From a virus (Duplodnaviria > Caudoviricetes): DNA of 64,000 nucleotides. This document shows, one piece after another, positions 1 to 64,000 of this stretch. Positions within the stretch are counted from its first letter, which is position 1, and each line of letters opens with the position of its first letter. The translations under genes and the position numbers were made by a program. Below the pieces are notes generated by a model that saw only the letters and a list, made by a program, of their open reading frames with translations, was not told the DNA's origin and searched no databases. The stretch lies in IMG/VR virus record IMGVR_UViG_3300031994_000022; one strand, 5' to 3'.

Positions 1-70
1 GATTACATTCTTCTGGAGTCACCGTATAATTACGGTCTTGTAAAAATCTCTCGATTTCGTGCGAATACAT
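1..70 (-). CDS. partial hypothetical protein (5' end, runs off window)
   Basis: ATG at 70 after AAGGTGG RBS; open to window edge. Confidence 0.5.
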   Translation of the reverse strand, partial: MYSHEIERFLQDRNYTVTPEECN

Positions 71-94
71 TAATACCACCTTCTTATGGTTTAA

Positions 95-592
95 TTACGT
101 ATCCTTTTCCTCATACATATTCAATACACCTTCGCCAATAAGAATCGCATCTGATTCATCATCTGACTTGGGTTTGATATTATATTTGTCCGTAACATAC
201 TTTACAGAAAATTCTTTTTGTTCTTGTCTCTTTATTCCTTTACCGTTTGGAAAATCTGGGATATACTTACGCCACGAACTAGGCATAATACAATGAAACT
301 CTGCATCATGAGTAATACACCATGTATATATAACTCCTTGGATACGATTAAGTTTCTTTTGTACTTCAGGATTACCATGACAATACGTATCCTCAATATA
401 AACAATGGAAGGGTGGTAGTATTCCAATCCCTTCCATAGCTTTAATCCCATTTCTTTTTGCCTCTCTTCAGTATCCTTTATATTACTCATATCTATAATA
501 TGAGATTCTATATACTTTCCATTTTCCCAAAGGGCAAGTCCAGAACATTTGGTTGAACAATCGAGACTTAACAATCTCGTTCTATTCATCAT
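95..592 (-). CDS. ruvC: RuvC-like Holliday junction resolvase
   Basis: LSLDCSTKCSG, IVYIED and DDESDAILIG RuvC catalytic motifs. Confidence 0.85.
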   Translation of the reverse strand: MMNRTRLLSLDCSTKCSGLALWENGKYIESHIIDMSNIKDTEERQKEMGLKLWKGLEYYHPSIVYIEDTYCHGNPEVQKKLNRIQGVIYTWCITHDAEFHCIMPSSWRKYIPDFPNGKGIKRQEQKEFSVKYVTDKYNIKPKSDDESDAILIGEGVLNMYEEKDT

Positions 593-1059
593 CTATCCTC
601 GCTTGTTAGTTTTACAGTCCAAGCACGTTTCTCTAAGAGTTCTTCGTATTTCCTCTTAAGATGATTGATACTTGCCACGGTAATATTATTCTTAAACTCC
701 GGGTGAGTTTCTGTATATAATTCATAACGACAGATATCATCCATAACTTGATCCCACGAATCCTTAGAATGATCTCTTTCTTCCTGTACCTCATCTTCAA
801 ATCTTAAAATACGAACCCTTATTGTTGTTGCTTGGTTCTCATCTACCTTTTTATCAATGGCATCTACTTTATCCCACAACGCTCTAATCCCTAAGAACTT
901 TCCAATTAGTCCTCCTATCCACGACCATGGATTAAATTTAATTGGAGATATCTCAACTGCACTAAGTAGAAAAATAACTAAAGCAGTTTTCGCTCCCGGT
1001 ATAGAAATCAAGGATTTCCACATGTCATAAAACTGTGCAAATGTTGTCGCAAGTATCAT
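589..1059 (-). CDS. membrane protein, holin-associated/holin-like
   Basis: N-terminal hydrophobic segments, coiled-coil tail, overlaps adjacent holin. Confidence 0.5.
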   Translation of the reverse strand: MILATTFAQFYDMWKSLISIPGAKTALVIFLLSAVEISPIKFNPWSWIGGLIGKFLGIRALWDKVDAIDKKVDENQATTIRVRILRFEDEVQEERDHSKDSWDQVMDDICRYELYTETHPEFKNNITVASINHLKRKYEELLEKRAWTVKLTSEDR

Positions 1060-1322
1060 ATCGTGTAATCATTATCCTTAGATAGTTGTTTATATACCTG
1101 ATGGATTGCTACCGCAACTGCACCGCTGGAGATGCCTTGTGCAACGGCGAGATATGATAATCCATTCATAAATATGCCTGAAATTCCTCCTAAAACTAAA
1201 GCTATAATAGGAATGAATTTATCTTTAATAAATCCAGCTTGTTTGATTGCATAACATATACAATATACAACCATGGCAATAACAGGAATACAGTATTCTT
1301 GTATTATTTCAGATATATCCAT
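1056..1322 (-). CDS. phage holin
   Basis: 88 aa, three TM segments, KFIPIIALVLG motif, charged C-terminus. Confidence 0.75.
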   Translation of the reverse strand: MDISEIIQEYCIPVIAMVVYCICYAIKQAGFIKDKFIPIIALVLGGISGIFMNGLSYLAVAQGISSGAVAVAIHQVYKQLSKDNDYTI

Positions 1323-1324
1323 AA

Positions 1325-2497
1325 TTAAACCTCCTCTTTTAAAAATAAAAACAAGTCTGCTATAGAATTATATTTGAATTCATTAGCATATATTAATTTA
1401 TAATTTAAATGATTGTTTTTTAAAATTTGTTCTTTTTTCTTTAGTTTTTCATAATAAGTTATTGTTTCAGTTGTTGTTGGTTTATAATCTTTTGACCACA
1501 ACATACCAACTATTTCAACATACCAATCTTTATTATTGTAATGAATCAAATAATCACAATTCATTGCTCCATTATAATGATTGTATTTATCAAGATTTTT
1601 ATATAATATATTTCTCTCATAATTTATATTATTATCAATTAACCAATTTGAGACCATACACTCATATGACGAATCACATTTCTCACCATTAGACAAATAA
1701 TATTCCGGTTGTCTATTATTAGGTTTATATCCATAATGAATACATGCTTGTCCCCAAGTTCCGAATCTTAATTTATATGCTTTTTCTCCAGGAAGATCAC
1801 TATTTTCTCTAAGTTCTCTAACAGTCGGAACCCTATTGTTTTTATTGACAAAATTCATAAAAGCATTTTCTAAATACTCATCAGTATATATATAATGCCC
1901 TCTAGGTTGATATCCATTTTGTTTTATAAAATTCGTGTATGTATTATAATTACGACAAATACAATGATATAAATCTATTCCATATTTATTATTCAATTCT
2001 TTTATTGTCGGAACTTTTTTATACTCGCTAACATAATTATCTAAAATATTGTCCAATACTTTTTTATCGTCATATTTATTCTTATATTTTCCATTATTTT
2101 CAACAATATAAGTATAGTTACTATTTCCACATAATTCTCGAACCTTATACCAACTTCCAAAATGCTTTCTATATGTCCGAGAACTTGGTAAACCAAATTG
2201 AGAACTATGTGTATCCCAATATTCGCAAGATGGGAAAAATCCATTTTCTTTCTCATACTTTTGAATTATTGCCAGTAGTTCATCATCAGAGTATTTTTTA
2301 CAAAAACTATCTAGAGACTTTGGTAAATTTAATTCGTCCTTCATATTACTCATATTTCCCCAAAGAGTAATAACTGTTTTATATATTTTATTCTCGTATA
2401 ATATTTTTTGTGTAATAATATTGTTCCATCCAATTTCTTCTTGTAACTCTAATAATTTTTCTATACATTCTTCCTTTGTGCATTTTAATTTTCCCAT
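1325..2497 (-). CDS. free-standing homing endonuclease (homing-endonuclease-associated repeats + C-terminal PD-(D/E)xK-like nuclease)
   Basis: repeats LPSSRTYRKHFGSW / LPGEKAYKLRFGTW; C-terminal SSYE...CDYLI...YVEIVG; very AT-rich. Confidence 0.7.
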   Translation of the reverse strand: MGKLKCTKEECIEKLLELQEEIGWNNIITQKILYENKIYKTVITLWGNMSNMKDELNLPKSLDSFCKKYSDDELLAIIQKYEKENGFFPSCEYWDTHSSQFGLPSSRTYRKHFGSWYKVRELCGNSNYTYIVENNGKYKNKYDDKKVLDNILDNYVSEYKKVPTIKELNNKYGIDLYHCICRNYNTYTNFIKQNGYQPRGHYIYTDEYLENAFMNFVNKNNRVPTVRELRENSDLPGEKAYKLRFGTWGQACIHYGYKPNNRQPEYYLSNGEKCDSSYECMVSNWLIDNNINYERNILYKNLDKYNHYNGAMNCDYLIHYNNKDWYVEIVGMLWSKDYKPTTTETITYYEKLKKKEQILKNNHLNYKLIYANEFKYNSIADLFLFLKEEV

Positions 2498-2538
2498 TAT
2501 TATTCCCCTTTCCTACATCTCTCCACAAAAAATAAAAA

Positions 2539-2605
2539 GTGCAGAAGAGTAGCGTGGAAAGGATACTACTCTCATAAAGGTCATGACTCCTTTATGTTTC
2601 TGCAC
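2539..2605 (-). promoter_or_regulatory. three-way-junction leader RNA with anti-RBS loop
   Basis: P1 GTGCAGA/TCTGCAC, P2 CATAAAGG/CCTTTATG, P3 AGAGTAG/CTACTCT; loop CCTTTCC complementary to downstream GGAAAGG. Confidence 0.65.
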
Positions 2606-2643
2606 AAAAATAATAACAACCAATATGGTTGATATTAACTCCT

Positions 2644-3678
2644 TTATATTTCACTTATAGATTTTTGTTTAATTTGTTTTATCCCATTTTCATCAAAATA
2701 TTTTCCTATATTTTCATCTGCTGAAATATCCGTATATAAACTGACCATATCAGCCGATTCCCAATTAACAATATCTTGTATTACATTAGTAGGTATATTA
2801 TTCTTCACTAAAGCAGTTGTAAAATAATGTCTCAAACTGTGCCAATAAAAATCTTTACCTAAGAACTTTGTATAATTAGAACTCCATCCGTCCATAGTAT
2901 CTATAGACATAGGTTTTGAATAATCATTCATATTAGGGAATAACCATTCACTATCAATATTATTTTCTTGTCTATATTCAAGCCAAAGTTTTAAATACGG
3001 ATCAAATGGTTTTTTTAAAACATATAATTGTATTTCTTTACCTCTAGCTCCTCGTCCTTTGGTTTTAACTTTTTCGGGAGTTTTATATAACGAACCGAAT
3101 AAAACATTTTCTTCATTAAAATAAGATACCTTAAATCTAGGTATCTCGGATTTTCTTCTCCCTGAATTAATAGCAAGTGATACACAACAAGCTTGTCTAT
3201 ATTTTTTTTGTTCAACAAGCCATCCAAGAAGACTTTCTATTTCATCTTCGGTAAAAATTGTTTTTTCACGTACAGTTTGATTTACAGGAGATTCTATTTT
3301 TTTAATCACACTTCTATAATTAAAATATTCTTCTTCTTCATCGAGTATATTTTCAATATAATTTGAAAGAGAAGAAAGTGTTGATTTTACTCTTCTTATT
3401 CTTTTAGGACTCCATCCCCATTCACTAATAGCGTGATTTTGAAATCTTGCAAACTCACGCTTTGTGATTTCTGTAAATCTCTTATTGTTGTTATTTTTTA
3501 AATTATAAACAAAGAATATATCAAGATCTGATTTATATTGAGAAATAGTATTAGGTGATCTATCAATTGATTTAAGATAATCTAAAAAATCATTTGATAA
3601 TTCTATGTTTTCCGGAAGAATCTGTGATAGAGATTCTTCGTCTGTGATGTTATTATATACTGTCTTTCTTCCTATCAA
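2644..3678 (-). CDS. tyrosine recombinase (position like SPbeta YomM)
   Basis: SGRRKSE, HSLRH and terminal LY catalytic motifs; N-terminal SAM-like domain. Confidence 0.85.
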   Translation of the reverse strand: MIGRKTVYNNITDEESLSQILPENIELSNDFLDYLKSIDRSPNTISQYKSDLDIFFVYNLKNNNNKRFTEITKREFARFQNHAISEWGWSPKRIRRVKSTLSSLSNYIENILDEEEEYFNYRSVIKKIESPVNQTVREKTIFTEDEIESLLGWLVEQKKYRQACCVSLAINSGRRKSEIPRFKVSYFNEENVLFGSLYKTPEKVKTKGRGARGKEIQLYVLKKPFDPYLKLWLEYRQENNIDSEWLFPNMNDYSKPMSIDTMDGWSSNYTKFLGKDFYWHSLRHYFTTALVKNNIPTNVIQDIVNWESADMVSLYTDISADENIGKYFDENGIKQIKQKSISEI

Positions 3679-3776
3679 ATTCCTCCTATTTTTTTGTAAT
3701 AATGTTTGTAAATATAAACATTAACATTATTTTTGATTAATAACTTATTCTATGTTACTATTCAAAATTTACGTTA

Positions 3777-4886
3777 CTATATCAGTTCCAATATACTTTT
3801 TAATACCTTTACAACATATTCAATATCTTCATATGTGTTCTGATTGCTAAGTGTAAACCGTACACATTCCAATGCTTCTTCGTCACTAAGTCCATACGCT
3901 GTTGCTACATGACTAGGTTTATCCGAATCTGACGAACAAGCTGAACCAGTACCTATATAGATTCCATATTCATTAAGTAAATTCTGTAAACTCATTCCTG
4001 ATACCCCAGGGAATCTTATATATATATTATTTGGCAATCTACTTTCTCGCGAACCCACAAGTATTCCACCCAGCTCTTCGAGATAGCTCAATAAAACATC
4101 TCTTTTATGTTGAAGATCGGAATTGTTATAATCCAATAACTCGAACGCCATCCCAAGACTTGCAATAAGTGGAGTAGGATATGTGCCACCAACTAATCCT
4201 TGTTCACCAAAAATAACAGGAGTTACTTTATCTTGCAGTTCTTGACGCACGTAAAGTAATCCGCTACCTTTTAATCCTCCAATCTTTTGACCAGACATTG
4301 ATAATGCGTCTATACCCATTTTATTAACATTAATGGGATAGTATGGAATATATTGTGTAGCGTCTACATGAAGATATCCACCAAATTTATGAACTAATTT
4401 GGCAATATACTTAATTGGTTGTATAACACCGCTTTCTGAATTAGCCATCTGAATACTGACAAGAAATGGCTTAGATTTTGCTTCACACAGTACTAGAGTT
4501 TCGTATAACGAATCAGTATTAATAATTCCATCTTCATATACGTCCAACATACATTTCGAATATGGAAGCCAATCGTATAATTCCATAATGTCGTTATGTT
4601 CTACGCAACTTGTAATAAACATAATTTCAGGACGTTTGCGCATTACGCCTTGAATTAATATATTATTTGACATTGTTGCCCCAGATGTAAAAAATATTTC
4701 ATCTTGTCTGCACGATAATTTAGATGCAATAATATCTTGTGTATTCGATATTATATTCATAGCATCCAAACCAGGAGAATGAACTGAACTAGGATTTGCA
4801 TAATATATTTCGGCAATTTCTGTAAATTTTGTCAATATATATGGATCAACTTTTGTACTTGCAGCATTGTCTAAATATATCCCCAT
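3777..4886 (-). CDS. iscS: cysteine desulfurase (IscS/NifS family)
   Basis: IYLDNAAST, FTSGAT, HVDATQ, SGQKIGG (PLP Lys), GSACSS (catalytic Cys). Confidence 0.92.
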   Translation of the reverse strand: MGIYLDNAASTKVDPYILTKFTEIAEIYYANPSSVHSPGLDAMNIISNTQDIIASKLSCRQDEIFFTSGATMSNNILIQGVMRKRPEIMFITSCVEHNDIMELYDWLPYSKCMLDVYEDGIINTDSLYETLVLCEAKSKPFLVSIQMANSESGVIQPIKYIAKLVHKFGGYLHVDATQYIPYYPINVNKMGIDALSMSGQKIGGLKGSGLLYVRQELQDKVTPVIFGEQGLVGGTYPTPLIASLGMAFELLDYNNSDLQHKRDVLLSYLEELGGILVGSRESRLPNNIYIRFPGVSGMSLQNLLNEYGIYIGTGSACSSDSDKPSHVATAYGLSDEEALECVRFTLSNQNTYEDIEYVVKVLKSILELI

Positions 4887-4890
4887 AACA

Positions 4891-5091
4891 TCACCGCCTA
4901 TCTAACCATTCTTTATATAATAGATAGGTCTCATCACGTTTAAACAAAAAAACAACAATCGGTTGTTGTGTGTGAGAATCTATACTAGGGTAAATATCTA
5001 CAGGTTCAATCCCTTTGCCCCAATAAAAAGCTGCTTGTTTGGGATTGAGTATAGGTATGTATTTGTCTAAATTTATATTTTTATTATCCAT
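4891..5091 (-). CDS. small hypothetical protein
   Basis: GGAGG RBS; resembles upstream neighbour (PxDIY motif). Confidence 0.7.
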   Translation of the reverse strand: MDNKNINLDKYIPILNPKQAAFYWGKGIEPVDIYPSIDSHTQQPIVVFLFKRDETYLLYKEWLDRR

Positions 5092-5130
5092 TTATTTCCT
5101 CCAATCACTTTCAAACAATAATGACTGTTA

Positions 5131-5310
5131 TTATACAAAAGTAGATTTTTCAAACAGCATTACCAACTTGCCATTTCCATCTACATATATATCACATGGA
5201 TACATTCCAAAGGCTATAAATACTCGTTGTTTATCATTATCCGTTACTCGAATAACTTTAGTAGGATTATATTCATGTGTATTGAAATTTGGTTGTACTA
5301 TCATTTCCAT
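5131..5310 (-). CDS. small hypothetical protein
   Basis: AGGAG RBS before ATG 5310; track start 5451 overlaps the upstream gene. Confidence 0.55.
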   Translation of the reverse strand: MEMIVQPNFNTHEYNPTKVIRVTDNDKQRVFIAFGMYPCDIYVDGNGKLVMLFEKSTFV

Positions 5311-5338
5311 TTTCTCCTTAAAAAAGGAAGAGCCAATA

Positions 5339-5821
5339 CTACTCTTCAGTATTGGCTTCCTCTGTATATTTCTTATGATATCTTCTAGTTCTACGAGGTT
5401 TATACTCTGTTTGAACTGGTTCAGATTCTTCTGCTTGAGTCTCTTCGACAACTGGAGTTTCTACGTCTACCTCCTGATTAGTTGTTTGAGTCTCAACAAT
5501 AACATTCTCTTCAATAACCGGAGTTTCTGTAACAACCGTTTCTTCTTTAACCACTGGTGCAGAAGAGAAGAGTGTATTTAGTTTATTCTGTAATTTCTGA
5601 GAAAACTGTGAGTAATCTGTAATATTATGTTTAATTAAAACCTGCTGAATATCTTCTTTAGTTTTTTTACCAATATTATAACCACCAATAACCTCATATA
5701 AGTCATGGCATTTTTCACTATCAAAATTATACATCCACTTTGGCAGAGAATTATATTCTCCACAATTTGGACAATACTGATATGATTTACCACAGAAAAT
5801 ACAGTTTCTTTCTTTAGCCAT
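5339..5821 (-). CDS. hypothetical protein with N-terminal Zn ribbon
   Basis: CIFCG...CPNC; acidic/Thr-rich tail. Confidence 0.75.
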   Translation of the reverse strand: MAKERNCIFCGKSYQYCPNCGEYNSLPKWMYNFDSEKCHDLYEVIGGYNIGKKTKEDIQQVLIKHNITDYSQFSQKLQNKLNTLFSSAPVVKEETVVTETPVIEENVIVETQTTNQEVDVETPVVEETQAEESEPVQTEYKPRRTRRYHKKYTEEANTEE

Positions 5822-5838
5822 AATAAGTTCCTCCTTAC

Positions 5839-5875
5839 TAAAAAGGGGCTATCTAAAAAAGATAACCCCCTTTAT
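5839..5875 (-). terminator. intrinsic terminator
   Basis: GGGGTTATC/GATAGCCCC stem plus T-run after the tail tube gene. Confidence 0.65.
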
Positions 5876-5891
5876 TCAAAATCAGTTCTTA

Positions 5892-6722
5892 TTAGCCAAT
5901 GAACTGCTTTGTATCATAATCATCTGTATCATCTGCAAGTGCGATGTAATACAGAACCTGATTCTTTGCACAGTAATCCTTGAAAGCTGTAGCTGAGAAA
6001 TTCTGAGTTGACTCAGTATCTACAGTCCAATCGAAGTCCGGACTCATCTGGAACTTCTCGAATACAATGTAAAGAGCAAGAACCTCTTCAGACTCACAAA
6101 GGTCTGAACAAAGTACTCTAAATGTAGCCTTGCACTCCTTAGGGAACTTATCGCCCTGTACATTAACTCTTGCAGCAACGATATCTTGACCCACTTTACG
6201 CTCATACTTAATCTGTACAGTATTTGTTACATCTGTAGGAAGCTTAAGAGTTGTTCCTGAGAGTACATATTTACCTGCTTCTGGCTGAGGATCCTCACCT
6301 TCGGCTGGTACATACTTCTTCTCAACATCAACATTACCATTGTCTGTTGTACCATAAACCTTGAGTGTTCCCGCAATTGGTGCTTCTGGAAGTTCAACAA
6401 TTCCTGTTCCCTTATCTGCGAGGAATATTCTTGGCATTATTACATCAGTACCAGTTACCTTAGATGTACCACCATTCTGAAGTGCGAAAAGGTTAAGTGA
6501 GAATGTAGCATTCTCTCCAGAAACCTCAACAGACTTCGATGTAAAGTATCTCTTAAGAAGTGCTCCCTGAGCATCTGTCTTATCTTTTGTCTCGGAAGTT
6601 GTATTGATTGAGAAATTAGAAATCTGATCAAGAACTGCGAGGATATCGCCAGTTGACTTAGACTCAAACCATCCGTCTACGACTCTATCAATAACAAGAT
6701 TATCAAAACTTGTAATAGCCAT
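5892..6722 (-). CDS. putative major tail (tube) protein
   Basis: position after neck genes, beta-rich sequence, high-expression codon bias, followed by terminator. Confidence 0.6.
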   Translation of the reverse strand: MAITSFDNLVIDRVVDGWFESKSTGDILAVLDQISNFSINTTSETKDKTDAQGALLKRYFTSKSVEVSGENATFSLNLFALQNGGTSKVTGTDVIMPRIFLADKGTGIVELPEAPIAGTLKVYGTTDNGNVDVEKKYVPAEGEDPQPEAGKYVLSGTTLKLPTDVTNTVQIKYERKVGQDIVAARVNVQGDKFPKECKATFRVLCSDLCESEEVLALYIVFEKFQMSPDFDWTVDTESTQNFSATAFKDYCAKNQVLYYIALADDTDDYDTKQFIG

Positions 6723-6758
6723 AATTCTATTCTCCTTTTCTAAAAATTAAAAAAGACA

Positions 6759-7637
6759 CTACTTTTTTGTAGCGTCTTCATTCATAGGCTTTATATTCAA
6801 GCTCTCTCCATTAACCGAGAGAGAATCTTTAAGTGTTTTACCACCACGTTTATTATACTTATCATCACTATACATCCACTGAAAATTGCTAGATGGAATT
6901 TTGGATGTATCGACAAATCCCGACATACTTCCTTGAAACATAGCACAAGCTTGTTTTTTACCTTGAATTTGAATAAGGGATTTAGTAAATTGATATAATG
7001 TAAGAGAATAGGCAGTTTCATATGTATATGGAAATTCTTCAGTATTAACTAAAGATATAATTCCATTATGAAACATTGATTCGTATTTATCATTTTTGTG
7101 CCTAGCACGTTGTCGTCTATCATCCAAGATAAGTATTTTAGCGGTTGCTTTATTAGCGGCTTTCCTACCTTTATGTTGAAAGCCAATCATTTCTCTAACA
7201 TAAGGTATCATTTCTTGATACAATTGTTCAGTAAAAATATATTGCGCGGGTTCATATTTTACACCATTTATTGTTAGTGGTTCTAAATTAACAAGTACAA
7301 TCTGACCTTCAGTATCGTCTTTGTTTTCCTTATAATTCATTGGAGTTAATTTTGAAAAGTCTAAATCTCCAAATATCAACCTAGTATCTTCAACATTAAA
7401 ACTATGTGTGATTTGAATGAAAAATTGCCAATCCGATACAGACATAAAATCTATGCCAGCATCTGCAAAAGTACTTGGCATATCCCATGCACAAGAACAC
7501 ATTAACCATATTGTGTTGGTAAATTTTTCTTCTCCTGCATCTGTAATCTGATCAATAGTTGGTTGATATATGGTCAACAAATCACTAATCTTAATCGGCT
7601 TACCTCTTAGTATCTTTAATTTATCTATTTCAGCCAC
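6759..7637 (-). CDS. virion morphogenesis protein (hypothetical)
   Basis: within the structural operon. Confidence 0.6.
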   Translation of the reverse strand: MAEIDKLKILRGKPIKISDLLTIYQPTIDQITDAGEEKFTNTIWLMCSCAWDMPSTFADAGIDFMSVSDWQFFIQITHSFNVEDTRLIFGDLDFSKLTPMNYKENKDDTEGQIVLVNLEPLTINGVKYEPAQYIFTEQLYQEMIPYVREMIGFQHKGRKAANKATAKILILDDRRQRARHKNDKYESMFHNGIISLVNTEEFPYTYETAYSLTLYQFTKSLIQIQGKKQACAMFQGSMSGFVDTSKIPSSNFQWMYSDDKYNKRGGKTLKDSLSVNGESLNIKPMNEDATKK

Positions 7638-7639
7638 AA

Positions 7640-8209
7640 TTAACGCCTCAGATTAAAAGTTCGTCCGTCAGCCCTAGTTAGTGAATTTGTTGTCTTTTGT
7701 TCAAACACAAGAGTACGAGTAGAATATGAATTATCCGTAACACTTGGTTTATCAGATACGAGTTTTAATTCATTTCCAAAAATATTAGAACCATTGAATT
7801 TATCTATAATTATTCCCGCAATTAAATCTTTTCGAGCTGCTCCGATTTCTTCGACAATACCATTAGCCTCATGACACAAAATATAAAAAATGATTTCTTG
7901 ATATTTGATTGCTGGATTATATCTAGCGTTATCATCAAATGAAACCTCATAACATATAAAATTTTGCACATCGGTTTGTGTCTCTGGAATAATATATTCT
8001 GGACGAATATTTACTCCAAAATACTCATCATTCTCGGATTCAGCATCTTCAAGTTTTTTATTATTTAAAAGCCATATAAGAATGTCATCATCTAAAAGCT
8101 GTTGCTTTATGATTTCTTTATATCTAATATCATCTTCATTTGGCTTTTTCATTAAATCTATAAGATATTGTTTCTGCTCAGGTAAGAGCTTGCGCTTTCT
8201 TTCTTGCAT
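7640..8209 (-). CDS. putative tail completion/terminator protein
   Basis: size and position between neck and tail tube genes. Confidence 0.45.
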   Translation of the reverse strand: MQERKRKLLPEQKQYLIDLMKKPNEDDIRYKEIIKQQLLDDDILIWLLNNKKLEDAESENDEYFGVNIRPEYIIPETQTDVQNFICYEVSFDDNARYNPAIKYQEIIFYILCHEANGIVEEIGAARKDLIAGIIIDKFNGSNIFGNELKLVSDKPSVTDNSYSTRTLVFEQKTTNSLTRADGRTFNLRR

Positions 8210-8220
8210 ACTCCACCTCC

Positions 8221-8867
8221 TTATAGACTAACGATTTGAAGTTGAAGAGTTCCAACTATATCATCTCGTATATTTTTAATTGTTAATACCTTACCTAAGT
8301 AATTTTCATCTCCTAAGAATTTTATTTTAATTATATTAGGAGAATCACTTTCTATAACTTTAATCAATTCCCCAACATTTATATCATCGATCCAATATGA
8401 CCATTCGCCCGGAGTTTGATCTTTTAATATTTCGTTGGAATTATAATAGGTAAGAATTATTTTTTTATAAGAACCATTGACTTTGATATGTGGTTCTGTA
8501 CCAGCATAAGTAATTTCAGCATAGGTACCGTAATCTTCTGAAGATGGGGTAGTAGTATCTTCGGATGGGAGATTAGATTCTTTGTAGTAATCCGCCCACA
8601 TTCCGAGAAGCTTTCCGTTTTCATCACGTTCTATATAATCATGATTTTGGTCAAAAACATCTTGTGCGAATGTGAACATTATATTACCTTTATGAGCTAA
8701 TCCCTCTACTTTTGTAGTACGCCATGTTATTGGCTCCGGAAGATCAGCACTTATTATAGTACGAGTATTATAAAAGAGAGTTTTTGTTATATCATTATAT
8801 GGAAGAATAGCCTTAGTCTGATTTTCAACTACTTCCGTCTTGTATGAAAACCAAACTCCAGAATTAT
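8221..8867 (-). CDS. exon 2 of intron-split virion (neck) protein
   Basis: frame is open upstream of ATG 8679 to 8867; splicing gives ...SQNS-Y-NSGVW... Confidence 0.85.
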
Positions 8868-8891
8868 CAAATATGTTACTTTATTAGTTCG

Positions 8892-9890
8892 TTAATCTAA
8901 TAAAGAATTATTTATATTATAGTAATTGCAAAATCTATCGTATTTACGTTGAAGAAATAAATCTGCATCTTTATATAACCAATCTAAAAATATTTTACAA
9001 ACATTCCTACCACTTATTGTAAAAACTTTAGTAATTCCATTATGACAAGACGCATCATATATTCCAGGATTTATAGAAAGAATGTTTTGACAGTACTTTT
9101 GTAAATCTTTACAGTAATCTTCGGTTGCAGTAATAGTAACAATGATAGGTTTATTATTTTCATTTCTATATGATTGACATATACTACCATCTCCATCAAA
9201 AACCCCTCTGGTATAATGAGATAATAATTTTTCATCAATCCAATTAGGAAAACCTATTTTTAAACTTTTATCAGGAACTATACCTTTATCATTTAACATT
9301 TCACATATATGTTTGCTAAATATATTTAAACGATACTGATTTTTATACAAATATCCAAAATCATGTTTATTTGAATAATCTAAATATTCTAATGGCTTTT
9401 CACTTCCAATTTCTACCCTCACTCTTTCTAAAATATCCCGGTCTTCCTCTTGTAAAGAAATACTTACGGTTGATTTACTAATATTATTAGAACCATCTGA
9501 ATGTAATAATCCCATAATATAAGCTTTATTTGGAGTGTCTATATTATCAAAATATGTTTCGTTTAATTTATATTTACGTGCAAACCTTTTTTGATCCGGT
9601 TTAATTCCCATGTCTCGTAATATTCTCAATATAGGTTTGTGCCCACAATTATACATTTTTCCTATTTCTACACTCGATTTTCCGTTTATATAATTTTGCT
9701 TTATATTTTCTTTTTCAATATCCGTGATATATCTATAATCAAATCCATGATTAATACTATCTGTTTGTTTTAAATATTTATAAACAGTAGTATTAGACAC
9801 ATTGTAATTATTACATATATCATAAACAGACATTCCTTCTTTGTATTTTTGCACAATAGTATTAATTGTATCATCAGATAATTTATACAT
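8892..9890 (-). CDS. intron-encoded LAGLIDADG homing endonuclease with N-terminal HTH repeats
   Basis: KAYIMGLLHSDGS and HYTRGVFDGDGS motifs; GGAGG RBS before ATG 9890. Confidence 0.9.
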   Translation of the reverse strand: MYKLSDDTINTIVQKYKEGMSVYDICNNYNVSNTTVYKYLKQTDSINHGFDYRYITDIEKENIKQNYINGKSSVEIGKMYNCGHKPILRILRDMGIKPDQKRFARKYKLNETYFDNIDTPNKAYIMGLLHSDGSNNISKSTVSISLQEEDRDILERVRVEIGSEKPLEYLDYSNKHDFGYLYKNQYRLNIFSKHICEMLNDKGIVPDKSLKIGFPNWIDEKLLSHYTRGVFDGDGSICQSYRNENNKPIIVTITATEDYCKDLQKYCQNILSINPGIYDASCHNGITKVFTISGRNVCKIFLDWLYKDADLFLQRKYDRFCNYYNINNSLLD

Positions 9891-9923
9891 GTTTTTATTC
9901 CTCCGAAAAATAAACATAATAAA

Positions 9924-9983
9924 AAGACAGTAATCTTCGTATTCGGAGTACGAAGAAAGGGGAGCTACCCCATGTCCTGTCTT
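9924..9983 (-). promoter_or_regulatory. three-way-junction leader RNA with anti-RBS loop
   Basis: P1 AAGACAG/CTGTCTT, P2 GGGG/CCCC, P3 TCTTCGTA/TACGAAGA; loop CTCCGAA complementary to TTCGGAG at the RBS. Confidence 0.7.
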
Positions 9984-10209
9984 AATAACTAATTCTAATA
10001 TAAATAATTTTTCTTCATGTCACCATGAAGTTCAGACCATATCAAACTCCTAATAGGAGTGTCCCCATTTCGAGCACTTGCTCTACGTCTTATGACTGGT
10101 CGTTGAACCTTTTTGCTTACGCAAACTTGGCTGCTGATTGTCTCATTGAGAGTTCCCAGCAATTAGAGGACTTTCGACATATAGTTACCTATATGAAGCG
10201 CATTAATTT

Positions 10210-10750
10210 ACGAATTCTGACTTTGTTCTACTCCCCACATTTCCATTTGCTTACCCTTGTACATCCATTGAAATTTATATCCACAAGGAAGAATCGCCCA
10301 TGTTGGAAAGTCATTATTATACAAACTTGCAGTCGCAACCACAAGCCATCTATTCCATACACCCTTTTCATTTTTGATATCACAATATAATCCCGTAGGA
10401 AATACACTGGATACCACATCTGAAAATTTCTCTTTATAATAAGGTATAGTACATTCGTAAGATGGTTTAAACATAATACGAAGATCAACTTCATCCTTAT
10501 TTAACGACTTATATGCTGATAAAATATATTTTATTTCTACCGGTATTTTTGTTTTAGAACATTCTGGATGAAGATTAGTATTTTTGCCTTTTTCATCATC
10601 ATGTTCGTAATCATAAAAATACGCTATCATACTAGCTGGATCATCATACCAAGTATGCTCAATAATATCTTGAGCCTCATAACTGTGACGTTGTCCATTA
10701 GTATGAACACCACCAACACTAAGACTACGTTTGTAATCATTAAAATTCAT
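10210..10750 (-). CDS. exon 1 of intron-split virion (neck) protein (~395 aa spliced)
   Basis: GGAGGTG RBS before ATG 10750; ends at the group I 5' splice site. Confidence 0.85.
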
Positions 10751-10763
10751 AGCGCAACACCTC

Positions 10764-11141
10764 CTAATCTTGAGGTGCATTTTTTGCACTTTGGATTTTC
10801 ATAATCTCAGCACCAGCATCAAGTATCAGTTTACGATACTTAGCAAAATCAAAGTTTTCGGTTATACTATTTTTGGCTTCTTCTAACAAACTAAGTACCG
10901 TTACTAACTCTGGTGGTTCTCCGAGTAATTCATTAAGACCGGATATTCGCCAAAGTAGAGTAGTATTAGCTTGTTCTAGATTTACTTCCGGAAACTTTTC
11001 TTTAGTTTCCAAATCTTCCGCTACAAGTAGCAAGAAGAATATTCTCTTACGTAACACTTCCTTTATTTCCGAGATTTGCATATCTGCAAACTCGCCATAC
11101 TTATGTGGATACATTAGACGTTGCCTAAATAAGGGTTCCAA
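10764..11141 (-). CDS. hypothetical virion-module protein
   Basis: co-oriented, coupled to neighbours. Confidence 0.7.
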   Translation of the reverse strand: MEPLFRQRLMYPHKYGEFADMQISEIKEVLRKRIFFLLLVAEDLETKEKFPEVNLEQANTTLLWRISGLNELLGEPPELVTVLSLLEEAKNSITENFDFAKYRKLILDAGAEIMKIQSAKNAPQD

Positions 11142-11575
11142 ATATAACCCTTATCCCTTAGCATTGATCTTACTTTGTTTTCGGCATCTTCTAATATTCC
11201 ACGAAGTTCACTAATGTGAGCTGATTGTGAATAGTATTTCTGTTCTTTACTATTAGTAATCATTTGATTAAGTAAAGTAGTAGTCCTAAGTATAGGACTC
11301 AACCATTCACATATCATTTGACAACCAAGCAATTCCTCAACAAAGTTTTTGTCTGTATATTCATTAACGGAAGAAGTAAGAGTGTAATCAATTTCGGCAA
11401 TTTCATCATCTGCCGAAAATGATTCAAATATTCTGATTATGTACGGCTGGCTTAGAGCAGAACGAAGCCATTCTAACATCTGCTCAGTAGCATTAGGTTC
11501 GGGGAGTTCCGCGAACTTGTAGTCCCGTATTTTAATCAGAAATCTTGAATAGATATCATTGTAAGTAGAGGTCAT
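11114..11575 (-). CDS. putative head-tail adaptor
   Basis: helical 153 aa protein (MTSTYNDIYSRFL...YSQSAHI) downstream of capsid. Confidence 0.6.
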   Translation of the reverse strand: MTSTYNDIYSRFLIKIRDYKFAELPEPNATEQMLEWLRSALSQPYIIRIFESFSADDEIAEIDYTLTSSVNEYTDKNFVEELLGCQMICEWLSPILRTTTLLNQMITNSKEQKYYSQSAHISELRGILEDAENKVRSMLRDKGYIWNPYLGNV

Positions 11576-11592
11576 AATACACCTCCCTTAAA

Positions 11593-12150
11593 TTACTGTT
11601 CAGCAAAAAGTTCGCCAACAAGATTGAGATCTGTACCAAATATTTCATCGAGAGCTTTAATCTTTTTTACGCTATCAAGACGACCATTTGCCACTTGAGT
11701 AGAAGCAATTTTCTTAAGAGATTCGATTGCTGTTTTTGGCAATGCATTAATAGCGTCCACCATTTTTGGTGTATCTAAATCAAGAATACCTTTAAGGTCT
11801 TTAATTGATACCTGATCCTCATAAAACTTTTTTATAGCTGGAAACTCAGCTATAAAATCTTCATCGTCTATAATAAAATATGGATTATAGACATATTCAG
11901 ATTTAGTTCTGACGGCAGCCACAAGATCACGATATTCAATCTCAGTTACATCTCCATAATCTAAAAATGAATAAAGCATACCTGTTTTACTACCTTCGTA
12001 AAAAAGACCACCTTGTACTACAGAATGACACAATATACCATCGTTCTGCTGAAATGTCTTTTTAGCTTTTTCTTCTGTTGGTTCAACTTTGTCAGTTACA
12101 GTTCTTTTTTGCATTGTTTTTGTAGCCATCATTCTTCTCCTTTTACTCAT
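11593..12150 (-). CDS. hypothetical head-associated protein
   Basis: immediately downstream of the capsid gene. Confidence 0.65.
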   Translation of the reverse strand: MSKRRRMMATKTMQKRTVTDKVEPTEEKAKKTFQQNDGILCHSVVQGGLFYEGSKTGMLYSFLDYGDVTEIEYRDLVAAVRTKSEYVYNPYFIIDDEDFIAEFPAIKKFYEDQVSIKDLKGILDLDTPKMVDAINALPKTAIESLKKIASTQVANGRLDSVKKIKALDEIFGTDLNLVGELFAEQ

Positions 12151-12190
12151 AAAAATAGGAGAGGACTAAGCCTCTCCATAATCGACGTAA

Positions 12191-13297
12191 TTAAATTGTC
12201 CACTGACCAAACTGATTAGAGATAACTGTTGCAACACCCCAACGTCTCTGAACTTCTTGAGTCATAAGATCGCTCTGGTAATCGCCACGCTCTGTCTTTT
12301 CGAGAATCTCTGTATCACCTTCGTCAACAAATTTAACGAATTTTCCCTCTTCACCAGTAGCCGGAAGAATAAGAAGTACGTTTGAAGCAAATACTTTCTG
12401 CTGAAGAGTTCTATCCTTGAAACGGTTAGGGATAACCATAAGTTTAGCACCCTCATACATTCCAATTGTACCTGTCTCCATAAGAGATGTCTTCATATCA
12501 GCAGCTGCCCACTGAACATCAGCAAGACCACTAAGTTTTGAAAGTGCAGCCTTTGTTCCGAGAATAACTACATCAGAACCATTACCAACTGCAGCTACGT
12601 TATCAACAATAGCGTCAAACTGTGGCTTTGTAGCCTGTGAAAGAATACCAGTTCCAACGAATCCAGTCTGAACAGGAAGCTTTGAAGCTGCTGTAGAAAT
12701 CTCTGCGTATACTTCCTCCTGAATTGCTGCAATATAAGACTCTGTAATCTTAGCAACCATCTTTGACCAATCAAACATTCCTGTGACATATCTGTTGATA
12801 TCTTCACCAATTTTGATTGCGTGAAGGGTAGTCTTTACGCTAAATCTTTCACCAGCTCCGATTCTCTGGATAATATGATCGTGATGAGATGTTCCAGCCT
12901 TTGCTACTGCAAGAAGAGCATCGTTCTCTACATAGAAATCCTGTCTATCATGATATGCAATAGACTTATCCTCCACAAACTGGTTATACCAGTCGCTCTG
13001 CTGAAGTCCTATTACCATAGTCTGGTCGATGACATCTTCTATCACGTCGAACCAAGATCTCTGATTGTCTCTTATAGCTCTACGAACAGCCTTCTTGTCA
13101 TTTATATCTGTTATTCCAAGAACCTGTCTTGAAAAATCAAGTATCTTTGCGTTTGCATCAGCCTTAGAAATCTTCTCACCATCAGCATAAATTTCACGAC
13201 CAAGTGCAACGTCAAGCATGAGATTTGTCATGCCTTCATAATCTGTATCCATAGCTGCAAATACAGCCATTGTATGTTCATTAAAATTCTTAGCCAT
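12191..13297 (-). CDS. major capsid protein
   Basis: 368 aa, strong codon bias, follows protease and decoration genes, terminator-like hairpin downstream. Confidence 0.8.
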   Translation of the reverse strand: MAKNFNEHTMAVFAAMDTDYEGMTNLMLDVALGREIYADGEKISKADANAKILDFSRQVLGITDINDKKAVRRAIRDNQRSWFDVIEDVIDQTMVIGLQQSDWYNQFVEDKSIAYHDRQDFYVENDALLAVAKAGTSHHDHIIQRIGAGERFSVKTTLHAIKIGEDINRYVTGMFDWSKMVAKITESYIAAIQEEVYAEISTAASKLPVQTGFVGTGILSQATKPQFDAIVDNVAAVGNGSDVVILGTKAALSKLSGLADVQWAAADMKTSLMETGTIGMYEGAKLMVIPNRFKDRTLQQKVFASNVLLILPATGEEGKFVKFVDEGDTEILEKTERGDYQSDLMTQEVQRRWGVATVISNQFGQWTI

Positions 13298-13316
13298 TAT
13301 TCTTTCCTCCTTCCTA

Positions 13317-13793
13317 TTAGATTACGTACTTACCATTAGCATAAGTAACAGCAGTACCAGCAGAAGGAGTACCATTAAATCCCTCTGTAGAAACTTCATA
13401 TACATCACCAATCATAAGACGAGCACCCTGACATACATCATCCTTCTCATTTACGAAAAGTCTCTCGTCCTTAAGTTCTCTCTCTACATACTCACTAACT
13501 GCACTGTTGTACATATAAAGAACTTCGTCAGCAGGAAGGTCTGTAACCTCTACATACCAATAACCTGGCTTTGCAGGAACTTCCTCATTAATTATTCCCT
13601 TAAAACCATTAGGTACTGTATCTTGCTCATACTGATCAAAAGATACATAATCGCCACGACCACAAAGCTGACCATTGTCAACTAAATTATCCTGAATAAC
13701 AATGTTGTATACATGTGCATAATTTCCATTCATTGATGCAATCTTAGAAGGAAAAGATGCCATATGCTTATTTGTTGTAACATCAATTTTCAT
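13317..13793 (-). CDS. putative capsid decoration protein
   Basis: 158 aa beta-rich, between protease and capsid. Confidence 0.55.
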   Translation of the reverse strand: MKIDVTTNKHMASFPSKIASMNGNYAHVYNIVIQDNLVDNGQLCGRGDYVSFDQYEQDTVPNGFKGIINEEVPAKPGYWYVEVTDLPADEVLYMYNSAVSEYVERELKDERLFVNEKDDVCQGARLMIGDVYEVSTEGFNGTPSAGTAVTYANGKYVI

Positions 13794-13872
13794 TATTGCC
13801 TTTCTCCTTTCAAATTTTTGACAAAAAAATAAGACCCAAATTTTGAGTCTTTTGATTTACTTTATTATTTTT

Positions 13873-15663
13873 TTACTTTGAAAATATTCCACCATATCTA
13901 GAAGATGACTTAGCAGCCTTCTTAGATGGATTACCAAATAGTTTCATACCAACCTGTTTCTTCTCAGGTTCTTCAGATGAAAACTCAATTTTATTGTGCT
14001 TTGAATACTCAAGCAACATTTTGTCAAGCTTATCAGTTAGCTCATCCGTAGAGAGATCGAAGTAATTCTCTCGCTTTGATAACTCGACAAATTCCTTGGT
14101 TTCTCGAATATTCTTCCAATCCTCTGACTGAAGAATTTCCTTCTTTGCTGGTTCGGACTCGTACTTTGCAAGTTTTTCCTCAATAGCAGAGTAGCTAGTT
14201 TTCATCTGTTCAAGAGCATTCTTCTCATCAGCAGATAAGAACGAAACAAATGTTTCAATTCTATCACCCTTAAGTGAATATACATCTTTCTTTACAGAAT
14301 AAGACTGACGATAGTGCTTATTATTCCACCAATCGTGGAATTCAACTATCTTAGTTTCTTCAATAACATCACAATCATACCATGCACCATCAGACTCACC
14401 GTAAGTATCATTTACAAGAATTGTAAGAGCATTCAGCTTTTCCTTGAGTGATACTGAATAATCTTTCTTTGCACCCTTAACAGACACAGTATAATTTACG
14501 GAATAGTAATTAACATCTTCTGGATCTTCGGTATTATCATCAGGTTCATCAGGTTGTTCTTCTTCCTCAGATTGTACTTCAGGAGTATCGTCTTTATCAT
14601 CAGGATTCTCATCATCGTCCTGATTTTCCTTGTCATCATCATCCTTGTCGCCATCCTCATCGTCATCGTCTTGATCCTCATCGTCAACAATTACCGAATC
14701 ATCATCTTCAGACTTCTTACGCTTTTTCGGACTATCTTCAAAGTTTTCTGTAGAAGGAGTGAAATGCTCTGCAAATACTGCTTCGAGTTCCTCATCTGAA
14801 AGTCCTTCGTACTCAAAATCAATTTCATCAATTGACTTTCCATATTGTTCTAAAAGCTTTTCAAACATTGGTTTTGGATTACCTCCTTCCTCTAGAATTT
14901 CGTTGTTTATATTAAGGTTATCTATTTTCTCGTTAAGAGCAGATAACATCTCAATAACTTTTTCATTCTGTGAGAATATACTATTATTCTCGACACTAAA
15001 GTCGGCAATTGAAATATTGCTTCCAACCATACCAGGCTTTACTTCTTCGCCTGTGTAACGATTCTCTTCAAGTATTGTGACTCCACTAAATCTAAACTTG
15101 TCTATACACAATACTTTCTCTTTAGAGTCATAAGATAATTCATCTACAAATAACTCTACACTCACAGACAATCTCTTTTCTCTTTCTATAATTTCTGCTG
15201 CTTTACTGTATGTTTTCCAAATAATACCAGTACCGTCAACATAAGTCTTATCCATATCTACATCATATACTAATTTAAGATCGGCTGATTCCGGTATACA
15301 GCCAACTGGGATTTCCTCATATACGGTTTCACCATCATCATTAACATACAACTCATGACTAGCAAAAACATCTTTCTCACCATTGTTATATATATATCCT
15401 AAGATTGGCATATTATACGCAGTAGGCAAAGCATTCTCCATAGCCTTTTCAGATATAAAACTTTGGTTGGCATTTTTCTCTGTGTGACAAAGTCTGATAG
15501 GACAATACATATTCAATTCATCATCTTCAGACTGATCATATGTAAACGGTTCATCTATATGAACTACAATGGTAGTGTCATTATCAGCAGAACTGAATTT
15601 TACATTCTTATTCTGAGTTACATAATAATTATATAAATCAGAGAGATATAAGAGTTTTTTCAC
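13873..15663 (-). CDS. prohead protease/scaffold protein
   Basis: LCHTEKNAN, PILGYI, LSVSVEL protease-like N-domain; acidic linker; coiled-coil C-terminus. Confidence 0.75.
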   Translation of the reverse strand: MKKLLYLSDLYNYYVTQNKNVKFSSADNDTTIVVHIDEPFTYDQSEDDELNMYCPIRLCHTEKNANQSFISEKAMENALPTAYNMPILGYIYNNGEKDVFASHELYVNDDGETVYEEIPVGCIPESADLKLVYDVDMDKTYVDGTGIIWKTYSKAAEIIEREKRLSVSVELFVDELSYDSKEKVLCIDKFRFSGVTILEENRYTGEEVKPGMVGSNISIADFSVENNSIFSQNEKVIEMLSALNEKIDNLNINNEILEEGGNPKPMFEKLLEQYGKSIDEIDFEYEGLSDEELEAVFAEHFTPSTENFEDSPKKRKKSEDDDSVIVDDEDQDDDDEDGDKDDDDKENQDDDENPDDKDDTPEVQSEEEEQPDEPDDNTEDPEDVNYYSVNYTVSVKGAKKDYSVSLKEKLNALTILVNDTYGESDGAWYDCDVIEETKIVEFHDWWNNKHYRQSYSVKKDVYSLKGDRIETFVSFLSADEKNALEQMKTSYSAIEEKLAKYESEPAKKEILQSEDWKNIRETKEFVELSKRENYFDLSTDELTDKLDKMLLEYSKHNKIEFSSEEPEKKQVGMKLFGNPSKKAAKSSSRYGGIFSK

Positions 15664-15691
15664 TTCTCCATATTCCTCCTTTCTTTAAAAA

Positions 15692-15730
15692 TAACAAAAC
15701 GCAGAGCAGACCTTTTACAATCTACTCTGC
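15692..15730 (-). terminator. terminator-like hairpin closing the RNA array
   Basis: GCAGAGTAGA/TCTGCTCTGC stem followed by GTTTTGTTATTTTT. Confidence 0.55.
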
Positions 15731-15763
15731 AACCGTAATCAATACGGTTCTCTCCTTATATGT

Positions 15764-15806
15764 GCCTCCATTGGACACTTCATTGAGAGGTGTGGAGGCT
15801 TCTGTC
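15764..15806 (-). ncRNA. abiF-like RNA hairpin, copy B
   Basis: GACAGAA-GCCTCCA-CACCTCTCAATGAAGTGTCCAA-TGGAGGC; covaries with copy A. Confidence 0.6.
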
Positions 15807-15811
15807 AAAAT

Positions 15812-15858
15812 GACCCGACGTGGTACGCATCAAAGTGAGAGGCGTGTCGGGTTCTGTC
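15812..15858 (-). ncRNA. abiF-like RNA hairpin, copy A
   Basis: GACAGAA-CCCGAC-ACGCCTCTCACTTTGATGCGTACCAC-GTCGGG; resembles the abiF motif as recalled. Confidence 0.7.
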
Positions 15859-16353
15859 CAATATAAAAGGAGCTGTGTGTACCAGCTCCAATTCCTCGCA
15901 ATATTGGCAGTAATTACAGTTTACTGCCGATAATTCCTTAGCGAGTCTCGGCGTTTTTCTTTTCAGATATCTGCATCCTAGTCAGGGTAAGACTGCCGCA
16001 GCTTACGGTAGAACCTCCACGTAAGAACCTGACAAACCTTACGCTTCAACGGTTAAACTTAACTAGTGAGTAATATTCTAACCGTTACTCGCGGTACGAA
16101 AATGTCACGAAAACTATATACTATTCGTGACACAATCTCAGCTCCTCCTACCAATAGGATAGGTGAGTAAGTAGATAATGCGTAGTCCCGGTGTTAACAC
16201 ATAACACTTACCACGACGGAGGCAGGATACTACGACTTACAATATCTGTCAGAGCGTACTCCACATGGAAGTCTGACAATCCCATGCTTCACAGCAGATC
16301 CGCCAATACCCAAGGGCGAAGAGTAGTTTAAGTGCTTAACTCAGGCACAAACA

Positions 16354-16396
16354 TTTTCAAACCGACCTTTTATATTGCGGTAATCGGTCTCCGCAT
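16354..16396 (-). ncRNA. CptI-like pseudoknot
   Basis: TGCGG-AGACCGATTA-CCGCA-ATATAAAA-GGTCGG-TTTGAAAA. Confidence 0.7.
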
Positions 16397-16610
16397 GGGT
16401 TCTGTTTATTTTGCAACTTTCATTTGATGGCTTATGGTAAGTTGCCACCTTTATACATCTCCACATTCACCGCATACCATCACGGATTCCGCTTCATAGA
16501 CATCTACACTTAGGCGGTGAACACCATGTATTGGCTCTGTTCTCGCTCCACTCTTGTGTCTTTACCACAGATTTAAAGTCTACACCTACGCTACTGACTA
16601 CCAATATTTT

Positions 16611-16644
16611 GAATCGCTAGAAGTTTTAAGTCGTCCTAAAGACC
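16611..16644 (-). ncRNA. ToxI-like pseudoknot, copy 1
   Basis: GGTC-TTTAGGAC-GACT-TAAAAC-TTCTAG; 30/34 identical to 16911-16944. Confidence 0.65.
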
Positions 16645-16910
16645 ATATGGTTATCCGATATTGCAGTGTTTTACAGATTCGTCATCCAACCATATGAACA
16701 CCTCTGGAAACGTGCCTCCTCGGAATAGGGCTACACCAGTACCATTACGCACCTACGTGTTTAGGTCTTTTCGTTGACCAAATATTAAAGCGACTCGGCG
16801 CGGATCTTCACCGCCATCGTGCTAGTTATAGGGAATTCGCCTCGGTTACCAACCTTAACGCCGCTTATAATAATCCACTTTTTATTTGGAAGCGATGGGA
16901 CACTTCGTTT

Positions 16911-16944
16911 GAATCACTAGGAGTTTTAGGTCATCCTAAAGACC
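16911..16944 (-). ncRNA. ToxI-like pseudoknot, copy 2
   Basis: GGTC-TTTAGGAT-GACC-TAAAAC-TCCTAG. Confidence 0.65.
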
Positions 16945-17361
16945 GCTCGTAATGGGTTTAATGTCTCCATACCGACAAAAAGAACGGCATTGATGCTGGC
17001 ATCGCTACCGCTGAAAAACCTTTGGCTTTTCGTTCATAATCCACCGTTGTAGCATAGGTCGTGGGACACCTACCGCACCGTTCTTGGAATTTCTTTGTTG
17101 TGGGAGTTACCCACTTCATTATTTTTCCTCACACTTCGCCGCCACACTAAATGACTATAAAGGTTCTCACTTGAATTTTAAGGTGGACGAGATATTCCAC
17201 CAGTAGAGTTATTGCGCATTACGGTAACTTCGCTTACCTCGGTACTGTCGGTTAAGGGAGCCGACTCCTATTGGATAGCTGACAACATATCACCTATTGC
17301 CGAGCTTTCATGGTATATTTAACGCCCCCCACTAGGGAAAGAGGTGCTATCCGTTGTCCTC

Positions 17362-17507
17362 TTATATTTTACTGCCCTATCAAAACCATCATAGGACTCT
17401 TCACCCGGTCAATTTTTATTTTACCGACGAGTCAGAACCGTCACTCGTCATCTTCGCTCGGTCAGTTTTTATATTACCGACGAGTCAGAACCGTCACTCG
17501 TCTCATC
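17362..17507 (-). repeat. three tandem 52-53 nt structured repeats
   Basis: hairpins at 17479-17502, 17426-17449, 17374-17397; loop GAYGGTTYTG conserved, stem covaries. Confidence 0.85.
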
Positions 17508-17567
17508 TATTATGGAATTATTTTTTGTTTTATTTGGTTGATTTGGATCATTTGCGTAATACCATTT

Positions 17568-17595
17568 AAAAAAGACGACAAATTAACGTCGTCTT
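17568..17595 (-). terminator. intrinsic terminator after portal
   Basis: AAGACGAC/GTCGTCTT stem plus T-run. Confidence 0.7.
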
Positions 17596-17621
17596 AAAAA
17601 TATTGTTTTATTATCTAAAAG

Positions 17622-19178
17622 TTATCCTTCGCTCCTTGCCCTAGAACGTTCACCTGAATCAGATAAATCTCCTTCATCTACTTGTGGTCTTCCTTGTCCA
17701 ATTTCAGAAGTATATCCATCTTCAGTACCACTTTGGGTATAAGATGAATTTAGAGGACGAAGTTTATCACTAAGACCTAATAATTCTTCTTCTACATAAT
17801 TCATACAGATAGTGTCTTTTTCACTAAATCCATTAAGAGTATTGATAGCTAACTTAGTTGGTAATCCATACTGACCAGACGAAAGTAGCTGTTCTCTATA
17901 GTCTGACTTTGTATATGTTGAAATTGGCATAAAACGTACTTTGCAGTCATCGGCACCCTCATAACTAAGCATCCTCATTACCCAAGATTGTATTTGTGGT
18001 AGAAGAGAAGAGATGGCAAATTCTGTGTTGGCAATGGTAGCCATCTTAAATGCATAAGTATTATTGATGGTAGCACCATTAAGTATTTCAGCACCACCAG
18101 CCGTATTTAGTACTTGCTCTGTAGCTTTAGCAACTTTAGTAGTATCAGTTGCTTTATCATCACCAAAGCTTATTTCATGCAATTGTCCAGGAACAATGGC
18201 AGTAGCTATATAATCCGGAATACTATCATTAAGCTTATCAAAATATGGTAATGAAAGATCCGGGTCGATTTTCCAATCGTCTATTCGCTTCGATCCGGTT
18301 ATGGTTTCTAATTCGTACCACAGAAGCTTGTATACGCTCGCAGCATCCCCCGCTGCTTGAATGTCCTCAAGGTCTGCAAGATTTATAATACTATTAAATA
18401 TACCGCTCCAGGGACTGACTATTACATCCAAATCTTCAATTCTAAACTTCATACAAACTTGATACTTAGAATCTATCAGTTGCCACTTTTCACCAGTGCT
18501 TTGATAATTTTTCCAAACATCTTCAAATACTTCTGGTATATATTCAATAAGTTCTTGTCTATTTCTTAGCCATGAGGCATCAAAAAAATAAGACAGATCA
18601 CCTGTCATAAATTTTCCAGCTATCTTACAATAATCAGCTGGTAATTGCATATGAAATACCCCAGTATCATCATGAATATAGATACCATAATAAATATCTT
18701 GAACAAAACAAGTAAATATTATTGGATAAAATTCCTGCTGTAATCTCATTATTGAAACTGCATCAAGAGTATTTTGATAAGATTTCATTATCTTATCAGC
18801 ATTATTTTCTTTGACTAAATCATATTTAGGAATAATGCTTCGACAATCTAAACAAAACATTTCACTAAAGAAATGAACAATCCTATAAAATACATGAGAC
18901 CTATACAGAAGGTACCAGGCTAACGCTCGCAAATTCTTTTCTTGAGATCCGATATTTTGTAAATATTGTCTTAATCTTTCTTTATCAAAAGTAGTAATTG
19001 TTTTATTATAAGTCTTACCAATATCTCTTAATTGTTTAAGCATCTTATCTTTATTTTCAGTAGCAAAATTTGTAACCATATCTAAACGGTCTTTATTTTT
19101 GCTATACCAATCTTTTATTTCAGCCACTGTCGGCTGTTTAGGTGCATTCGACACCTGTGTAGTCTTTGTTCGTGCCAA
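17622..19178 (-). CDS. portal protein
   Basis: 518 aa directly downstream of terminase; C-terminal SSYTQSG...GRP tail typical of SPbeta-like portals. Confidence 0.75.
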   Translation of the reverse strand: MARTKTTQVSNAPKQPTVAEIKDWYSKNKDRLDMVTNFATENKDKMLKQLRDIGKTYNKTITTFDKERLRQYLQNIGSQEKNLRALAWYLLYRSHVFYRIVHFFSEMFCLDCRSIIPKYDLVKENNADKIMKSYQNTLDAVSIMRLQQEFYPIIFTCFVQDIYYGIYIHDDTGVFHMQLPADYCKIAGKFMTGDLSYFFDASWLRNRQELIEYIPEVFEDVWKNYQSTGEKWQLIDSKYQVCMKFRIEDLDVIVSPWSGIFNSIINLADLEDIQAAGDAASVYKLLWYELETITGSKRIDDWKIDPDLSLPYFDKLNDSIPDYIATAIVPGQLHEISFGDDKATDTTKVAKATEQVLNTAGGAEILNGATINNTYAFKMATIANTEFAISSLLPQIQSWVMRMLSYEGADDCKVRFMPISTYTKSDYREQLLSSGQYGLPTKLAINTLNGFSEKDTICMNYVEEELLGLSDKLRPLNSSYTQSGTEDGYTSEIGQGRPQVDEGDLSDSGERSRARSEG

Positions 19179-19190
19179 GTCGCACCTCCT

Positions 19191-21236
19191 TTATCTGCCC
19201 ACTATTTTTGCTGGGCGAATTGTTAATTTATCTAAAAGATAATTTGAAGATACTTTTGGCTTCTGAAGAAGCAACTTACGTCTTTCCTCAGCCAATGCGT
19301 GTCCAAGCATACAACAAGTATAGGCACGGTCGTCATGCATTTTATTAGCTTTTTCTGGGGTTAACTCAAAAGAGTCCTTACCGGATTCCCTTTTCTTTCT
19401 CACCATATTAACCAATTCTTCTTTCAAAGCATCGATATTTGCTAAAGCAATTTTATCTTTCCAATCCAACTTTATAGTTTTAGTATTAACCGATTGTACC
19501 TTACCTAATTCTTCTTGTAATTTATCTTCAAATTCTTTTTCATTTAGTTTTTTCTTTTTTAATTCTTCAATTATTCTTCCACGTTCTTTGTCTAATTTCT
19601 TCTGGTCAATATCAAATACAGTAAGATATTCTTTATTATCATATGTACTTGTGAAACCAATCTTATCTTGATTAAGCATTTCTATTAGTGCTTCATACAT
19701 CATCGATTTAAATTTAGCCGGTTCCATAAGATGAACCTTGTCCACCGCATTTGGGAATCTACCAACATAATCAGCAGAGTATTCTTTATCTATTAATCCT
19801 CTATGAATAATACCATCAGAAGTTTCCCAATCTGGCATCAAGTAATCGGCTATGTTCACACCGCCTCCTCCCGTACCAGCATCAATCCAAATACCGACAA
19901 TATTTTCATATGCATCAGCACCAGCGTTGTAATCAAGAATCATTTGTTTTAAATATTCAATCTGATCAGGCGTTCTCATAGGACTCTTGATTCGTTTACC
20001 GACATCCAAAAGATTAACACCATTAACAATCTTTGCTCTTTTATCAATGCTTCCATCTACTTGTATAAAATCATAAAACTCAGCCACAAGTATAAATGAG
20101 TTATCCACCTTACGAGCAGGGTCATAAAATAACCCATATTTCTTATCACCAGTTTCATTACAATGAATTGGCTTTCGAGTTTCCTCATTACGAGTAATAA
20201 CACCACGTTTTACAATGGCATCCGAACCAGCTTCTGTTGTAAATTGACAGTAATACTCGCGCCTCGCCTTTTCTGGATTTGTTCTCATTTCAGATTCGAC
20301 AGTAGAGCGAGAGAGTAGTGGAGCAATAACTTCACCATGTAATGTCGGTTTGAATGCGAGTTCACAATCAATGTGAAGAACACAATAATCTGGGTCTCCC
20401 ATAATCTGACGTTTAGCAAAATCTCTATATAAAGAATAAAACTTTGTATCAGTAGAAGATGCACTACTAATATAAAACTTTTGGTTTGGTATATCTGTGG
20501 CAAACGTTCTTTGTCTAATAGGGTCAATAGAACGACCACTTGCATCTTTACCAGTCTTTAAGCTTTTATTTACAATAGCAAACGCCGAATATACATTCAT
20601 CATTTCTTCCGATAAAAAACCGCTTTCATCGAAGATTACGTTTCCTCTCATTCCTCTCTTTTTATCTATATTACTGTTGAGCGTCTGAGTCATCGACCCA
20701 TTATAGACTTCGTAATTGAATCCATTAGAAGAATGACTAAAACCATCGCCAGCTGCATTTTTGATTTTTATTTCATCTTTAAATATTTTTCCTGTAGAAC
20801 CTGCAAAGGTATCTATGTTATCATTTGCAATACGTTCGAGCGTTGTGAAAGTTTGTTCTGCCTGAGAACCAGATCCTGAAGCAATATATGTCCAATAATT
20901 ACAGAAACACATGTCCTTCATCATGGTTTCTAAATCTATAACTGTTGATTTTCCCCAACCTCGAGTCGCAACGATTAATACATTTGGACAATTCCATGAA
21001 CGCTGTACTGCTAAAGCTTGAGAATCCAAAAGTTCAATATTAAACCAAAAATCTATACCAGCTACGGGATTACATTGAAAATATTTCTGCATCATCGCAA
21101 TAGCCTGTAACGCTTCAATTTTTCTCGTAGACATAGGATAATCAATTGGCTTTACAAATATTCCATAATCTTTATAGAAATCTTTATCATATTGCAAATC
21201 ATAATCAAAACTATTCGGTGTCCATATCTGACTCAT
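19191..21236 (-). CDS. terL: terminase large subunit
   Basis: Walker A ATRGWGKS, Walker B VIFDESG, nuclease motifs YDPAR...D, IDAGTGGGG, HDDRAY. Confidence 0.9.
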   Translation of the reverse strand: MSQIWTPNSFDYDLQYDKDFYKDYGIFVKPIDYPMSTRKIEALQAIAMMQKYFQCNPVAGIDFWFNIELLDSQALAVQRSWNCPNVLIVATRGWGKSTVIDLETMMKDMCFCNYWTYIASGSGSQAEQTFTTLERIANDNIDTFAGSTGKIFKDEIKIKNAAGDGFSHSSNGFNYEVYNGSMTQTLNSNIDKKRGMRGNVIFDESGFLSEEMMNVYSAFAIVNKSLKTGKDASGRSIDPIRQRTFATDIPNQKFYISSASSTDTKFYSLYRDFAKRQIMGDPDYCVLHIDCELAFKPTLHGEVIAPLLSRSTVESEMRTNPEKARREYYCQFTTEAGSDAIVKRGVITRNEETRKPIHCNETGDKKYGLFYDPARKVDNSFILVAEFYDFIQVDGSIDKRAKIVNGVNLLDVGKRIKSPMRTPDQIEYLKQMILDYNAGADAYENIVGIWIDAGTGGGGVNIADYLMPDWETSDGIIHRGLIDKEYSADYVGRFPNAVDKVHLMEPAKFKSMMYEALIEMLNQDKIGFTSTYDNKEYLTVFDIDQKKLDKERGRIIEELKKKKLNEKEFEDKLQEELGKVQSVNTKTIKLDWKDKIALANIDALKEELVNMVRKKRESGKDSFELTPEKANKMHDDRAYTCCMLGHALAEERRKLLLQKPKVSSNYLLDKLTIRPAKIVGR

Positions 21237-22560
21237 CTACAGACACCTCCTCTTCTTCAGCAGAGAAAGGAGAGTAAAGTTCTTTTAAATTATGAAGATT
21301 AGTCGTAATATCAATATCTTGCTCCCCTAAATAATCTTTAAGATCAAGATTTTCTCTTAACAATAATCTATTTATTTCTTTAAAAGCATCTCTTTCTTTT
21401 CGTAATGTTTGATTATCAACTCTCATAGTCGCAACAATGTCTGCCCATTCAGATTCATCCAATGCTAATTGTTTCATAATAGAAGCATCAGATATTTCTT
21501 GGACTTGTTGCATACCCCGACATGTGGCAATATCAAAACCATTCACTTGTCCTTCTCGAAGATTTAAATCTTTAATTTTCTGAATTTTACCAGTCCAAGT
21601 ATTTTCACCCTTAATAGAATTCTTGCTATTTTTGAGAGAGATACAGTTTTCGCTTGCAAGTTTAGTAACGCTTAAAGTAATATTCTTTTTCATTTCTTGA
21701 AGAGCTTTAACTGTAGATATATTTTTTTCTGCATTTCTAGTGTCTTGAACTAAATCTGCAATCATATCATCTATCTGATTTATCTGTAGAAAGTTACGAA
21801 CAATACTGATGATAGATGAAGTTCTCATCATATCATCATTACCATTTTCATCAGAATCCAAGAATCCAATAAGCTGAGAATATAAAAATGGTTGGTCGGC
21901 TAACTTTTCCTTTTCAAAAGGAAGATAACCAAGCAACCTCAACGTATCATTTTTATTCTTTTCAAATTGGTCGAGTATCTCTTGATCTTTCGGAAGAGCA
22001 TCCTCAGCCATATCTTCAATGCTAAACATTCCTCCCGTATAATTATCTGACTGTCTATAAGTCAAAGTGTAATACTGAGGCATAGCCGCATTTTTAATAT
22101 AACTCGTCCACACATTAGATTTTGCTTTGCCCGTAGATTGATTAGCGGCTTCAAGCAAAGAAGAATCCCATATGGAATCTAACATTGGTTTGTCGAGAAA
22201 ATAACAAGCATCATCCACAGTTTTCTTTGTGGGTTGTTGCTTTTTTCCATTCACCGTCGGCATAGCAATGTCGGCAGCACATTGCTTGCAACCGTCCGTT
22301 ATTTGACTCGCACAGTTAGGAGCAGTAGAAGAGTAGAAATCGCTTTTCTTCTTAACTTTTCCGCAGTGCTGACAAGTATAATATTTAGAACCAACTCCAA
22401 GTATTTCTAAACATTGTAGTTGGTCTTTATCTTCTAATTTATCAAACAACTTTTGTATTTTATCTATTTGTTCTTTTATATCTTTAAGCCCGGTAATTTT
22501 GTCACTACGAGTATTTGTAGTTGACTTCTGCCCGACTTGTCTCATAGTTTTCGTAGCCAC
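21211..22560 (-). CDS. Zn-finger protein upstream of terminase (possible small terminase)
   Basis: CQHCG...CKQC; overlaps terL start. Confidence 0.55.
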   Translation of the reverse strand: MATKTMRQVGQKSTTNTRSDKITGLKDIKEQIDKIQKLFDKLEDKDQLQCLEILGVGSKYYTCQHCGKVKKKSDFYSSTAPNCASQITDGCKQCAADIAMPTVNGKKQQPTKKTVDDACYFLDKPMLDSIWDSSLLEAANQSTGKAKSNVWTSYIKNAAMPQYYTLTYRQSDNYTGGMFSIEDMAEDALPKDQEILDQFEKNKNDTLRLLGYLPFEKEKLADQPFLYSQLIGFLDSDENGNDDMMRTSSIISIVRNFLQINQIDDMIADLVQDTRNAEKNISTVKALQEMKKNITLSVTKLASENCISLKNSKNSIKGENTWTGKIQKIKDLNLREGQVNGFDIATCRGMQQVQEISDASIMKQLALDESEWADIVATMRVDNQTLRKERDAFKEINRLLLRENLDLKDYLGEQDIDITTNLHNLKELYSPFSAEEEEVSVDESDMDTE

Positions 22561-22787
22561 AAATTCACCTACTTCCTTTTATTCAAAAATTAAAGTGTCA
22601 AATATTGCACGTTAATATCAAGAATCAATATTAACAAGACAAATACGACACTCTACACTTCGTCCTTAACTAATAAGGCTTATATTTTTCGCCTTTCGCA
22701 TTAAGACTTTCGAGACGCATCTCTACTTATCACATATCCGCAAATATCTGTCTTTCACTGTCTCTCCGAAGATAACAGAGGGCATTT

Positions 22788-22859
22788 TAGCAGGGGTAGG
22801 AATTGCACCCACAACCTCCGGAGCATGAATCCGGCAAACGTCTGTCGTTATGCCCTGCG
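22788..22859 (-). tRNA. tRNA-Met(CAT), initiator-like, degenerate D-arm
   Basis: acceptor GCAGGG/CCCTGC with 1:72 mismatch; CCGGA-TTCATGC-TCCGG anticodon arm; GTGCAATTC T-loop. Confidence 0.7.
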
Positions 22860-22866
22860 TTAAAAT

Positions 22867-22963
22867 ATAGAACACATCGGCTCATTACCCCTGTACACTG
22901 GGAACACAACCGACCACTTACGGACAATACAGGTATCATCCTTTTCGCAGGCTCTCGTTCTAT
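22867..22963 (-). ncRNA. unidentified ~97 nt structured RNA between two tRNAs
   Basis: ATAGAAC/GTTCTAT closing stem, CCTGTA/TACAGG stem, TCGGTT/AGCCGA possible pseudoknot. Confidence 0.45.
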
Positions 22964-22994
22964 TTGCGTTTGCATGATTTAATGTGTTTGCTCA

Positions 22995-23065
22995 TTGAAA
23001 ATGTAGGATTCGAACCTCGCCCCTACAGCCCAAGTGTAGTGTGCTACCATTACACCACATTCTCA
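22995..23065 (-). tRNA. tRNA-Pro(TGG)-like, imperfect T-stem
   Basis: GTGTAATGGTAGCAC D-arm; CTACA-CTTGGGC-TGTAG anticodon arm; GGTTCGAATCC. Confidence 0.7.
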
Positions 23066-23155
23066 TTAAAATGGCGTGGGGTATCTAGTATTCCCCACGC
23101 CTTATATATTAACTAGAATTATCCCCACTCTCCCTAGAGGGTGGCAGATTTGTCA

Positions 23156-24091
23156 TTATTCAACTAATGAGCCATCAGGATTAAATACATAATTCTTTAG
23201 TCCAATCCTTACCTTACCAGTTACCATATAACCGGTACTATCAAAGTAATACCACTTGCCATCAACCTTACACCATTCCTTAATCGGATACCATTGAGAT
23301 TCCACACCTTCTAACCAGTATCCTTTATTATTACATTTCCAAGCATAAGTTAATTGATCCCAAGCACCATTCTTATCTACATAATAAAGTTTTCCATCTT
23401 CGGCATAATTCTTCGACTTAATGAATTCATCAGCAGCCATATAACCCGAAGGTTTAAAATAATAATCAACTCCGTCTATAGTCTTCCAAGTGTTGACTGG
23501 ATATGTGCCATTGCTATATACATACCACCATCCATTGTCATCATTCTGCCAACCAGATTTGGATTGATTCAGTTTCTTATTAACTGCCTCACCTATCTGT
23601 CCCATACGACTATACAAATAATCGCCAGGACATGCCTTATTTGCAAAGTCACGATGAACAGTCATATTACAACCATTCTTGTGATTTATTCTATCAGATT
23701 TATTATTAGACCATATCATTTTCTGTATTCCATTTCTCTTACATATGTCTGTACATAATTCAATAAGAGAAGAGTATACAGCTGAATTAACCGCATATGG
23801 ATTTGTAGTATCTGATGCACATTCTATTGTTACAGCACGTTGATCATTTGCTTGATTTGAAGTACACTGAGATGCCTTATTTTCCTCAACATACATAGCA
23901 ATTCTTCCATCTGTACCAATTCCATAATTGGAAGAAGCTCTTGCAGAAGACTTAGAAAATATACTTCCGCAAGTCTCTACAGACAATTGCCCTACCATAC
24001 AGTGGATTGAAATAGTATCAATACTATGATTTCGTTTTCCGTATGTATTAGGAGAGAGTGCTGTGTATTTAACTAACGAACTATTACTCAT
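23156..24091 (-). CDS. N-acetylmuramoyl-L-alanine amidase (endolysin) with cell-wall-binding repeats
   Basis: ISIHC, TIECA, TVHRDFANKACPG; C-terminal GWWY/WYYF repeats. Confidence 0.9.
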   Translation of the reverse strand: MSNSSLVKYTALSPNTYGKRNHSIDTISIHCMVGQLSVETCGSIFSKSSARASSNYGIGTDGRIAMYVEENKASQCTSNQANDQRAVTIECASDTTNPYAVNSAVYSSLIELCTDICKRNGIQKMIWSNNKSDRINHKNGCNMTVHRDFANKACPGDYLYSRMGQIGEAVNKKLNQSKSGWQNDDNGWWYVYSNGTYPVNTWKTIDGVDYYFKPSGYMAADEFIKSKNYAEDGKLYYVDKNGAWDQLTYAWKCNNKGYWLEGVESQWYPIKEWCKVDGKWYYFDSTGYMVTGKVRIGLKNYVFNPDGSLVE

Positions 24092-24116
24092 TGTCTTACC
24101 TCCAAAAAACGTGGAG

Positions 24117-25337
24117 TTATGACAACTCCACGTTATAAATACAATCTATACCATTTTCGTCACAAACCAAAACTGTTTGATTCGGTTTGCCAGATAATCT
24201 CTTTTCTATAGTGTAATCATCTCCGGCACCAGCTATAGAACCACCTTGAATTATCTTAACTCCATTTATGTCTGTACTACTTGGGAAGTGATTATGTCCA
24301 TTCATAATAGCATATGGTATCTTACCGAGCATCATGCTGAGATTGCCAACTCCCGTTTTAGTCAGATTATCAAAGTCTCCGTGTACAGCCACATATTCTT
24401 TTCCATAAAGTTCAAACAATGAAATACCAGAGTCTATGCGATGTTCAGGTTCATCATGAACCTTGATATTATCTATATGCATAGTCATCTGCTTAACAAT
24501 CCAAGTGATAAGATTATCTAGTCTTTCATCATGGACAGCCATTTCTTTATTACTTACAAGTCTGCTGTGATTACCCGCACACTCATATATGTTTACAAAA
24601 CCAAACACATTTGCAAGCTCCACACAAAATGATGATATTACTTCGCTTGCAATCTTAATCTGTTCAATAACATTTTCTCTGTTACTGACTTGAATTGTGT
24701 TATGAATGTTTCCGCTTATTTCGTCACCTAGTAATACTACGTTTACCATTACAGAACCATGTCTGTTTCCAATCTGTATTACTTTATCTAATAGCTGCCC
24801 TAATCTATCTTTTAATATATCAGTATCATATCTGCCAAATGGATTATTAAATGTTTCCCCAGTATGTAAATCTGACAACATTACTATAAGAGAATTATCT
24901 CCATCGTTATAACAAATACTATCCGATACATCAAAATTAGCTCTACCTATTTCTTGAAGTTCTCTTTCAAGATTATCTAATTTTTCTTCTATACGTGCTT
25001 CAACACGATTTTGCTTATTCCAGCCATTACGCTCATCTCTAAATGCAACCTTGGCTCTCTCTAATTCACGCTTCTGATTATTTAGTTTTTCCGTATATTC
25101 ATCTTCGGTAAATTTACTAAACACACCAGCTTCGTAAAATCTTTTAGCTTGCTGATATGGTTTTCTGTAAGCAGAAGAGGAGCGATACTCGTCCTCGTCA
25201 TCTCTGCATTCTTTATTTATATATTCGGCTAATTCGTCCCAATCCATATCTAGAATTCCAGAGTCTTTCATCTGGGCAACTCGCCATATGTATTGTTCTT
25301 CGTTTTCATTCGGATGTCTTTTTAAACTATTCACCAA
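24117..25337 (-). CDS. calcineurin-like metallophosphoesterase (YonJ-like)
   Basis: SDLH, LGD, GNH, VHGD, GHNH motifs. Confidence 0.85.
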   Translation of the reverse strand: MVNSLKRHPNENEEQYIWRVAQMKDSGILDMDWDELAEYINKECRDDEDEYRSSSAYRKPYQQAKRFYEAGVFSKFTEDEYTEKLNNQKRELERAKVAFRDERNGWNKQNRVEARIEEKLDNLERELQEIGRANFDVSDSICYNDGDNSLIVMLSDLHTGETFNNPFGRYDTDILKDRLGQLLDKVIQIGNRHGSVMVNVVLLGDEISGNIHNTIQVSNRENVIEQIKIASEVISSFCVELANVFGFVNIYECAGNHSRLVSNKEMAVHDERLDNLITWIVKQMTMHIDNIKVHDEPEHRIDSGISLFELYGKEYVAVHGDFDNLTKTGVGNLSMMLGKIPYAIMNGHNHFPSSTDINGVKIIQGGSIAGAGDDYTIEKRLSGKPNQTVLVCDENGIDCIYNVELS

Positions 25338-25346
25338 ATCACCACC

Positions 25347-25535
25347 TTACCCATTAAGGTCACGATCGACCTTTGTAGATACTTTTATAGTAAACTGTGT
25401 ACCATCTTTATACGTCTTCTGAAGAAGTTCATATAAATTTACTTCAGCTCCGTCATCATCAAGAAGGGTAGTACCATCCATATAAGCATCTTTAATAGTA
25501 AGTGATTTATTTGTCGTTTCCTTTATTGTTATCAT
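25347..25535 (-). CDS. small protein (YonK-like by size and position)
   Basis: 62 aa upstream of the phosphoesterase. Confidence 0.55.
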   Translation of the reverse strand: MITIKETTNKSLTIKDAYMDGTTLLDDDGAEVNLYELLQKTYKDGTQFTIKVSTKVDRDLNG

Positions 25536-25668
25536 CCCTTTTATCTCCTTATTATACCTTGAGTTAAAAACGTTCCCGTTTCACCCATATGGTTCTCTTT
25601 TAAATTTTTCTCCTTAAATCACTGACGGCTTCTACCGAAGCAGAAGCCGTATTGTAATAAGGAGGTAT

Positions 25669-25926
25669 TTACGAAACAGGAGAGGTTATTTTGAAATATT
25701 TTCCAAAACGTGCTCTCGCAAACTTAACTTCATCTTTGTATGATGCTGGATATACAATAAGTCCCTTCAAAACAACTGTCTCTTTTCCTTCGTTTAGATT
25801 TTGCAAGGTAATCTTACTAGCACTATCCAATACGGCAGATATATCTCTTTTGGCGTATCCGGTATCTTTAGATATCTGCCCCACAAACTCCGGATTATTA
25901 ATCTTTTCTTTTTTCATCCTTTTCAC
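25669..25926 (-). CDS. HU-like DNA-binding protein
   Basis: helix-helix N-terminus, LNEGKETVVLKG, ARFGKYFK; position of SPbeta YonN. Confidence 0.6.
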   Translation of the reverse strand: MKRMKKEKINNPEFVGQISKDTGYAKRDISAVLDSASKITLQNLNEGKETVVLKGLIVYPASYKDEVKFARARFGKYFKITSPVS

Positions 25927-26258
25927 TCCTCGAATATTGTCATTCCTATATTTAGTCCTTTATCAGAAAGAATCTTTATGAAAGGTCTATGATCAACAAC
26001 TTCCGTTCCATCATCTAATTTACGTGTGATCTTTTTGCCTTTACATTTTTCATTCTTACATACCACGACATTAGTGCCGTATACGTATGTAGTAGGTTCT
26101 TTACAATAAGGACAGGTACCCAAAAACTTTTCTCTCTGAGATTCAAGTTTCTGTTTATCATTAGTTACTCGTTTGTACGGTTTAAGTCCAAACATTTCTT
26201 GTCCAATTTCATCGAAAGAGTAGTAGACTTTACCGCCTGTTTTTTTATCCATATCCAT
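25923..26258 (-). CDS. hypothetical Zn-binding protein
   Basis: CPYC...CKNEKC. Confidence 0.7.
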   Translation of the reverse strand: MDMDKKTGGKVYYSFDEIGQEMFGLKPYKRVTNDKQKLESQREKFLGTCPYCKEPTTYVYGTNVVVCKNEKCKGKKITRKLDDGTEVVDHRPFIKILSDKGLNIGMTIFEE

Positions 26259-26358
26259 TTATCTCCTTTAAAATATTGGGGAGAAATTTAATTTTCTCCT
26301 TTGTCTTCATTAGATGATTAAGGAGACCCTAAAAAAATAGGGGATAAAGCCATATTTT

Positions 26359-28980
26359 TTAATCCAATTTTTCGCTTACTGGTACAGTTTTAAAGCATTT
26401 TTTAAAGGTTTTCGGGTTTAAATCATACAATATTTTAAGAAGTATTGGTCTGTTTTTACTAAGTTTTGTGTTAATAATATCTGATTGTCTCTTTACCCCA
26501 GGTGTTATCATAAACGCTCGATTAATCAACCAAGACATTAATCCAATGTATTTACTTGAAAGATTGAGTCTTCTGATATCTTCTATCATCTTGTCGTAAT
26601 CCATACGGAGCAATAACCAATCTTCATAGTCTGTATCAGAATTTTTTATAGTTGAATAATATTTTAAGGAATACTTTTCTATTAGCTCCTCTACTTGTTT
26701 GCATTTTTTCTTATAAGGTTTATCTTCATGATTAACAAAGAAATCTTGTATTGGTATAGATGGACAAGCATATCTCATTCTACCAACCTTTAGTTTGCCT
26801 ACTTCGTTCATTGGGCAAATGATATTTGGATTAATCTTACTTCTGACTTCCGGTTTTATTAACCCAAAGAAAGATGGGTAGCCAAACTCTTTAATATTAA
26901 GCTCGTTACGTATTCTTTGGATTTCCCCATGAATATCCACGTTGAAAGTTTTCTTGGCATTATCTATTGAACACTGCGCTAGTACAGCCAAGATATCAAC
27001 ATACTTTTCAAAATCCTTCCCAAATTCATTATATGTATAACTAAGTCCTACTTGCGCTACATTTGATGATTCTCCAATATCTAATTGGGTTGAAGCTATC
27101 TTGTTGTCTACTATTGCAAAGTTTTTAATATCTCGACCGTATATGTTTTTCTCCATAGGTATATTGTTATCTACGGTAGGATAGTGAGCATAACAATACT
27201 TAGCGTGCTCCACAATATTTTTCTCGTTGGTCACATATACCTGATCTGAGTCCTGGTCGCTACCATTTTCTCTAGCTTGGAAATCCGTACCAATAAGATT
27301 AACGCAGATTATCAACTTCCCTAAATTAAAATATCTATCAAAATATTCATGGTGGTGATTATGAAGATACCCCAAGTTTGCATCTGAATTGTATGGACTA
27401 CGAAATGCGGCAAGATACTCTCCGTCATCGAACCTAGCAGTCCAACATTGTATTGTCCCATCCTCATGGTCTAGTGTGGGATCCTCTAATGGATTTTCAC
27501 CAACTGAATGCATTAACATTCCATAAGGATTACCAACAATAACTAGATTATCTGCATTTTGAATTATATGCCCACTTTTTAAATCTTTTAAATAAGCACT
27601 GATAATCTTAGTACGTCTTTCTCTAAAATAGTCGCAGTTGACAAAATCAGGATTCTGCTTACATAATTCATACAATACTTCGAAATCATTTGAAAAATTC
27701 TTCCACCTTTGGAGATAATCAAAAAAAACATTGTCATCATTCTTTAACTGCTCAATGTATTCAATACTATCAGAAAGCACCTCACCCATAGTATTTATAT
27801 TAAGAGAATTAACCATCTGATAACTCATACGCTGTTTATTTCCGTGCTTACTTTTATGGGCAGTCTTAACTATACCGAACCAACAGCCATTCTCACGAAC
27901 CCTGTCTGACCAATATTCATAGGACACATCAAACTTAAGCCACTTTGTAGCCTGGTCTGTAGTGATCAATTGAATATCTTTAGCTAAATGCTCATTACCC
28001 CACATGTCTATAACAGTGGCGGTCTCATAGTCTTCGCCAAAATAATCCCGAAAGTATTTCTGTATCTTAGTACAGAACGCCGCAGCCTTAAAGAAATGAT
28101 GTCTGAGTAACACATATCCATTTCCCCATTCGGGAAATATAGATTCATCTATCAAAGCTTGTCCGTCAAATATGGTATTCTTTACCTCATAATTATCACG
28201 AGGTATTCCTTGACAATGCCCATTTTCGTCAAGCTCAATACTTAATACTTTTGTTTTGAAAAAAGAGTCCACGTCTTTAAGTATAAGAATATTCTCCGGT
28301 TTTATTTGAACCTTACCTTCAATAGAACTTGCAATAAGAGAGGAGTATGCTCCAATCTCTACTATTGGAGCATTTTTCTTCGGCAGTTTTAATCCCATCC
28401 AAAGAAAGTCGTGAGCTTTCTTCCACAAAGAGGATTTAATAAAGAGAACGGATCCCTTCTTGGCTTTTCCTGTGCTACGATAGAGCATCTTGTAATGTAC
28501 GACCTCGTAGTCGTATTGTTTTGTTTTTTTATTGTACTTCGGATATTTAATATCAACCCCATTAACATAGTGATCGATACGTATATCATCCGCAGATATC
28601 TTTTCGTATTTGTCTTTATTCTCTTCAATAATCTGAATTCGTTTTGCTAAATTATGTTTTCTATCTTCAGCTTCTTGTATTTTATGTTTGATTCCGCGAG
28701 ATTTCGCCACCTTACGTTCTATACGATTTTCTTTTATTTGTTTCCGCACACGTTTTATAGCTTCTTCGTATGAACAGCTTCCATACTTATAATCAATACA
28801 AATAATATCTCTGGTGGATTCTTCTTTCCAAAGCTTAAGCCCATTCTCCATCAAAAAATCTTTAAATAGACTATTGGTTAACATAGCCGGGGTAGTATCA
28901 TATTTAAATCTTACCCCTTGATTTACTTCGCATATAGAACCTGCTGTGTAATTAAATATTTTTATTCCATACTCCGACAT
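26359..28980 (-). CDS. YonO-like single-subunit (two-barrel) RNA polymerase
   Basis: DGQ motif, FRSP motif, catalytic loop NGSDQDSD (DxDxD), SIDNAK; position upstream of late genes. Confidence 0.85.
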   Translation of the reverse strand: MSEYGIKIFNYTAGSICEVNQGVRFKYDTTPAMLTNSLFKDFLMENGLKLWKEESTRDIICIDYKYGSCSYEEAIKRVRKQIKENRIERKVAKSRGIKHKIQEAEDRKHNLAKRIQIIEENKDKYEKISADDIRIDHYVNGVDIKYPKYNKKTKQYDYEVVHYKMLYRSTGKAKKGSVLFIKSSLWKKAHDFLWMGLKLPKKNAPIVEIGAYSSLIASSIEGKVQIKPENILILKDVDSFFKTKVLSIELDENGHCQGIPRDNYEVKNTIFDGQALIDESIFPEWGNGYVLLRHHFFKAAAFCTKIQKYFRDYFGEDYETATVIDMWGNEHLAKDIQLITTDQATKWLKFDVSYEYWSDRVRENGCWFGIVKTAHKSKHGNKQRMSYQMVNSLNINTMGEVLSDSIEYIEQLKNDDNVFFDYLQRWKNFSNDFEVLYELCKQNPDFVNCDYFRERRTKIISAYLKDLKSGHIIQNADNLVIVGNPYGMLMHSVGENPLEDPTLDHEDGTIQCWTARFDDGEYLAAFRSPYNSDANLGYLHNHHHEYFDRYFNLGKLIICVNLIGTDFQARENGSDQDSDQVYVTNEKNIVEHAKYCYAHYPTVDNNIPMEKNIYGRDIKNFAIVDNKIASTQLDIGESSNVAQVGLSYTYNEFGKDFEKYVDILAVLAQCSIDNAKKTFNVDIHGEIQRIRNELNIKEFGYPSFFGLIKPEVRSKINPNIICPMNEVGKLKVGRMRYACPSIPIQDFFVNHEDKPYKKKCKQVEELIEKYSLKYYSTIKNSDTDYEDWLLLRMDYDKMIEDIRRLNLSSKYIGLMSWLINRAFMITPGVKRQSDIINTKLSKNRPILLKILYDLNPKTFKKCFKTVPVSEKLD

Positions 28981-29304
28981 TTAATTCTCTCCCTTGCGTG
29001 TCAGTAAATTATATAAGTCTTCTGCTGTACTAAACGGTATTGGATTACCCTCCGCATCTGTTACATCTCCCAAGTGTGTATTTCTGCCGTAATCACGTTC
29101 ATAGCAAAAATAGCTAATCCATCCATCTGCGTCGCACATTACTTCTTCCAATACAGTGATAAGAGCGTCGCTGCAATCAGGGTACTGCATAATACCCATA
29201 TCTGCGAATGGGGCAGTAGTGTGCAAGAGATCCAATACGCCCCGTTGAAAATCATCAACGGCTTGCAATGAGCGAATAGCCTTGGTGAACAAATCTTTGG
29301 TCAT
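28981..29304 (-). CDS. hypothetical protein
   Basis: coupled to the RNAP gene; WISYFCYERDYG. Confidence 0.75.
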   Translation of the reverse strand: MTKDLFTKAIRSLQAVDDFQRGVLDLLHTTAPFADMGIMQYPDCSDALITVLEEVMCDADGWISYFCYERDYGRNTHLGDVTDAEGNPIPFSTAEDLYNLLTRKGEN

Positions 29305-30192
29305 TTAAATTCCTCCTTTTACCTTGAAGTATCCTATAGTTTCCTGAAGATCATTAATATTATTACCGCCGTAGTATACTCGCGGATTAACTAAATACAT
29401 TCTTACGGACTTTTTGTCAGTAACCATAAGAATAGCTTTTTCACCTCCAACGGTTATTTCAAATAGTTCGTTTAATGTTCTATTACCATTTCTATTACTT
29501 ATATCTAATATTTCTTCCATTTGACCTGTATTAGGTAGTGATAATTTACTAATATCTTTTTCTTTTGTATTAAAGCAAATAATATTATGCCAAATATTAA
29601 TATAGGGTAGTAGTAATATAAATTTTCCTAATAATTTATGTTCTCTGGAATCATTTGATCTTTCATAAAGGTCTTGAATACTGTTATTAAATATACGGGT
29701 ACATTGTTGTTTATATCTTTTATCTTTAATAATATCTCCTCTATAACAGTACTCAGTATTGATTAATAAATATCCATCTTTGTCGGCGTATATTAATTCT
29801 TTTTCAAATAATACCTTTTTAATCTTAGTCATCGTATTTCTGCTGACATTAAAAATATCTATTAAGAAATCAACTTTTATTTTTTTTCCTTTGTATATTA
29901 TGTATCCTGTATCATATTCCATAAATGTACAAAGATATATAAACCGAAAAGCAGTAGCAGTATCATTATTGATCTTATCTAACAAAGCCTGATACCTTGT
30001 ATGAATAAAATTACCATATTCTTCCTGTAATAAAGTCGGTAACGGAAGAATATTATTATTATAATAACCTAATCCTTTTATTTGTCTTCTATGTGATTCT
30101 TCTTTTTTCTGCATTTCTTCTGAAGATGTAAAATCTCCAGCTCCTAATTTCTCTCCGGTATCAAAATCAACCAAGTTTCTATAATAGCCCAT
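29305..30192 (-). CDS. putative winged-HTH replication/DNA-binding protein (RepL-like, duplicated domain)
   Basis: two HTH-like halves ending LINTEYCYRG and LVNPRVYYGG; RBS before ATG 30192. Confidence 0.45.
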   Translation of the reverse strand: MGYYRNLVDFDTGEKLGAGDFTSSEEMQKKEESHRRQIKGLGYYNNNILPLPTLLQEEYGNFIHTRYQALLDKINNDTATAFRFIYLCTFMEYDTGYIIYKGKKIKVDFLIDIFNVSRNTMTKIKKVLFEKELIYADKDGYLLINTEYCYRGDIIKDKRYKQQCTRIFNNSIQDLYERSNDSREHKLLGKFILLLPYINIWHNIICFNTKEKDISKLSLPNTGQMEEILDISNRNGNRTLNELFEITVGGEKAILMVTDKKSVRMYLVNPRVYYGGNNINDLQETIGYFKVKGGI

Positions 30193-30230
30193 AAATAATC
30201 TCCTCTCTGTCAAGTAAAAATACTTTACAA

Positions 30231-30299
30231 ATGTTCGTCATTCTGTGTGCATGTTCGTCATTCTGTGTGCATTTAGACCCAAATCTTCGTCATTCTGTG
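30231..30299. repeat. iteron/operator-like direct repeats
   Basis: ATGTTCGTCATTCTGTGTGC x2 in tandem plus a third TTCGTCATTCTGTG. Confidence 0.85.
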
Positions 30300-30407
30300 A
30301 CACGCCTTTTACCGATTTACCTATGTTTTTTGGGGGTGGTGCCTATATATGTATATGTCCAGCTTTAATTTCAGCCCTAACAAGCCCACAAACAATAACT
30401 CAACTAT

Positions 30408-30436
30408 ATATTAACACATAATACCTATAATGTCAA
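30408..30436 (-). promoter_or_regulatory. sigma-A-like promoter for the Rep-like/RNAP operon
   Basis: TTGACA-N17-TAATAT. Confidence 0.55.
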
Positions 30437-30474
30437 ACAAAAAAAAGGGATAGATACTTCTACCCCCCTTGGTA

Positions 30475-30681
30475 TTACGCAGCTTCAAAGTATACCTCTA
30501 TATCATTATCTCGGTATATAATGATATCCTGACCAATAACACAATGATCTTTATCTAAAAACATTTCCGTATTCCCCGATATTATATTATAACTATCTTC
30601 TAATTCTACGACTTCGTCTATATCTAATACCTCGTAGCAAGTAAACCCCGGTATTGTAATACTAACAATACATCTATCCAT
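30475..30681 (-). CDS. hypothetical protein
   Basis: downstream of repressor, followed by a terminator-like hairpin. Confidence 0.6.
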   Translation of the reverse strand: MDRCIVSITIPGFTCYEVLDIDEVVELEDSYNIISGNTEMFLDKDHCVIGQDIIIYRDNDIEVYFEAA

Positions 30682-30682
30682 A

Positions 30683-31285
30683 CTAATTAACCACCTTTCC
30701 TAATACTTTAAATTCATTTACATCTGATAAATGTATAGGGTAATATTTTTTATTTTCAGATATAAGCATATTTTTCCCCAATTTTTTACAATAACACTGT
30801 CCATCTACGTAGAAGATTCCGACATCTCCAATATTTAATTCCAACGTCTTCTGCACCCATACCAGATCATTGTCCTTGTATAACGGTTCCATACTGTCGC
30901 CATTTATATAAACCCCATAATCTGCTGTGATTGGTACTGAAAGAGGAACTGTCATCATTTCATATGTACTATCATCAACGTATTCTCCTACACCGGCAGA
31001 TACTCCCATTGTATACACCGGTAATTCACGGAACATTCTCGCATACATCACAAGACGATTTAAAGCAGTGTCTTGATCTAGGAATTCCTTATTGATATCT
31101 GGTATATGCAGAACCTCACATATTGTTAAGAACTGATATGCATTAGGTATGGTGAGATTCTTTTCCCAGGATGATATTCCTTTATTAGTAATAGGATACC
31201 CTTTAGCGGTTATCAACTCTGCGAGTGCGGTTTGTGATAGATTACGTTCTTTACGTAGTTGCTGCAGTTTATTACCCAAATCCAT
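30683..31285 (-). CDS. CI/LexA-like repressor (XRE HTH + S24 autopeptidase)
   Basis: LRKERNLSQTALAE...ISSWE; SAG cleavage site, GDSMEP, CKKL. Confidence 0.9.
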   Translation of the reverse strand: MDLGNKLQQLRKERNLSQTALAELITAKGYPITNKGISSWEKNLTIPNAYQFLTICEVLHIPDINKEFLDQDTALNRLVMYARMFRELPVYTMGVSAGVGEYVDDSTYEMMTVPLSVPITADYGVYINGDSMEPLYKDNDLVWVQKTLELNIGDVGIFYVDGQCYCKKLGKNMLISENKKYYPIHLSDVNEFKVLGKVVN

Positions 31286-31462
31286 TTTTTCACCTCCGAG
31301 TACAATTATATACCTTATATCCGATAATTGTAAAGAGATAAATTGTATTTTATTATGCGAAAAATCCTTGAACTAAAGATTTTTGTGTTGATAAGTTGTT
31401 GACAAAATCTTGATATAGGGGATAAACAGTAGACAATTAGTATGATATAATAGATTCAGGAG

Positions 31463-31645
31463 GTGTTGATAATGAAAAATAAAATATGTCCAAGTTGTGG
31501 TCAATTATTATTGTTATTAAAATATCGTATAGGGGTAGGAACTTATAAATGTGATAAATGCAATATTTTTTATTTTAACGGTGATCAGAAGAAAAAAATA
31601 ATCATAAAAAATGGAATTATTTTTTATAATTTAAATAGGGAATAA
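31463..31645 (+). CDS. small Cys-rich hypothetical protein
   Basis: AGGAGG RBS; CPSC...CDKC. Confidence 0.5.
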   Translation: MLIMKNKICPSCGQLLLLLKYRIGVGTYKCDKCNIFYFNGDQKKKIIIKNGIIFYNLNRE

Positions 31646-32549
31646 TTACGATTTCATATGCGACTTATAAAAAATATAAAAAATATAGATAAGACCTTGT
31701 TATTGGGTCTTATTTTTATTGCTGATTTTTCATGGAAGTGTGTGGATAAATCTGCAAGCCTGGTTTAGCCTGCTGCTGACCGGGTTTTTGTGAAAAATAC
31801 CCCTATAAGTACCTAAAATAGTTATTTTACGTATTTTTAAAAATCGCATAAAAGTGTGAGATAATATAATTGAGCAAAGCAAAAAATGCTTATCGCACTT
31901 TGAAAATTCTATAACAACTGACGAAATCGCTCCCATAGTGTCAATCAAGAGGTTGTAGCACCGCAAGGTGTAGCACCTAAAAAGGGCTTGGGTAACGACC
32001 AAGGGCAAGCTTGAAAGACTCACAAAAACAAGGGCTGAGCAACTAATCAATTACAAGCCAAGTTTGAGTAAGACTTGAGAAAAGGGCAAAATGTGAGATG
32101 CGGAGAGTTTAAGAAAGTACTCAAAGTATTATAGATTTATATTGAAACAAGGTAGTGAGAATCTAGCTATATCTACACTTTAGGAGTTAACAAAAAACCC
32201 CTTTGATAAGTAAAGGCTATTATGACTCTATGTAGTCATTTCACAACTATGTTTGTGTTATAGCTGTAGACGAAAACAAGATGGTTGAGAGTCCATCAAT
32301 AAAGATATAGGAGTAAATATTATGTCATACATAATAATAAGAGTTGTTATGTATCTTTTCGCATTTACGATACTTTACGAATTGATACATAACAACCATC
32401 ACAACAACTAATTACTCCCCACTCTATGGTGACAGCATAGAGTGGGTCTTTATTTAAAAATACACTATGTATTGATTAAAGTCAATAAAAAAGTTTGTTG
32501 ATTTTAATAAATATATAGTCGACGGACTTTAAACGAATGGAGGTATTCT

Positions 32550-33191
32550 ATGTATAATTATCTTAAGAATGGCGTAACTGTTAACAATGGTATTATGGCA
32601 ATAGTTGAAGAGTTCAACACAATTGCTCGTGAATTAGCCACAAAGTCTATTGAAGCTAACACAACAAAAAAGGCACTCGAAAAGGCACTTGATGAGGCTA
32701 TCGAGGCTAAGGACGCTGAGAAAACTGAAGAGGCTAAAAAGGCACTTGATGCACACGTTAAAGCTTGGAAGGCTGAGAGCGGAGAGTATAATATAAAGCT
32801 TTATGGTGGCAAAGTTGACGACAAAAAAACAGTAGGCATAGTTGATGGTATAGTTACTAATGAAATGTATAAAGCTTATGTTGAGTATATGAAAGGTGAA
32901 GCTGAGGACGGTAAAGAGGGATACAAAGCTGAGATTAAAAAGTTTATGTGTAAAGTATTCAATGAATATACGACTAAAGATGACATCAAAGCTTCTGTAT
33001 TCAACCATTTCTATACAGACATAGCAACAATGTCTAAAAAGAATAGTAATAAGAATATAGCTGAGGGTTGTGCTTATGTATCAGTAGTTAGCAAGCGTAC
33101 TTATAAATATATGATTTGTGGGGCACTCGCTGATATAGTAGCTAACAACCACACACTTAAGGTTGCAAGACCTAAGAAGAATGGTAAGTAG
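32550..33191 (+). CDS. hypothetical early protein
   Basis: GGAGG RBS; strong codon bias. Confidence 0.8.
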   Translation: MYNYLKNGVTVNNGIMAIVEEFNTIARELATKSIEANTTKKALEKALDEAIEAKDAEKTEEAKKALDAHVKAWKAESGEYNIKLYGGKVDDKKTVGIVDGIVTNEMYKAYVEYMKGEAEDGKEGYKAEIKKFMCKVFNEYTTKDDIKASVFNHFYTDIATMSKKNSNKNIAEGCAYVSVVSKRTYKYMICGALADIVANNHTLKVARPKKNGK

Positions 33192-33205
33192 GTTCAAAAT
33201 ATGGT

Positions 33206-33266
33206 AACTACGTTGGTACGAGGGGTTGTTAAAACCCCTTTTTAGGTTCGATTCCTATTGTAGTTC
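33206..33266 (+). ncRNA. D-armless tRNA-like element / terminator
   Basis: AACTACG/TGTAGTT stem, AGGGGTT/AACCCCT hairpin, TAGG-TTCGATT-CCTA T-arm. Confidence 0.45.
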
Positions 33267-33394
33267 TTGTGTGCTCGATGGTGGGTTTTCCGGAGATTAT
33301 CTGTTGTCGAGTCAACTCGTTAACTCGTCACAAGTGGGCGTGACTTGTGACAATGTGACCACGACATTTTCGTGAGTAGATTGTGAGGTGTGAT

Positions 33395-33496
33395 ATGGTA
33401 ACAGTAAACAATGGTATCATCAAAGTTGATGGTGAAGTGGTTGGCACTCTCCACGAGTACGTGGAGAATGTACGCAAGAATAATGAGGAGGTATAG
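33395..33496 (+). CDS. 33 aa peptide
   Basis: GAGGTG RBS + ATG; MVTVNNGIIKVDGEVVG... Confidence 0.5.
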   Translation: MVTVNNGIIKVDGEVVGTLHEYVENVRKNNEEV

Positions 33497-33500
33497 GATT

Positions 33501-33719
33501 ATGGATTATGTAGTAAAGATGGACGGCGAAAAAGTCCGCAGTTTTAGTAATTGGGACTACGACAAGGTGTGCGAATGGGCAAAGTTACATTGTAGAGGTA
33601 GGGTAAATATTGTCCGCTTGAAGGATTGTGATGGACTACCTAAGGCTTCAAAAATGCGTTTCGCTCCAAAACTCGAAATGCCTGATTTACGATATAAACC
33701 TTTTGTATCATTGACTTAA
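33501..33719 (+). CDS. hypothetical protein
   Basis: GGAGG RBS + ATG. Confidence 0.7.
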   Translation: MDYVVKMDGEKVRSFSNWDYDKVCEWAKLHCRGRVNIVRLKDCDGLPKASKMRFAPKLEMPDLRYKPFVSLT

Positions 33720-33737
33720 AAAGGATAAAATTAAATA

Positions 33738-33767
33738 TTGACAAGTGAAATTCTTTATGATTATATA
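33738..33767 (+). promoter_or_regulatory. sigma-A-like promoter
   Basis: TTGACA followed at ~17 nt by TGATTATATA. Confidence 0.5.
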
Positions 33768-33836
33768 AAGCGTAGAACGAGAAAACGTCCTACGCTTTGC
33801 TATAACCATAAGGAAAAAAGAAAAGGAGGACGCACT

Positions 33837-34022
33837 ATGGCATACGTTATAATTATGGAAAATCCTCGCCATATAGACGGTGAGGAAAGGATAGACATCA
33901 AGGGAACTGTATCCCTTGAAAAGTACACAGATTCCAGGATACTGCGAATCTACCGCAAGGCAAAGCGTATCTATAAATTATACGCAGATAATCACTGCAC
34001 CATATTGAAAGGAGAAAATTAA
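33837..34022 (+). CDS. hypothetical protein
   Basis: AGGAGG RBS + ATG. Confidence 0.7.
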   Translation: MAYVIIMENPRHIDGEERIDIKGTVSLEKYTDSRILRIYRKAKRIYKLYADNHCTILKGEN

Positions 34023-34023
34023 T

Positions 34024-34194
34024 ATGTATAGATACTATAGGGAAAACGGAACTTGGAGTAGTCTTGTAAACAAGGCGTATCTTGAGGATTATTACCGCAA
34101 GAACTGTGCGGACTACGGAAGCGAATTTGAAGATTGGTTGGCAGATATGCTACGTTGCGACTTAATACGCCATATCACAACAGAAAGGAAATAG
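34024..34194 (+). CDS. hypothetical protein (56 aa)
   Basis: AGGAG RBS + ATG. Confidence 0.6.
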   Translation: MYRYYRENGTWSSLVNKAYLEDYYRKNCADYGSEFEDWLADMLRCDLIRHITTERK

Positions 34195-34333
34195 GGAAAT
34201 GAAGAAATACGATTGGTACACGGTCAAGCTTGTAAGCGAAATCATACTATGGGTAATTATTGGTATAACAGTATACATATCCACAAGGGAAATCTTAATG
34301 TGGATATTTTAACAAGAAAGGAGAAAATTAACT

Positions 34334-34564
34334 ATGAAGATTTACGAGTTAGCAAAGAAGGTTGCGAACTTTGTATGGGATTTTGACCCATACAATGCAA
34401 GAGATATTTATGACAGTTTCGGTGAAGCAATAAGCGAAACATATATAGGATTATGTAATAAAGCAGACCGCAAGGGAATTATAGAATACCTTGAATCTAT
34501 TATAAGCGAGAACTACGAAGTATCCTACGCAAGGGAATTGATAAGGGAGGTAACTGCGTTATGA
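34334..34564 (+). CDS. hypothetical protein
   Basis: RBS + ATG, packed operon. Confidence 0.75.
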   Translation: MKIYELAKKVANFVWDFDPYNARDIYDSFGEAISETYIGLCNKADRKGIIEYLESIISENYEVSYARELIREVTAL

Positions 34565-35352
34565 GTAAAGATTGGATTTTTGATAAGTGGACAATAAGAG
34601 ATATTGAATCCGTAACAGAAGAGTGGTGCAAGGATATTGGTTTTGATGTAAGGGAAATCAAGGGACATAACGTATATCTTGTAGACTTCGGCGGATATTT
34701 CAAGAGAAGTTTATTAGTGTTCCGCAACGGAAAGCATATTTATTATGCTAACGATTATGAACTGCATCATCCAACAAAGGCAGAGTGTACCGATGAAGAG
34801 ATCTATGATTATATGCTGAAGAATATGGAACGGAAACTGTTTGCAGATGATGAGTACAGCGAAATTACAGACTACGACGATTATGACCGCAAGGCATATT
34901 ATCTTCATAACTACTATGTAATGCAGACAGAAAGGGAAAGTATATTCGCTATAAATCCAACTGATGAAGAGAAACGAAGTTTCAAAGAGAAGACAAAAGA
35001 TTGGACATATGACCCTGTCGGATTCTGTTATATACCTGATGCCGGTTTTGTGGCAAGGCATATTGAGTTAATGAATCAGCTTAACAAGGCAAAGGAACGT
35101 AAAGCAGATGACTTTGAATATTACAAAGACGCCTTCAAAAGAGAGATGTACAATCACGAATATAGTATCAACTGGGAGGCTGACCACGATACATTATCAG
35201 CTTTTGGAAATATTGGATGGCATGGAGATAATCTAGGTGCTTACTTCAAGGAACTTGGATTTACGGAAACGCAAAAGAAGGCGTATAGGGCTGCAAGAGC
35301 AGAGTATTACAAAGAAGTTAACTATGATTATGAATTAGATTGTGTAGTGTAA
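34561..35352 (+). CDS. hypothetical protein
   Basis: 263 aa, EMYNHEY motif. Confidence 0.8.
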   Translation: MSKDWIFDKWTIRDIESVTEEWCKDIGFDVREIKGHNVYLVDFGGYFKRSLLVFRNGKHIYYANDYELHHPTKAECTDEEIYDYMLKNMERKLFADDEYSEITDYDDYDRKAYYLHNYYVMQTERESIFAINPTDEEKRSFKEKTKDWTYDPVGFCYIPDAGFVARHIELMNQLNKAKERKADDFEYYKDAFKREMYNHEYSINWEADHDTLSAFGNIGWHGDNLGAYFKELGFTETQKKAYRAARAEYYKEVNYDYELDCVV

Positions 35353-35372
35353 GAGAAAGGGAGAAGGGAACT

Positions 35373-35561
35373 ATGATTATAGATATGTGGTACGGAAATA
35401 AGGTAGAAGAGTGTGATGGTATAGACGTATTCTTCTATCCGAATGGTTGTATATACCGAGGAAATATATATCTCAAAGGGAAACCTATTGGAGATTTTAG
35501 CACTACAGACAGTATAGAAATAGAGAAAACATTTAAAGGTAAATTTAGTTGGGAGGGTTAG
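35373..35561 (+). CDS. hypothetical protein
   Basis: RBS + ATG. Confidence 0.7.
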   Translation: MIIDMWYGNKVEECDGIDVFFYPNGCIYRGNIYLKGKPIGDFSTTDSIEIEKTFKGKFSWEG

Positions 35562-35564
35562 ATA

Positions 35565-35810
35565 ATGAAAGAGGATATTAAAAGAATCAAGGGAATCATT
35601 GTTGAAGATGATGGTGAGGAAATTTATTACAGAATAACAGGAGATACCGACAAGTTAAAACAGATAAGACAAATGTTAGATATTGCAGAATACAATGATG
35701 ATACGGAAATAGCTTGTCCTATGTTTGGATTTATGCCGGCTAAGGAAACCATAAGTATGATTGTTGTAGCGAATTATATAGATAATAAGGGATATATGGC
35801 GATAGCATAG
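35565..35810 (+). CDS. hypothetical protein
   Basis: RBS + ATG; GC-rich hairpin downstream. Confidence 0.7.
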   Translation: MKEDIKRIKGIIVEDDGEEIYYRITGDTDKLKQIRQMLDIAEYNDDTEIACPMFGFMPAKETISMIVVANYIDNKGYMAIA

Positions 35811-35900
35811 TTTGTGCCTCCATATAAGGGTGGCAAGGCAAATCAAGTCTTGCCACCCTGAATGTGGGTATAAACGGAAAATAAATAGGAGGTAGATAAA

Positions 35901-36137
35901 ATGTTTAATACAAAAGCAGTTTTACTATATTGCGAACGTTATGGAATATATGAATTATATTCCGAAAAGGGAAACGTAATCACATACTATTCCTACTACG
36001 GAAATGAGGGATTTATAAGAGTAACTAAGAATGTAAAGACTGGAAGAGAAGTGCGGAAACCTTTGAGATATAAAAAGATACCAAAGTTTTTGTTAACAGA
36101 AGATGGATGTACAAAGTACAACTACTTTACGGGTTAG
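35901..36137 (+). CDS. hypothetical protein
   Basis: RBS + ATG. Confidence 0.7.
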   Translation: MFNTKAVLLYCERYGIYELYSEKGNVITYYSYYGNEGFIRVTKNVKTGREVRKPLRYKKIPKFLLTEDGCTKYNYFTG

Positions 36138-36300
36138 GAGGTAAGGCAAATGTGGATAGTGTATTGGCACTCTGACACTTGGCAGTGTGGTTTTGAAGTA
36201 CCAACGGAAAAGGAAGCTGTTGAGTACTGTAAGGAAAACGAAGGATATAGGTATGTATGGGTAGGAAGATAAACACGACTGAAAGGAGTAGGTAAGCGAA

Positions 36301-36534
36301 ATGATAGAGATTAACAGAACTTGTCCAATGTGCGGTGCTATGAAGAGCATTAAGGTAAGCGAAGATGTATTACCTGCCATAATGAGATATGACAACGGTA
36401 TTGGTTATATCCAAGATATACCACTATCGGCAAGCGAAAGGGAGTTTATAAAAACCGGATATTGTATGGAGTGTCAAGAGATACTGTTTGCAAATCCATG
36501 GGATGATGAAGAGGAGGATGAGGATTATGAATAA
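36301..36534 (+). CDS. small Zn-binding protein
   Basis: CPMC...CMEC. Confidence 0.75.
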   Translation: MIEINRTCPMCGAMKSIKVSEDVLPAIMRYDNGIGYIQDIPLSASEREFIKTGYCMECQEILFANPWDDEEEDEDYE

Positions 36535-37147
36535 AATAGCAAAGGAACGCATTATATATAACAACTATGATTTATGGGATGATTATCCAGATGAAGAGAT
36601 TGACACAATCGCAAGGGAATGCGAATGGGTAGATGAAGACGAAGAGATTACAGATGAAATGCGCACACAGTGGAGATATTGGGAAGACGAAGCTAATTGG
36701 GATGCCGAAAAGGAAATGCTTGAAAACTTCTTTAAAGGCAAAACAGTTGGTTTCTTTGGAGAGGTTGGATTGTGGCATGGTACTTATAAAGCTGGCGATA
36801 TAGGAGATTTTTGGACACTGTATTATAAGGCAGTTCAAGATTGCGACTACATAAAGATATATGATGAAAACGGTCATATGTATTTGACTTGTTCACATCA
36901 CGATGGAACTAATCACTTTGAGATAAAGGAACTCACAGATGGTGCCGAAGATTACTACGACAGATGGAGTTACGGAAACGACAATAGAAAAGAATATGAG
37001 GTTATAACGCAGATCTATAAAAGATTTTCTAAGATACCACGTTATGCACAAAATGTGTATGGCTGCAAGGCAAGGGAATATGAACTAATAACCAAAGGCA
37101 GATTGATTGATATGTTAAATAATCAAGCGAAAAGTAATTATGCATAG
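36527..37147 (+). CDS. hypothetical protein
   Basis: RBS + ATG; CSHHDGTN motif. Confidence 0.8.
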   Translation: MNKIAKERIIYNNYDLWDDYPDEEIDTIARECEWVDEDEEITDEMRTQWRYWEDEANWDAEKEMLENFFKGKTVGFFGEVGLWHGTYKAGDIGDFWTLYYKAVQDCDYIKIYDENGHMYLTCSHHDGTNHFEIKELTDGAEDYYDRWSYGNDNRKEYEVITQIYKRFSKIPRYAQNVYGCKAREYELITKGRLIDMLNNQAKSNYA

Positions 37148-37158
37148 GAGGTATAAAT

Positions 37159-37593
37159 ATGAATCCTGGTTTTGTCACAAATCCAAACAAATGGAAAGCA
37201 AAGTATACAGTTGAATATATAGATGACCCAAAGGTGTGGGATCTGTTCTGTAAAGACTACTACGAAAACGGTTGGGAAGCATATAAGGTAAAGGAGTTTG
37301 ATAACGCAAGCGAAGCGATGGAGTTCTTTACAATATGCCGAGTAAATAGAAGTCGTATATATGACTGTAAGTTATGGATGCACATAGAAACACCTGACGG
37401 AAACTGGTATGAGGAATTTATAGATACAATCGGTACATACCGCAACACAATGAATAACCTTGCCAATAGGGAAATGAATCAGAGGATTGATATGTTGGAG
37501 AAAGAAAATGAAAATTTGGTTGAGGTAAATAAAAAGTTAGTGGATTACCTACAAAAATACAATGTAAATATAAACGAGATTCTTAATGGTTAA
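37159..37593 (+). CDS. hypothetical protein
   Basis: RBS + ATG. Confidence 0.75.
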   Translation: MNPGFVTNPNKWKAKYTVEYIDDPKVWDLFCKDYYENGWEAYKVKEFDNASEAMEFFTICRVNRSRIYDCKLWMHIETPDGNWYEEFIDTIGTYRNTMNNLANREMNQRIDMLEKENENLVEVNKKLVDYLQKYNVNINEILNG

Positions 37594-37606
37594 GGGAGGT
37601 GGCGTA

Positions 37607-38149
37607 ATGTTAGTAAGTTTAAGTACAGATATTTGCCCAATCGTAATTCCGGATACATATTGGGCAACGGAATGGTGTCACGAAGTGTCCGAAGAAATGT
37701 GGGAAGATTTCAAGAAGCTATTAGTTGACAAGGCAAAGGGAGCAATCACTTATGCTTTAGACGACTTGGGGATTCCATATACGGAAATCATAATGGGCGG
37801 TTTCCATAGTCCAAGAGAATACAACTTCAGTACTGATTGGATAGAGTTTGAATTAGAGATGCCTGATGATTATGTGGAAACTATAAAGGCAAATGTAAGG
37901 AATGACGAAGATGGATTCTTTCGATTCGCCAAGGAAAAATTCGGTAGTTATGATGGTTTCATAAGTTTTTATCCATACGAAAAAGAAGAGTTTTATGAAA
38001 GCGAAGACACAAGCTTTATAGTTTCAATGTGGATCATGTACAGAATGAACGAAGAGAACGACATAGAAGCATATCAGCGAGAGTATATAGACGATGTAGA
38101 TGAATATGCTAGATGTAACGGATATATGGAGGATTATGAAGATGAATAG
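37607..38149 (+). CDS. hypothetical acidic protein
   Basis: RBS + ATG; SPREYNFSTD motif. Confidence 0.8.
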   Translation: MLVSLSTDICPIVIPDTYWATEWCHEVSEEMWEDFKKLLVDKAKGAITYALDDLGIPYTEIIMGGFHSPREYNFSTDWIEFELEMPDDYVETIKANVRNDEDGFFRFAKEKFGSYDGFISFYPYEKEEFYESEDTSFIVSMWIMYRMNEENDIEAYQREYIDDVDEYARCNGYMEDYEDE

Positions 38150-38354
38150 AGATTTTACATATAAGGGAATTAAATTCCACCTTAATGATAATTGGAACGG
38201 AGCAAACCGTGAATATGAGGGAAAGTATTGGTTGATGTGGTGGAATGAGCCATATGAAAGATGGCAAAGTTTAATAACGGTCAATACTAAAAAGGAAGCA
38301 GAATATGCAGTAAGAGAATTTTATAAAGCAAAATGTAGATGTTATGCATATTAA
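38142..38354 (+). CDS. hypothetical protein
   Basis: RBS + ATG. Confidence 0.7.
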   Translation: MNRDFTYKGIKFHLNDNWNGANREYEGKYWLMWWNEPYERWQSLITVNTKKEAEYAVREFYKAKCRCYAY

Positions 38355-38367
38355 AGGAGGTAGCACT

Positions 38368-38616
38368 ATGACACAAAAATTTATAGCAATCGCAGTTAAA
38401 GGTAAAGAGTTTTTATACAGTAAGCGAAATATGATTGCTGTACCGACAAAGTCAGCACAACGCATAGCAGATATGTTAAACGCCGTTAATTACAAACTAA
38501 AAGATGGACAGTGTTGGTGGGTATATGACAACGATTGGTACACGAATGACTACATAACGGAAGAGATAAAGAAATGTGGCAAAGGCAACCTAAAGCTGTA
38601 TAGATACGAAGGATAA
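38368..38616 (+). CDS. hypothetical protein
   Basis: RBS + ATG. Confidence 0.7.
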   Translation: MTQKFIAIAVKGKEFLYSKRNMIAVPTKSAQRIADMLNAVNYKLKDGQCWWVYDNDWYTNDYITEEIKKCGKGNLKLYRYEG

Positions 38617-38792
38617 GGAGGAAATTAAAATGGCAAGTAAGGTAATAGGCGTGATGCTACGTCACGATGATGGAGATAAGGAATACTATGAACCACAATT
38701 TACTGAGGAAGATATGGAAAGCATTTATAAAATACTCGATAAATATGGAGATAATAACGAGAGCAAGCGAGGAGAATTGGAGGTAATTAAAA

Positions 38793-39053
38793 ATGGAGAA
38801 TAAACAGGAGATACTTAATGCAATATGTGCAGCACTCAGACTTACAGCCAATGCTGGTCGTGGTAATGCACTAAAGGAAATCCGTTATATGGAAGATAAA
38901 GGGATGGAATATGCAGTACCGATTTTTGAAAATGGAACCGGAGAACCTGATGAATATTGCCCACACGGTTACTACGGAGTCAATATTACTGGTGATAGTG
39001 GTACGGCAATATTCAAGGATATTACAAACCGGTTTATAGATTATGTTTGGTAG
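38793..39053 (+). CDS. hypothetical protein
   Basis: RBS + ATG; VNITGDSGTAIFKDI. Confidence 0.75.
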   Translation: MENKQEILNAICAALRLTANAGRGNALKEIRYMEDKGMEYAVPIFENGTGEPDEYCPHGYYGVNITGDSGTAIFKDITNRFIDYVW

Positions 39054-39056
39054 GAG

Positions 39057-39308
39057 GTGAAACAAATGACAATTAACACAGTAGACATTAAAGAGAAAAC
39101 AGTATTTCATATCTGGAGTACGATGAATGAATGGATAGATATGATGATTGAAGTTTATCCAAGAGATTATGACAAGGCAAAGGAAATAGCGAACAAGGCA
39201 CTTGATGATTGGCACGATACAGATGAAGATATAACGGTGTTTGAGTATGTACAGAGAACACTATATGAAAATGAGATTGAAGCAAGTATATATGTATATA
39301 ACGAATAG
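39057..39308 (+). CDS. hypothetical protein
   Basis: packed operon. Confidence 0.7.
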   Translation: MKQMTINTVDIKEKTVFHIWSTMNEWIDMMIEVYPRDYDKAKEIANKALDDWHDTDEDITVFEYVQRTLYENEIEASIYVYNE

Positions 39309-39319
39309 GAGGATTAAAC

Positions 39320-39520
39320 ATGATTATTTCAAGCGAAGATAAATGTGAATTTATAGGACAGATTATAGACATCTTTGAGGACTTCTTGGAAGAGAAAGGC
39401 ATCAACATTCCTAATGAAGACCGCGATGAAAACGGAAGCGAAGCAATTATATATGGAATGGATTACGGACTGTTAAGCGAACAGATCGAAAGTACATTAA
39501 GAGCATGGGATTTGATTTAG
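39320..39520 (+). CDS. hypothetical protein
   Basis: RBS + ATG. Confidence 0.75.
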   Translation: MIISSEDKCEFIGQIIDIFEDFLEEKGINIPNEDRDENGSEAIIYGMDYGLLSEQIESTLRAWDLI

Positions 39521-39537
39521 AATGGAGGTAAATAACT

Positions 39538-39750
39538 ATGGCAATGTTTAAAGCAACCGCAGAAATTACGGTTTCTGTTGAGATAGCAGTTAACGCAGAT
39601 AATATTGAGGAAGCAAAAGAAAAGGTGGAGAGCGTAGAAGATATAGGATTCTACCTTGAGGGAATGCAGTTGAGTAACGGAGTTGAAATTGTAGGATGTG
39701 ACGAACCAAGTTGGTATGTTGAATACGATGGGTATGTGGATAAACATTAA
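39538..39750 (+). CDS. hypothetical protein (DpnD/PcfM-like pattern)
   Basis: VNADNIEEAKEKV. Confidence 0.7.
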   Translation: MAMFKATAEITVSVEIAVNADNIEEAKEKVESVEDIGFYLEGMQLSNGVEIVGCDEPSWYVEYDGYVDKH

Positions 39751-39764
39751 GGGGAGGATTAAAT

Positions 39765-40040
39765 ATGGAAAAGAGATATTATTCAATTGAAATTAACAAG
39801 GATGATCCAACAGCATTGACATATTGCTTAAGGAAATTGGAAAACGCAATTCCTGACTATGAGTACGATTGGCGTATTGTGATAAACGCTGGTGGTATTG
39901 ATTATGGAATATATCTCAATATAGATATTGAGGATAAAGAAATTGAGATATGTAACCAACCAAGATATGGAAATGAAGCAGAAGATATGCTAGATGATGT
40001 AATCGAATTATTCGAAGAAGAAGATGATGATGAAGAATGA
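39765..40040 (+). CDS. hypothetical acidic protein
   Basis: RBS + ATG. Confidence 0.75.
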   Translation: MEKRYYSIEINKDDPTALTYCLRKLENAIPDYEYDWRIVINAGGIDYGIYLNIDIEDKEIEICNQPRYGNEAEDMLDDVIELFEEEDDDEE

Positions 40041-40064
40041 AATGAATGTTTTATAGAAGGGAGA

Positions 40065-40319
40065 ATGAATATGTTTAAGCATAGATTTTTTAATAAGGAA
40101 AACCGAAAGACAGACAAGGAAATAAGGGAGTTTATAACGAATACAAATAAGCCGTTGGTGTACACATATGGTTACGCTTGGAAATCACCAACAACTTATA
40201 GAGTTCCTATGGATAAAGAAGAAGCGTTAAAGGCAATTGAAAAAAATGGTCTTACGGATATAACAGAAGAAGATGACGTTATACACATTAATCAGTTTAG
40301 CGAAAATGATATGTGGTAA
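40065..40319 (+). CDS. hypothetical protein (cassette-like)
   Basis: flanked by boundary sites. Confidence 0.75.
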   Translation: MNMFKHRFFNKENRKTDKEIREFITNTNKPLVYTYGYAWKSPTTYRVPMDKEEALKAIEKNGLTDITEEDDVIHINQFSENDMW

Positions 40320-40355
40320 ATAAAAGAAAGGATTTATTTAAAGGGAGGTAGAAAT

Positions 40356-40688
40356 ATGTATACAGAACTTACAACATTAAAGGAACTTGAGGATTTAGGT
40401 TCAGCACTTACTATTGAAGGACTTGCCGAGGATAGTATCAAAGATTTTATAGAATGGGTTAAGCAGTATACTCCGATGATAAATGAAACGGCATATATCA
40501 TTAAAGGAAAAACAATGAATACAGTATATGGATTAACAGGCAATAATGCATATCCTGATGATTGCAATATTGTTTCAATTAAGTTAGAGGATATGGAAAA
40601 CAGTATGGCTGTTGTAATGCCAAGATTCCAAATAGGAGCAAGGTGGTTTGATGATATTGTTATGAATAACGCAGCAAGGGAGGAGTGA
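40356..40688 (+). CDS. hypothetical protein (cassette-like)
   Basis: RBS + ATG; GARWFDDIV. Confidence 0.75.
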   Translation: MYTELTTLKELEDLGSALTIEGLAEDSIKDFIEWVKQYTPMINETAYIIKGKTMNTVYGLTGNNAYPDDCNIVSIKLEDMENSMAVVMPRFQIGARWFDDIVMNNAAREE

Positions 40689-40879
40689 ATATGTATGACA
40701 AGATAACTATTAACAAAGGAGATATAAATGAATTGTGTGAACACCTGGATATGAATGGATATTGTTTTGAACAGATTGGTCAGAATTTGTATGTATTCTA
40801 TGAGGAAACAGATTATGTTCGGACAATTCTAAAGGAACGTGGTTATGAATATTGGGTAAACGATGAGATAGATATGTAA
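40685..40879 (+). CDS. hypothetical protein
   Basis: coupled to upstream gene. Confidence 0.7.
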   Translation: MNMYDKITINKGDINELCEHLDMNGYCFEQIGQNLYVFYEETDYVRTILKERGYEYWVNDEIDM

Positions 40880-40902
40880 TTAAAATAAGATTTTAAGGAG
40901 AA

Positions 40903-41295
40903 ATGAATATGGGATACGAAAGTAAGTTTTATGCAGTAAAAGAATATAATTTTCCAGAGGGTATACATCATTCAGATATTATAGCTACATTAGATATGTG
41001 CAAGATGGGATATGACGATGATGTACTAACCTTCCGCAAATTGTTTGATACGGAAACGCCGTTCTCTATTTACATGTATGAATATGATCCTGAAACGGAA
41101 GAAGAAAAATATATGGATGTAATCGAAGACAAATATGGAGAGAGGTTAAAATATATTTCAGACAAGAAAAAGGGAATTGAAATGCTAAAGAGAATTATAG
41201 ACAACGATGATTATTGGAGATTTAAGTTGTTATTGGAATTTATGAGGACATTTGCAGATTATGATGATGTGTATATAGTCCACTATGGTTATTGA
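40903..41295 (+). CDS. hypothetical protein (cassette-like)
   Basis: flanked by boundary sites. Confidence 0.75.
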   Translation: MNMGYESKFYAVKEYNFPEGIHHSDIIATLDMCKMGYDDDVLTFRKLFDTETPFSIYMYEYDPETEEEKYMDVIEDKYGERLKYISDKKKGIEMLKRIIDNDDYWRFKLLLEFMRTFADYDDVYIVHYGY

Positions 41296-41325
41296 TAAAA
41301 GTAAGATTTTAAGGAGGTAGAGCAA

Positions 41326-41559
41326 ATGAGAAGTGAAATAGAAATCAGAGAAAAAATTGACAGCCTTATGGAAGCTTTCAGAAAAGCAAAAAAAGCAGAC
41401 ATTGGAGTTGTTAAGAAAGCAAATCTTGTTGAAGATATAGCTGGACAGATAGATATGTTGTTATGGGTAGTAGAAGACGAAAGTGGATATGATCCATTGG
41501 ATGAACGCATTGACGAGATACTGATTAATAAGGATTATTTGATGGAGATGATGATATGA
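41326..41559 (+). CDS. hypothetical protein
   Basis: RBS + ATG. Confidence 0.7.
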   Translation: MRSEIEIREKIDSLMEAFRKAKKADIGVVKKANLVEDIAGQIDMLLWVVEDESGYDPLDERIDEILINKDYLMEMMI

Positions 41560-41696
41560 ATTGTTGGGATTATAAGGTAATGCAAATTTATAACGAAATC
41601 AATGTGTTGTGCGAAAACAATCGTAATGGCAGATATGATAAGCAGATTGCAGAGAAAAGAAGTGAATTGAACGAAGTATTAAAGAAGTGTAAATAA
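41556..41696 (+). CDS. hypothetical protein (46 aa)
   Basis: ATGA overlap; stop lies inside a boundary site. Confidence 0.55.
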   Translation: MNCWDYKVMQIYNEINVLCENNRNGRYDKQIAEKRSELNEVLKKCK

Positions 41697-41724
41697 AAAT
41701 CACATTTTAAGGGAGGTAGTAATT

Positions 41725-41919
41725 ATGGGAAATAGTTTTTTTGATTGTATGATTGTAACAGACGGAAGAAACACTTGTAAGGCAAGTGATTTAGGAACTA
41801 AACGAAATCCATTTAAGTCTTCTCAACGTGAACTTTCACATATAGAACGAACAGAAGCTGAAGTATATGCAACTGATAATAAATGGGCAATAGAAAATTA
41901 TGAGGCAACTCATAAATAA
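41725..41919 (+). CDS. hypothetical protein (cassette-like)
   Basis: flanked by boundary sites. Confidence 0.7.
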   Translation: MGNSFFDCMIVTDGRNTCKASDLGTKRNPFKSSQRELSHIERTEAEVYATDNKWAIENYEATHK

Positions 41920-41952
41920 AAACAACAATTTAAGGAAGGAGGAAATTAAGCT

Positions 41953-42372
41953 ATGGTTACAGTAATATGCTATGGGCAGAAAAAGGAATATGTAAGTAGA
42001 CAAACAGCTATCAATGAATACTTGGAGGGTATGATGTGCTGCGAAGGAAGTGAAAGGGATCGGTACACTAATGTGTATCTCGATCTGATTGAAGGTAAAG
42101 ATGTTTGTACAGATGAATGGGAGGTAAGAGATATGTATAGAAAAGCAACACAAGAAGAGATCAGAAACATTAAGGCAAAGGATTGGTTCTTAGTACGAGA
42201 TGCTTATGATACCGATAAAGTGTGGGAGTTTCAAGCATACCGCAATGCAAGTTGTACGAACGGAAGATGGTATGTGACAATGGAAACATATGGATTAGAT
42301 GGAAGAACAGGAAATCTTATACTGGTTGGATATACATCTTTTGGCGATGACAGAATAGTTATTGAAGAATAA
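41953..42372 (+). CDS. hypothetical protein, apparent two-gene fusion
   Basis: internal GGAGG + ATG at 42132. Confidence 0.7.
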   Translation: MVTVICYGQKKEYVSRQTAINEYLEGMMCCEGSERDRYTNVYLDLIEGKDVCTDEWEVRDMYRKATQEEIRNIKAKDWFLVRDAYDTDKVWEFQAYRNASCTNGRWYVTMETYGLDGRTGNLILVGYTSFGDDRIVIEE

Positions 42373-42398
42373 AACGAATATTTGATGGAGGTGGTTAT

Positions 42399-42647
42399 AT
42401 GGTTGAACCTTTTAAAATCACAAAGGAAATGATTGATAAGAGACAAGAGAAGAAAGACGAAATAATGGAACATATTAATAAGAAGATAGCAGAGGCAGTT
42501 AAACGTGGTTGGAACGAAACAAATTTTGATTGTTACGATGATAATTTATATGACGAAATAAAAAGAGAATATATAAATGCAGGGTATAGAGTGTATCCAA
42601 ACATTTATGCAAGATGTGGTGGTAGAAATGATTTTATAGCATGGTAA
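42399..42647 (+). CDS. hypothetical protein (cassette-like)
   Basis: flanked by boundary sites. Confidence 0.7.
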   Translation: MVEPFKITKEMIDKRQEKKDEIMEHINKKIAEAVKRGWNETNFDCYDDNLYDEIKREYINAGYRVYPNIYARCGGRNDFIAW

Positions 42648-42671
42648 ATAAAACCAAGATTTGAAAGGAGA

Positions 42672-42869
42672 ATGAATATGACTGGTGAAATATTTGCAAG
42701 AATATTAATAAACGAAAAGGAACGCAAAGAAATTGAAAAAGCAATATCTGTTATGAGTAATATTTTTGGAGCTTATGAAGAAACTGGATTGCAAAGCGTT
42801 GAACCGTTGCTTGATACTTTGACAAATGGCGTAGCACTACTTGAAGAAATACTTAAGGAAAATGAATAA
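42672..42869 (+). CDS. hypothetical protein (cassette-like)
   Basis: flanked by boundary sites. Confidence 0.7.
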   Translation: MNMTGEIFARILINEKERKEIEKAISVMSNIFGAYEETGLQSVEPLLDTLTNGVALLEEILKENE

Positions 42870-42909
42870 TGAATACTAAATAAAACAAGGTTTTTAAGGG
42901 AGGTGTAAT

Positions 42910-43101
42910 ATGTGGACAGAAAAAGCAAAGGAATTATACAAAGTGTTAAATGAGTTTATGGACGAAATAGAATTTAGATATGACGAAGATGAGGATGAAT
43001 ATTATATGTTAGGAAAACAGAATTGGGAAGATCGAGATTTTCTCAGTACTCTTGATGCATTAAAGGGAGATTTGGAATATTACATTGGGTTAGGGAGGTA
43101 A
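42910..43101 (+). CDS. hypothetical protein
   Basis: RBS + ATG. Confidence 0.7.
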   Translation: MWTEKAKELYKVLNEFMDEIEFRYDEDEDEYYMLGKQNWEDRDFLSTLDALKGDLEYYIGLGR

Positions 43102-43106
43102 ACAAC

Positions 43107-43334
43107 ATGGCAAAGTACAGAGTTTGTGTAGAAAGTATTGATTATCTTTATATTGACATTGAAGCAGATACACCGGAAGAAGCAAAGGAATTTGCTGACG
43201 AGTATGTAGATGGCGGTGAATTTCATAGCAACGCAACAGATGTTGGTTGGAGATATTCCGAAACAATAAAACTTAAAGATGATGCGATAGTAGATTATAA
43301 CGTAAAGGAGTTTATGAAAGGATTAGAAAGATAA
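43107..43334 (+). CDS. hypothetical protein (DpnD/PcfM-like pattern)
   Basis: MAKYRV...IEADTPEEA. Confidence 0.7.
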   Translation: MAKYRVCVESIDYLYIDIEADTPEEAKEFADEYVDGGEFHSNATDVGWRYSETIKLKDDAIVDYNVKEFMKGLER

Positions 43335-43362
43335 AATAATGTTTTCATAGGAGGTAAAAGCA

Positions 43363-43524
43363 ATGCCATATAGAGAATTTATTTTATACAAATGTAATGA
43401 TGGTATTAGTTATAACATATTTTATAAAAATTCAGATGGAAATGGAGAGCATTTGATTTGTACTGTCGGTTCATTTGAAAAAGCAAAACAATGGGTTGAC
43501 GAATGGTACAAGAGAAATAAATAA
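43363..43524 (+). CDS. hypothetical protein (53 aa, cassette-like)
   Basis: RBS + ATG; stop lies inside a boundary site. Confidence 0.6.
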   Translation: MPYREFILYKCNDGISYNIFYKNSDGNGEHLICTVGSFEKAKQWVDEWYKRNK

Positions 43525-43551
43525 AATAACTTTTTGATAGGAGGTAACAAT

Positions 43552-43929
43552 ATGAACGTATTAGATTATGTATTTGCATATGTAACGGAAGAAGGATACA
43601 GAGGAATAATAAGGGCAGATAGTGAAGAGGAAGCAATAGAACGCCAAAATGATTTTGATCCGAATGACGAAGTGAAATATATAGTTAGATTATCAGATTT
43701 AGATAACGATTATGGTGTTATAGAAGAGTGTAGAATTAATGAAGCCATTGATAATCAAAGATATATAAGACAATACTCATTTGATATTGATGGAGATACA
43801 GACGCAGATGAACTTGCAAGAGTAATAAATAAAGCTGGACTTGGAGTTAAAGTAATAGGGTCAGAATGGAAAGCAACGTGGAAATATGGTGATTATAAAA
43901 AAGGTGAACCACCAATAAGTTCCAACTAA
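43552..43929 (+). CDS. hypothetical protein (cassette-like)
   Basis: RBS + ATG. Confidence 0.7.
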   Translation: MNVLDYVFAYVTEEGYRGIIRADSEEEAIERQNDFDPNDEVKYIVRLSDLDNDYGVIEECRINEAIDNQRYIRQYSFDIDGDTDADELARVINKAGLGVKVIGSEWKATWKYGDYKKGEPPISSN

Positions 43930-44127
43930 TAAAAGCAGAGTTTCATAAGGAGGTAAAACAAATGAGAACACATAGAAAATGTATCAGATGTAATACATAT
44001 GTCAAAAGAGAAACGAGTAAAGGACTCCGCAGAGAGTATCCGTTTTACTGCCCGAAGTGTGACGAGAATATGTATAGATTTGAAACGATAAAAATAAATA
44101 AAAACAGATTTGAAGGGAGATAACAAT

Positions 44128-44328
44128 ATGATTAAAGAAACAATTATAGCACTTGTAAAACCCGGAGATATGGTAGAGATAACACCTATTTCTAACGTTC
44201 CAAATGCTGAACGCAGATTTAAGGTAAACGAAGTTCTTGATAACGGATTTTTATATGGATTATCCACTACTTGTGATGGTTATGTAATACCATTCAGTTG
44301 GATAAAAGATATTAAAATTGTAGCGTAA
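44128..44328 (+). CDS. hypothetical protein (cassette-like)
   Basis: RBS + ATG. Confidence 0.65.
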   Translation: MIKETIIALVKPGDMVEITPISNVPNAERRFKVNEVLDNGFLYGLSTTCDGYVIPFSWIKDIKIVA

Positions 44329-44357
44329 TGAAAGCTGGTTTGAAAGGAGATAATGCT

Positions 44358-44552
44358 ATGAAGTATGTAGTGTTAGCAAGATCAAAAACGGATGATATGA
44401 TACTAAGTAGTTTTGGTGTCTTCAGAAGTAAGAGAAATGCAAATCGACAGAAAGATACAATTACTGAGGAAGACCCTATAGATAATGCATATTATTGTGT
44501 AGAGGATGTTGATCCAACAGGAAGTTTTGCAAACGATAATGTATGGGATTGA
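44358..44552 (+). CDS. hypothetical protein (cassette-like)
   Basis: RBS + ATG. Confidence 0.65.
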   Translation: MKYVVLARSKTDDMILSSFGVFRSKRNANRQKDTITEEDPIDNAYYCVEDVDPTGSFANDNVWD

Positions 44553-44588
44553 ATTATTAAATGAAAGCTGAATTTCATAAGGGAGGCG

Positions 44589-44795
44589 ATGAATATGGAA
44601 AACTATTGGATACAAGTAAACGATTATATGGAACCATTTAAAATAGCATTAACAGAAGAGGAAGCAAACGGAGTAAAAAAAGTTTTAGTGAAATTAGCCC
44701 AGGTTGATGAGGATGCTTTAGTACAAATGACAGATGAAGACGGCGACATTGTATTTGTAGACAATTATAAAAAGTGGATTAAAACACACAGATAA
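44589..44795 (+). CDS. hypothetical protein (cassette-like)
   Basis: flanked by boundary sites. Confidence 0.7.
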   Translation: MNMENYWIQVNDYMEPFKIALTEEEANGVKKVLVKLAQVDEDALVQMTDEDGDIVFVDNYKKWIKTHR

Positions 44796-44822
44796 AAAGT
44801 AAATTTCAAAGGAGATAAAGAT

Positions 44823-45020
44823 ATGAAATTAAAAGAATTTAAAAATACAATGGTGTGGAAAGTTGCGGATTGTGTTGAATATGTTGACGAAGATGGTGTT
44901 GAAATAGAACCGACTACCGAAGTTAAAAGAAGAAAAATGAACAATATGGAAGTTATTAGTCATGGAACAATGATTGATGGTGACATAGCAACACTTGAAG
45001 TTGTTTTAGGTAAACGATAA
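44823..45020 (+). CDS. hypothetical protein (cassette-like)
   Basis: flanked by boundary sites. Confidence 0.7.
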   Translation: MKLKEFKNTMVWKVADCVEYVDEDGVEIEPTTEVKRRKMNNMEVISHGTMIDGDIATLEVVLGKR

Positions 45021-45048
45021 AAGAATACTTTTAAAAGGAGATAAGGAT

Positions 45049-45267
45049 ATGGAAAAAACAAAATACAGATATGCGGTTATTGAAGAGCTGTTGCATGACT
45101 ATAGTATCATACGATATTTTGATGACTTTGAAGAAGCAAAAGATTTCTGTTATAAGTTACGAATTAACAAATATGCAAATCACGATAGACTAAAGGAGAT
45201 TGAATATGAAAAATGTCCGTTTGATAATGGATATAATGTAGTAAAAATATCAGATGAAATATATTAA
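45049..45267 (+). CDS. hypothetical protein
   Basis: RBS + ATG. Confidence 0.7.
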   Translation: MEKTKYRYAVIEELLHDYSIIRYFDDFEEAKDFCYKLRINKYANHDRLKEIEYEKCPFDNGYNVVKISDEIY

Positions 45268-45693
45268 AGGAGAAAATTAAAATGAAAACAATAACAATAT
45301 CAATTAAACCACCGAATTGTTTCGGTAATCAGTCACCAACAAACAAACAGTGTAGTAGTTGTGTATTTTGTTTTGACTGCGCAGAGAAGAGAAATGATCA
45401 ATCATCTCAAAAGAGAGATTGAAATATAAAAGGAGGACACGCTTATGGAGTACAAACTTATTCCTGTTGTAGATGAGTACGGTGTTGTAGAACATTGGGA
45501 AATCTATAAAGGAAAAGAGTTCATTATCAGTTGCGATGATAATGAACTCAATGGAACTCTTGCTAATCTTGGTTAACAACTACAGATTAGCATAAGGCAA
45601 CCGAGTAGTCAAGTAAACCTTGGCTATTCGGCGTTCTCTTATAAAGAAAGGAGAAGAGAGGAATGGGATATAAGAGTAAAGGAGGCGATGTAA

Positions 45694-46266
45694 ATGAAAA
45701 TATTACATGGTGGAGCATTTAGTACTGGCGGTGGTTGTATAGCAGTACTTGGGGAACTTGATAATGGAATGTGGTTTATCTCAGATAATATAGGATGGAG
45801 CGTAACTGATTTTGATACAAGGAAGACTTGTAAAGAAATGGGAGTTGGCGATGGATGTGATGATAATGATCTTGCAGTATTTTGGATTGACTATGACAGT
45901 GGACATTATATAGATGTTGACGAAAGAGAATTAGATAATGCATTTCATGATTTCTGTATAAGATATGATTGTAAAGAACCAGGAATTACAGATGGTTACG
46001 AAAAATTCGATGGTATATGGGGAAATCTGTGTGACTATATTGATTGGAGTCATACAAAAATAGATGAATACAGTAAGCCAATACATTTTAAAAACATTAT
46101 AAACAATAGACTTGATAAAGCAGTAAATGAAATAATATATGATATTCAAGACAGACTTGATATTGAAAATGGAATATATGATTCAAAAAAATTTAAGAAG
46201 GCAAAAGAATTATTAGTAAATGAGATAATTAAATTATTAGAATCCGATAATAAAGAGGAGGAATAA
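45694..46266 (+). CDS. hypothetical protein
   Basis: RBS + ATG; STGGGC motif. Confidence 0.75.
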   Translation: MKILHGGAFSTGGGCIAVLGELDNGMWFISDNIGWSVTDFDTRKTCKEMGVGDGCDDNDLAVFWIDYDSGHYIDVDERELDNAFHDFCIRYDCKEPGITDGYEKFDGIWGNLCDYIDWSHTKIDEYSKPIHFKNIINNRLDKAVNEIIYDIQDRLDIENGIYDSKKFKKAKELLVNEIIKLLESDNKEEE

Positions 46267-46268
46267 AT

Positions 46269-46637
46269 ATGAGTAAAGAATTTATGGAATCTGAATTTAG
46301 ATTTGCAATGTATAGTACGCTTATGAATACACTCGATATTTTCGCACAGTATGGAAAACCAATTAATGACATATGGAAAGCTATGTTTAACGAGATTGAA
46401 ATGGAAGTACTTGGATATGATAAATCTATAGAAGACTCAATCGCAAGTACGGCTGATGCGAACGATTGTGGATATTGTACCACATGGGAAGAACTTATAA
46501 CAGAACTGAGATTAAATATGTTAAGAGGCGAAAGAATATATCATAATAAATGGACAAACGAAACCCACAAGATAGATGTATATAATTGGAAAACTGGAGA
46601 AGTTGTAGAATATAACGAAGAAGAAGAGGAGGAGTAA
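46269..46637 (+). CDS. hypothetical protein
   Basis: RBS + ATG. Confidence 0.75.
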   Translation: MSKEFMESEFRFAMYSTLMNTLDIFAQYGKPINDIWKAMFNEIEMEVLGYDKSIEDSIASTADANDCGYCTTWEELITELRLNMLRGERIYHNKWTNETHKIDVYNWKTGEVVEYNEEEEEE

Positions 46638-46639
46638 AT

Positions 46640-46879
46640 ATGGCAAAGATAACATGTAGTAATTGTAAGAACCGCAGATATGAACATTGGGGTGATTACG
46701 AATATTGTATGGATTATGAAATGAGTAGTGATCACGTAGAAACTGCAAAGGAATGTAGTAGATATGAGTATGATGATGGAGAAGATGATGACTACTATTG
46801 TCCAAGCGCAACACACGGAGATTATAGTCCATCATCGCCATGGAACGCTCCAGGGATGTCGATTTCGGATTTCATATAA
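46640..46879 (+). CDS. hypothetical Cys-rich protein
   Basis: C-terminal GDYSPSSPWNAPGMSISDFI. Confidence 0.75.
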   Translation: MAKITCSNCKNRRYEHWGDYEYCMDYEMSSDHVETAKECSRYEYDDGEDDDYYCPSATHGDYSPSSPWNAPGMSISDFI

Positions 46880-46892
46880 AGGAGGGTAACAT

Positions 46893-47303
46893 ATGAAGTT
46901 TTATATAAACGAAACAGCAAATATGGGATATAACCCATATGATATCTTGCTTGATGATACAAACGAACTTAACTCAATAGCTGACCGCATACAGAAAGCA
47001 AAAGGTTATTTACCATTGTTTGATGATTCATATGAATATGATGATGAAAACTGGTATAACTTCTATCTTGAATGTGATACTGATGGAGTTAAGGGATTGT
47101 GGTTTGAGTACGGAATTGACGGATCTGAGGGAGATAGAATAGAAATTACTGAAGAAGATAAGGCAAATGCATTTAAAGCAGTGTGTGACTTCTTCGGTGG
47201 ACTTGACGAATATAAACATTATATAGATGCATACGAAGGTAGATATGAAGATGCAGTTGAGTATCAAAAAGGATGGGGAATAATTCTACAAACACTAATG
47301 TAA
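46893..47303 (+). CDS. hypothetical acidic protein
   Basis: RBS + ATG. Confidence 0.75.
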   Translation: MKFYINETANMGYNPYDILLDDTNELNSIADRIQKAKGYLPLFDDSYEYDDENWYNFYLECDTDGVKGLWFEYGIDGSEGDRIEITEEDKANAFKAVCDFFGGLDEYKHYIDAYEGRYEDAVEYQKGWGIILQTLM

Positions 47304-47317
47304 AGGAGGAAATTAAT

Positions 47318-47509
47318 ATGAGCCACGGTAAAGGAAGTATCCCTTACCGCAAAGTAGCAAAGATACTTAAGGATAATGGATACAGAGAGGTTAGATTTAA
47401 TGGTCATCACATTTATGAGAATGATAAAGGAAATACGATAGCAATACCGAAAACATGCTGCACATATGTAGTACAGAGGGAATTTAAAAAGAACGGAATA
47501 AAGATGTAA
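47318..47509 (+). CDS. hicA: HicA-family mRNA interferase-like protein
   Basis: KILKDNGYREVRFNGHHIYEN...IAIP pattern. Confidence 0.7.
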   Translation: MSHGKGSIPYRKVAKILKDNGYREVRFNGHHIYENDKGNTIAIPKTCCTYVVQREFKKNGIKM

Positions 47510-47512
47510 TCC

Positions 47513-47540
47513 AAGGCAACTCGACGGAGTTGCTTTTTTA
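47513..47540 (+). terminator. intrinsic terminator
   Basis: AAGGCAACTC/GAGTTGCTTT plus T-run. Confidence 0.7.
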
Positions 47541-47560
47541 ATGGAAAGGAGAAAAGAAAT

Positions 47561-48412
47561 ATGGGAAAGAACACAGTAGAGGAAACACGTAAAAAGTTTA
47601 AGGAGTTAAAGAAGCTAATTCTTAAAAAAGCAAAGATTAAGAAAGGAACGGCTGCTGACAATGTAAAGCTTGGTAATATGGGTTCTTGGGCAATGCTTTT
47701 TGGAAGTTGTGACTGGTATATTCCTGAACTTGATGTAACAGTAAAGGGAACTTGTGGACAGTATTGTCAAGGTTGTTTTAATCCTGATAATCCAAAGTGT
47801 TCGGCTTGTTATGTAGCTAAATCGTATGTAATGCATACAAATAGAAACGAAGACGGAACTATTGGTGATATACAGAAAAATCCTTGTACAGTAAAGCTTG
47901 GACATGCATATAGAACTATAGCAATGACAATGTTTAGAAAAGATCTTCTTCTTTCGTTAGATAAGCAGCTTACAAAGATGAGAGAAAAGCTTGGTGTTGT
48001 AAGAATAAATGAAAGCGGAGAATTTACTTGTTATGAAGATCTGGAACTGTGGTGTGAGTTAGCGAAAAGACATCCGGAGACAATCTTCTATGTATATACA
48101 AAGAATTATAAAGCAGTTAGAAAAGCTTTGATTAACGGAATTGTTCCATCGAATTTCTTCATTAATATATCAGTTTGGCATCAACTTGGTATTGAAGAGT
48201 ATTTGGAAATGAAAGATCATCCGCAGATCAGAGCTTTTGTTTTAGTAGATAATGAATGGACAAGAGAAAAATATTATTCAAAGGGAATTGAAATAACAAG
48301 TATGTGTGGTGCTTACGATGAAAATGGAAAGATGAATCACGCAGTAACTTGTGACAAGTGTAAAAAGTGCTTTAGTAATTGTAGTAAATGCACTGGTTGT
48401 TTTGAACATTAA
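47561..48412 (+). CDS. GP88-family (radical-SAM-like) phage protein
   Basis: GTCGQYC...CYV, VRINESGEF, FYVYTK, CDKCKKC. Confidence 0.75.
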   Translation: MGKNTVEETRKKFKELKKLILKKAKIKKGTAADNVKLGNMGSWAMLFGSCDWYIPELDVTVKGTCGQYCQGCFNPDNPKCSACYVAKSYVMHTNRNEDGTIGDIQKNPCTVKLGHAYRTIAMTMFRKDLLLSLDKQLTKMREKLGVVRINESGEFTCYEDLELWCELAKRHPETIFYVYTKNYKAVRKALINGIVPSNFFINISVWHQLGIEEYLEMKDHPQIRAFVLVDNEWTREKYYSKGIEITSMCGAYDENGKMNHAVTCDKCKKCFSNCSKCTGCFEH

Positions 48413-48430
48413 TAAAGGAGGAAATTAATT

Positions 48431-48958
48431 ATGGCAACAGCTTATAAACTTTTTAGAAAAAAGAAAGATGGTAACCTTTATCCGCTTTATGTTGAAGCAA
48501 ATACACCAATGCCAATAGGAGTTTGGATTGATGCGGTAGAGGGTGAGAGAAGAGAAGACGGCAGAGTAAAGGCAAGTGGTTGTGGCGGATCACTTGCTTA
48601 CCGTCCGGGTCTTCACTTGGGTAAAATTCCAAAAGCAGATTGGATAGGTAAGAAGATGGAAGATGGTACACTTGCACAGAGACCTGATACGGTATGGTGT
48701 GAGGTTGAATATAGTACAGAAATTAATTATCAGCCAGAAGCAAGAGAGAATGGTTGGAAAGCTGGCAAGTGGGCAGCAAAGAGAGCTTGTCTCGACCATC
48801 TTCCGGTTAATGGATACTATCTGTATAAAACGAATAGTAAGCAGATGGATCCTTGGATTATATGTGGATCAATGAAAATTATAAGGGAACTTAGTAACGA
48901 AGAAGTAGCAAGTATATGTAGAGAAAATGGCGTAGAACCACAGAAGATTGCAGAGTAA
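48431..48958 (+). CDS. conserved hypothetical protein
   Basis: AYKLFR...LYPLYV...LAYRPGLH. Confidence 0.8.
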   Translation: MATAYKLFRKKKDGNLYPLYVEANTPMPIGVWIDAVEGERREDGRVKASGCGGSLAYRPGLHLGKIPKADWIGKKMEDGTLAQRPDTVWCEVEYSTEINYQPEARENGWKAGKWAAKRACLDHLPVNGYYLYKTNSKQMDPWIICGSMKIIRELSNEEVASICRENGVEPQKIAE

Positions 48959-49026
48959 GGGAGGATATGTATGGCAACAATAATAATGTTAATAATGATT
49001 GGATTAAAAAAGGAAGAGGTGTGAAG

Positions 49027-49335
49027 ATGAGAGATTATAACGAAATGATTCAGATAATCGCAAACAGTGATAGAACCGTAGAAGAGAGAGGAGAGTTGGT
49101 TGTAAGAGATATGTGCCGGACAATCAACGCTATCCTTGATTATAAGTATACTCTGCAGCATTTTGCTGATAGAGGTACTGCATTAGAAGATAAGCGAAAT
49201 GTAGTTAAAAATAATTTAGCTCTCCTGGAAAATGATTTAGATATTTATAAGCAGATGCTCGGTATTAGCAAGGAAGTATTCGCAGCAAAAGTAAAGAGAG
49301 CTGAAAAAGTTGCTGGCAAGATAGAAGATAGATGA
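49027..49335 (+). CDS. hypothetical helical protein
   Basis: GAGGTG RBS + ATG (track start 48967). Confidence 0.65.
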   Translation: MRDYNEMIQIIANSDRTVEERGELVVRDMCRTINAILDYKYTLQHFADRGTALEDKRNVVKNNLALLENDLDIYKQMLGISKEVFAAKVKRAEKVAGKIEDR

Positions 49336-49356
49336 TATAATAAAAGGAGAATAAAT

Positions 49357-49629
49357 ATGAACATTTGTGATAAACAAAGGATAGCGAAAGCTATCCTTAA
49401 AGATAGTAATATTAAGGTGTGGCAGAAAGATATAGATAAGGTGGTAATTTGCCCCATATATATGATAAGTGATGACGGTGGAAAATTCCCACATAGAGAG
49501 TTATATAGGATAATAATGAAAGATGGAATCATATATGAAGTCACAAGGGAAACAGTCGATGCAGATGGAAAATTTAGTAAAGGATCTGCTAAATATGTCA
49601 CAAAGGAAGTAAGGAGGTATGAATTATGA
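49357..49629 (+). CDS. hypothetical protein
   Basis: RBS + ATG. Confidence 0.7.
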   Translation: MNICDKQRIAKAILKDSNIKVWQKDIDKVVICPIYMISDDGGKFPHRELYRIIMKDGIIYEVTRETVDADGKFSKGSAKYVTKEVRRYEL

Positions 49630-49829
49630 AAATTAGAGGAAGATATGAGGTAGCCAATGGTTTTACTACGGTATTTGCGAACGGTACTATATATACCTTT
49701 GCAAATAATAGTGATGAAGTGGGTAGTGTATCTATAGGTGAAAGAACCGCCTATGGGACAACATTAACCGAAAATGATTATGCTCGAATGGAAGCTGAAT
49801 GTGACCGTGTGGGCACATTTGAGATATAG
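49626..49829 (+). CDS. hypothetical protein
   Basis: ATGA overlap. Confidence 0.7.
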   Translation: MKIRGRYEVANGFTTVFANGTIYTFANNSDEVGSVSIGERTAYGTTLTENDYARMEAECDRVGTFEI

Positions 49830-49883
49830 AAAAGGAGTAAGCGATTGGGAATATAGTGAAATGGAATTTAAGGAGGATAATTA

Positions 49884-50090
49884 ATGTATTATAATTATCA
49901 CGCAAAAGCAAAACAACTTATAGCCGAAGGACATTTAACCGACTACCAAGTAGTACCAAGATGGAATTTAATAAAGCCAGCTTTGGTACTATTTTTTGAT
50001 AATCATAAACCTATGCCGATACGGAAGTATAGATTTGAAGAGTATTGGGATATATTGGATGAATGGGATAACAAGAGAGAGGAGGAATAA
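49884..50090 (+). CDS. conserved small hypothetical protein
   Basis: MYYNYHAKAKQLI...PMPIR. Confidence 0.75.
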   Translation: MYYNYHAKAKQLIAEGHLTDYQVVPRWNLIKPALVLFFDNHKPMPIRKYRFEEYWDILDEWDNKREEE

Positions 50091-50093
50091 GAG

Positions 50094-50834
50094 ATGTTTG
50101 GAATTTTTTATTTGATTTTTAATCGTGCTATATTTGGCGTGGCAAAAATAAAAGAAGAGATAGACAATGAAGATGCGCGAGATAGAGCTTACAAAAATGG
50201 AAATCTAACATATTATAGCACAAAAGGTGAAACGTTGGTATCTAATAATAGACAGGTGTATAGGACGATTGTAAATGGAGATGAAGTATTAAAAGATGTT
50301 TATAATGGAGACGTGTATAAAAATTATTCAGAAGAAAAAAGAAACATTAAAGAGCATAAAGCAAAAGAACAAGGAAAAACTGTTATACCTGTGCATTATG
50401 AAGAGAATCAAGAATATAATAGACTACAGAGATTTAATGCGAAAACAATATCAATTAAACCGACATATCGAGATATAAAAACAAGAAAATTCTACATAAC
50501 AGTCCGCATAAATGGATTAGGTTTTTATATGGATATTATATCAGGAGAGTTAGTTAGATTACAGGATGAGGAAAATATGTGTAAAAAGTGGGGAAAACTC
50601 TCAGTGGAAGATATAATTGAAGTATTTAACCAAAGACAGAAAGCATTAGTTAATATACCTCAAGAAGATCATGACTTTATGTGGTGGGAAGAACATTTTT
50701 ATTTGAAACATGTTGGATTTAATACGTTGTTTATAGATAATGATAAAAATATTATTGAAGGAAACTATAAAAATGATTTAAGAATAAAACAAATAAGAAT
50801 GAGATTAATAGAGGAGGGAAAGGTCAATGAATAA
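50094..50834 (+). CDS. hypothetical protein with N-terminal hydrophobic segment
   Basis: RBS + ATG. Confidence 0.75.
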   Translation: MFGIFYLIFNRAIFGVAKIKEEIDNEDARDRAYKNGNLTYYSTKGETLVSNNRQVYRTIVNGDEVLKDVYNGDVYKNYSEEKRNIKEHKAKEQGKTVIPVHYEENQEYNRLQRFNAKTISIKPTYRDIKTRKFYITVRINGLGFYMDIISGELVRLQDEENMCKKWGKLSVEDIIEVFNQRQKALVNIPQEDHDFMWWEEHFYLKHVGFNTLFIDNDKNIIEGNYKNDLRIKQIRMRLIEEGKVNE

Positions 50835-51054
50835 ATCTAGAAGAAGACGAATTGAAAAAGCATTGTCGTTATTAGAGGAAGCTAAAGATATTATAATGGA
50901 TGCGATGAACGAAGAAGAAAGTGGCTTTAATAATTTATCAGAAGGATTACAACAAACAATGCGCGGGGAACAAATGGAAGAAAATATAAGCGAAATGGAA
51001 GAAGCAGTTGATAATATAGATGAATCTATAGAAAATTTACAAAATATTAACTAG
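50827..51054 (+). CDS. hypothetical coiled-coil protein
   Basis: MNKSRRRRI...NLSEGLQ. Confidence 0.75.
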   Translation: MNKSRRRRIEKALSLLEEAKDIIMDAMNEEESGFNNLSEGLQQTMRGEQMEENISEMEEAVDNIDESIENLQNIN

Positions 51055-51070
51055 AAAGGAGAAAAACTAT

Positions 51071-52063
51071 ATGTGTGCCAGAGATGATGTTGATAAGAAA
51101 AATTATGAAATAATAAAAAGAATTGCGGCTGAATATCCTAATGAATTAATGTTGTATATTAATAGTTTAACAAGAAAAACATCTTATACTAAAATGGTTT
51201 ATGCTAGATATGTATCAAAATTTCTTAATTATATGGAAACAGAACTAAAACTAAATCCATATATTATAAAGAATTATATTAAAATTAAACCAATGAATAT
51301 TGATGGGTATATGGAAAAAATCAAATATAATGAAAACGGAAAAGAGAATTCAGGGATGTATCTTAACGCACAATTGGCGGCAATCAATGGATATTTTGGA
51401 TTTTTATTAAAAAATGAGATAATAAAATCGAATCCATGTGCTAATATAGAAAACCCAAGAGATAATAAGGAACATCGTATAACAACTATTACTGATAATG
51501 ACTTAAATATTATTGTGGATAATATAAAAAAAGGAACTGGTTCTTATAAAGCCAAAGCCACTCAGAAAAAATGGGTAAATAGAGATATAGCGATAATAAC
51601 TCTAGGTATTACAACCGGCTTAAGAATTAGTGCTATAGTAGGGATTGATATTGATGATATAAATTTAAAAGAAAAATATATAATGGTTACAGAAAAAGGA
51701 GATGTTCAAAAAGTTATATATATAGGTGATAAAACTATATTATCTTTAAAAAAATGGATTAATGATCGAAAGCAGATGGTGGACAAAAATGAAAAAGCAT
51801 TATTTATTTGTCAAGGTAATCATAGGATATCGGTTCGAGCTATAGAAAACAGATTTAAAAAGCTTTCAGAAGAAACAGGGAAGAAAATTACACCGCATAA
51901 GATGAGAGCAACTTGTGCAACCAGACTTTATGAGGAAACCGGAGATATATACTTGGTACAACAGCAGCTTGGTCATAAAAATATAGAGAATACTAAGAGA
52001 TACGCAGCAGTTTCCGAGCGTAAAAAGAGAGAGGCAGCAAGCATACTTGATAACTTATACTAA
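51071..52063 (+). CDS. XerC/D-like tyrosine recombinase
   Basis: TGLRISA, EKG, HKMR, LGH, TKRY: complete R-K-H-R-H-Y set. Confidence 0.92.
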   Translation: MCARDDVDKKNYEIIKRIAAEYPNELMLYINSLTRKTSYTKMVYARYVSKFLNYMETELKLNPYIIKNYIKIKPMNIDGYMEKIKYNENGKENSGMYLNAQLAAINGYFGFLLKNEIIKSNPCANIENPRDNKEHRITTITDNDLNIIVDNIKKGTGSYKAKATQKKWVNRDIAIITLGITTGLRISAIVGIDIDDINLKEKYIMVTEKGDVQKVIYIGDKTILSLKKWINDRKQMVDKNEKALFICQGNHRISVRAIENRFKKLSEETGKKITPHKMRATCATRLYEETGDIYLVQQQLGHKNIENTKRYAAVSERKKREAASILDNLY

Positions 52064-52080
52064 AAGGCTAAAATTAAATG

Positions 52081-52109
52081 TTGACAAAAGTGAAATCGTT
52101 TGGTATATT
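52081..52109 (+). promoter_or_regulatory. sigma-A promoter
   Basis: TTGACA-N17-TATATT with extended TG. Confidence 0.65.
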
Positions 52110-52215
52110 GTAATTACAAAAAACAAAAAATCTTACTCATTACAACCAAGCCCCTACGGTAAAAACCATCTACCTCTGACCGTAGGGGTTCTCCATATAA
52201 AGGAAAGGAAGGTAA

Positions 52216-52416
52216 ATGCATATGAATAAATTAAGAATTGGTGATATGGTAGTTGTAGCTGCTGATCTGGCATACCTCACGCATGACAGCAGAAAAAGTC
52301 AAATAGCAGAAGTGGTTGGAATCTATCCACACTTCTTCAACGTAAAGTACGAAGAGGGGTATCAGCAGAGTATTCAGTATAAAGATATAAGCCAAATATC
52401 AAAGCTAAGTATCTAA
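52216..52416 (+). CDS. Veg/Sm-like small protein
   Basis: VVGIYPHFFNVKY...SIQYKD. Confidence 0.55.
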   Translation: MHMNKLRIGDMVVVAADLAYLTHDSRKSQIAEVVGIYPHFFNVKYEEGYQQSIQYKDISQISKLSI

Positions 52417-52433
52417 TAAGGAGAAAACTAAAC

Positions 52434-52742
52434 ATGAAATACGAAGTATGGCAATTGCCTACAAAACATCCAAATAAATTCATGCACCTGGATTGGTGTA
52501 CAAAGCCAGTAGATATACTTGATTATGTATTGGTTTACGCCGGTAAGATAGATAGGGAGATCGAAGATGTAGATGTTTTCTTAGAAGAACTGTTTCAGAT
52601 GTTTAATCTGGATCAACCAGAAGATTATCACGCTGCATCTATATCGGTATCCGACCTTATCTGTCTTATTGGTAGTTGCGAAAAGAGATTTTGGTTCTAT
52701 GTGGACGGTGTTGGATTTAAGGAGGTAGAGATAGGTGGATAA
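52434..52742 (+). CDS. YodL-domain protein
   Basis: LEELFQMFN..PEDY..SISVSD..FYVDGVGF. Confidence 0.8.
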   Translation: MKYEVWQLPTKHPNKFMHLDWCTKPVDILDYVLVYAGKIDREIEDVDVFLEELFQMFNLDQPEDYHAASISVSDLICLIGSCEKRFWFYVDGVGFKEVEIGG

Positions 52743-52757
52743 TAAGGAGAAAATTAA

Positions 52758-52958
52758 ATGATTGGATATTACTACCTTCGAGATTTACTCGGAGACACAA
52801 CAGAAGTGGTATCGGCGGTTAATGACCGCGGTGAAAATGTGCTGACATATAAGGCAAAAGAGAATTGCTATTGCGTCGAAACAATACAAGGAAACGGTAA
52901 AATTCGTAAGAATTATTATTGGAAAGACGGTACAACGGAGGAGATATATGAGTCATAA
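52758..52958 (+). CDS. hypothetical protein
   Basis: RBS + ATG. Confidence 0.7.
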   Translation: MIGYYYLRDLLGDTTEVVSAVNDRGENVLTYKAKENCYCVETIQGNGKIRKNYYWKDGTTEEIYES

Positions 52959-53136
52959 ATTATTATGGGTAAAAGACAATTCACACAATTGGATAACCCC
53001 AGGTGGAGATCCGGTATGGATTTGTCCGGTATGTGGTGGTGGTTGGCATGTGTATGGAATTGAAAATCCTCGCAAGCAGAGCGAATGTAAAGATTGCGGA
53101 GCTAAAATAGAGGGGTATAAATATGGTAATGGATAA
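52948..53136 (+). CDS. small Zn-ribbon protein
   Basis: CPVC...CKDC. Confidence 0.7.
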   Translation: MSHKLLWVKDNSHNWITPGGDPVWICPVCGGGWHVYGIENPRKQSECKDCGAKIEGYKYGNG

Positions 53137-53482
53137 TGTGTTTTTAAATGGAATTAACGTTATTGTAACAACTAAATATGTTCAAGTTCGTAAGCATAAA
53201 AAAAGACGTATTAATAAAAAATGGGCTAAGAAATATGGTTATAAGGAAATCAATACGCAGCAAGATGGTGAAATCTTATTTGATGAAGAGAAACGAGTTA
53301 TTTACTGTACTCATAATGATTTTCAAAAAATAAAAGACTGGGTACCACGAATGGTATTCGATGAATGTTCTACAGATAAAAACCCTTATAGATATGAGCC
53401 TGGAGAAGTAAATTTGGAATATACAATCGATCCATATGTTAATTATTGTAATGATACATATATAGGAAGAGTTAGATGGTAA
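53123..53482 (+). CDS. hypothetical protein
   Basis: RKHKKRRINKKWAKKYG motif. Confidence 0.75.
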   Translation: MVMDNVFLNGINVIVTTKYVQVRKHKKRRINKKWAKKYGYKEINTQQDGEILFDEEKRVIYCTHNDFQKIKDWVPRMVFDECSTDKNPYRYEPGEVNLEYTIDPYVNYCNDTYIGRVRW

Positions 53483-53689
53483 TATCAAATTGTGATTTTA
53501 TAGGAGGATGAATGTGGAAGATATAGTAGAGGAATTACAAAAAATAGTAACGGAACTGAAAGAGTACAGACGAGATGTCTATAACTGCGATATGTGCAAC
53601 AATCACACTACTCTGGCGAGCGAGTATCCGTGCAATGAATGCAAGAGGAGTTATAGAGATTATTTTACACTCAGAACGGAGGATTAATC

Positions 53690-53917
53690 ATGCAAGCAAT
53701 AATAAGAGTAGATGTTCCGGATTGGCAGATTGAGAAGACGGTGTCTGTATATTTTCCAGACACTATGATGATACATAGCGTTTGTGAACAAGCACAACCA
53801 ATAGGGAAATGGATAGGTGGAACTATATGCAGCACTTGTAATTATAAGAAGATGTTCCTGTGGCAGTATAACTACTGTCCAAAATGCGGTACAAGATTGG
53901 AGGTAGAAAAATGTTAA
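53690..53917 (+). CDS. Zn-ribbon protein
   Basis: GKWI..CSTC..YCPKCG. Confidence 0.7.
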   Translation: MQAIIRVDVPDWQIEKTVSVYFPDTMMIHSVCEQAQPIGKWIGGTICSTCNYKKMFLWQYNYCPKCGTRLEVEKC

Positions 53918-54294
53918 TAACTTTAATAGTTTTAGTTTTAATAATCATAGGTCGTTGGATGATGACTAAGAAGAACGATGATATGGAATTTTATGGATCA
54001 ATAATACTCATAATTGGATGTATAGCAATGTTTGTTTGCTTAGTAACCATATTATGCCAACAGACTATGACGACCAGAAAAATAAACAGAAATACGATCA
54101 GATATGAAAGCCTACAAAAGAGATTAGAGATTGTTAATTCCGAGTATGAAGATGTTTCCAAGTCTGATGTAATAAAAGATATAGCAAAATGGAATCAAGA
54201 AGCTTACGACTATAAATATTGGAATAATAATTTATTTACGAACTGGATGCATAGTGATAAAGTTGCAGAATCATATAAGTATATTGAATATTGA
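53911..54294 (+). CDS. membrane protein
   Basis: two TM segments. Confidence 0.7.
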   Translation: MLITLIVLVLIIIGRWMMTKKNDDMEFYGSIILIIGCIAMFVCLVTILCQQTMTTRKINRNTIRYESLQKRLEIVNSEYEDVSKSDVIKDIAKWNQEAYDYKYWNNNLFTNWMHSDKVAESYKYIEY

Positions 54295-54307
54295 AAGTGG
54301 GGTGGTG

Positions 54308-54550
54308 ATGAGAATGACTGATGCAGAATTAGAAAAAGTGATAGCCAAAGCAAAAAAGAAAGTAGGAGAAATGGAACTTAAATCAGCACCATTCGATTGG
54401 AATGATAACTTTTCGGAGATAGCAATCGAGGACTTCAATCTCTTTAAGGATAAACTAAGCTATGGAATTTGCCAGTCAATAGGGTTGGCACTTGCAAAAC
54501 TAGAGATATTAGAGAAACAAGGGTGCAAGGTAGAGGAGGTAGAGGAATGA
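54308..54550 (+). CDS. hypothetical protein
   Basis: packed operon. Confidence 0.6.
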   Translation: MRMTDAELEKVIAKAKKKVGEMELKSAPFDWNDNFSEIAIEDFNLFKDKLSYGICQSIGLALAKLEILEKQGCKVEEVEE

Positions 54551-54720
54551 ATACTTTTCAATTAATTTGTTTTTCAATTCTAGTCTTATTATTTTTATAC
54601 TTTTTCTATATAAGACCGATCGTCGCTATTGGTGACTTGCCGGGTTGCATAGACAGACTTACTAGAGAAGTCGAAGAATTAAAGGAAGTGTTGAAGAATG
54701 AAAATCATCGAACGATTTAA
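54547..54720 (+). CDS. small membrane protein
   Basis: ATGA overlap, one TM. Confidence 0.6.
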   Translation: MNTFQLICFSILVLLFLYFFYIRPIVAIGDLPGCIDRLTREVEELKEVLKNENHRTI

Positions 54721-54867
54721 ACGGAATCCGTGTAAAGAATGCTTATGGTACGTCAAAAAAACAACTTGTGTCAATCAAAGAAGTGTTCGGTACAAGGAGG
54801 AAGTTATCCGTTTGTCACGAAATTAGATAGAATGTTTTGTGAACCATACAAAAGGGAGGAAGAAAGA

Positions 54868-55089
54868 ATGGAAAATGATAACTACTCAGTAAATAAAGTT
54901 GATGCTAATTATATAAAGAAATTGAACGATACAAAGGACAGTCTTGAGTCATTCAAGAAGAAAATCGCATTATTAGAATCAACAACCGAAGCAATAGATT
55001 TTGCTATTGAATTAATAGATAGAGAAATAGACATAATTAAATGGGTCAATGTAGTATCAGGAGATGAGGAGGGTGCTGATGACGAATGA
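54868..55089 (+). CDS. hypothetical protein
   Basis: RBS + ATG. Confidence 0.65.
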   Translation: MENDNYSVNKVDANYIKKLNDTKDSLESFKKKIALLESTTEAIDFAIELIDREIDIIKWVNVVSGDEEGADDE

Positions 55090-55822
55090 AGAAATGATTA
55101 AAGATTTAAGTCGAATAATGGATTTGCTCGATATGCATATTGACCTTAATCAATCATTAAATATAACTCAAATGGAAGTTGCATACTTAAGTCTTAAGTG
55201 TATTGTAAGGGCATTAGGGCAACAGACTTGCGATGGTATGCGTGATGCTACAGAAGAAGAACGTAAATCAACTAAAGCTTACATAGATTCCATAAGTAAG
55301 CCGACAGGACTACAATTTGATGATATATATGAGGAACTTGACTTTGTTCAACCACACAAAAAACTATCTGTGAAGCTTCAGCTTTGCGAAGATTGTATTA
55401 GTAGAGAAGCACTTTTGGAAGAATTAGGAGAAGAGCCATTTAATTGGAATGATTCGCCGGAAGCATTCCAAGAAGTGAGAGATTATCAATGGTTTAGATC
55501 ACTTATTGAAGATGCTCCATCTATCACACCGAGTTATAACTCAATTACAACCGAGTTAAAACCATCTGAGGATTGTATCAGCAGAGCAGCGGTTATTGGA
55601 CTTGTTGAGCAATATTCATACATTATTGAAAACAGATATAGCGCATTTATTACTAAAATTAAACATTTGCCATCAGTAACACCACAGCCGAAGGTAGGGA
55701 AGTGGATAGATACAGGAAGTGGTCAAGAGTGTTCTGAATGTGGTGAGATACAGTATGGTTATGATAGTTTCAGGAAGTATTGCCCTAACTGTGGTGCAGA
55801 TATGCGAGGTGACGAAGAATGA
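55079..55822 (+). CDS. mosaic protein with repeated EDCISR modules and C-terminal Zn ribbon
   Basis: EDCISREA/EDCISRAA, PSITP/PSVTP, CSECG...YCPNCG. Confidence 0.75.
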   Translation: MTNEEMIKDLSRIMDLLDMHIDLNQSLNITQMEVAYLSLKCIVRALGQQTCDGMRDATEEERKSTKAYIDSISKPTGLQFDDIYEELDFVQPHKKLSVKLQLCEDCISREALLEELGEEPFNWNDSPEAFQEVRDYQWFRSLIEDAPSITPSYNSITTELKPSEDCISRAAVIGLVEQYSYIIENRYSAFITKIKHLPSVTPQPKVGKWIDTGSGQECSECGEIQYGYDSFRKYCPNCGADMRGDEE

Positions 55823-56091
55823 ATGACTTATGGATTGAATTATTTATATTCTTTTTAGTTGTAGATAGACCGGAATCGGTTATGGATCTAATCAACTCTG
55901 AGGATTGTGAATATGAGTTTGAGAAGATAATGAAGGATGCTGAATGTATAGAGTCTGAAGAATTTAAAAGTAAAATCTTGGAATATCTGAATGATAAGAA
56001 AGATAAAATTCTTGAATTGAACGACATTTATAAAAAACATTCGGTTGGGTGGAGTGTAAAAGAAGATGGAAAAGTAGAAAGTGAGGAATAA
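55819..56091 (+). CDS. hypothetical protein
   Basis: ATGA overlap. Confidence 0.7.
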   Translation: MNDLWIELFIFFLVVDRPESVMDLINSEDCEYEFEKIMKDAECIESEEFKSKILEYLNDKKDKILELNDIYKKHSVGWSVKEDGKVESEE

Positions 56092-56358
56092 ATGAGGTAC
56101 GTTACTTTTTACTATGATTTATTGAGAGAAAATGTTTCTGATTTAAAAGTACATGAAAATAAAGAAAAAGCATTAGAGCATTTTAACTCACAATGTCATA
56201 GCTGGTTTGAGTTAAACATAAAATTTAAAGCAGATAAACTACCCGCAACTTATGGTTACCCATTTCGCAAATATTATGGAGTATCAGCAAGAACTTTTAA
56301 AAAGATGTTTGATATTTCAATTGATGAAGCTATGGAGATTGCACAAGGTAGAAAGTGA
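56092..56358 (+). CDS. hypothetical protein
   Basis: abuts upstream stop. Confidence 0.7.
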   Translation: MRYVTFYYDLLRENVSDLKVHENKEKALEHFNSQCHSWFELNIKFKADKLPATYGYPFRKYYGVSARTFKKMFDISIDEAMEIAQGRK

Positions 56359-56361
56359 GGG

Positions 56362-56610
56362 GTGATAATGAAACTCACAGAGTTTATAGATGAACGATAT
56401 GAGAATCGGACGGATAAAGATAATATATTTGGTGTCGGTGTATCTGATGCAGAATTTAGACGATTTATAATTGATTATCTATTAGGCGAAAATTGGTATG
56501 TAGTTGATCCATTAGGACAAACACAAATAAATGAAATCGCCTTGTATGAAATTTTAGAAAAATATTCTAAACGATACAGAAAAGAATGTAAAGACAGAAA
56601 GCGAGAGTAA
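56362..56610 (+). CDS. hypothetical protein
   Basis: YLLGENWYVVDPL motif. Confidence 0.7.
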   Translation: MIMKLTEFIDERYENRTDKDNIFGVGVSDAEFRRFIIDYLLGENWYVVDPLGQTQINEIALYEILEKYSKRYRKECKDRKRE

Positions 56611-56613
56611 TGC

Positions 56614-56961
56614 ATGAACGCAAGACAGAAGGCGAAAAAACTAAAAAAGAAAATAAACACTCTTAAATCTGATAACAATTTGATGCGAAGAATTATTGCA
56701 GACAGTCCTACCATGCAAGAGCTTTATGATGCATATAATAAACCAAAGTTTGCAACATATACCACAATGCAATTTCAAGAATTAACAGCAAAGAGAATAA
56801 TTCCTGTATATATGGCAGATATTGAGGGAGTTATTGAACGTGCGAAACAAGCAGTTGCAGAAGATTTGTTCGAGAGCGTTAAAGAAAATATAACTTATGA
56901 AGTTGATGATAAAGATAGAACACCAACGATCACAGCGAGTATTTTTATTGGCAGAAAATGA
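56614..56961 (+). CDS. hypothetical protein
   Basis: MNARQKAKK. Confidence 0.7.
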   Translation: MNARQKAKKLKKKINTLKSDNNLMRRIIADSPTMQELYDAYNKPKFATYTTMQFQELTAKRIIPVYMADIEGVIERAKQAVAEDLFESVKENITYEVDDKDRTPTITASIFIGRK

Positions 56962-56970
56962 GGAATAAAA

Positions 56971-57159
56971 ATGAAAATAAAAGAACTAATAAAACAATTA
57001 GAGGATATGCAGTTACTTTATGGTGACAAAATAATATTAACAGTAACAGATGGAGAATTAGATTATTATATTAGGGATATAAAAGGAATTAGTTGTGCCA
57101 AGTATTTCGAGCCTTCCGATAATGTAGCTGAGGTTATCATTGCTATTAGTAGAAAGTGA
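56971..57159 (+). CDS. hypothetical protein
   Basis: MKIKELIKQL. Confidence 0.7.
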   Translation: MKIKELIKQLEDMQLLYGDKIILTVTDGELDYYIRDIKGISCAKYFEPSDNVAEVIIAISRK

Positions 57160-57335
57160 GGAATGAATATGACAGCAGAAGAAATCATAGCTGATGAAAG
57201 ATATCATACTTGCGGAAGATGCAAGCATGGAGATACACCTTCTGATGATTATCCTTGTAATGAATGTGTGCATGGGTTTGATAACAGGCGAGACTTTTGG
57301 GAATTGGCAGAAAGTTGCAAGGTGGGTGAAAGCGA

Positions 57336-57563
57336 ATGATAGAAGATTTAAAAACATGTCCATTTTGCGGACAATCTGTGGAAATTAAATATTTCGTAGT
57401 TAATTATCCTTTTACTTTTACAAGTAATGGTTATCAAATTACTTGTCCTTTATGCGGTATTGGTTTTAAAGAAAACATTTCAAGACTTCCAGAATTTTGT
57501 CCTGATGAAGTTGCAAAAGCGAAAAGAAAGTTGATCAATAAATGGAATAGACGAGGGGGGTGA
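57336..57563 (+). CDS. Lar-family (restriction alleviation-like) Zn-finger protein
   Basis: LKTCPFCG...CPLCG...KWNRR. Confidence 0.7.
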   Translation: MIEDLKTCPFCGQSVEIKYFVVNYPFTFTSNGYQITCPLCGIGFKENISRLPEFCPDEVAKAKRKLINKWNRRGG

Positions 57564-57569
57564 GAGCGA

Positions 57570-57941
57570 ATGACATTCGAACTTGACGAAGCAATTAAGC
57601 ATTGCGAGGAAGCAGCAGAAGAAAAAGAGAACAATGCTAAGAGCTATCCTAGACCTGATAAGAATGTAAAGGGTGGTGGAAGAAAGTATAACGCTTGTAT
57701 TAAATGTGCCAAAGAATACCGACAACTTGCAGAGTGGCTGAGAGAGTTAAAGTTTTATAAAGACCGTCAATACCTAATCAACAATAGCTGGCAGGAGTCA
57801 ATCAGATACAAAGAAGGGATTGAAAAAATAAAGATGCGCAGCCAGGCATACCGAGAGCGTGGCGAAACTATATTAGCAAGTGGTATGGAACAAGCATTGG
57901 ATATATTGAAGGAGGTAAACGCTGATGACCGTAACTTGTGA
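57570..57941 (+). CDS. hypothetical protein
   Basis: LDEAIKHC...CAKEYRQLAEWLREL. Confidence 0.75.
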   Translation: MTFELDEAIKHCEEAAEEKENNAKSYPRPDKNVKGGGRKYNACIKCAKEYRQLAEWLRELKFYKDRQYLINNSWQESIRYKEGIEKIKMRSQAYRERGETILASGMEQALDILKEVNADDRNL

Positions 57942-58110
57942 AATAAATGATTATTCTAATCCATCACAACCAAAAATCAAAGTACATAATGCGTGGTGTT
58001 ATTCTGATACAATGGTGGAATTAGAAATTGAAGGAAAACGATATACAGTAAAGGGGTCTGAATTGATAGGAGCAATAAATAAGTGCTTATTAAGTTATGG
58101 AGAACAGTGA
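57925..58110 (+). CDS. hypothetical protein
   Basis: RBS + ATG. Confidence 0.7.
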   Translation: MTVTCEINDYSNPSQPKIKVHNAWCYSDTMVELEIEGKRYTVKGSELIGAINKCLLSYGEQ

Positions 58111-58115
58111 GGTAA

Positions 58116-58424
58116 ATGCTTATGACACTTGATGAGACAATTGAGCATTTTGAGGGAATAGCCGAACGATTGGTAGTTACTGATTGCCAAGAATGTGCTG
58201 TCGATTACCACCAGATTGCAGAGTGGTTAAAAGAGTTGAAAGAATCTAGGATAGTTCTGGATATATTGGGACAATTTCTTGTTGATACAGATATAGATGT
58301 TTGTTGTGAAGATTTGATTATGACAGATGACTATTGTGAGAAATATTGTGATAACAAAAAACCATTATGTTGGTATAGATGGGCGAAGTTAAAAGCAAGG
58401 GAGGTAAACGCTGATGAAGATTAA
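58116..58424 (+). CDS. hypothetical protein, N-terminus paralogous to 57570..57941
   Basis: LDETIEH...CAVDYHQIAEWLKEL. Confidence 0.75.
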   Translation: MLMTLDETIEHFEGIAERLVVTDCQECAVDYHQIAEWLKELKESRIVLDILGQFLVDTDIDVCCEDLIMTDDYCEKYCDNKKPLCWYRWAKLKAREVNADED

Positions 58425-58674
58425 ACATGAGTTTGATTACAAAGCCGATTGGGATGAGATAGCTGATGAATTTACTGCTAATGATTCAGCTTATCAAGCA
58501 CAAATACTTGAGAGGATTGGACAAACTTTTAGAAAATGGTCTAAAGATAAAACGAGAACGGCAACATATATTCAGCTTATGGAGATAGCGGAAGGTTTAG
58601 ATAATGACGGTAAGTGGTTTATTGATACTTTACATGATTATATTCAGGAGGTAAATGCTGATGAGGATAGTTAA
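58414..58674 (+). CDS. hypothetical protein
   Basis: RBS + ATG. Confidence 0.7.
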   Translation: MKIKHEFDYKADWDEIADEFTANDSAYQAQILERIGQTFRKWSKDKTRTATYIQLMEIAEGLDNDGKWFIDTLHDYIQEVNADEDS

Positions 58675-58960
58675 AGATGATATATATATGGAGTATGATA
58701 TCATTGTTGACGATAAAAAAGTAGGGACAGTTGAGTTGTGTCCTGGGCGTATGGAGATCTCAAGACTTGTAATCTTTGAACCGTATCAGAATATGGGATA
58801 TGGAACTGAAGCGGTTAAAACACTTGTAAAAGATGGTTATAACTCTTTGTGGGTGAGGTCGGATAATCCGAGAGCAATCCATGTATACGAGAAATGTGGA
58901 TTTAAGAGAGCAGAGACACAGATGTTTGAAATGAGGTGGGAAGATGGAGATAGTAATTAA
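58661..58960 (+). CDS. GNAT-family N-acetyltransferase
   Basis: YQNMGYG acetyl-CoA motif; NPRAIHVYEKCGF. Confidence 0.85.
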   Translation: MRIVKDDIYMEYDIIVDDKKVGTVELCPGRMEISRLVIFEPYQNMGYGTEAVKTLVKDGYNSLWVRSDNPRAIHVYEKCGFKRAETQMFEMRWEDGDSN

Positions 58961-59192
58961 GATACCAGATGAAATTTATAAGAAGTATATGGACGATAGA
59001 ACCCATGTTACAGATGTGCTTCACGCTGTTCGTCATGGTACGCCGCTCCCTAAACATCACGGAAGAATCATCGATGAAAGCAAAATAAACGAGGTTTATG
59101 CATATACAGAAGCAAATATAATTAACAATATAAAAATTTTAAGAACAACAATCACACATACTGATGCACCAACCATAATTAAAGGAGAATAA
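58944..59192 (+). CDS. hypothetical protein
   Basis: GTPLPKHHGRIID...APTII. Confidence 0.7.
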   Translation: MEIVIKIPDEIYKKYMDDRTHVTDVLHAVRHGTPLPKHHGRIIDESKINEVYAYTEANIINNIKILRTTITHTDAPTIIKGE

Positions 59193-59194
59193 CT

Positions 59195-59584
59195 ATGAGT
59201 AATTGGACACACGTAGCAGGAATTATAAGAGTTGATGGTATAGCAGATTTAGATTTTGATAAAGAGATCGGTAAAGAATGTTTATGGGAGTCACCTAGCG
59301 AGATATGGGAGGATGCCGAAGCAAATCCGGATAAATACCTACCTATGGGTAGCGAAGGTAGTCTTCAGAAAAGTATATGGATAAATCCAAATGGTAACTG
59401 TTTAGCTCGTTACACAATCTCTATATTTGGAGATCTACGAGATCACCACAGCACCTCTGAGATTATAGAATGGTTTAAAGGGAAGTGTGAACCACTCTGG
59501 GTGAGAAACGCAGTGATTACTGTAAGCAATGAGTGGTATGGTACGGAAACATATACATATGTAGAAAATGAAGGAGAAAATTAA
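59195..59584 (+). CDS. conserved hypothetical protein
   Basis: MSNWTHV...GSEG...GDLRD. Confidence 0.75.
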   Translation: MSNWTHVAGIIRVDGIADLDFDKEIGKECLWESPSEIWEDAEANPDKYLPMGSEGSLQKSIWINPNGNCLARYTISIFGDLRDHHSTSEIIEWFKGKCEPLWVRNAVITVSNEWYGTETYTYVENEGEN

Positions 59585-59637
59585 AAGTTGACAAAAATAT
59601 CGCGTTATGATATCGTGACAATAAAGGAGGAAATTAA

Positions 59638-59871
59638 ATGATTAACTATAGACGTAATGATGTAGTTCAGTTTACTGAAAATCATAAGTGGGCAGCTTGT
59701 TTGGGAATTATAAATGAAGTAAAGAAACTTGATGATGATGTGAGATATATGATTGGAATACCAATACCTGAACGTGGTACGGCATATATATATTCAATGG
59801 AAAGTGATAAGGAATTTGAGCTGGTAGGTATCGCGGTATTGGGGTATGCAGATAAGGATGGTGAAGAATGA
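59638..59871 (+). CDS. hypothetical SH3-like protein
   Basis: RBS + ATG; TTGACA promoter at 59588. Confidence 0.7.
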   Translation: MINYRRNDVVQFTENHKWAACLGIINEVKKLDDDVRYMIGIPIPERGTAYIYSMESDKEFELVGIAVLGYADKDGEE

Positions 59872-60791
59872 AACACTTTATGGATATATCAAGGATAATA
59901 GAAAATGAGGGTTCTGAATTGACAATGAGTAATACCGAGGCATTTAAACCCGGAGACATTATACAAATTTCCGAAAAGGTTGATGGCGCAAATGCGTCTA
60001 TAGCTTTAGACGATAACGGAAATCTTGTCGCTTACTCACGAAAGAATGAACTTAATTATCAAAATACCCTTCGTGGTTTTTGGAATTATGTGCAGACTTT
60101 GGATAGAGAAAAGTTTCGGGATTTAGGAAAACGTGTATGTTTTGGCGAATGGTTGGTATCACATACTGTCAAGTATAACGCAGATGCTTATGACAAGTGG
60201 TATGTGTATGATATGTATGATACGGAAACAGAAGAATGGCTGCCACAGAGTGTTGTAAAGGAATTTGCAGAGACTCACGGACTTGAATATATACATGTTT
60301 TATATGAGGGAGAATTTATTTCTTGGGATCATTGTCGTACATTTCTTAACAGTCCGGCTTATGGAGATAGTCAGGAAGGTATTGTGGTAAAGAATCAATC
60401 TAAACTTAATTGTCCAGATATAAGGCGACCATTTTACCTCAAGATAGTTAATGATTCTTTTATGGAAACCAAAGCCCATAATCATATTAAAAAGGTGCTT
60501 GATCCACAGCATCAGGAGGAAAAGAATCAAGCGGAAGAGATAGCCAATGAAGTAGTTACTAAGGCAAGAGTACAAAAAGAAATTCATAAGATGATTGATG
60601 AGGGTATTCTTCCTGAGAAACTTCAACCTAAAGATATGAGTGTGGTTGCAAGAAATTTACCGAAGAGGATATATGATGACATAGTTAAAGAAGAACTAGA
60701 ACGTATTTCAGATACTATTGGCAATCATTATTTTGGTAAAGCGGTTAATGCAGTAACTATGAATTATGCGAAAGATATAATATTAGGATAA
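59868..60791 (+). CDS. RNA ligase (Rnl2-like)
   Basis: motif I EKVDGAN, FGEW, EGIVVK, LKIV. Confidence 0.85.
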   Translation: MKHFMDISRIIENEGSELTMSNTEAFKPGDIIQISEKVDGANASIALDDNGNLVAYSRKNELNYQNTLRGFWNYVQTLDREKFRDLGKRVCFGEWLVSHTVKYNADAYDKWYVYDMYDTETEEWLPQSVVKEFAETHGLEYIHVLYEGEFISWDHCRTFLNSPAYGDSQEGIVVKNQSKLNCPDIRRPFYLKIVNDSFMETKAHNHIKKVLDPQHQEEKNQAEEIANEVVTKARVQKEIHKMIDEGILPEKLQPKDMSVVARNLPKRIYDDIVKEELERISDTIGNHYFGKAVNAVTMNYAKDIILG

Positions 60792-60820
60792 AATGAGTCT
60801 TTTAAAGGAGGTAATTAAAT

Positions 60821-62884
60821 ATGTTGGATTTTAAAGTTGTAAAAATTGGATTAGAGAATCATTTTAAAAAGATGTCGGAAGAGAATGAACGTCTATTTGT
60901 AGTTGATGTAGATAAAGATGAGATGTGGAATCTGTATTTAGACAGTATACCATCAGAAGATAACAAAATCTTTAGGCAAAGAAGAGAATATGACTGCTCT
61001 TGTTGTAGACATTTTATTAAATCCATTGGAAATGTTGTGTCAATTAAAGATGGAGTTGTTACATCAATATGGGATTTCGAAACCACTGAACCAAAATGGA
61101 ACATGGTTGTAAAGAAGCTTTCTGAATATATAAAGTCTAAGACAATATCAGATATATTTATTTCAAAGTTCGCAGACATAGGTACAGACTACAATATGGA
61201 GCAGAGCGAAGATGGAAAGCTTATTAAGTGGGAACATTTTTATTGTAAGCTTCCGGATAAGTTTGTTTTTAGATCCAGATATGACACGATTGATACTGAA
61301 CGTAGTCAGTATAGAGATGTCAGAAATGTTTTTAAGCGTTCACTTGATGAACTTTCCATGGATGCGGTTGACACCGTACTCGATCTGATTAATCAGGGTA
61401 GCTTGTATAAAGGTGACGAATACAAGAGAGTTGTGCAGAATTTTAGAGCATTAAAGAAAGAATATGACTCACTTTCAGATTATCAGAAAGAGCTATTTGC
61501 TTGGGAGAAGTCGGTTGTTACCGATGTTGCAACTGCAAAAATCCGTAATACTGCGATAGGAACATTACTTATAGATATTTCCGAAAATCTTGATTTGGAA
61601 GTGGCAGTTAAGAAGTATGAAGCGGTTACAGCTCCAGCAAATTACAAGAGATCAAAGCCGATTTTTACTAAGCAGATGCTTGAGGATGCACAGAAGACTA
61701 TAACAGAACTTGGATATTTAGATTCATTAGAGAGAAGATATGCAAATGCAGATGATATTACCGTAAATAATATAATCTTTAGCAATAAAGATACAGCAAA
61801 ACGTGTGCAGGGTGGTAGTTCATTGTTTGATGAATTAAGCAAAGAGGTTAAATCTTCTCCGAAGAAATTCGACAGAGTAGAAGAAATTGGAATTGAAAAA
61901 TTTATTAATGATGTGGTTCCAACGGCAACCGAAATAGAAGCATATGTAGAAGGAAAACATAGTCAAAATTTTGTGTCGCTGATAGCTCCGGTAAACAAGG
62001 ACTCAAAGACAATGTTTAAATGGAATAATAATTTTTCCTGGGCATATACGGGCAATGTTACTGACTCGATGGTCAAACAGAATGTAAAGAATGCTGGTGG
62101 TAAAGTAGATGGAGTACTTCGATTCAGTATTCAGTGGAATGATTTAGGAGAATATGATGGTAATGATCTTGATGCTCATTGTATCGAACCTAATCTAAAT
62201 GAAATCTTTTACAGTAACTGTAGGAAACCTAGTTATTCAAGATTGGGTGGACAGCTTGATATAGATATTATAAATCCTAGTAGAGATACTCCAGCAGTTG
62301 AAAATATTACATGGGGAGATATTTCGAAAATGCAGGATGGTGTTTATAAGTTTTTTGTTCATTGTTACACTAACAGAGGTGGACATTCAGGATTTAGAGC
62401 TGAGATAGAATTTAATGGACAGATATATTCTTATGATTACACAAAGGATCTTCGTCAGGGTGAAAAAGTTCAAGTAGCTGAAGTTACATTAAAGAATGGA
62501 CAGTTTACTATAGAGGAAAAGCTCACATCTAATTGTTCTAGTAGAGAAGTTTGGGGTATAAAAACAAACGAATTTACCCCAGTTTCAGTTATATGTTATT
62601 CGCCAAATTATTGGGATGAACAGAATGGAATAGGAAACAAACATTATTTCTTTATGCTTAAGGATTGTGTTAATCCAGAACTTCCAAATGCTTATTATAA
62701 TGAGTTCCTTAATGGAGAGTTATATCCTAAGCATCGTAAAGTAATGGAAGCGTTGGCTTCAAAGGCTCACGTTCAAGATGCAGATGATCAGTTGTCTGGT
62801 ATAGGATTTAGTTCGACATTAAGAAATGAACTTGTTGTAAAGGTTAAGGGTGCTACCGAAAGAATACTTAAAATAAAATTTTAA
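60821..62884 (+). CDS. conserved phage protein with C-terminal YfaP/TerD-like beta domain
   Basis: YDCSCCRHF; RFSIQW..DLDAHC..LDID..VENITW. Confidence 0.65.
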   Translation: MLDFKVVKIGLENHFKKMSEENERLFVVDVDKDEMWNLYLDSIPSEDNKIFRQRREYDCSCCRHFIKSIGNVVSIKDGVVTSIWDFETTEPKWNMVVKKLSEYIKSKTISDIFISKFADIGTDYNMEQSEDGKLIKWEHFYCKLPDKFVFRSRYDTIDTERSQYRDVRNVFKRSLDELSMDAVDTVLDLINQGSLYKGDEYKRVVQNFRALKKEYDSLSDYQKELFAWEKSVVTDVATAKIRNTAIGTLLIDISENLDLEVAVKKYEAVTAPANYKRSKPIFTKQMLEDAQKTITELGYLDSLERRYANADDITVNNIIFSNKDTAKRVQGGSSLFDELSKEVKSSPKKFDRVEEIGIEKFINDVVPTATEIEAYVEGKHSQNFVSLIAPVNKDSKTMFKWNNNFSWAYTGNVTDSMVKQNVKNAGGKVDGVLRFSIQWNDLGEYDGNDLDAHCIEPNLNEIFYSNCRKPSYSRLGGQLDIDIINPSRDTPAVENITWGDISKMQDGVYKFFVHCYTNRGGHSGFRAEIEFNGQIYSYDYTKDLRQGEKVQVAEVTLKNGQFTIEEKLTSNCSSREVWGIKTNEFTPVSVICYSPNYWDEQNGIGNKHYFFMLKDCVNPELPNAYYNEFLNGELYPKHRKVMEALASKAHVQDADDQLSGIGFSSTLRNELVVKVKGATERILKIKF

Positions 62885-62907
62885 TATAAATAAAGGAGAA
62901 AATTAAT

Positions 62908-63303
62908 ATGGCAGATTTATTCAAGATTGCAACAAAGAAAAAGTATAGATTTAACTATAAGGGTCAGGCTACAGTGGAGGATTTATGGGATTTATCAGTA
63001 GAAGAACTTGATAAGATTTATAAAAATCTCAAGTCTCTACAGAAGAACGCATCAGAGGAATCTCTGCTGCAGACTGTAACAAAAGAAGATAAGGAACTTA
63101 ATAATAAGATTGAAATTATTAAGACTATTGTAACTGATAAGTTAGCAGCAAAGGATCGTGCTATGAAGGCGGCATCGCAGAGAGCGCAGAATCAGCGTAT
63201 CCTTGAGATTATGGCTGATAAGCAGGATGCTGCTCTTAAGGAAAAATCTATAGAAGAACTACAGAACATGTTAATTACAGAAGATATTAATGATGAGGAA
63301 TAA
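62908..63303 (+). CDS. conserved coiled-coil phage protein
   Basis: YRF..KG..VEDLWDL. Confidence 0.75.
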   Translation: MADLFKIATKKKYRFNYKGQATVEDLWDLSVEELDKIYKNLKSLQKNASEESLLQTVTKEDKELNNKIEIIKTIVTDKLAAKDRAMKAASQRAQNQRILEIMADKQDAALKEKSIEELQNMLITEDINDEE

Positions 63304-63314
63304 ATAAAATTTAC

Positions 63315-63416
63315 GATGAGGTGGCGGAAAAGGTAGACGCAGTGAGAGGACTGATGCTTATAATGAAGGACTTACTGATGGAGCATCATGTAAGGTGCAA
63401 ATCCTTACCCTCATCA
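63315..63416 (+). tRNA. tRNA-Leu-type scaffold with 24 nt anticodon loop (tRNA-like RNA)
   Basis: GATGAGG/CCTCATC acceptor, GCG-GAAAAGGTAGA-CGC D-arm, TGATG/CATCA variable arm, GTAAGG-TGCAAAT-CCTTAC T-arm. Confidence 0.6.
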
Positions 63417-63418
63417 AA

Positions 63419-63512
63419 CTACCATATCCCTCACGCCTGGGGCGGTGGAATGGAGCCTTATGGTGGATCGGTTCGAATCCGGTACTGTCCTTGGTGGGCT
63501 AGGGTATGGTGG
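63419..63512 (+). ncRNA. tRNA-like element inside a long closing stem
   Basis: ACCATATCCCT/AGGGTATGGT; GGGCGGT/ACTGTCC; ATCGG-TTCGAAT-CCGGT. Confidence 0.5.
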
Positions 63513-63555
63513 TAAACCATTATATAAAAAATAATTTTTAAAGGCGGAAATTAAA

Positions 63556-63807
63556 ATGAAAAAGATTGTTTGCGGTTGCTTTGGAAACATATATTACGCA
63601 ACGATATTAAAAGATGGTTTAATGTCGGATGTTAACAGAGTAGATGTTACAGACGATGCTATTGATGCGGTACTCCAACATATAATTTCGATGGATAAAT
63701 TTGATAAAGAAGGTTTTGCTGGATACGTTTTTCGTAAGACGAAAACTGATGGACATATATGTCTATGCGTATTTGATAAGGATAAATACGAACTAAAAAA
63801 GAAATAA
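63556..63807 (+). CDS. hypothetical protein
   Basis: IYYA..DVTDDAIDAV. Confidence 0.7.
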   Translation: MKKIVCGCFGNIYYATILKDGLMSDVNRVDVTDDAIDAVLQHIISMDKFDKEGFAGYVFRKTKTDGHICLCVFDKDKYELKKK

Positions 63808-63965
63808 TAGTTATTACCGCAGGGGTGGCAGTGGTACCAATCTTAGCGGATTATCCCTCCTGATGAAGAGGTTTCGCTGCGGTATATAAATGAATATGTG
63901 CCCATGGTTATGTGGTAGTACCCTCATGTAACCTATAAAACTGAATTTTTATTGGAGGGTAAAAA

Positions 63966-64000
63966 ATGGAAAATTTGCAAATATATGGTGAGATGCAACT
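63966..64000 (+). CDS. partial CDS
   Basis: GGAGG RBS + ATG, runs off window. Confidence 0.5.
   Translation, partial: MENLQIYGEMQ

Follow-up and report, generated by a model that had tools for sequence, protein, structure and literature searches.

The window, a stretch of 64,000 nucleotides, belongs to an IMG/VR virus record of 141.8 kb judged 95% complete. On its minus strand, the genes of the portal and a scaffold-like protein are separated by a mosaic island whose last module is a pair of abiF-type hairpins. The features are listed below from 5' to 3' on that strand, each with its basis.

22996-23064, minus strand: tRNA gene between the endolysin and packaging genes (Rfam, 51.8 bits)
17622-19178, minus strand: portal protein, upstream gene (phrog_2739, E 4e-79)
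15664-17621, minus strand: mosaic island of about 1.96 kb (1958 nt; no ORF longer than 100 aa)
17351-17507, minus strand: three tandem TenpI-like units of about 53 nt each, the third diverged (BLAST)
16409-16502, minus strand: second, weaker drum-like RNA (Rfam, 26.4 bits, cut-off 43)
15946-16054, minus strand: drum-like RNA (Rfam, 37.9 bits, cut-off 43)
15869-15889, minus strand: terminator-like hairpin with U-tract (7 pairs, 5 of them G-C; tail TTTTATATTG)
15852-15858, minus strand: 5' flank GACAGAA of unit 1 (read from sequence)
15813-15851, minus strand: abiF-type hairpin 1 (Rfam abiF, model R1, AbiF-linked copies)
15800-15812, minus strand: 13-nt linker of the UCAUUUUGACAGAA type (read from sequence)
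15764-15799, minus strand: abiF-type hairpin 2 (Rfam abiF, model R1, compensatory changes in the related phage L004)
15731-15749, minus strand: small hairpin AACCGUA-UUGAU-UACGGUU, AACCGUAUUGAUUACGGUU (fold, invariant alignment columns)
15690-15731, minus strand: intrinsic terminator, 13-pair stem and U-rich tail (terminator search, fold)
13873-15663, minus strand: scaffold-like protein, 596 aa, with an acidic middle (phrog_3313)

Further neighbours are the large terminase and an endolysin composed of Amidase_2 and choline or cell-wall-binding repeats. The phage portal shares no more than 29% identity with the portals of large Bacillota siphoviruses, SPbeta-like ones included. From this distant kinship, the Bacillota-type endolysin, and the 91-94% nucleotide matches of island modules we infer that the host is a gut or rumen representative of Firmicutes, probably Lachnospiraceae-like.

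Structure and family of the hairpin pair

The two minus-strand units had been described in an earlier note as GACAGAA followed by a hairpin, twice, and the sequence matches this description exactly. Hairpin 1 consists of an outer stem CCCGAC/GUCGGG, an inner stem (A)CGC/GCG(U), a 3' bulge ACCAC, and a loop formed by CUCUCA and seven more nucleotides. Hairpin 2 has an outer stem GCCUCC/GGAGGC, an inner stem ACAC/GUGU, a bulge CCAA, and a loop of CUCUCA with five more nucleotides. The loop start (G/A)CCUCUCA is common to both. Thus the core residues are indeed shared while the stems differ in a compensatory way (CCCGAC/GUCGGG against GCCUCC/GGAGGC; ACGC/GCGU against ACAC/GUGU). The GACAGAA flank of unit 2 (15806-15800) forms the final 7 nt of the 13-nt linker. 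When a 121-nt stretch was folded, both hairpins were formed (-35.5 kcal/mol, z = -2.8), and none of 200 shuffled controls folded equally well.

The terminator at 15869-15889 closes the drum-like module before it, and hairpin 1 follows immediately downstream. The strong terminator at 15690-15731 closes the two-hairpin unit and is followed by the ribosome-binding site and GTG start of the scaffold-like gene. With a terminator on either side, the hairpin pair makes up a separate module some 180 nt long. A scan for sigma-70 promoters predicted none between the two terminators, so the unit would be transcribed by read-through or from an unrecognised phage promoter. The phage promoter candidates TTATATTGRACAG and TTTATATTG were rejected, as they showed no meaningful enrichment. 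The small hairpin at 15731-15749, with AAGGAGAGA just 5' of AACCGUAUUGAUUACGGUU, is unchanged in all five related phages (5/5), unlike the flanking terminator and hairpins.

The earlier note had named the abiF RNA motif (Rfam RF03085, AbiFr) and suggested a search with its Rfam model. This search produced matches to hairpin 1 (32.1 bits, E 4e-5 in the 142-kb genome) and hairpin 2 (19.2 bits), 13 nt apart, but both scores are below the gathering cut-off of 37 bits. At gathering thresholds the tRNA is the sole Rfam match in the window, and both the abiF and the drum matches need the E-value mode. We also used a covariance model, R1, trained on 22 distinct RNAs directly preceding Abi_2/AbiF genes. 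In 149 kb searched, this model, whose training loci came from a search with a pattern derived from the present motif, gave 51.4 bits (E 4.6e-11) for hairpin 1 and 41.1 bits (E 3e-8) for hairpin 2. No other abiF-type hairpins were found in the whole genome; an R1 match of 19 bits at 39547-39579 has no conserved loop and looks like chance.

Both stems of hairpin 1, its bulge and its GCCUCUCA loop start are the same as in three AbiF-linked RNAs (L092, L207, L175), among others; such leaders occur in Lachnospiraceae and other Clostridia. The sole difference from such exact-stem RNAs is the apical segment, 7 nt instead of 5 nt, which might affect binding. It costs 16 bits in the Rfam abiF score: the three exact-stem copies score 48 bits. 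Copies with exactly the stems and bulge of hairpin 1 precede AbiF at L175, L207, L212, L221, L223 and L239 and at the viral loci L036 and L092. An RNA of the CCCAAC type (the L065 sequence), which precedes AbiF in eight bacterial genomes, scores 36.7 bits with the Rfam model, and thus the 37-bit cut-off is no sharp boundary.

In an alignment of 68 distinct homologous hairpins, 87.8% of paired cells are complementary, compared to 23-36% when the partner columns are slid, and double compensatory changes are observed at 9 of 10 pairs. In the flank, ACAG is invariant and the next two A's are conserved in at least 90% of sequences. The features of the family, namely an outer helix of 6 bp and an inner helix of 3-4 bp, the 3' bulge, and the GCCUCUCA loop start, are all present and supported by covariation; the position directly upstream of an Abi_2 (PF07751) gene is not. 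The pair is carried by a phage, resembles an RNA antitoxin of the host and comes without the toxin. Judged by sequence and predicted structure, the hairpins are very probably toxin-less abiF-type RNA, and the identity given in the note was right: hairpin 1 is nearly identical to RNAs standing directly before Abi_2 genes in Clostridia, that is, homologues upstream of Abi-family genes exist, and the R1 scores of both hairpins are high.

The same note had stated that no abiF gene accompanies the hairpins, and this holds for the whole record. Six-frame translation of the 95%-complete genome contains no match to Pfam Abi_2, and the best hit of a custom AbiF profile, run with --max over the genome, has E 0.06 and falls on a 46-aa fragment. 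The profile was seeded on the protein that follows the RNA at L092 (Pfam Abi_2, E 1e-52). The 596-aa scaffold-like product downstream of the hairpins is neither an Abi nor a HEPN protein. AbiF, TenpN, PBECR4 and DUF3800 are all absent from the proteins encoded by the phage, which therefore has no complete type III toxin-antitoxin system of these kinds.

Related phages and bacterial AbiF loci

The pair is retained at the same site in four related phages (L003, L004, L006, L007; portals 82-97% identical) and is absent from four others (L008-L011; portals 56-81% identical), so it is an accessory element. Compensatory stem changes separate the window from L003, L004 and L006. In the relatives, the outer stem of hairpin 1, CCCGAC/GUCGGG, is replaced by CUCACC/GGUGAG or ACACC/GGUGU. 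In hairpin 2 of L004, ACAC/GUGU is replaced by AUAC/GUAU and GCCUCC/GGAGGC by GUCUCC/GGAGAC. These changes, together with the nine of ten covarying pairs in the family at large, demonstrate that the hairpin structure is under selection. The portal and scaffold genes are 1958 nt apart in the present phage, 1520 nt in L003, 915 nt in L006 and L007, 660 nt in L008, and about zero in L010, and the blocks of the island are present or absent piecemeal. Two of the related genomes (G003, G004) have an extra solitary abiF-type hairpin at another intergenic site (L014:1494-1544, and the same place in L016; R1 50.4 bits), flanked by the same AACAGAA and UUAUUUUGA.

The collections of bacterial and viral sequences were scanned with the 21-base pattern ACAGAA-N7-9-GCCTCTCAACGATGC. 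An initial loose pattern with 14 specified bases had produced 118 stretches, 27 of which passed the hairpin filter; they were mostly due to chance, and the pattern was replaced. The final pattern was found in at least 120 bacterial species genomes and 93 viral contigs; as it was derived from the motif, the counts cover one abiF subfamily only. The bacterial matches listed are mostly from Lachnospiraceae, Oscillospiraceae, and other Clostridia of rumen and gut. Hairpin 1 is matched in about 20 of 401 Lachnospiraceae genomes.

According to the AbiF profile, an AbiF gene lies directly downstream of the RNA in 72 of 115 bacterial instances among the matches listed, and in 6 of 85 uncut viral ones. 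The AbiF loci have a standard layout: TATAAT, 6-7 nt, (A)ACAGAA, one hairpin, UCWUUUAAUUU, a ribosome-binding site, and an abiF gene of about 290-305 aa. Of the 115 bacterial instances (from loci L140-L259, among the matches listed), 41 have no AbiF in the 2-8 kb of sequence covered; 29 of these have a -10 box and 12 have none. Such loci could have decayed, or could be orphans carried by prophages.

The other 79 viral copies, with no AbiF in the stretch of sequence covered, form 14 clusters by flanking sequence, with unrelated adjoining genes in different clusters. Of 76 AbiF-linked copies, 74 are preceded by a -10 box, but no such box precedes any of the 79 viral orphans. However, (A)ACAGAA is kept in the orphans. 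This retention despite the loss of the -10 box indicates that the flank is part of the RNA and not of the promoter. Tandem pairs were observed in phage orphans only, whereas AbiF-linked loci of this subfamily have single hairpins.

The largest cluster contains 60 loci, among them L043, L052, L067 and L084. They come from phages with genomes of 100-140 kb, for the most part from IMG/VR sample 3300045988. These loci have two abiF-type hairpins and a strong terminator, and in the 51 readable ones the downstream gene encodes a conserved protein of 376-393 aa without a Pfam family. This protein was rejected as a candidate AbiF (hhalign probability 1.4%; the RxxxxH motif is absent in the one sequence checked). 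A copy of the hairpin-2 type, ACACCUCUC...GUGUCCAA, with the outer stem GGCCCC/GGGGCC, was found in a Lachnospiraceae chromosome (L356:2048-2093, minus strand) between prophage tail-protein genes, with no AbiF nearby.

A proposed antitoxin decoy

[quoted passage not shown] A Prevotellaceae AbiF complex is PDB 8VZ6, as cited in PMC12737573. AbiF has also been tied to the origins of Cas13, so that the antitoxin role, the HEPN RNase and the link to Cas13 named in the earlier note all agree with the literature (PMC12373285, PMC12737573, PMC12165695). The phage copies have the same two-stem hairpin, 3' bulge and GCCUCUCA loop start as AbiFr. They differ in that neither an AbiF gene nor a host-type promoter is present, the hairpins come as a tandem pair where the cognate Clostridia loci have a single one, the apical loop of hairpin 1 is longer by 2 nt, and the Rfam scores are below the cut-off.

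An antitoxin RNA carried without its AbiF gene is most likely a decoy disarming the AbiF defence. Near-identity to the AbiF leaders of the host points to a host target, and the published action of the AbiF RNA antitoxin in trans, together with precedents of mimicry, makes this the best reading. The statement as a whole, namely that the hairpins are toxin-less phage copies of AbiFr acting as antitoxin decoys against host AbiF, deserves in our judgement slightly better than even credence.

The mechanism might be as follows. The phage would transcribe the two-hairpin unit of about 180 nt during infection, and, like RCd22 in C. difficile, the RNA would act in trans by binding the AbiF of the host. 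It would then hold the AbiF RNase blocked once the host's own supply of antitoxin fails, so that abortive infection would not fire. The conserved ACAGAA flank may be a part of the recognised or processed RNA, and the tandem arrangement may provide a higher dose or allow one RNA to contact the two subunits of an AbiF dimer. All of these steps, from transcription to binding and neutralisation, are proposed. On the other hand, the genes surrounding the island are late structural ones, and their timing could be too late for a counter-defence.

One of the closest known arrangements is that of RCd22 from the phi027 prophage of C. difficile, which neutralises AbiF in trans by direct binding and whose two motifs were modelled as one RNA spanning the AbiF dimer (PMC12373285). 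RCd22 is a short RNA in which a Rho-independent terminator follows two abiF motifs; the phage has two motifs 13 nt apart and a predicted terminator (15731-15700), which may lie on one transcript. RCd22 is co-transcribed with its own abiF and represses it, whereas the phage has no abiF. The linker is 13 nt in the phage and 19 nt in RCd22 (PMC12373285), and the phage has an extra invariant hairpin before the terminator.

One alternative, which was the conclusion of the earlier note, is that the two diverged hairpins titrate different host AbiFs and thus represent two specificities. Indeed, they differ in the stems, one inner pair and the bulge (ACCAC and CCAA), and the prophage copy of the hairpin-2 type with another outer stem indicates that this type persists independently. 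However, compensatory stem swaps left the antitoxin activity of RCd22 unchanged (PMC12373285), and the two motifs of RCd22, which serve one AbiF dimer, are themselves unlike each other. No AbiF gene was found beside an RNA of the hairpin-2 type, the one bacterial match inspected being among tail genes. The claim is therefore unsupported and we consider it unlikely; an RCd22-like layout, with one RNA spanning the AbiF dimer, would explain the tandem pair at least as well.

Another possibility, improbable in our view, is that the RNA is an antitoxin or regulator of an unrecognised partner encoded elsewhere in the phage, the system being complete but split. Much of the phage proteome is without known function, and the group of 100-140-kb phages always has two hairpins and a terminator before the 376-393-aa protein. 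However, that protein has no likeness to AbiF, the scaffold-like gene downstream of the present pair is kept by relatives that have no hairpins, and orphan copies adjoin unrelated genes across the 14 clusters. The near-identity to host AbiF leaders again argues for a target in the host.

It is very unlikely that the pair is a decaying relic of a captured AbiF cassette that has lost its toxin gene, so that the RNA is functionless and disappearing. Toxin loss does happen, as seen from the AbiF-less bacterial instances, 29 of which retain a promoter, and hairpin 2 of L003 looks partly degraded. On the other hand, both helices are preserved by compensatory changes although the flanks of the relatives are only 73-82% identical. 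The tandem duplication is a layout confined to phage orphans, toxin-less copies occur in fourteen other viral flank clusters, and the viral orphans have all lost the host promoter while the RNA is still intact.

Finally, a cis-acting element of the late operon (a processing site, stabiliser or insulator) merely resembling abiF would fit the position between two terminators and right before a highly expressed structural gene, as well as the U-rich tracts preceding several orphan copies in other phages, but it is highly improbable, since the loop and bulge, needless in a generic hairpin, are identical to those of the AbiF-bound RNA, a terminator stands between the unit and the downstream gene, relatives keep the scaffold gene without the unit, and the downstream genes of the orphan copies differ.

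Action as a decoy for host AbiF has several precedents. Phage phiTE escapes ToxIN by means of pseudo-ToxI, which mimics the antitoxin RNA (PMC3594212, PMC5449768). Both pseudo-ToxI and the present hairpins are toxin-less phage look-alikes of a type III antitoxin, inhibition being demonstrated in the former case and inferred in the latter. The toxins are ToxN and the HEPN protein AbiF, respectively, and the RNA folds differ. The hairpins are native, nearly identical to the host RNA and adjacent to orphan RNAs of other families, whereas pseudo-ToxI was observed as expanded escape mutants.

[quoted passage not shown] What they would have in common with the hairpin pair is a phage RNA mimicking or occupying the RNA-binding site of a defence effector. 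The targets of Racrs are Cas proteins, and since AbiF is a proposed ancestor of Cas13, the logic is parallel. The phage pair copies the AbiF ncRNA, to which the sk1 hairpin bears no resemblance.

Apart from the sk1 cos hairpin, few means by which phages evade AbiF are known. The locus suggests a simple route, in which the antitoxin RNA is carried and the toxin dropped. At least 15 lineages of phages show this arrangement, and the present pair is a clear case of it, with near-identity to the host RNA, tandem copies and the host promoter lost. If this is true, AbiF would be one more of the few defences that RNA mimicry is known to overcome, and sequence alone could serve to predict how phages of gut and rumen viromes counter defences and which hosts they infect.

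The RNA family, the toxin-antitoxin system, and the principle of mimicry are already known. Relative to the literature searched, three observations are new: native tandem, promoter-less and toxin-less copies of the AbiF antitoxin recurring across phage lineages; the near-identity of phage copies to host leader RNAs; and the housing of abiF copies together with orphan TenpI and drum-like RNAs. An abiF match of 51.6 bits has been annotated in cyanophage S-CREM1, and there are three phage entries in Rfam (PMC9964418). These are annotations only, and neither the missing toxin nor a decoy role is mentioned there (PMC9964418).

The surrounding RNA island

A blastn search of the island against a collection of isolated phages gave no match, and among 401 Lachnospiraceae genomes, 69 were matched. 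The TenpI-like units match tandem repeats of about 20 Lachnospiraceae genomes with identities of up to 94%. In these bacteria, the repeats lie downstream of a promoter; after them come a terminator and a gene encoding a protein of 163-178 aa, a type III toxin of the TenpIN family (NCBIfam NF047358, E 1e-48 to 1e-52). The TenpN-like proteins had no match in PDB sequences (phmmer), Pfam or PADLOC. The units at 17351-17507 resemble TenpI antitoxin repeats, and as the phage has no TenpN, they would be orphans. Some genomes, e.g. G022, contain matches to both the TenpI block and hairpin 1. No BLAST match in the 401 genomes was obtained for the segment 16354-16403.

In Lachnospiraceae, drum RNAs are adjacent to genes of PBECR4 nucleases (PF18813; Barnase-EndoU-ColicinE5/D-RelE-like) at four of five loci inspected (L330-L333). 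The match of the second drum-like copy, L349, also has an adjacent PBECR4 gene. A literature search for PBECR4 and drum gave no useful paper. This co-localisation suggests that PBECR4 toxins have the drum RNA as their partner or antitoxin; if so, the two constitute an uncharacterised RNA-guarded toxin system.

With the TenpI and drum-like modules and the abiF pair, the array contains toxin-less RNAs of no fewer than three kinds, and the pair adjoins orphan RNAs of two other families of RNase toxins. Each of the three kinds adjoins an RNase toxin gene in the likely host clade. One possibility is that the island is a modular, swappable, RNA-only anti-defence array directed against the TenpN, PBECR4 and AbiF RNases of Lachnospiraceae and containing further modules without an assignment, with the corollary that drum is the PBECR4 antitoxin. 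Such an array would forestall several abortive-infection systems based on RNases simultaneously. We regard this as tentative, its chances being just short of even.

Two other segments of the island have bacterial counterparts. The 81-nt block at 17273-17353 (minus strand) has 94% identity to a stretch of a Lachnospiraceae genome (L338) that directly precedes the gene of an AbiLi/AriA-like ATPase (PADLOC AbiLi, E 3e-72), and may be another defence-linked RNA. A palindromic element, GUCACGAA...UUCGUGAC, at 16099-16135 (minus strand) has 86-94% matches on both strands of several Lachnospiraceae chromosomes.

Follow-up and report, generated by a model that had tools for sequence, protein, structure and literature searches.

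The window examined here (the whole stretch of DNA that was analysed, 64 kb in length) is part of a 141.8-kb virus record, from a rumen phage, with a completeness of 95%, and every gene in its first half lies on the minus strand. Between the portal gene and the head genes is found a gene-free gap of 1958 nt, in which no open reading frame exceeds 53 aa and GC content reaches 0.44, as compared with approximately 0.34 in the flanks. The principal features of the region are:

19191-21236, minus strand: terminase gene
17622-19178, minus strand: portal gene
15664-17621, minus strand: gene-free gap between the portal and head genes
15700-15731: terminator-like hairpin

A 53-nt hairpin repeat is also present in the window. 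Approximately 15 non-redundant relatives were collected from rumen and gut metagenomes through portal-based searches and pattern scans; among them the gap between portal and head genes ranges from 176 to 1958 nt, and it behaves as a mosaic of discrete cassettes that differ in presence and in order from one relative to the next, sharply bounded by breakpoints that leave the individual units intact. Searches of the gap with blastn gave no match among GenBank phages, and a single, uninformative match of 63 nt among plasmids (the 5' part of the core RNA described below, which resembles unannotated sequence between genes of a Clostridium plasmid).

A sequence-only reading of this gap had described seven unrelated H-type pseudoknots of shared geometry, often with a TWAAAC linker, and had proposed that they act as decoys for distinct ToxN/AbiQ specificity groups. 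All seven stem sets were indeed found on the minus strand where they had been placed, and each follows the order S1-L1-S2-L2-S1'-L3-S2':

16065-16098, minus strand: PK1, a CCG...CGG hairpin with a 6-nt loop strand, a UAGAAUA linker and a complementary 3' strand
16247-16286, minus strand: PK2, a candidate 5+7 bp pseudoknot in an indel cassette of ~124 nt
16321-16348, minus strand: PK3, a candidate 4+4 bp pseudoknot with a UUAAAC linker, in a 115-nt cassette (16298-16412)
16752-16780, minus strand: PK4, a GGUC/GACC hairpin with a UAAACA linker and a second helix of 3 bp only
16945-16977, minus strand: PK5, a solitary unit of a GGUC-N8-GACC-UWAAAC repeat RNA
17164-17201, minus strand: PK6, inside the core RNA
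17237-17265, minus strand: PK7, inside the core RNA

The density of such structures was assessed by counting non-overlapping pseudoknots that fit the envelope defined by the seven and consist of Watson-Crick pairs alone. The counts (for at least 7, 8, 9 and 10 bp, in that order) were:

Gap, minus strand, 16062-17265: 12/8/5/3
500 dinucleotide shuffles, mean: 4.9/2.2/0.9/0.3
Gap, plus strand: 5/3/1/0
23 coding tiles of the same phage: mean 7.9/4.5/2.2/1.0, maximum 11/8/6/3

The observed values were matched by 0, 0, 0 and 3 of the 500 shuffles, such that the density exceeds that of shuffled sequence and of the opposite strand, but it does not exceed that of the densest coding tiles of the same phage; the excess over the controls mostly vanishes once G-U pairs are allowed. 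The count is weak evidence by itself, because coding tiles reach the same values and the envelope was fitted post hoc, and a comparison with relatives was used instead of this indecisive measure. At the level of sequence comparison, covariation confirms PK1, PK5 and PK6, the first two of which are also confirmed by homology. The stems of PK2, PK3 and PK4 are invariant, with changes among relatives falling in unpaired or flanking positions only, and these three elements display neither an outside homologue in the data searched nor an unusual folding energy.

The exact PK1 pattern drew no match among 185,579 bacterial species genomes, and its family was reached instead by way of a toxin protein. 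With the stems fixed and the linker freed, the pattern matches twice in an otherwise unrelated viral contig (L039), at a locus that opens with a consensus promoter and continues with the PK1-like units, a T-run terminator, an RBS and an open reading frame of 148 aa. The product of that frame matches the NCBIfam families TenpIN (E 2e-08) and CptIN (E 1e-4), but its scores of 34.5 and 22.1 bits fall short of the curated cut-offs of 90 and place it outside both families as defined; it has no match in Pfam (PF13958 included) or PADLOC. Its sequence profile finds CptN (4RMO) at E 0.0035, and its structure model (pLDDT 88) superimposes on CptN (4RMO), ToxN (2XD0) and AbiQ (4GLK) with TM scores of about 0.66-0.73. 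The partner of PK1 is a predicted small type III toxin with the CptN/ToxN/AbiQ fold, belonging to a distant TenpN/CptN-like group.

This toxin family comprises 20 members, from phage contigs, Clostridium and Paenibacillus. In four of four further loci (L042-L045) two to three tandem units of ~48 nt lie upstream of the toxin gene, and there, as at L039, the tandem array is followed by a terminator and then by the gene; L039, L042 and L043 are complete loci situated inside phage structural modules. When 14 toxin-linked units were aligned (alignment A3), helix 2, which joins the loop to the 3' strand, was paired in 100% of cells (as compared with 31-46% in slid controls), with five of its six pairs changed on both sides. 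A covariance model (R1) built from those 14 units, all from other loci and with PK1 left out, gives PK1 a score of 43.4 bits (E 7e-08), as against 13.1 bits for the second-best match in the 64-kb window. PK1 is kept in the relatives L001, L036 and L038, its copies in relatives score equally against R1, and among relatives it constitutes a clean indel cassette of ~40 nt. By homology, then, PK1 is to be regarded as a real, solitary member of a type III antitoxin-like repeat RNA family, represented in the window by a single unit with neither a tandem array nor a toxin gene.

The description of the seven as unrelated proved wrong for PK3, PK4 and PK5, and for an additional pair of units:

16908-16944, minus strand: D2a, directly after PK5, with GGUC, an 8-nt loop, GACC, UAAAAC and a loop-pairing strand
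16608-16644, minus strand: second copy of D2a, a direct repeat at 300-nt spacing

All of these share one layout, consisting of a 4-bp S1, a loop of 8-9 nt, a UWAAAC linker and a loop-pairing strand; the emphasis placed on the TWAAAC linker was well founded, as the linker UWAAAC hardly varies across the bacterial repeats to whose family PK5 belongs. A generic two-unit pattern of this layout occurs at 22 places in bacterial species genomes, 15 of them in Clostridia (including Lachnospiraceae, Acutalibacteraceae, Roseburia and Butyrivibrio, with many rumen MAGs). In the Clostridia the arrays are ordered as a promoter, two to four tandem units of 32-33 nt, a conserved box and a terminator; a nuclease frame of 190-235 aa lies downstream in 11 of the 15, is missing in three, and one contig ends too early. 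Four of the array-linked proteins score 52.6-72 bits against Pfam PBECR4 (PF18813), for which the cut-off is 27. NCBIfam and PADLOC offer no name for such a protein, and a structure model of it (pLDDT 47) is too poor for a test of its fold.

Among 27 bacterial units (alignment A4), 98.4% of cells pair, as compared with 34-50% in slid controls, and six pairs are changed on both sides. Scored with the model built from those units (R2), PK5 reaches 28.7 bits (E 2.6e-05), and the second-best match stands at 9.2 bits. In comparison with units of Acutalibacteraceae (L049/L052), PK5 is identical in its loop, linker and S2, and its closing S1 pair is changed on both sides. It does not possess the bacterial 3' tail (the GG/CC portion that completes helix 2, and the terminal CCAUU), a region that differs in all nine phage copies; the loss of the tail and the changed closing pair make recognition by a toxin uncertain. 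Those nine copies differ from one another by wobble-compatible changes only, and cassette breakpoints fall exactly at the 5' end of PK5. On this sequence evidence PK5 is best described as a real, orphan member of the tandem repeats found upstream of PBECR4-like nuclease genes in Clostridia of the gut and rumen, its partner being, by the same homology, a divergent PBECR4 (BECR-fold) nuclease and putative toxin. The proposed ToxN/AbiQ specificity groups do not survive these assignments: PF13958 is not matched, and the partners are instead the distant TenpN/CptN-like family and the BECR-class PF18813. The expectation that each unit would lead to tandem repeats with a downstream gene in hosts was borne out by PK1 and PK5, but not by PK2, PK3 or PK4 in the data searched.

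The remaining units of the UWAAAC layout are less readily placed. The D2a pairing is kept between its two copies, with G-U changes, and the match of D2a to R2 is limited to a 10-nt GACCUAAAAC segment (9.1 bits), which makes it at most a candidate member of the R2 family. PK4 scores 0.8 bits against R2, which carries no significance, and, taken alone, its 4+3 bp are no more than chance would give; it is found in five copies with identical stems, and breakpoints flank it in L001 and L036. PK3 has no match to R2, and its five copies vary at unpaired positions only. Near-exact patterns for PK5, D2, PK2, PK4 and PK3 retrieve only the same phage lineage from IMG/VR. PK3, PK4 and the 16908/16608 units share the design of PK5 and may be its diverged relatives. 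PK2, identical in four relatives with variable flanks, is left unassigned: a search of 401 Lachnospiraceae genomes gave nothing significant, and when its cassette is folded to the nested energy minimum, the 7-bp helix is used and the 5-bp helix is not.

PK6 and PK7 belong to a different kind of element:

17037-17365, minus strand: conserved core RNA of ~330 nt, which holds PK7, PK6 and a further knot
17041-17072, minus strand: the further, covarying pseudoknot, in which CCAC/GUGG is switched to CCUC/GAGG

The consensus fold of the core is a single domain closed by an invariant 9-bp long-range helix, within which the S1 helices of PK7 and PK6 form internal hairpins. Four of the five PK6-S1 pairs are changed on both sides, with a double compensatory change among relatives, and both PK6 helices are kept in three sequence versions, which identifies PK6 as a true pseudoknot. 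The hairpin of PK7 is supported; its second helix is not, the partner strand GAGG being lost in L003 and L018 and overlapping a local hairpin. PK6 and PK7 are thus substructures of one larger conserved RNA rather than free decoy units.

A search of the gap with Rfam, at E values up to 10, yielded no match to ToxI, preQ1, pistol, ROOL, GOLLD or GP20-b; the matches that were obtained are all on the minus strand and all below threshold, and consist of an abiF RNA (32.1 bits, gathering score 37) and two drum-like RNAs:

15946-16054, minus strand: drum-like RNA, copy 1 (Rfam RF02958, 37.9 bits, gathering score 43)
16409-16502, minus strand: drum-like RNA, copy 2 (Rfam RF02958, 26.4 bits, gathering score 43)

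In Clostridioides difficile, abiF RNA has reportedly been treated as an antitoxin. The notion that the gap might serve as a CsrA sponge, through GGA in hairpin loops, was ruled out because GGA occurs in two units only.

Six-frame searches of the 141.8-kb, 95%-complete record for ToxN (PF13958), NF047358/TenpIN, relatives of the L039 toxin (P0001), PBECR4 (PF18813) and Abi_2 (PF07751) were empty; no toxin pseudogene was found either, the gap having no long frame and the genome searches giving nothing at E values up to 10. Two sheep-gut metatranscriptome libraries contain 83% and 71% of the sampled words of the gap, and their contigs cover most of it (runs holding only a small share of those words were left aside):

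15676-17289, minus strand: single contig of library X3, depth 20.8
15845-17261: contig of library X4, depth 10.9

The portal region has a depth of 0-5 in the RNA libraries, whereas coverage in a DNA run continues through at an even 14-16. These observations give a weak hint of one abundant RNA of ~1.6 kb from the gap, as contigs of this kind cannot prove transcription, ends or processing.

Elsewhere, in phages, prophages and Clostridia, a promoter is followed by two to four units of the PK1 or PK5 type in tandem, then by a terminator and, immediately beyond it, the gene of an RNase toxin, and this order (promoter, tandem units, terminator, toxin) is the layout of a type III toxin-antitoxin system. 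The presence in the phage of toxin-linked units with no toxin gene makes it most likely that PK1 and PK5 are decoys that would keep the suicide nucleases of a host turned off. Somewhat better than even, in our judgement, are the chances that the gap is a transcribed, modular array of small structured RNAs in which PK1 and PK5 are the toxin-less decoy copies. According to this scheme, infection would shut off host transcription and the labile antitoxin RNA of the host would decay; the phage transcript would then supply look-alike units that bind the freed toxin and hold it inactive, and abortive infection would thereby fail. The drum-like and abiF-like RNAs of the same array might play the same role for further toxins. 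The decoy effect, the binding of RNA to protein and the toxicity of the partners are features that we infer from the architecture and from the precedent of pseudo-ToxI, which in Pectobacterium phage PhiTE is reportedly a phage-encoded mimic of the ToxI type III antitoxin with no accompanying toxin gene, and is said to keep a host abortive-infection RNase inhibited. The original proposal of toxin-less antitoxin pseudoknots thus stands for PK1 and PK5, which have toxin-linked homologues, but not for PK6 and PK7, which belong to a larger RNA, nor for PK2-PK4, which have no homologue on the host side in the data searched; five of the seven elements are not accounted for by a decoy mechanism.

Other explanations of the gap must be weighed against this reading. 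The orphan units could be decayed remnants of toxin-antitoxin loci that have lost the toxin and whose RNA has no present function; complete loci of both kinds do exist on phage contigs (L039, L042 and L043 for PK1, and L125 for the PK5 type), and one viral contig (L132) keeps a promoter, unit, box and terminator with no nuclease gene. Decay, however, sits poorly with the retention of both helices of PK1 and of PK5 across relatives that share ~80% portal identity while the cassettes around them have been reshuffled, with the assembly in one transcribed gap of RNAs (PK1, PK5, drum-like and abiF-like) that are linked to three or four toxin families at least, and with the empty search for a pseudogene, and we judge it unlikely. 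A similarly low probability is assigned to the idea that the entire stretch is one large structural RNA of several domains, comparable to ROOL or GOLLD and unrelated to toxins in its function, whose pseudoknots are purely architectural. That idea draws upon the single RNA-library contig extending over ~1.6 kb, upon the elevated GC of the gap and upon the ~330-nt core, a closed multi-helix domain with covarying pseudoknots, and it explains PK6 and PK7 well; it is opposed by the variation in gap length (176 to 1958 nt) and the shuffling of cassettes among relatives, by the existence of PK1, PK5 and drum homologues elsewhere that stand alone beside toxin genes, and by the failure of Rfam ROOL and GOLLD to match.

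A more restricted alternative concerns only PK2, PK3, PK4 and the second helix of PK7, which might be chance complementarities in a conserved non-coding region that do not form at all. None of these displays a pair changed on both sides, equal pseudoknot counts are reached by coding tiles, the folding energies of the cassettes are ordinary (z -0.2 for PK2 and -0.84 for PK3), no homologues were found beyond the phage lineage, and two relatives have lost the PK7 partner strand. Set against these points, variation spares the stems and is confined to unpaired and flanking positions, and PK3 and PK4 repeat the spacing of S1, loop and linker of the PK5 family, the UWAAAC linker included; for these four elements the odds of chance and of genuine structure appear to us evenly balanced.

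On a wider scale, PBECR4 genes were found in 76 of 401 sampled Lachnospiraceae genomes. The R2 model detects no 33-nt units at the 30 best canonical PBECR4 loci, which indicates that those repeats accompany a divergent subgroup only. Nonetheless, in all 20 of the canonical loci that were read, the gene is preceded by a promoter, a non-coding stretch of 150-200 nt, a terminator and an RBS, in that order. In one canonical group the upstream RNA is drum (89-100 bits at the four Lachnospiraceae loci scanned with Rfam), and in another it consists of tandem repeats of 50-54 nt, which nhmmer does not find in the window; BLAST likewise gave no match between PBECR4-upstream RNAs and the gap. The position of drum directly upstream of canonical PBECR4 genes suggests that the two drum-like RNAs of the gap represent a second PBECR4-linked class, although the window copies, unlike genuine Lachnospiraceae drum RNAs, score below the gathering threshold. 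Drum (RF02958) and GP20-b (RF03003) were described as orphan motifs by Weinberg et al. (2017, PMC5737381), who reported a 3' terminator for drum and its association with nearby protein genes. The GP20-b consensus resembles two tandem units of the bacterial-array design (GGUC-N8-GNCN-UAAAA), and bacterial arrays score 32.2, 25.4 and 22.8 bits against it, all under the gathering score of 36.2, whereas the window units have no match at E values up to 10. In the literature searched, neither PBECR4 nor drum was linked to an RNA antitoxin role, no published function was found for drum or GP20-b, and the name GP20-b was absent.

Canonical 33-nt units were also detected in 14 viral contigs, of which one (L125, the complete locus) carries the nuclease gene and two contain loci too short to judge. 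The orphan units lie between tRNA genes, in operon gaps, in a promoter-unit-terminator cassette (as in L132) or beside a copy of the 53-nt hairpin repeat of the window. A single unit sufficed in the viral scan, whereas two in tandem were demanded in the bacterial one, and since the samples are not comparable in this respect, the contrast between viral orphans and bacterial arrays is only suggestive.

Taken together, these patterns lead to a joint proposal that we put forward tentatively, at slightly less than even odds: that PBECR4 nucleases serve as the toxins in a large class of toxin-antitoxin or defence systems, type III-like and hitherto undescribed; that their RNA antitoxins take at least three forms (drum, the GP20-b-related 33-nt GGUC...UWAAAC repeats, and the repeats of 50-54 nt); and that phages of gut and rumen Firmicutes counter both PBECR4 and classical type III toxins by means of transcribed multi-decoy arrays or of single units between tRNA genes. 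The earlier suggestion that some units might point to undescribed RNA-antitoxin families holds in this respect for PK5 and the Clostridia repeats upstream of PBECR4-like genes, a pairing absent from the literature searched. If the joint proposal is true, it would provide a function for drum RNA, an orphan motif since 2017. The regular layout exposed here (promoter, structured RNA, terminator, PBECR4 nuclease gene) connects drum and one or two other orphan RNA motifs with a single predicted RNase family, and makes their function directly testable by standard toxicity-rescue assays; the covariance models can also be used to find defence loci and phage decoys in metagenomes. One phage transcript apparently gathers look-alikes for several toxin families, which would constitute a compact and modular counter-defence locus.

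Two known systems invite comparison. Loci of the PK1 type resemble TenpIN and CptIN in their promoter, non-identical tandem pseudoknot repeats, A-rich linker, terminator and small toxin, and they fit the account of TenpI repeats as longer, non-identical and pseudoknot-forming, with an adenosine stretch, in a 2025 survey of tenpIN (PMC12283969); that survey makes no mention of orphan units. The window differs from those systems in having one unit and no toxin. Nearer in its presumed purpose is pseudo-ToxI. To our knowledge this is the only well-known RNA decoy of an antitoxin, and it shares with the present locus the possession, by a phage, of copies of an RNA-antitoxin repeat unit from which the toxin gene is absent. 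The gap departs from that precedent in carrying single copies where pseudo-ToxI has expanded repeats, with a decoy role that is here read from sequence; its putative partners, instead of ToxN, are a BECR-fold nuclease and a family that distantly resembles TenpN/CptN; and in place of one mimic it appears to combine, in a single array, at least two unrelated families of units with drum-like and abiF-like RNAs.

The core RNA of the gene-free stretch, an element of about 330 nucleotides (window 17037-17365, minus strand), holds an H-type pseudoknot at 17041-17072 (minus strand) that was absent from the list drawn up in the sequence-only reading. The second helix of this pseudoknot changes from CCAC/GUGG to CCUC/GAGG, a compensatory switch, in four relatives. 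The 5' part of the same RNA (window 17293-17355) displays a 63-nucleotide match, at 79% identity, to an unannotated intergenic region (L033:3001-3063) of pRSJ17_1, a 140-kb plasmid of Clostridium argentinense.

Beside the listed pseudoknot at 16065-16098 lies a palindromic hairpin (window 16099-16135) with 87-94% identity to palindromes of nine Lachnospiraceae genomes (L077-L084, L093); its place is taken by other sequences in phage relatives. The bacterial palindrome adjoins the start of an ORF of 200-235 amino acids in all three loci read, and resembles an operator in that position. The motif that spans 16096-16177 (minus strand) reads CCUAUCC..GUAGG..GAGCUGAGAUU, followed by a variable, covarying hairpin and then UUUUCG; it is kept in nearly all relatives, mostly right before the drum-like RNA, and the two may form a single RNA.

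Directly 5' of the window's single copy of the 33-nucleotide repeat unit (GGUC-N8-GACC-UWAAAC), a module at 16980-17017 (minus strand) shares 92% identity over 38 nucleotides with L076:1302-1339 of a Lachnospiraceae genome. The matched bacterial segment is a portion of a gene that resembles a small RNA and stands by itself: the gene carries a -10 box and a terminator of its own, and no ORF follows it. Orphan copies of the 33-nucleotide unit in other phages are flanked by tRNA genes within long gene-free stretches:

L126:2717-2749, orphan 33-nucleotide unit amid tRNA genes
L128:3910-3942, orphan 33-nucleotide unit amid tRNA genes

From both, tRNA processing enzymes would free unit-sized RNAs. 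In a further phage (L130:3468-3560), a copy of the window's 53-nucleotide hairpin repeat (of the 17398-17502 type) sits directly 5' of an orphan unit, and different lineages therefore combine the same modules. A contig from a sheep-gut metatranscriptome library bears sequencing-adapter letters at both ends (window 15845 and 17261); RNA fragments may often end at these two positions.

A third class of PBECR4-linked RNA consists of tandem repeats of 50-54 nucleotides:

L095, L098-L103, L106, about 200 nucleotides upstream of the PBECR4 gene

Each repeat is a covarying hairpin followed by GUUGGCAGRCAACRGAAAAA; none was seen to match Rfam, and none was found in the window. Canonical PBECR4 nuclease genes of Lachnospiraceae carry a genuine drum RNA (Rfam RF02958, 89-100 bits) immediately 5', at four loci:

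L096:1325-1440, drum RNA (RF02958) 5' of PBECR4
L109:1325-1438, drum RNA (RF02958) 5' of PBECR4
L116:1327-1437, drum RNA (RF02958) 5' of PBECR4
L119:1335-1444, drum RNA (RF02958) 5' of PBECR4

At all four a terminator separates RNA from gene, and this order of drum RNA, terminator and PBECR4 is the layout of a type III toxin-antitoxin system.

What the first reader, a model, noticed from the sequence alone, without database searches (positions are those of the whole stretch)
16354..16396. Solitary CptI-like pseudoknot
Seen: TGCGG-AGACCGATTA-CCGCA-ATATAAAA-GGTCGG-TTTGAAAA, a 5 bp stem whose loop GACC pairs with downstream GGTC. The GACCGA loop, AUAUAAA linker and GGUCGG-UUGA tail closely resemble the Eubacterium rectale CptI repeat as I recall it, with a different stem 1. 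CptIN was described in Lachnospiraceae, the likely host group. Inference: anti-CptN decoy.
Basis: partly seen in the sequence, partly recalled or inferred. Interest (0 to 1): 0.85.

Follow-up and report, generated by a model that had tools for sequence, protein, structure and literature searches.

The report
Phage-borne lone CptI antitoxin mimic
A 142-kb phage carries one copy of the small RNA knot that Lachnospiraceae bacteria use to keep their CptN suicide RNase switched off, but it has no CptN gene, so the RNA is most likely a decoy against that defence, although no binding has been tested.

Summary
On the minus strand, 16401->16357 aligns without gaps to the published 45-nt CptI unit of E. 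rectale. Loop 1, both strands of stem 2, the A-rich loop 2 and the UUGA^AA junction are kept. All six stem-1 pairs are kept, five of them through changes on both sides. Covariance models built from bacterial CptN-linked repeats hit only this site in the window (34.2 bits, E~3e-8; stricter model 27.8 bits, E~4e-5). Genuine toxin-linked CptI units of diverged CptIN loci score the same (33-38 bits). The 141.8-kb phage has no CptN. The unit is one copy inside a ~112-nt cassette (knot plus two hairpins). That cassette recurs, almost invariant, in eight phage or metagenome contigs in different flanks, and sits in a 1.9-kb ORF-free RNA island between the portal gene and the next head-module gene. Near-canonical single units also occur in other unrelated phage-like elements, two of them inside tRNA arrays. 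An anti-CptN decoy is the best reading (~0.5) but is untested. The 5' tail that CptN grips is not canonical, position 45 varies among relatives, and a competing nested fold exists. This scan had already flagged antitoxin-like RNA arrays on this genome.

The parts
16357..16401 (-). CptI-type 45-nt pseudoknot unit (nt 1-45 in the numbering of PMC4627078)
   Evidence: Ungapped alignment to the published unit. CM R1 34.2 bits E~3e-8; CM R2 27.8 bits E~4e-5. All 12 pairs of S1 and S2 are formed.
16396..16401 (-). 5' single-stranded tail, AACCCA (canonical: AAGUUU)
   Evidence: Invariant in all eight window-type copies. It differs from the tail of every toxin-linked unit examined. In the crystal this tail forms interface 1, with U4 and position 6 in hydrophobic pockets.
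16376..16395 (-). Stem 1: nt 7-12 (16390-16395) pair with nt 20 and 22-26 (16382, 16376-16380). The hairpin loop holds L1 (G13, 16389) and the 5' strand of stem 2.
   Evidence: Six standard pairs. Five differ on both sides from the canonical pairs.
16383..16388 (-). Stem 2, 5' strand (nt 14-19)
   Evidence: Identical to CptI(Er). Pairs with 16361-16366, including an extra A14-U41 pair.
16367..16375 (-). Loop 2 (nt 27-35), the A-minor-twist segment; keeps A29 and the kink base U30
   Evidence: 8 of 9 bases identical to CptI(Er). A29U and delta-U30 abolish antitoxicity in the published assay.
16361..16366 (-). Stem 2, 3' strand (nt 36-41)
   Evidence: GUCGGU, identical to the units of the CptN-linked locus L164. 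In relative L144, C38U keeps the pair as G-U.
16354..16360 (-). 3' tail UUGA plus the following A run; this is the position of CptN self-cleavage in the canonical array (after A45 = 16357)
   Evidence: Matches the canonical UUGA^AAG junction in the window. Position 45 is C or U in relatives. It is also U or C in some toxin-linked bacterial arrays.
16326..16352 (-). Hairpin 2 of the cassette
   Evidence: Conserved in all copies. One compensatory G-C to A-U change in L002/L146.
16300..16319 (-). Hairpin 3 of the cassette. Its 5' arm and loop are also complementary to the 5' tail and stem-1 5' strand of the knot (alternative fold).
   Evidence: Invariant in all copies (it served as my anchor pattern). 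Alternative 14-bp long-range helix: duplex -17 kcal/mol against -10.9 +/- 2.5 in shuffles, p~0.02-0.03.
16298..16411 (-). The ~112-nt cassette that travels as a unit among related phages
   Evidence: At least 5 different upstream and 3 different downstream contexts in 8 contigs. Absent from relatives L132 and L134-L137, which keep the flanking modules.
15664..17621 (-). ORF-free RNA island, co-oriented with the flanking genes: the portal gene lies 5' of it on the coding strand (17622-19178) and a 596-aa gene of unknown function 3' of it (13873-15663)
   Evidence: No long ORF. Portal and large terminase identified by PHROGs. Modular presence/absence among relatives. Sub-threshold drum and abiF RNA matches.

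Best explanation
The element is a diverged single unit of the CptI RNA antitoxin family (E. rectale type). It is carried without its toxin by a large tailed phage, inside a swappable non-coding cassette in the head-gene operon.

Proposed mechanism (inferred, not shown). The island is transcribed with, or alongside, the late genes. The unit folds into the CptI H-type pseudoknot and presents its 3' tail and junction to the active-site groove of a host-encoded or rival-prophage-encoded CptN RNase. This replaces the host's labile CptI when host transcription is shut off, so CptN stays inhibited and abortive infection fails. That is the logic shown for pseudo-ToxI of phage phiTE.

Shown here:
- The sequence and structure are homologous to CptI.
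- The phage genome has no CptN.
- The knot is conserved while its flanks change.
- Lone CptI units recur in unrelated phage-like elements.

Inferred: expression, folding, binding to any CptN, and any benefit to the phage.
For: 1. Homology. CM hits of 34.2 and 27.8 bits are unique in the window and in the genome. Toxin-linked CptI units of diverged CptIN loci (L163, L164) score 33.2 and 37.8 bits with the same model, so this unit lies within the range of working antitoxins.

2. Structure under selection. All 12 pairs are formed. Five S1 pairs are changed on both sides relative to the canonical unit. The functionally tested L2 bases A29 and U30 are kept. In relative L144 the only stem change gives G-U.

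3. No CptN in 141.8 kb, by tblastn and by a profile search with all filters off.

4. The knot is 100% identical in 7 of 8 copies, although the cassette sits in at least 5 upstream and 3 downstream contexts and is missing from other relatives. This accessory, mobile behaviour is typical of counter-defence cargo.

5. Independent lone units in other elements share nothing but the 45 nt:
- L004/L009 is 41/41 identical to CptI(Er). It lies between tRNAs in a 150-kb viral contig that equals a region of the Mediterraneibacter hominis chromosome, which also has a CptIN-like locus.
- L052 lies inside a tRNA array next to NrdD and DNA ligase genes.
- L003/L073 sit in arrays of other small knots; L073 has an abiF-like RNA 120 nt away.

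6. The target is plentiful. More than 120 species genomes, nearly all Lachnospiraceae, carry the near-invariant canonical array, mostly followed by CptN (PDB 4RMO match, E 7e-81). Some phages carry complete CptIN loci.

7. Precedent. Expanded pseudo-ToxI repeats suppress ToxIN abortive infection (PMC3475682). A single CptI(Er) repeat suffices for antitoxicity.
Against: - The 5' tail is AACCCA, not AAG(U/A)UU. In the crystal this tail makes the larger protein interface, and it is conserved in all toxin-linked subtypes seen.
- CptI RNAs are highly selective: three non-cognate CptI/CptN pairs gave no cross-protection.
- Position 45, the scissile and specifically read adenine, is A only in the window; it is C or U in relatives.
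- No cognate CptN with this exact unit type was found among the 120 bacterial loci listed or the 17 viral CptN loci.
- CptIN gave no phage resistance in the only published tests, which used E. coli and coliphages.
- The host is unknown. Only distant portal relatives (26-30% identity) turned up, in 3 of 401 Lachnospiraceae genomes sampled.
- A nested alternative fold would sequester the 5' tail and the stem-1 5' strand.
- No convincing internal promoter: 6 promoter-like sites against 4.0 expected.
Confidence: 0.5

Rival explanations
1. The knot is a structural or cis-acting module of a larger phage non-coding RNA, with no dealings with CptN. It could be a stability, processing or 'punctuation' element, or one state of a conformational switch. 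It would descend from, or be built like, CptI only because this compact A-minor pseudoknot is a useful building block.
For: - It never occurs alone. It always comes with two hairpins as a 112-nt cassette, inside a 1.9-kb island packed with other small knots, drum-like and abiF-like motifs.
- RNAalifold predicts a 14-bp closing helix between the 5' tail plus stem-1 strand and hairpin 3 (-17 kcal/mol, p~0.02-0.03 against shuffles). Its total energy is comparable to that of the pseudoknot state.
- The two CptN-contact tails are the least canonical parts.
Against: - A generic structural module would not be expected to keep L1, S2 and L2 base for base like the Lachnospiraceae antitoxin. Nor would it score like true antitoxins of neighbouring subfamilies.
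- Other phage-like elements carry exact or near-exact canonical units, tails included (L004, L005).
- The closing helix has no covariation support, because the sequences are invariant.
Confidence: 0.25
2. It is a relic. A phage ancestor captured a cptIN locus or a cptI gene, the toxin and second repeat decayed, and the remaining unit has no present function.
For: - Complete CptIN loci exist on viral contigs.
- Toxin-less single units with promoter and terminator are common in bacterial genomes: 16 single and 5 double units lack CptN, against 71 with it. Earlier notes of this scan say the same.
- A hairpin follows the unit at the place where the canonical terminator lies.
Against: - Every stem-1 pair and all stem-2 pairs are intact despite replacement of five pairs.
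- The unit is identical across contigs whose flanks and neighbouring modules differ.
- Beyond the 45 nt there is no detectable similarity to canonical loci, so the capture is old. Neutral decay should then have broken the knot.
Confidence: 0.13
3. It is a true antitoxin for a toxin encoded elsewhere on the phage or its host that is not recognisably CptN. It would be an unlinked type III-like pair rather than a decoy.
For: - Most neighbouring phage proteins have no Pfam family.
- The non-canonical 5' tail could fit a different partner.
Against: - No CptN-like ORF in any frame.
- All known type III systems have antitoxin and toxin adjacent (PMC3401426).
- The cassette is present or absent among relatives without an obvious co-varying gene in the loci examined.
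Confidence: 0.07

Closest known systems
CptI, RNA antitoxin of the CptIN type III toxin-antitoxin system of Eubacterium (Agathobacter) rectale (PDB 4RMO; Rao et al. 2015, PMC4627078; family defined by Blower et al. 2012, PMC3401426)
   Same: - 45-nt length and H-type pseudoknot topology.
- One-base loop 1 (G13).
- Stem 2 sequence.
- A-rich loop 2 with A29 and the U30 kink.
- UUGA^AA junction (in the window copy).
- CM score equal to that of toxin-linked units of sister subfamilies.
   Different: - One copy instead of about 2-3 tandem repeats.
- No cptN gene, and no promoter/terminator pair of its own.
- 5' tail AACCCA instead of AAGUUU.
- Stem 1 rebuilt with other base pairs.
- G41 replaced by U, as in the L163/L164 subtype.
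- Position 45 not conserved among relatives.
- Carried by a phage inside a larger non-coding cassette.
pseudo-ToxI of Pectobacterium phage phiTE (Blower et al. 2012, PLoS Genet., PMC3475682)
   Same: - A phage-encoded, toxin-less sequence resembling the RNA antitoxin of a type III system.
- It lies in an intergenic locus of a ~142-kb phage.
- Proposed action is molecular mimicry that keeps the host toxin inhibited.
   Different: - It mimics ToxI (36 nt), not CptI.
- Wild-type phiTE has 1.5 repeats that do not encode a whole knot, and it needs expansion to work. Here one complete knot is present in the wild type.
- Function was shown experimentally there and not here.
Toxin-less ('orphan') CptI units in bacterial chromosomes
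   Same: The same RNA without an adjacent toxin. Earlier notes of this scan describe such arrays (e1-1181291, e1-5238409, e1-5231053).
   Different: The bacterial orphans keep the canonical tails, promoter and terminator, and look like recent toxin deletions. The phage unit has diverged tails, lacks those signals and sits in a mobile RNA cassette.
RNA anti-CRISPRs: solitary CRISPR repeat units in phages (cited from my own knowledge: Camara-Wilpert et al. 2023, Nature; not checked here)
   Same: The idea is the same: a virus carries a lone copy of the RNA partner of a host defence protein and uses it as a decoy.
   Different: A different defence system and RNA; there is no sequence or structural relation.

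Membership tests
CptI RNA (antitoxin of CptIN type III TA, E. rectale type) | 45-nt H-type pseudoknot: S1 (nt 7-12 with 20-26), one-base L1, S2 (nt 14-19 with 36-41) | tested here: met
   Ungapped fit. All 12 pairs are standard pairs. On a 41-sequence alignment, 89% of cells are paired against 80% in shuffles and 26-47% when the partner is slid.
CptI RNA (antitoxin of CptIN type III TA, E. rectale type) | A-rich L2 (nt 27-35) forming the extended A-minor twist, with A29 and the kink base U30, both required for antitoxicity | tested here: met
   8 of 9 bases identical, and A29 and U30 are present. That the twist actually forms cannot be tested with these tools.
CptI RNA (antitoxin of CptIN type III TA, E. 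rectale type) | Significant similarity to toxin-linked CptI units in sequence plus structure | tested here: met
   R1 34.2 bits, E~3e-8; R2 27.8 bits, E~4e-5. Toxin-linked L163/L164 units score 33-38 bits. Calibration is short, so E-values are rough.
CptI RNA (antitoxin of CptIN type III TA, E. rectale type) | 5' single-stranded tail AAG(U/A)UU (interface 1 with CptN) | tested here: not met
   The tail is AACCCA in all 8 window-type copies. The canonical tail is conserved in the Er, L149 and L163/L164 subtypes. However, the first units of L149-type arrays also lack it.
CptI RNA (antitoxin of CptIN type III TA, E. rectale type) | 3' tail ending G44-A45, followed by AA(G): the CptN self-cleavage site | tested here: inconclusive
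   Met in the window (UUGA^AAA). Position 45 is C or U in relatives. U45 and C45 also occur in some toxin-linked bacterial arrays.
CptI RNA (antitoxin of CptIN type III TA, E. rectale type) | Tandem array of about 1.9-3.4 repeats (PMC3401426) | tested here: not met
   One unit only. Hairpin 2 that follows is not detected as a second unit by either CM.
CptI RNA (antitoxin of CptIN type III TA, E. rectale type) | cptN toxin gene directly downstream, after a terminator | tested here: not met
   No CptN anywhere in the 141.8-kb genome. In bacteria CptN starts 3-160 nt after the last repeat.
CptI RNA (antitoxin of CptIN type III TA, E. rectale type) | Binds and neutralises a CptN RNase | not testable with these tools
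   No protein-RNA modelling or assay is available here.
Phage-encoded antitoxin-RNA mimic (pseudo-ToxI kind) | Encoded by a phage that lacks the cognate toxin | tested here: met
   Virus record, about 95% complete. Large terminase and portal lie next to the island. No CptN.
Phage-encoded antitoxin-RNA mimic (pseudo-ToxI kind) | Resembles the antitoxin of a system present in the phage's host | tested here: inconclusive
   The resemblance is shown, but the host is not identified. For the separate L004/L009 prophage, the host chromosome does carry a CptIN-like locus.
Phage-encoded antitoxin-RNA mimic (pseudo-ToxI kind) | Expressed during infection and suppresses abortive infection | not testable with these tools
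   Only position and strand (co-oriented, within the head-gene operon) suggest transcription.

The most novel reading that the evidence does not exclude
The 1.9-kb island would be a phage counter-defence locus made of swappable RNA cassettes, each mimicking the RNA antitoxin of a different host abortive-infection system. These would be CptI here, abiF-type RNAs 500 nt downstream, and further knots of unknown target.

The CptI-type cassette, together with lone CptI units parked in the tRNA arrays of other phages, would then be the first natural evidence that CptIN is an anti-phage system in gut and rumen Lachnospiraceae, and that phages routinely disarm type III systems with single-unit RNA decoys.
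Probability: 0.35. Interest if true: 0.85.

Novelty: new variant of a known kind. Interest (0 to 1): 0.62.

Why it matters
[quoted passage not shown] The only published tests found plasmid stabilisation but no phage resistance, and they were done in E. coli with coliphages.

A phage that keeps a structurally intact, toxin-less CptI unit points to CptN as a real threat to phages in their natural hosts. So do several unrelated phage-like elements that carry near-canonical single units, two of them inside tRNA arrays. This gives concrete RNA/toxin pairs to test.

It would also extend RNA-antitoxin mimicry from one laboratory case (phiTE pseudo-ToxI) to wild phages. The window unit is also a natural mutant series. 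It has a fully rebuilt stem 1, a changed 5' tail and a variable cleavage base, so it shows which parts of CptI are needed for what.

Tried and rejected
- **Plain local alignment.** Aligning the published CptI against the window gives score 28, and shuffles reach 33. It cannot establish the match, because it ignores the compensatory stem.
- **Single-strand MFE folding.** Folding the 50-nt and 79-nt stretches gives z-scores of -1.1 and -0.3. The same holds for genuine CptI (z -1.3), because the pseudoknot is not modelled. Uninformative.
- **Rfam 15.** It has no hit for this element at E<=10. Only sub-threshold drum and abiF matches lie nearby.
- **blastn of the island against 50,697 GenBank phages.** No match.
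- **Host search with the portal protein.** In 401 Lachnospiraceae genomes there were only 3 distant hits (26-30% identity), so there is no host call.
- **Looser viral scan.** A scan anchored on loop 2 plus the stem-2 3' strand (15 fixed bases) returned 119 rows. None outside the known copies passed a stem check, so these are chance matches.
- **Cassette as a decayed whole cptI gene (two repeats plus terminator).** MAFFT places hairpin 2 opposite the canonical terminator, but there is no convincing sequence similarity beyond the 45 nt. I dropped this as evidence and keep it only as a possibility.
- **An abiF-like motif near the L092 orphan**, seen by eye, was not confirmed by Rfam.
- **Metagenome anchor scan.** It gave only two further copies, too few for covariation statistics on the cassette.
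- **Literature.** Three full-text searches found no paper describing phage-borne lone CptI units. This is absence from the library searched only.

Full report
**What is there.** The window is the reverse strand of G000:C1:55766-119765, a 141,835-bp IMG/VR virus record estimated 95% complete. It sits in a stretch, 15664-17621, with no long ORF. On the coding (minus) strand this stretch follows a PHROG portal gene (17622-19178), which itself follows the large terminase (19191-21236), and it precedes a 596-aa gene of unknown function. All are on the minus strand.

**Comparison with published CptI.** I did not rely on memory. I took the CptI(Er) unit from the reverse primer CptI-WT in Rao et al. 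2015 and confirmed the numbering with the A29U and delta-U30 primers. The paper gives the architecture:
- S1, a one-base L1 (G13) and S2.
- A long A-rich L2 (A27-G35) forming an extended A-minor twist.
- A29 and U30 are needed for antitoxicity.
- Cleavage occurs after A45.

The window element aligns to this unit without a gap (unit = 16401->16357):
- L1, both S2 strands, L2 (8 of 9 bases) and U42-A45 are the same.
- G41 is U, which adds an A14-U41 pair.
- All six S1 pairs are kept, five with both partners changed.

**Is it more than chance?** A simple local alignment is not significant, so I built models from real loci. A pattern shared by the published unit and the window element found more than 120 loci in species-representative bacterial genomes, nearly all Lachnospiraceae or other Clostridia. 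The ORF downstream of the units in these loci is CptN (PDB 4RMO chain A, E 7e-81). The usual architecture is a promoter, two 45-nt repeats, a terminator and CptN. Among loci with at least 700 nt of downstream sequence:

| Units detected | With CptN | Without CptN |
|---|---|---|
| 2-3 | 61 | 5 |
| 1 | 10 | 16 |

- Model R1 (38 distinct first-repeat units, S1 as structure) hits 16354-16403(-) at 34.2 bits, E~3e-8, full length. The next hit is 11.9 bits.
- My pattern forced some columns in that set. I therefore built R2 from units lying directly upstream of CptN only, half of them second repeats found by adjacency rather than by pattern. It gives 27.8 bits, E~4e-5, with the next hit at 12.2 bits.
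- The second repeats supply unbiased covariation for the published fold: G17-C38 becomes A-U, and A10-U23 becomes G-C.
- On a 41-row alignment, 89% of cells pair, against 80% in shuffles and 26-47% in slid controls. The window type forms all 12 pairs.

**Where it sits within the family.** Seventeen viral contigs encode CptN relatives with their own repeat arrays. Their units are all 45 nt and fall into subtypes:
- L149 type.
- L163/L164 type, whose S2 3' strand plus tail, GUCGGU-UUGA, is identical to the window's.

With model R1 the toxin-linked L163 and L164 units score 33.2 and 37.8 bits, the same as the window unit. At the RNA level the element is therefore as good a CptI as working antitoxins of sister subfamilies.

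The exception is the 5' tail. It reads AAG(U/A)UU in every toxin-linked subtype and AACCCA here. In the crystal this tail makes the larger of the two CptN interfaces, and CptI/CptN pairs are highly selective. Against that, the first unit of the L149-type arrays also lacks the canonical tail.

**No toxin, and a mobile cassette.**
- tblastn with 14 CptNs and an unfiltered profile search of all six frames find no CptN in the phage.
- The CM finds one strong hit in the genome and one weak one (16.5 bits) beside a tRNA outside the window.
- Portal-anchored relatives show that the island is modular. L132 and L134-L137 keep neighbouring modules but lack 16645->16177, the stretch that includes the element.
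- I anchored on the conserved hairpin 3 rather than on the knot. This recovered eight copies (window, L002, L006, L007, L008, L144, L145, L146).
- They share a ~112-nt cassette (knot, hairpin 2, hairpin 3). It lies in at least five upstream and three downstream contexts.
- The knot is identical in seven copies. L144 has G13A and C38U, the latter keeping a G-U pair.
- Position 45 is A, C or U. U45 and C45 also occur in toxin-linked bacterial arrays.

**Other phage-like elements with lone units.**
- The exact-pattern scan of IMG/VR found three more viral contigs. L003 (107 kb) has a covarying stem and sits behind other small knots. L004 (150 kb) is 41/41 identical to CptI(Er) and directly abuts a tRNA. 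L005 (21.5 kb) has one unit plus a terminator.
- L004 equals a region of the Mediterraneibacter hominis NSJ-55 chromosome (L009). That chromosome also carries a promoter-CptI-terminator-CptN locus elsewhere, with the CptN match split over two frames.
- In bacterial assemblies, L052 lies inside a tRNA array beside NrdD and NAD-ligase genes. L073 lies beside a tail-fibre gene, with an abiF-like RNA 120 nt upstream that is 90% identical to the window's abiF-like motif.
- These loci share only the 45 nt with one another, apart from L003/L073, which share 88 nt.

**Mechanism.** The best-supported reading is antitoxin mimicry. The phage supplies a CptI-like RNA, so that CptN encoded by the host or by a resident prophage stays inhibited after host transcription stops. 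This was shown for expanded pseudo-ToxI in phiTE, and it is plausible because one CptI(Er) unit is sufficient in the published assay. Homology, structural integrity, lack of a toxin, mobility and recurrence are shown. Expression, binding and benefit are inferred.

The non-canonical 5' tail, the variable position 45, the unknown host and the lack of any demonstrated anti-phage role for CptIN keep my confidence near 0.5.

**An unexplained feature.** RNAalifold folds the cassette into a nested structure. In it the 5' tail and the stem-1 5' strand pair with hairpin 3's arm and loop (14 bp). The duplex energy is -17 kcal/mol against -10.9 +/- 2.5 in shuffles (p~0.02-0.03). The total energy is comparable to that of the pseudoknot state. 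The sequences are invariant, so covariation cannot decide. This supports the main rival, that the knot is a module or switch within a larger RNA.

**Relation to earlier notes of this scan.** Other agents had already read neighbouring parts of this island as antitoxin-like RNA arrays and toxin-less abiF RNAs. They had also seen toxin-less CptI arrays in bacteria. I used these as leads only. What this report adds:
- A formal test that this unit belongs to the E. rectale-type CptI family.
- Its cassette boundaries and variants.
- The comparison with toxin-linked subtypes.
- The survey of lone units in other phage-like elements.

**Verdict.** The feature is real and is a new variant of a known kind: a lone, phage-borne, tail-diverged CptI unit. 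No paper describing this was found in the library searched.

Noticed in passing
window 17350-17502 (-): Three tandem units of 52-53 nt (two 92% identical, the third about 70%). Each has a 7-bp stem whose loop can pair with a downstream GACCG after an A-rich linker. This is the same topology as CptI, but neither CptI model matches them. Relatives carry fewer copies (gap of 60-78 nt instead of 155).
   Followed up: partly
window 15946-16054 (-) and 16409-16502 (-): Two sub-threshold matches to drum RNA (RF02958; 37.9 and 26.4 bits, gathering score 43). The second lies directly upstream of the CptI-type cassette in the window and in L008.
   Followed up: no
window 15813-15851 (-), second copy about 52 nt downstream: abiF RNA motif (RF03085) at 32.1 bits, below the gathering score of 37, in two tandem copies. 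The gene that follows has no Pfam family. A 48-nt stretch is 90% identical to an abiF-like motif (32.7 bits) that lies 120 nt upstream of the lone CptI unit in L073.
   Followed up: partly
window 10013-10219 (-): Group I intron match (RF00028, 69.5 bits, above threshold).
   Followed up: no
G000:C1:41219-41274 (-), outside the window (L130:1501-1556): Weak second hit of the CptI model (16.5 bits, E 0.04). It has an ACCGAU ... GGUCGG pairing and lies just downstream of a tRNA 3' end, so there may be another small-RNA cluster there.
   Followed up: no
L010-L128 (bacterial CptIN loci): The first CptI repeat is almost invariant across more than 100 Lachnospiraceae species (62 of about 120 copies identical over 50 nt). 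The second repeat is a fixed, covarying variant (G10-C23, A17-U38, often G33). This is striking conservation for an RNA whose toxins differ by up to 35%.
   Followed up: partly
L149-L165 (viral contigs): Complete CptIN loci on 60-108-kb viral contigs. CptN is 49-57% identical to the E. rectale type. In the L149 group the first unit of the array lacks the canonical 5' tail.
   Followed up: partly
L004:14581-14760 = L009:6247-6420; L052:1336-2437: Lone CptI units embedded in phage or prophage tRNA arrays. The unit starts at the last bases of a tRNA in L004. This suggests release by tRNA-processing enzymes.
   Followed up: partly
L147 (M. hominis NSJ-55, G002:C1:1638800-1640700): A chromosomal locus with a promoter, a single CptI unit and a terminator, followed by a CptN whose tblastn match is split over two overlapping frames. 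This could be a frameshift or a broken toxin.
   Followed up: no
L005:3565-4620 (+): A 351-aa 'abortive infection resistance protein' (phrog_2158, E 2e-63) lies convergent to the lone CptI unit of this 21.5-kb viral contig.
   Followed up: no
L073:5814-5886 (+): skipping-rope RNA (RF02924, 56 bits, above threshold) about 1 kb from the lone CptI unit.
   Followed up: no

What the first reader, a model, noticed from the sequence alone, without database searches (positions are those of the whole stretch)
16611..16944. Duplicated ToxI-sized pseudoknot, exactly 300 nt apart, with structure-preserving changes
Seen: 34 nt copies at 16611-16644 and 16911-16944 differ at 4 positions, all C/U on the minus strand. 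The two changes in stems turn G-C into G-U (S1 GGTC/GACC vs GACT; S2 TAGGA/TCCTA vs TTCTA). The 4 bp S1, 8 nt loop, 6 nt TAAAAC linker and A-rich tail match ToxI topology. This fixes the functional strand and suggests two variants of one decoy.
Basis: partly seen in the sequence, partly recalled or inferred. Interest (0 to 1): 0.78.

Follow-up and report, generated by a model that had tools for sequence, protein, structure and literature searches.

The report
Repeated mini-pseudoknot in phage RNA island
Two copies of a 37-base RNA knot head two swappable non-coding RNA cassettes inside a phage's head-gene operon; the knot belongs to a widespread phage family that matches no Rfam 15 model and has the same dimensions as the ToxI antitoxin, but nothing found here links it to a toxin.

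Summary
The repeat is real: 37 nt at 16608-16644 and 16908-16944, 33/37 identical, all four differences C/U on the minus strand. It lies in a 1958-nt ORF-free, GC-raised tract between the portal gene and the next head gene of a 142-kb uncultured phage.

The predicted H-type pseudoknot is supported, but not by the four changes, which are uninformative. The support is family-level covariation. Viral contigs sharing only stem 1 and the UAAAAC linker show matching loop and 3' strands far above chance. A second scan with stem 1 left free found seven different complementary stems.

The unit therefore belongs to a widespread phage mini-pseudoknot family with no Rfam match. Its layout matches ToxI position for position: 4-bp stem, 8-nt loop, 6-nt linker.

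The decoy reading has no direct support. The copies are not tandem, the 300-nt spacing is absent in relatives, no ToxN gene was found and no bacterial cognate array turned up. The tract does hold a genuine CptI-like unit.

In relatives, insertions and deletions start exactly at the motif, so it heads shuffled RNA cassettes. My inference is an RNA roadblock or stabiliser.

This scan has described similar mini-pseudoknot arrays before, on other phage DNA (e1-5751351, e1-5665467).

The parts
16908..16944 (-). Copy A of the 37-nt unit. S1 is GGUC/GACC, the loop is UUUAGGAU, the linker is UAAAAC, the S2 3' strand is UCCUAG and the tail is UGAUUCAAA.
   Evidence: It scores 34.2 bits (E 1.7e-7) against model R1, which was built only from other phages' units.
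16608..16644 (-). Copy B of the unit, with G-U in both stems. It is the first 37 nt of a 468-nt block that is absent from relatives L003 and L005.
   Evidence: It scores 26.6 bits (E 3.7e-5) against R1.
16945..16977 (-). Neighbouring unit of the same family, UGUC[GGUAUGGA]GACA UUAAAC CCAUUAC. It directly abuts copy A and starts right after a terminator-like U-tract.
   Evidence: The same loop type occurs in unrelated phages with seven different complementary S1 stems.
16755..16779 (-). Third, diverged unit, GGUC[AACGAAAA]GACC UAAAC ACGU. It marks the downstream edge of cassette A and is present in all relatives that have this part.
16888..16907 (-). Covarying hairpin GAAGUG/CGCUUC just 3' of copy A. 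Its U-G and G-U pairs work only on the minus strand.
   Evidence: Alignment. W, L002, L012 and L017 keep the stem through compensatory changes.
16321..16348 (-). Further unit, GUGC[CUGAGUUAA]GCAC UUAAAC UACUC. Its linker varies between UUAAAC and UAAAAC among relatives.
16357..16401 (-). CptI-like unit inside cassette B. Loop, linker, S2 and tail match CptI of E. rectale, and S1 is swapped compensatorily.
   Evidence: The CptI sequence comes from the primer in PMC4627078. 26 of 35 non-S1 positions are identical, the best match in the window on either strand. The unit is conserved in L002, L012 and L013. L018 carries a second variant with compensatory S1 and S2 changes.
15664..17621 (-). The whole ORF-free, GC-raised, mosaic non-coding tract between the portal gene and the next head gene. 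It holds promoter-like 53-nt repeats, the conserved structured RNA M1, the pseudoknot units, drum-like and abiF-like RNAs, and several terminator-like hairpins.

Best explanation
The two copies are paralogues of one compact H-type RNA pseudoknot, read from the minus strand, which is the sense strand of the late genes. S1 is G1-C4 with G13-C16, L1 is U5, S2 is U6-A11 with U23-G28, L2 is U12, and the A-rich linker is U17-C22. The unit belongs to a widespread phage family that matches no Rfam 15 model and is defined by a 4-bp S1 of any sequence, an 8-nt loop, a U(U/A)AAAC linker and a covarying S2. In this phage the unit stands at the 5' head of two non-coding RNA cassettes. These cassettes are gained, lost and recombined among close relatives within a 1.96-kb RNA island. 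Shown: the repeat, the strand, the fold at family level, and the position at block boundaries. Inferred: the knot works as a mechanically stable roadblock to enzymes that travel along RNA. The leading candidate is a 5'-to-3' exoribonuclease of the RNase J type in a Firmicute host. A roadblock there would fix the 5' end of the RNA that follows and stabilise it, as coremin-type knots do against Xrn1 in plant viruses. I put the fold and family at about 0.85 and the roadblock function at about 0.35.
For: S2 covariation. Among 116 viral contigs chosen only for GGTC-N8-GACC-TAAAAC, loop-to-downstream complementarity is strongly enriched. A score of 5 or more occurs 16 times against 2.6 +/- 1.5 in permutations, and 4 or more occurs 30 times against 9.9 +/- 2.7. 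The loops are all different.

S1 covariation. With the loop, linker and S2 start fixed and S1 left free, 13 of 16 instances have four out of four S1 pairs, using seven different stem sequences.

Register. Sliding the 3' partners collapses pairing from 91% to 28-44% (the rows were preselected for at least 4 S2 pairs).

Membership. Copies A and B score 34.2 and 26.6 bits against a model built from other phages only.

Clustering. The signature GTC-N4-9-GAC-N0-1-T1-2A3-4C occurs five times in the 142-kb genome against 1.1 +/- 0.9 expected. Four of the five lie within 333 nt on the RNA-sense strand.

Block boundaries. The 468-nt block missing in L003 and L005 starts at G1 of copy B. The 165-nt block starts at G1 of copy A. 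L018 keeps only nucleotides 1-27, the knot itself, directly in front of a drum-like RNA.

Family context. Members are intergenic and on the same strand as the genes. Nine of 16 lie 6-54 nt after a stop codon. Others lie before terminators, before a ribosome-binding site with ATG, or between tRNAs. This fits a general RNA-stability or punctuation element.

Coremin analogy. The linker UUAAAC or UAAAAC equals the coremin spacer core. The Watson-Crick coremin variant is an H-type knot that stalls Xrn1 (PMC10520033, PMC10321173).
Against: Nothing shows that RNase J or any other nuclease is stalled. Coremin's loop consensus YGAD/YGNNAD is not met. The S1 sequence GUC/GAC is not conserved across the family. 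A downstream hairpin (hp2) is present in only some members. Units that sit just before terminators, or just after a terminator's U-tract as at 16977, do not obviously need 5' protection. Within the window alone the S2 statistics are weak (Fisher p 0.03-0.07). Nested folding energies are no better than shuffles. The host is only inferred to be a Firmicute, from portal relatives at 24-29% identity.
Confidence: 0.4

Rival explanations
1. The unit is a type III antitoxin mimic (a ToxI-type decoy). It binds and blocks a host ToxN-family endoribonuclease, and the two copies are variants aimed at one toxin, within an island of RNA decoys against abortive-infection systems.
For: The layout matches ToxI position for position: 4-bp S1, 8-nt loop, 6-nt linker with A19/A20, S2 from position 23, and 36 versus 37 nt. 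This follows from the ToxI_Pa sequence in PMC8610362 and the ToxI_Ec description in PMC8860590. Cassette B also carries a genuine CptI-like unit, and L018 has a second, covarying CptI variant. The tract also gives sub-threshold Rfam hits to drum RNA, a family reported to associate with particular nearby protein genes, and to abiF RNA. A single CptI repeat is fully antitoxic when overexpressed (PMC4627078). Phage phiTE escapes ToxIN through a pseudo-ToxI (PMC5086642).
Against: There is no sequence similarity to ToxI; by eye about 8 of 27 core positions match. Rfam gives no ToxI hit at E up to 10. The copies are not tandem. The phage has no ToxN, Abi_2 or DUF3800 gene, and 14 other records with family members have no ToxN gene. 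An exact 20-mer found nothing in bacterial genomes. A pattern with relaxed S1 gave 14 single hits, all looking like chance, with none tandem and none showing S1 pairing. Family members occur singly in ordinary intergenic positions of phages of very different GC content. That argues for an intrinsic structural role rather than mimicry of host-specific antitoxins.
Confidence: 0.2
2. The unit is a recognition or punctuation element. It could be a binding site for a host or phage RNA-binding protein, or a processing signal that separates independently folding RNAs. Examples would be a guide for endonucleolytic maturation of the cassette RNAs and tRNAs, or an insulator against misfolding.
For: Units sit at boundaries between structured RNAs: M1, cassette A, cassette B and the drum-like RNA here, and between tRNAs in L272 and before tRNAs in L137. 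The loop types (GGNAUGGA, CUGNNCAU) and the linker are conserved beyond what pairing requires.
Against: No conserved protein partner is evident across the diverse phages. S2 varies freely, which is unusual for a sequence-specific protein site. There are no processing data.
Confidence: 0.2
3. The second copy has no function. It is a by-product of recombination between related phages carrying different cassettes, and only sequence homology, not selection, keeps the two copies alike.
For: The tract is a recombination mosaic with recurring breakpoints. L013 looks like an A/B recombinant. Copy B has two G-U pairs and scores lower. The four differences are shared polymorphisms.
Against: Block edges fall exactly on unit edges, at G1 on the 5' side and at nucleotide 27 in L018. 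None of the seven copies has a broken pair. The family is conserved widely.
Confidence: 0.1

Closest known systems
[quoted passage not shown]
   Same: Both are small H-type pseudoknots of 36-37 nt. Both have a 4-bp S1, an 8-nt loop whose first base is L1, a 6-nt A-containing linker with adenines at positions 19-20, S2 starting at position 23, and a single-stranded 3' tail of about 10 nt.
   Different: There is no sequence similarity. The copies form no tandem array of near-identical repeats. There is no terminator-plus-toxin gene downstream and no evidence of processing. Relatives of this unit are scattered singly in phage intergenic regions.
Pseudo-ToxI of Pectobacterium phage phiTE
   Same: It is a phage-encoded pseudoknot unit without a toxin gene, and its copy number differs between variants of the phage.
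   Different: Pseudo-ToxI resembles the host ToxI in sequence and acts when expanded in tandem. Here no cognate is known and the two copies lie 300 nt apart with unrelated RNA between them.
Coremin motif (xrRNA-C) and its Watson-Crick variant xrRNA-WCC of plant and other RNA viruses
   Same: Both have a short first hairpin (locally GUC/GAC), a spacer core of UUAAAC or UAAAAC, and loop-to-spacer pairing that makes a minimal H-type knot. Octaloops are tolerated in coremin. Both occur in untranslated regions of viral RNA, sometimes in tandem.
   Different: The loop consensus YGAD/YGNNAD is not met. S2 is 5-6 bp rather than about 3. The required second hairpin is not always present. The S1 sequence is free across the phage family. 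The host has no Xrn1. Homology between the two is unlikely, so the likeness would be convergent.
CptI, the antitoxin of CptIN (Eubacterium rectale)
   Same: Both are H-type knots with an A/U-rich linker. A true CptI-like unit lies about 200 nt downstream in the same cassette.
   Different: CptI is 45 nt with a 5-bp S1 and an 8-nt linker. The 37-nt unit shares no sequence with it.

Membership tests
Type III antitoxin RNA (ToxI/CptI/TenpI) | Tandem array of at least 1.9 near-identical repeats of 31-62 nt (PMC3401426, Table 2) | tested here: not met
   The two copies are 300 nt apart. Relatives carry one or none. The abutting unit at 16945-16977 has a different sequence.
Type III antitoxin RNA (ToxI/CptI/TenpI) | A terminator followed by a ToxN/CptN/TenpN toxin gene directly downstream | tested here: not met
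   PF13958 is absent from the 142-kb genome and from 14 other records with family members. CptN and TenpN profiles could not be run. No ORF of 60 aa or more lies in the tract.
Type III antitoxin RNA (ToxI/CptI/TenpI) | H-type pseudoknot with a short S1 stabilised by linker adenines | tested here: met
   Both stems are supported by family covariation. The dimensions equal those of ToxI.
Type III antitoxin RNA (ToxI/CptI/TenpI) | Sequence or profile similarity to a known antitoxin, or a cognate array in bacteria | tested here: not met
   No Rfam hit at E up to 10. There were 0 and then 14 chance-like hits in 185,579 bacterial genomes.
Coremin / xrRNA-C | hp1 of 3-4 bp with loop consensus YGAD, YGNNAD or a tolerated longer loop | tested here: inconclusive
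   The 4-bp GGUC/GACC stem fits. The loop UUUAGGAU starts with a pyrimidine and ends in AU but lacks G at position 2. No consensus has been established for octaloops (PMC10520033).
Coremin / xrRNA-C | Conserved spacer of about 10 nt, GUUAAACUAC | tested here: inconclusive
   CUAAAACUCC matches 7 of 10 positions. The unit at 16321-16348 has UUAAACUAC exactly.
Coremin / xrRNA-C | A second hairpin directly after the spacer | tested here: inconclusive
   Copy A has a covarying hairpin 10-11 nt after S2. Copy B has none that is clear. Only some family members have one.
Coremin / xrRNA-C | Resistance to a 5'-to-3' exoribonuclease | not testable with these tools
   This needs an in vitro Xrn1 or RNase J assay.
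Phage U(U/A)AAAC-linker mini-pseudoknots (no Rfam 15 match) | 4-bp S1, 8-nt loop, U(U/A)AAAC linker, and S2 beginning right after the linker and pairing with loop positions 7 down to 1-2 | tested here: met
   Both copies fit the register. They score 34.2 and 26.6 bits against model R1, which was built from 18 units of other phages.

The most novel reading that the evidence does not exclude
The 1.96-kb tract is a phage-encoded, cassette-shuffled array of different RNA decoys against RNA-controlled abortive-infection systems. It would include a CptI mimic, drum-like and abiF-like RNAs. In this reading the ToxI-shaped mini-pseudoknots, including this duplicated unit, are broad inhibitors or sponge substrates of ToxN-family ribonucleases. 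The widespread phage family would then be a general counter-defence RNA.
Probability: 0.15. Interest if true: 0.9.

Novelty: new variant of a known kind. Interest (0 to 1): 0.62.

Why it matters
Small H-type knots of this size are known as bacterial antitoxins (ToxI) and as nuclease-stalling elements of eukaryotic RNA viruses (coremin). A widespread, covariation-supported family of the same build in DNA phages is absent from Rfam 15, and I found no paper on it in the library searched. If these knots stall bacterial nucleases such as RNase J, they would be the first exoribonuclease-resistant RNAs of prokaryotic viruses. They would also explain how phages define stable non-coding RNAs and tRNA precursors. 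If instead they bind ToxN-type toxins, they would be a general RNA counter-defence. This locus is a good test bed. Close relatives differ by whole cassettes that start at the knot, and the same island holds a sequence-level CptI mimic.

Tried and rejected

Thermodynamics: nested folds of the 37-mers are no better than shuffles (z -0.5 and -0.2). They favour a third, nested hairpin, so they are not informative about a pseudoknot.

The four differences as evidence for structure: rejected. They are shared polymorphisms, and about two thirds of transitions would be tolerated anyway.

Generic H-type pseudoknot count in the tract: 6 clusters against 1.6 in shuffles, but coding controls gave 1-5. This is not decisive, so claims of many further knots in the tract are probably over-called.

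Within-window S2 test over five units: Fisher p 0.03-0.07, which is weak.

Extended similarity around the two copies: none beyond 37 nt. The idea of two back-to-back larger cores is not supported by sequence.

Bacterial cognate search: the exact 20-mer gave 0 hits. The pattern with relaxed S1 gave 14 single hits, mostly in coding-looking sequence. The same pattern in viral contigs gave only relatives and chance hits.

CptI pattern: one viral scan was wasted on a pattern with the wrong spacer length.

The permutation test was used instead.

Taxon-restricted searches: relatives cannot be drawn for a virus record and no Clostridia handle was available. Natural cptIN and toxIN loci could therefore not be sampled.

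Phage nucleotide search with the whole tract: no match among 50,697 GenBank phages.

Full report
**Setting**

The window is part of a 141,835-bp IMG/VR virus record, estimated 95% complete. The genes around the finding are all on the minus strand. They are a large terminase (19191-21236), a portal (17622-19178, phrog_2739, E 4e-79), a 596-aa protein of phrog_3313 (13873-15663) and further head genes.

Between the portal and the next gene lie 1958 bases (15664-17621) with no ORF of 60 aa or more. G+C there is 0.42-0.47, against 0.30-0.38 in the flanks. The nearest cultured phages, by portal protein, infect Firmicutes, at only 24-29% identity.

**The observation**

The repeat is real. It is 37 nt long (16608-16644 and 16908-16944), 33/37 identical, with a spacing of 300. 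It is the only significant internal repeat of the tract (E 2e-7). All four differences are C/U on the minus strand, and two of them give G-U in the proposed stems.

Seven copies from this phage and its relatives show that these four sites are shared polymorphisms in different combinations. Roughly two thirds of random transitions would be tolerated by the fold. The pattern is therefore compatible with the structure but is not evidence for it. Nested folding energies equal those of shuffles.

**What the tract is**

Portal homologues brought in ten related loci, and pattern scans brought four more. The gap varies from 176 nt in distant relatives, through 657, 914 and 1522, to 1958 nt here. It is a mosaic of blocks with recurring breakpoints.

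Reading 5' to 3' on the minus strand, the tract contains the following:

- The portal terminator at 17572-17595.
- Two 53-nt repeats at 17398-17502.
- A conserved structured RNA of about 360 nt, M1 (about 17011-17368). One of its hairpins is replaced by a different hairpin in relatives.
- A terminator-like hairpin at 16977-17005.
- The pseudoknot units and two cassettes.
- A sub-threshold drum-like RNA at 16409-16502.
- A CptI-like unit.
- A second drum-like RNA at 15946-16054 (37.9 bits, E 6e-5, gathering score 43; reproduced in L013).
- An abiF-like hairpin at 15813-15851 (32.1 bits, gathering score 37).
- Terminators at 15869-15889 and 15700-15731.

The strand is fixed by three things: gene orientation, U-G pairs in a covarying hairpin at 16888-16907, and 13 versus 2 linker-like words on the two strands.

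**The motif marks block edges**

Relative to L003 and L005, this phage has two extra blocks, of 165 and 468 nt. Each begins at G1 of a motif copy.

- L013 has one motif followed by the cassette B body.
- L002 and L012 have one motif followed by the cassette A body.
- L017 has the motif, then the A hairpin, then the B body.
- L018 keeps only nucleotides 1-27, which is exactly the predicted knot, in front of the drum-like RNA.

So the unit behaves as a discrete module at the 5' head of shuffled RNA cassettes. The 300-nt spacing is incidental.

**The fold**

The motif shares a 4-bp stem, an 8-nt loop and a U(U/A)AAAC linker with neighbouring units at 16945-16977, 16755-16779 and 16321-16348. In the whole genome this signature occurs five times against 1.1 +/- 0.9 expected. 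Four of the five lie within 333 nt, all RNA-sense.

The decisive evidence comes from other phages.

- **S2.** A scan of IMG/VR for GGTC-N8-GACC-TAAAAC, which fixes only stem 1 and the linker, returned 116 loci. In these, the loop is complementary to the bases right after the linker far more often than in permutations. A score of 5 or more occurs 16 times against 2.6 +/- 1.5, and 4 or more occurs 30 times against 9.9 +/- 2.7. The loop sequences are unrelated.
- **S1.** The converse scan fixed the loop GGTATGGA, the linker and CCAT, and left stem 1 free. Thirteen of 16 instances had perfect 4-bp stems, of seven different sequences.
- **Register.** Sliding the partners destroys the pairing.
- **Membership.** A covariance model built from 18 units of other phages scores copy A at 34.2 bits and copy B at 26.6 bits.

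No Rfam family matches these units.

**Comparison with ToxI**

The published ToxI_Pa repeat (PMC8610362) parses as AGGU, an 8-nt loop, ACCU, UUAAGU, then GCAG. This is the same 4/8/4/6 layout and the same S2 register as the motif. It agrees with the description of ToxI_Ec: a four-pair S1, G5 in L1, A19/A20 making A-minor contacts, and a core of positions 1-25 with a 3' overhang (PMC8860590).

Membership fails on the defining features of type III loci (PMC3401426, PMC5086642):

- There is no tandem array.
- There is no toxin gene.
- There is no sequence or profile similarity.
- No cognate array was found in bacterial genomes.

**Comparison with coremin**

Earlier follow-ups in this scan, on other phage DNA, pointed to coremin. 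I checked this in the papers. Coremin is GUCCGAAGACGUUAAACUAC. It has a 3-4 bp hairpin, a loop of 4-8 nt, a conserved spacer and a second hairpin. A Watson-Crick variant forms a true H-type knot that stalls Xrn1 (PMC6546385, PMC10520033, PMC10321173).

The linker and the local GUC/GAC stem resemble coremin. Tetraloop look-alikes occur beside family members in L091 and L148. However, the loop consensus is not met, S1 is free across the family, and the second hairpin is inconsistent. The likeness is functional at most.

**Context of the family**

Members with a strong S2 are intergenic and on the sense strand of their neighbours. Nine of 16 lie 6-54 nt after a stop codon. Others precede terminators (L061, L138, L049), a ribosome-binding site with ATG (L091, L148, L271, L277) or tRNAs (L137), or lie between tRNAs (L272). 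Tandem pairs occur in L049, L270 and L271. This is the distribution of a general RNA-stability or punctuation element, not of an antitoxin.

**The CptI-like unit**

The decoy idea cannot be dismissed for the island as a whole. The CptI_Er repeat, taken from a primer in PMC4627078, matches window 16357-16401 (minus strand) at 26 of 35 positions outside S1. That is the best match in 128 kb of both strands. S1 is replaced by a different perfect 5-bp stem. L018 carries another variant at the corresponding place, with 28 of 35 matches and compensatory changes in both stems.

**Verdict**

The fold and strand are supported through independent evidence. The ToxI likeness is real at the level of architecture. 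The decoy function is unsupported for this unit.

My best reading (0.4 overall, about 0.85 for fold and family) is a modular roadblock or stabiliser knot that heads non-coding RNA cassettes. The rivals are a ToxN-type decoy (0.2), a protein-binding or processing punctuation element (0.2) and a functionless duplicate (0.1).

Noticed in passing
window 16357-16401 (-); L018:8077-8121 (+): A single CptI-like pseudoknot with no cptN gene nearby. Loop, linker, S2 and tail match CptI of E. rectale (26/35 positions) and S1 is swapped compensatorily. Relative L018 carries a different variant (28/35) with compensatory changes in both stems.
   Followed up: partly
window 15946-16054 (-), 16409-16502 (-), 15813-15851 (-): Sub-threshold Rfam matches to drum RNA (37.9 and 26.4 bits, gathering score 43) and abiF RNA (32.1 bits, gathering score 37). 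The drum matches are reproduced in L013. The phage has no DUF3800 or Abi_2 gene.
   Followed up: partly
window about 17011-17368 (-): M1 is a structured RNA of about 360 nt, conserved in all relatives that have the tract (74-95% identity). One whole hairpin is replaced by a different hairpin in relatives. It has no Rfam match and ends in a terminator-like hairpin at 16977-17005.
   Followed up: partly
window 17398-17502 (-); L137:3470-3530 (+): The 53-nt tandem repeat is a hairpin followed by UAAAAUAAAAAUUGACCG. It recurs in a complete 212.7-kb phage with a compensatory change in the stem. There it lies directly upstream of a family pseudoknot and a tRNA array. It may be a promoter or another RNA element.
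   Followed up: partly
window 32518-32540 (+): GUC GACG GAC U UUAAAC lies immediately upstream of the GGAGG ribosome-binding site of ORF 32550-33191. It is a tetraloop, coremin-like word and the only other hit to the signature in the genome. It may be chance.
   Followed up: no
L091:3387-3410 (+) and the matching place in L148: Tetraloop hairpins very close to coremin (GUCGGAAGACUAUAAAUCUAC and GUCGGCAGAC...) directly follow an 8-nt-loop family unit. They lie between a stop codon and the next gene's ribosome-binding site.
   Followed up: no
L008:5223-6035 (+): In one relative, a 270-aa GIY-YIG/NUMOD1 homing endonuclease gene is inserted between the portal gene and the RNA tract (Pfam E 1e-9). 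This marks the site as an insertion hot spot.
   Followed up: partly
L272 about 11090-11230 (- orientation): A family pseudoknot with an AGAG/CUCU stem sits between two tRNA genes of a 173-kb phage.
   Followed up: no
window 22995-23065 (-): A tRNA-Pro (UGG) gene lies just upstream of the terminase region.
   Followed up: no
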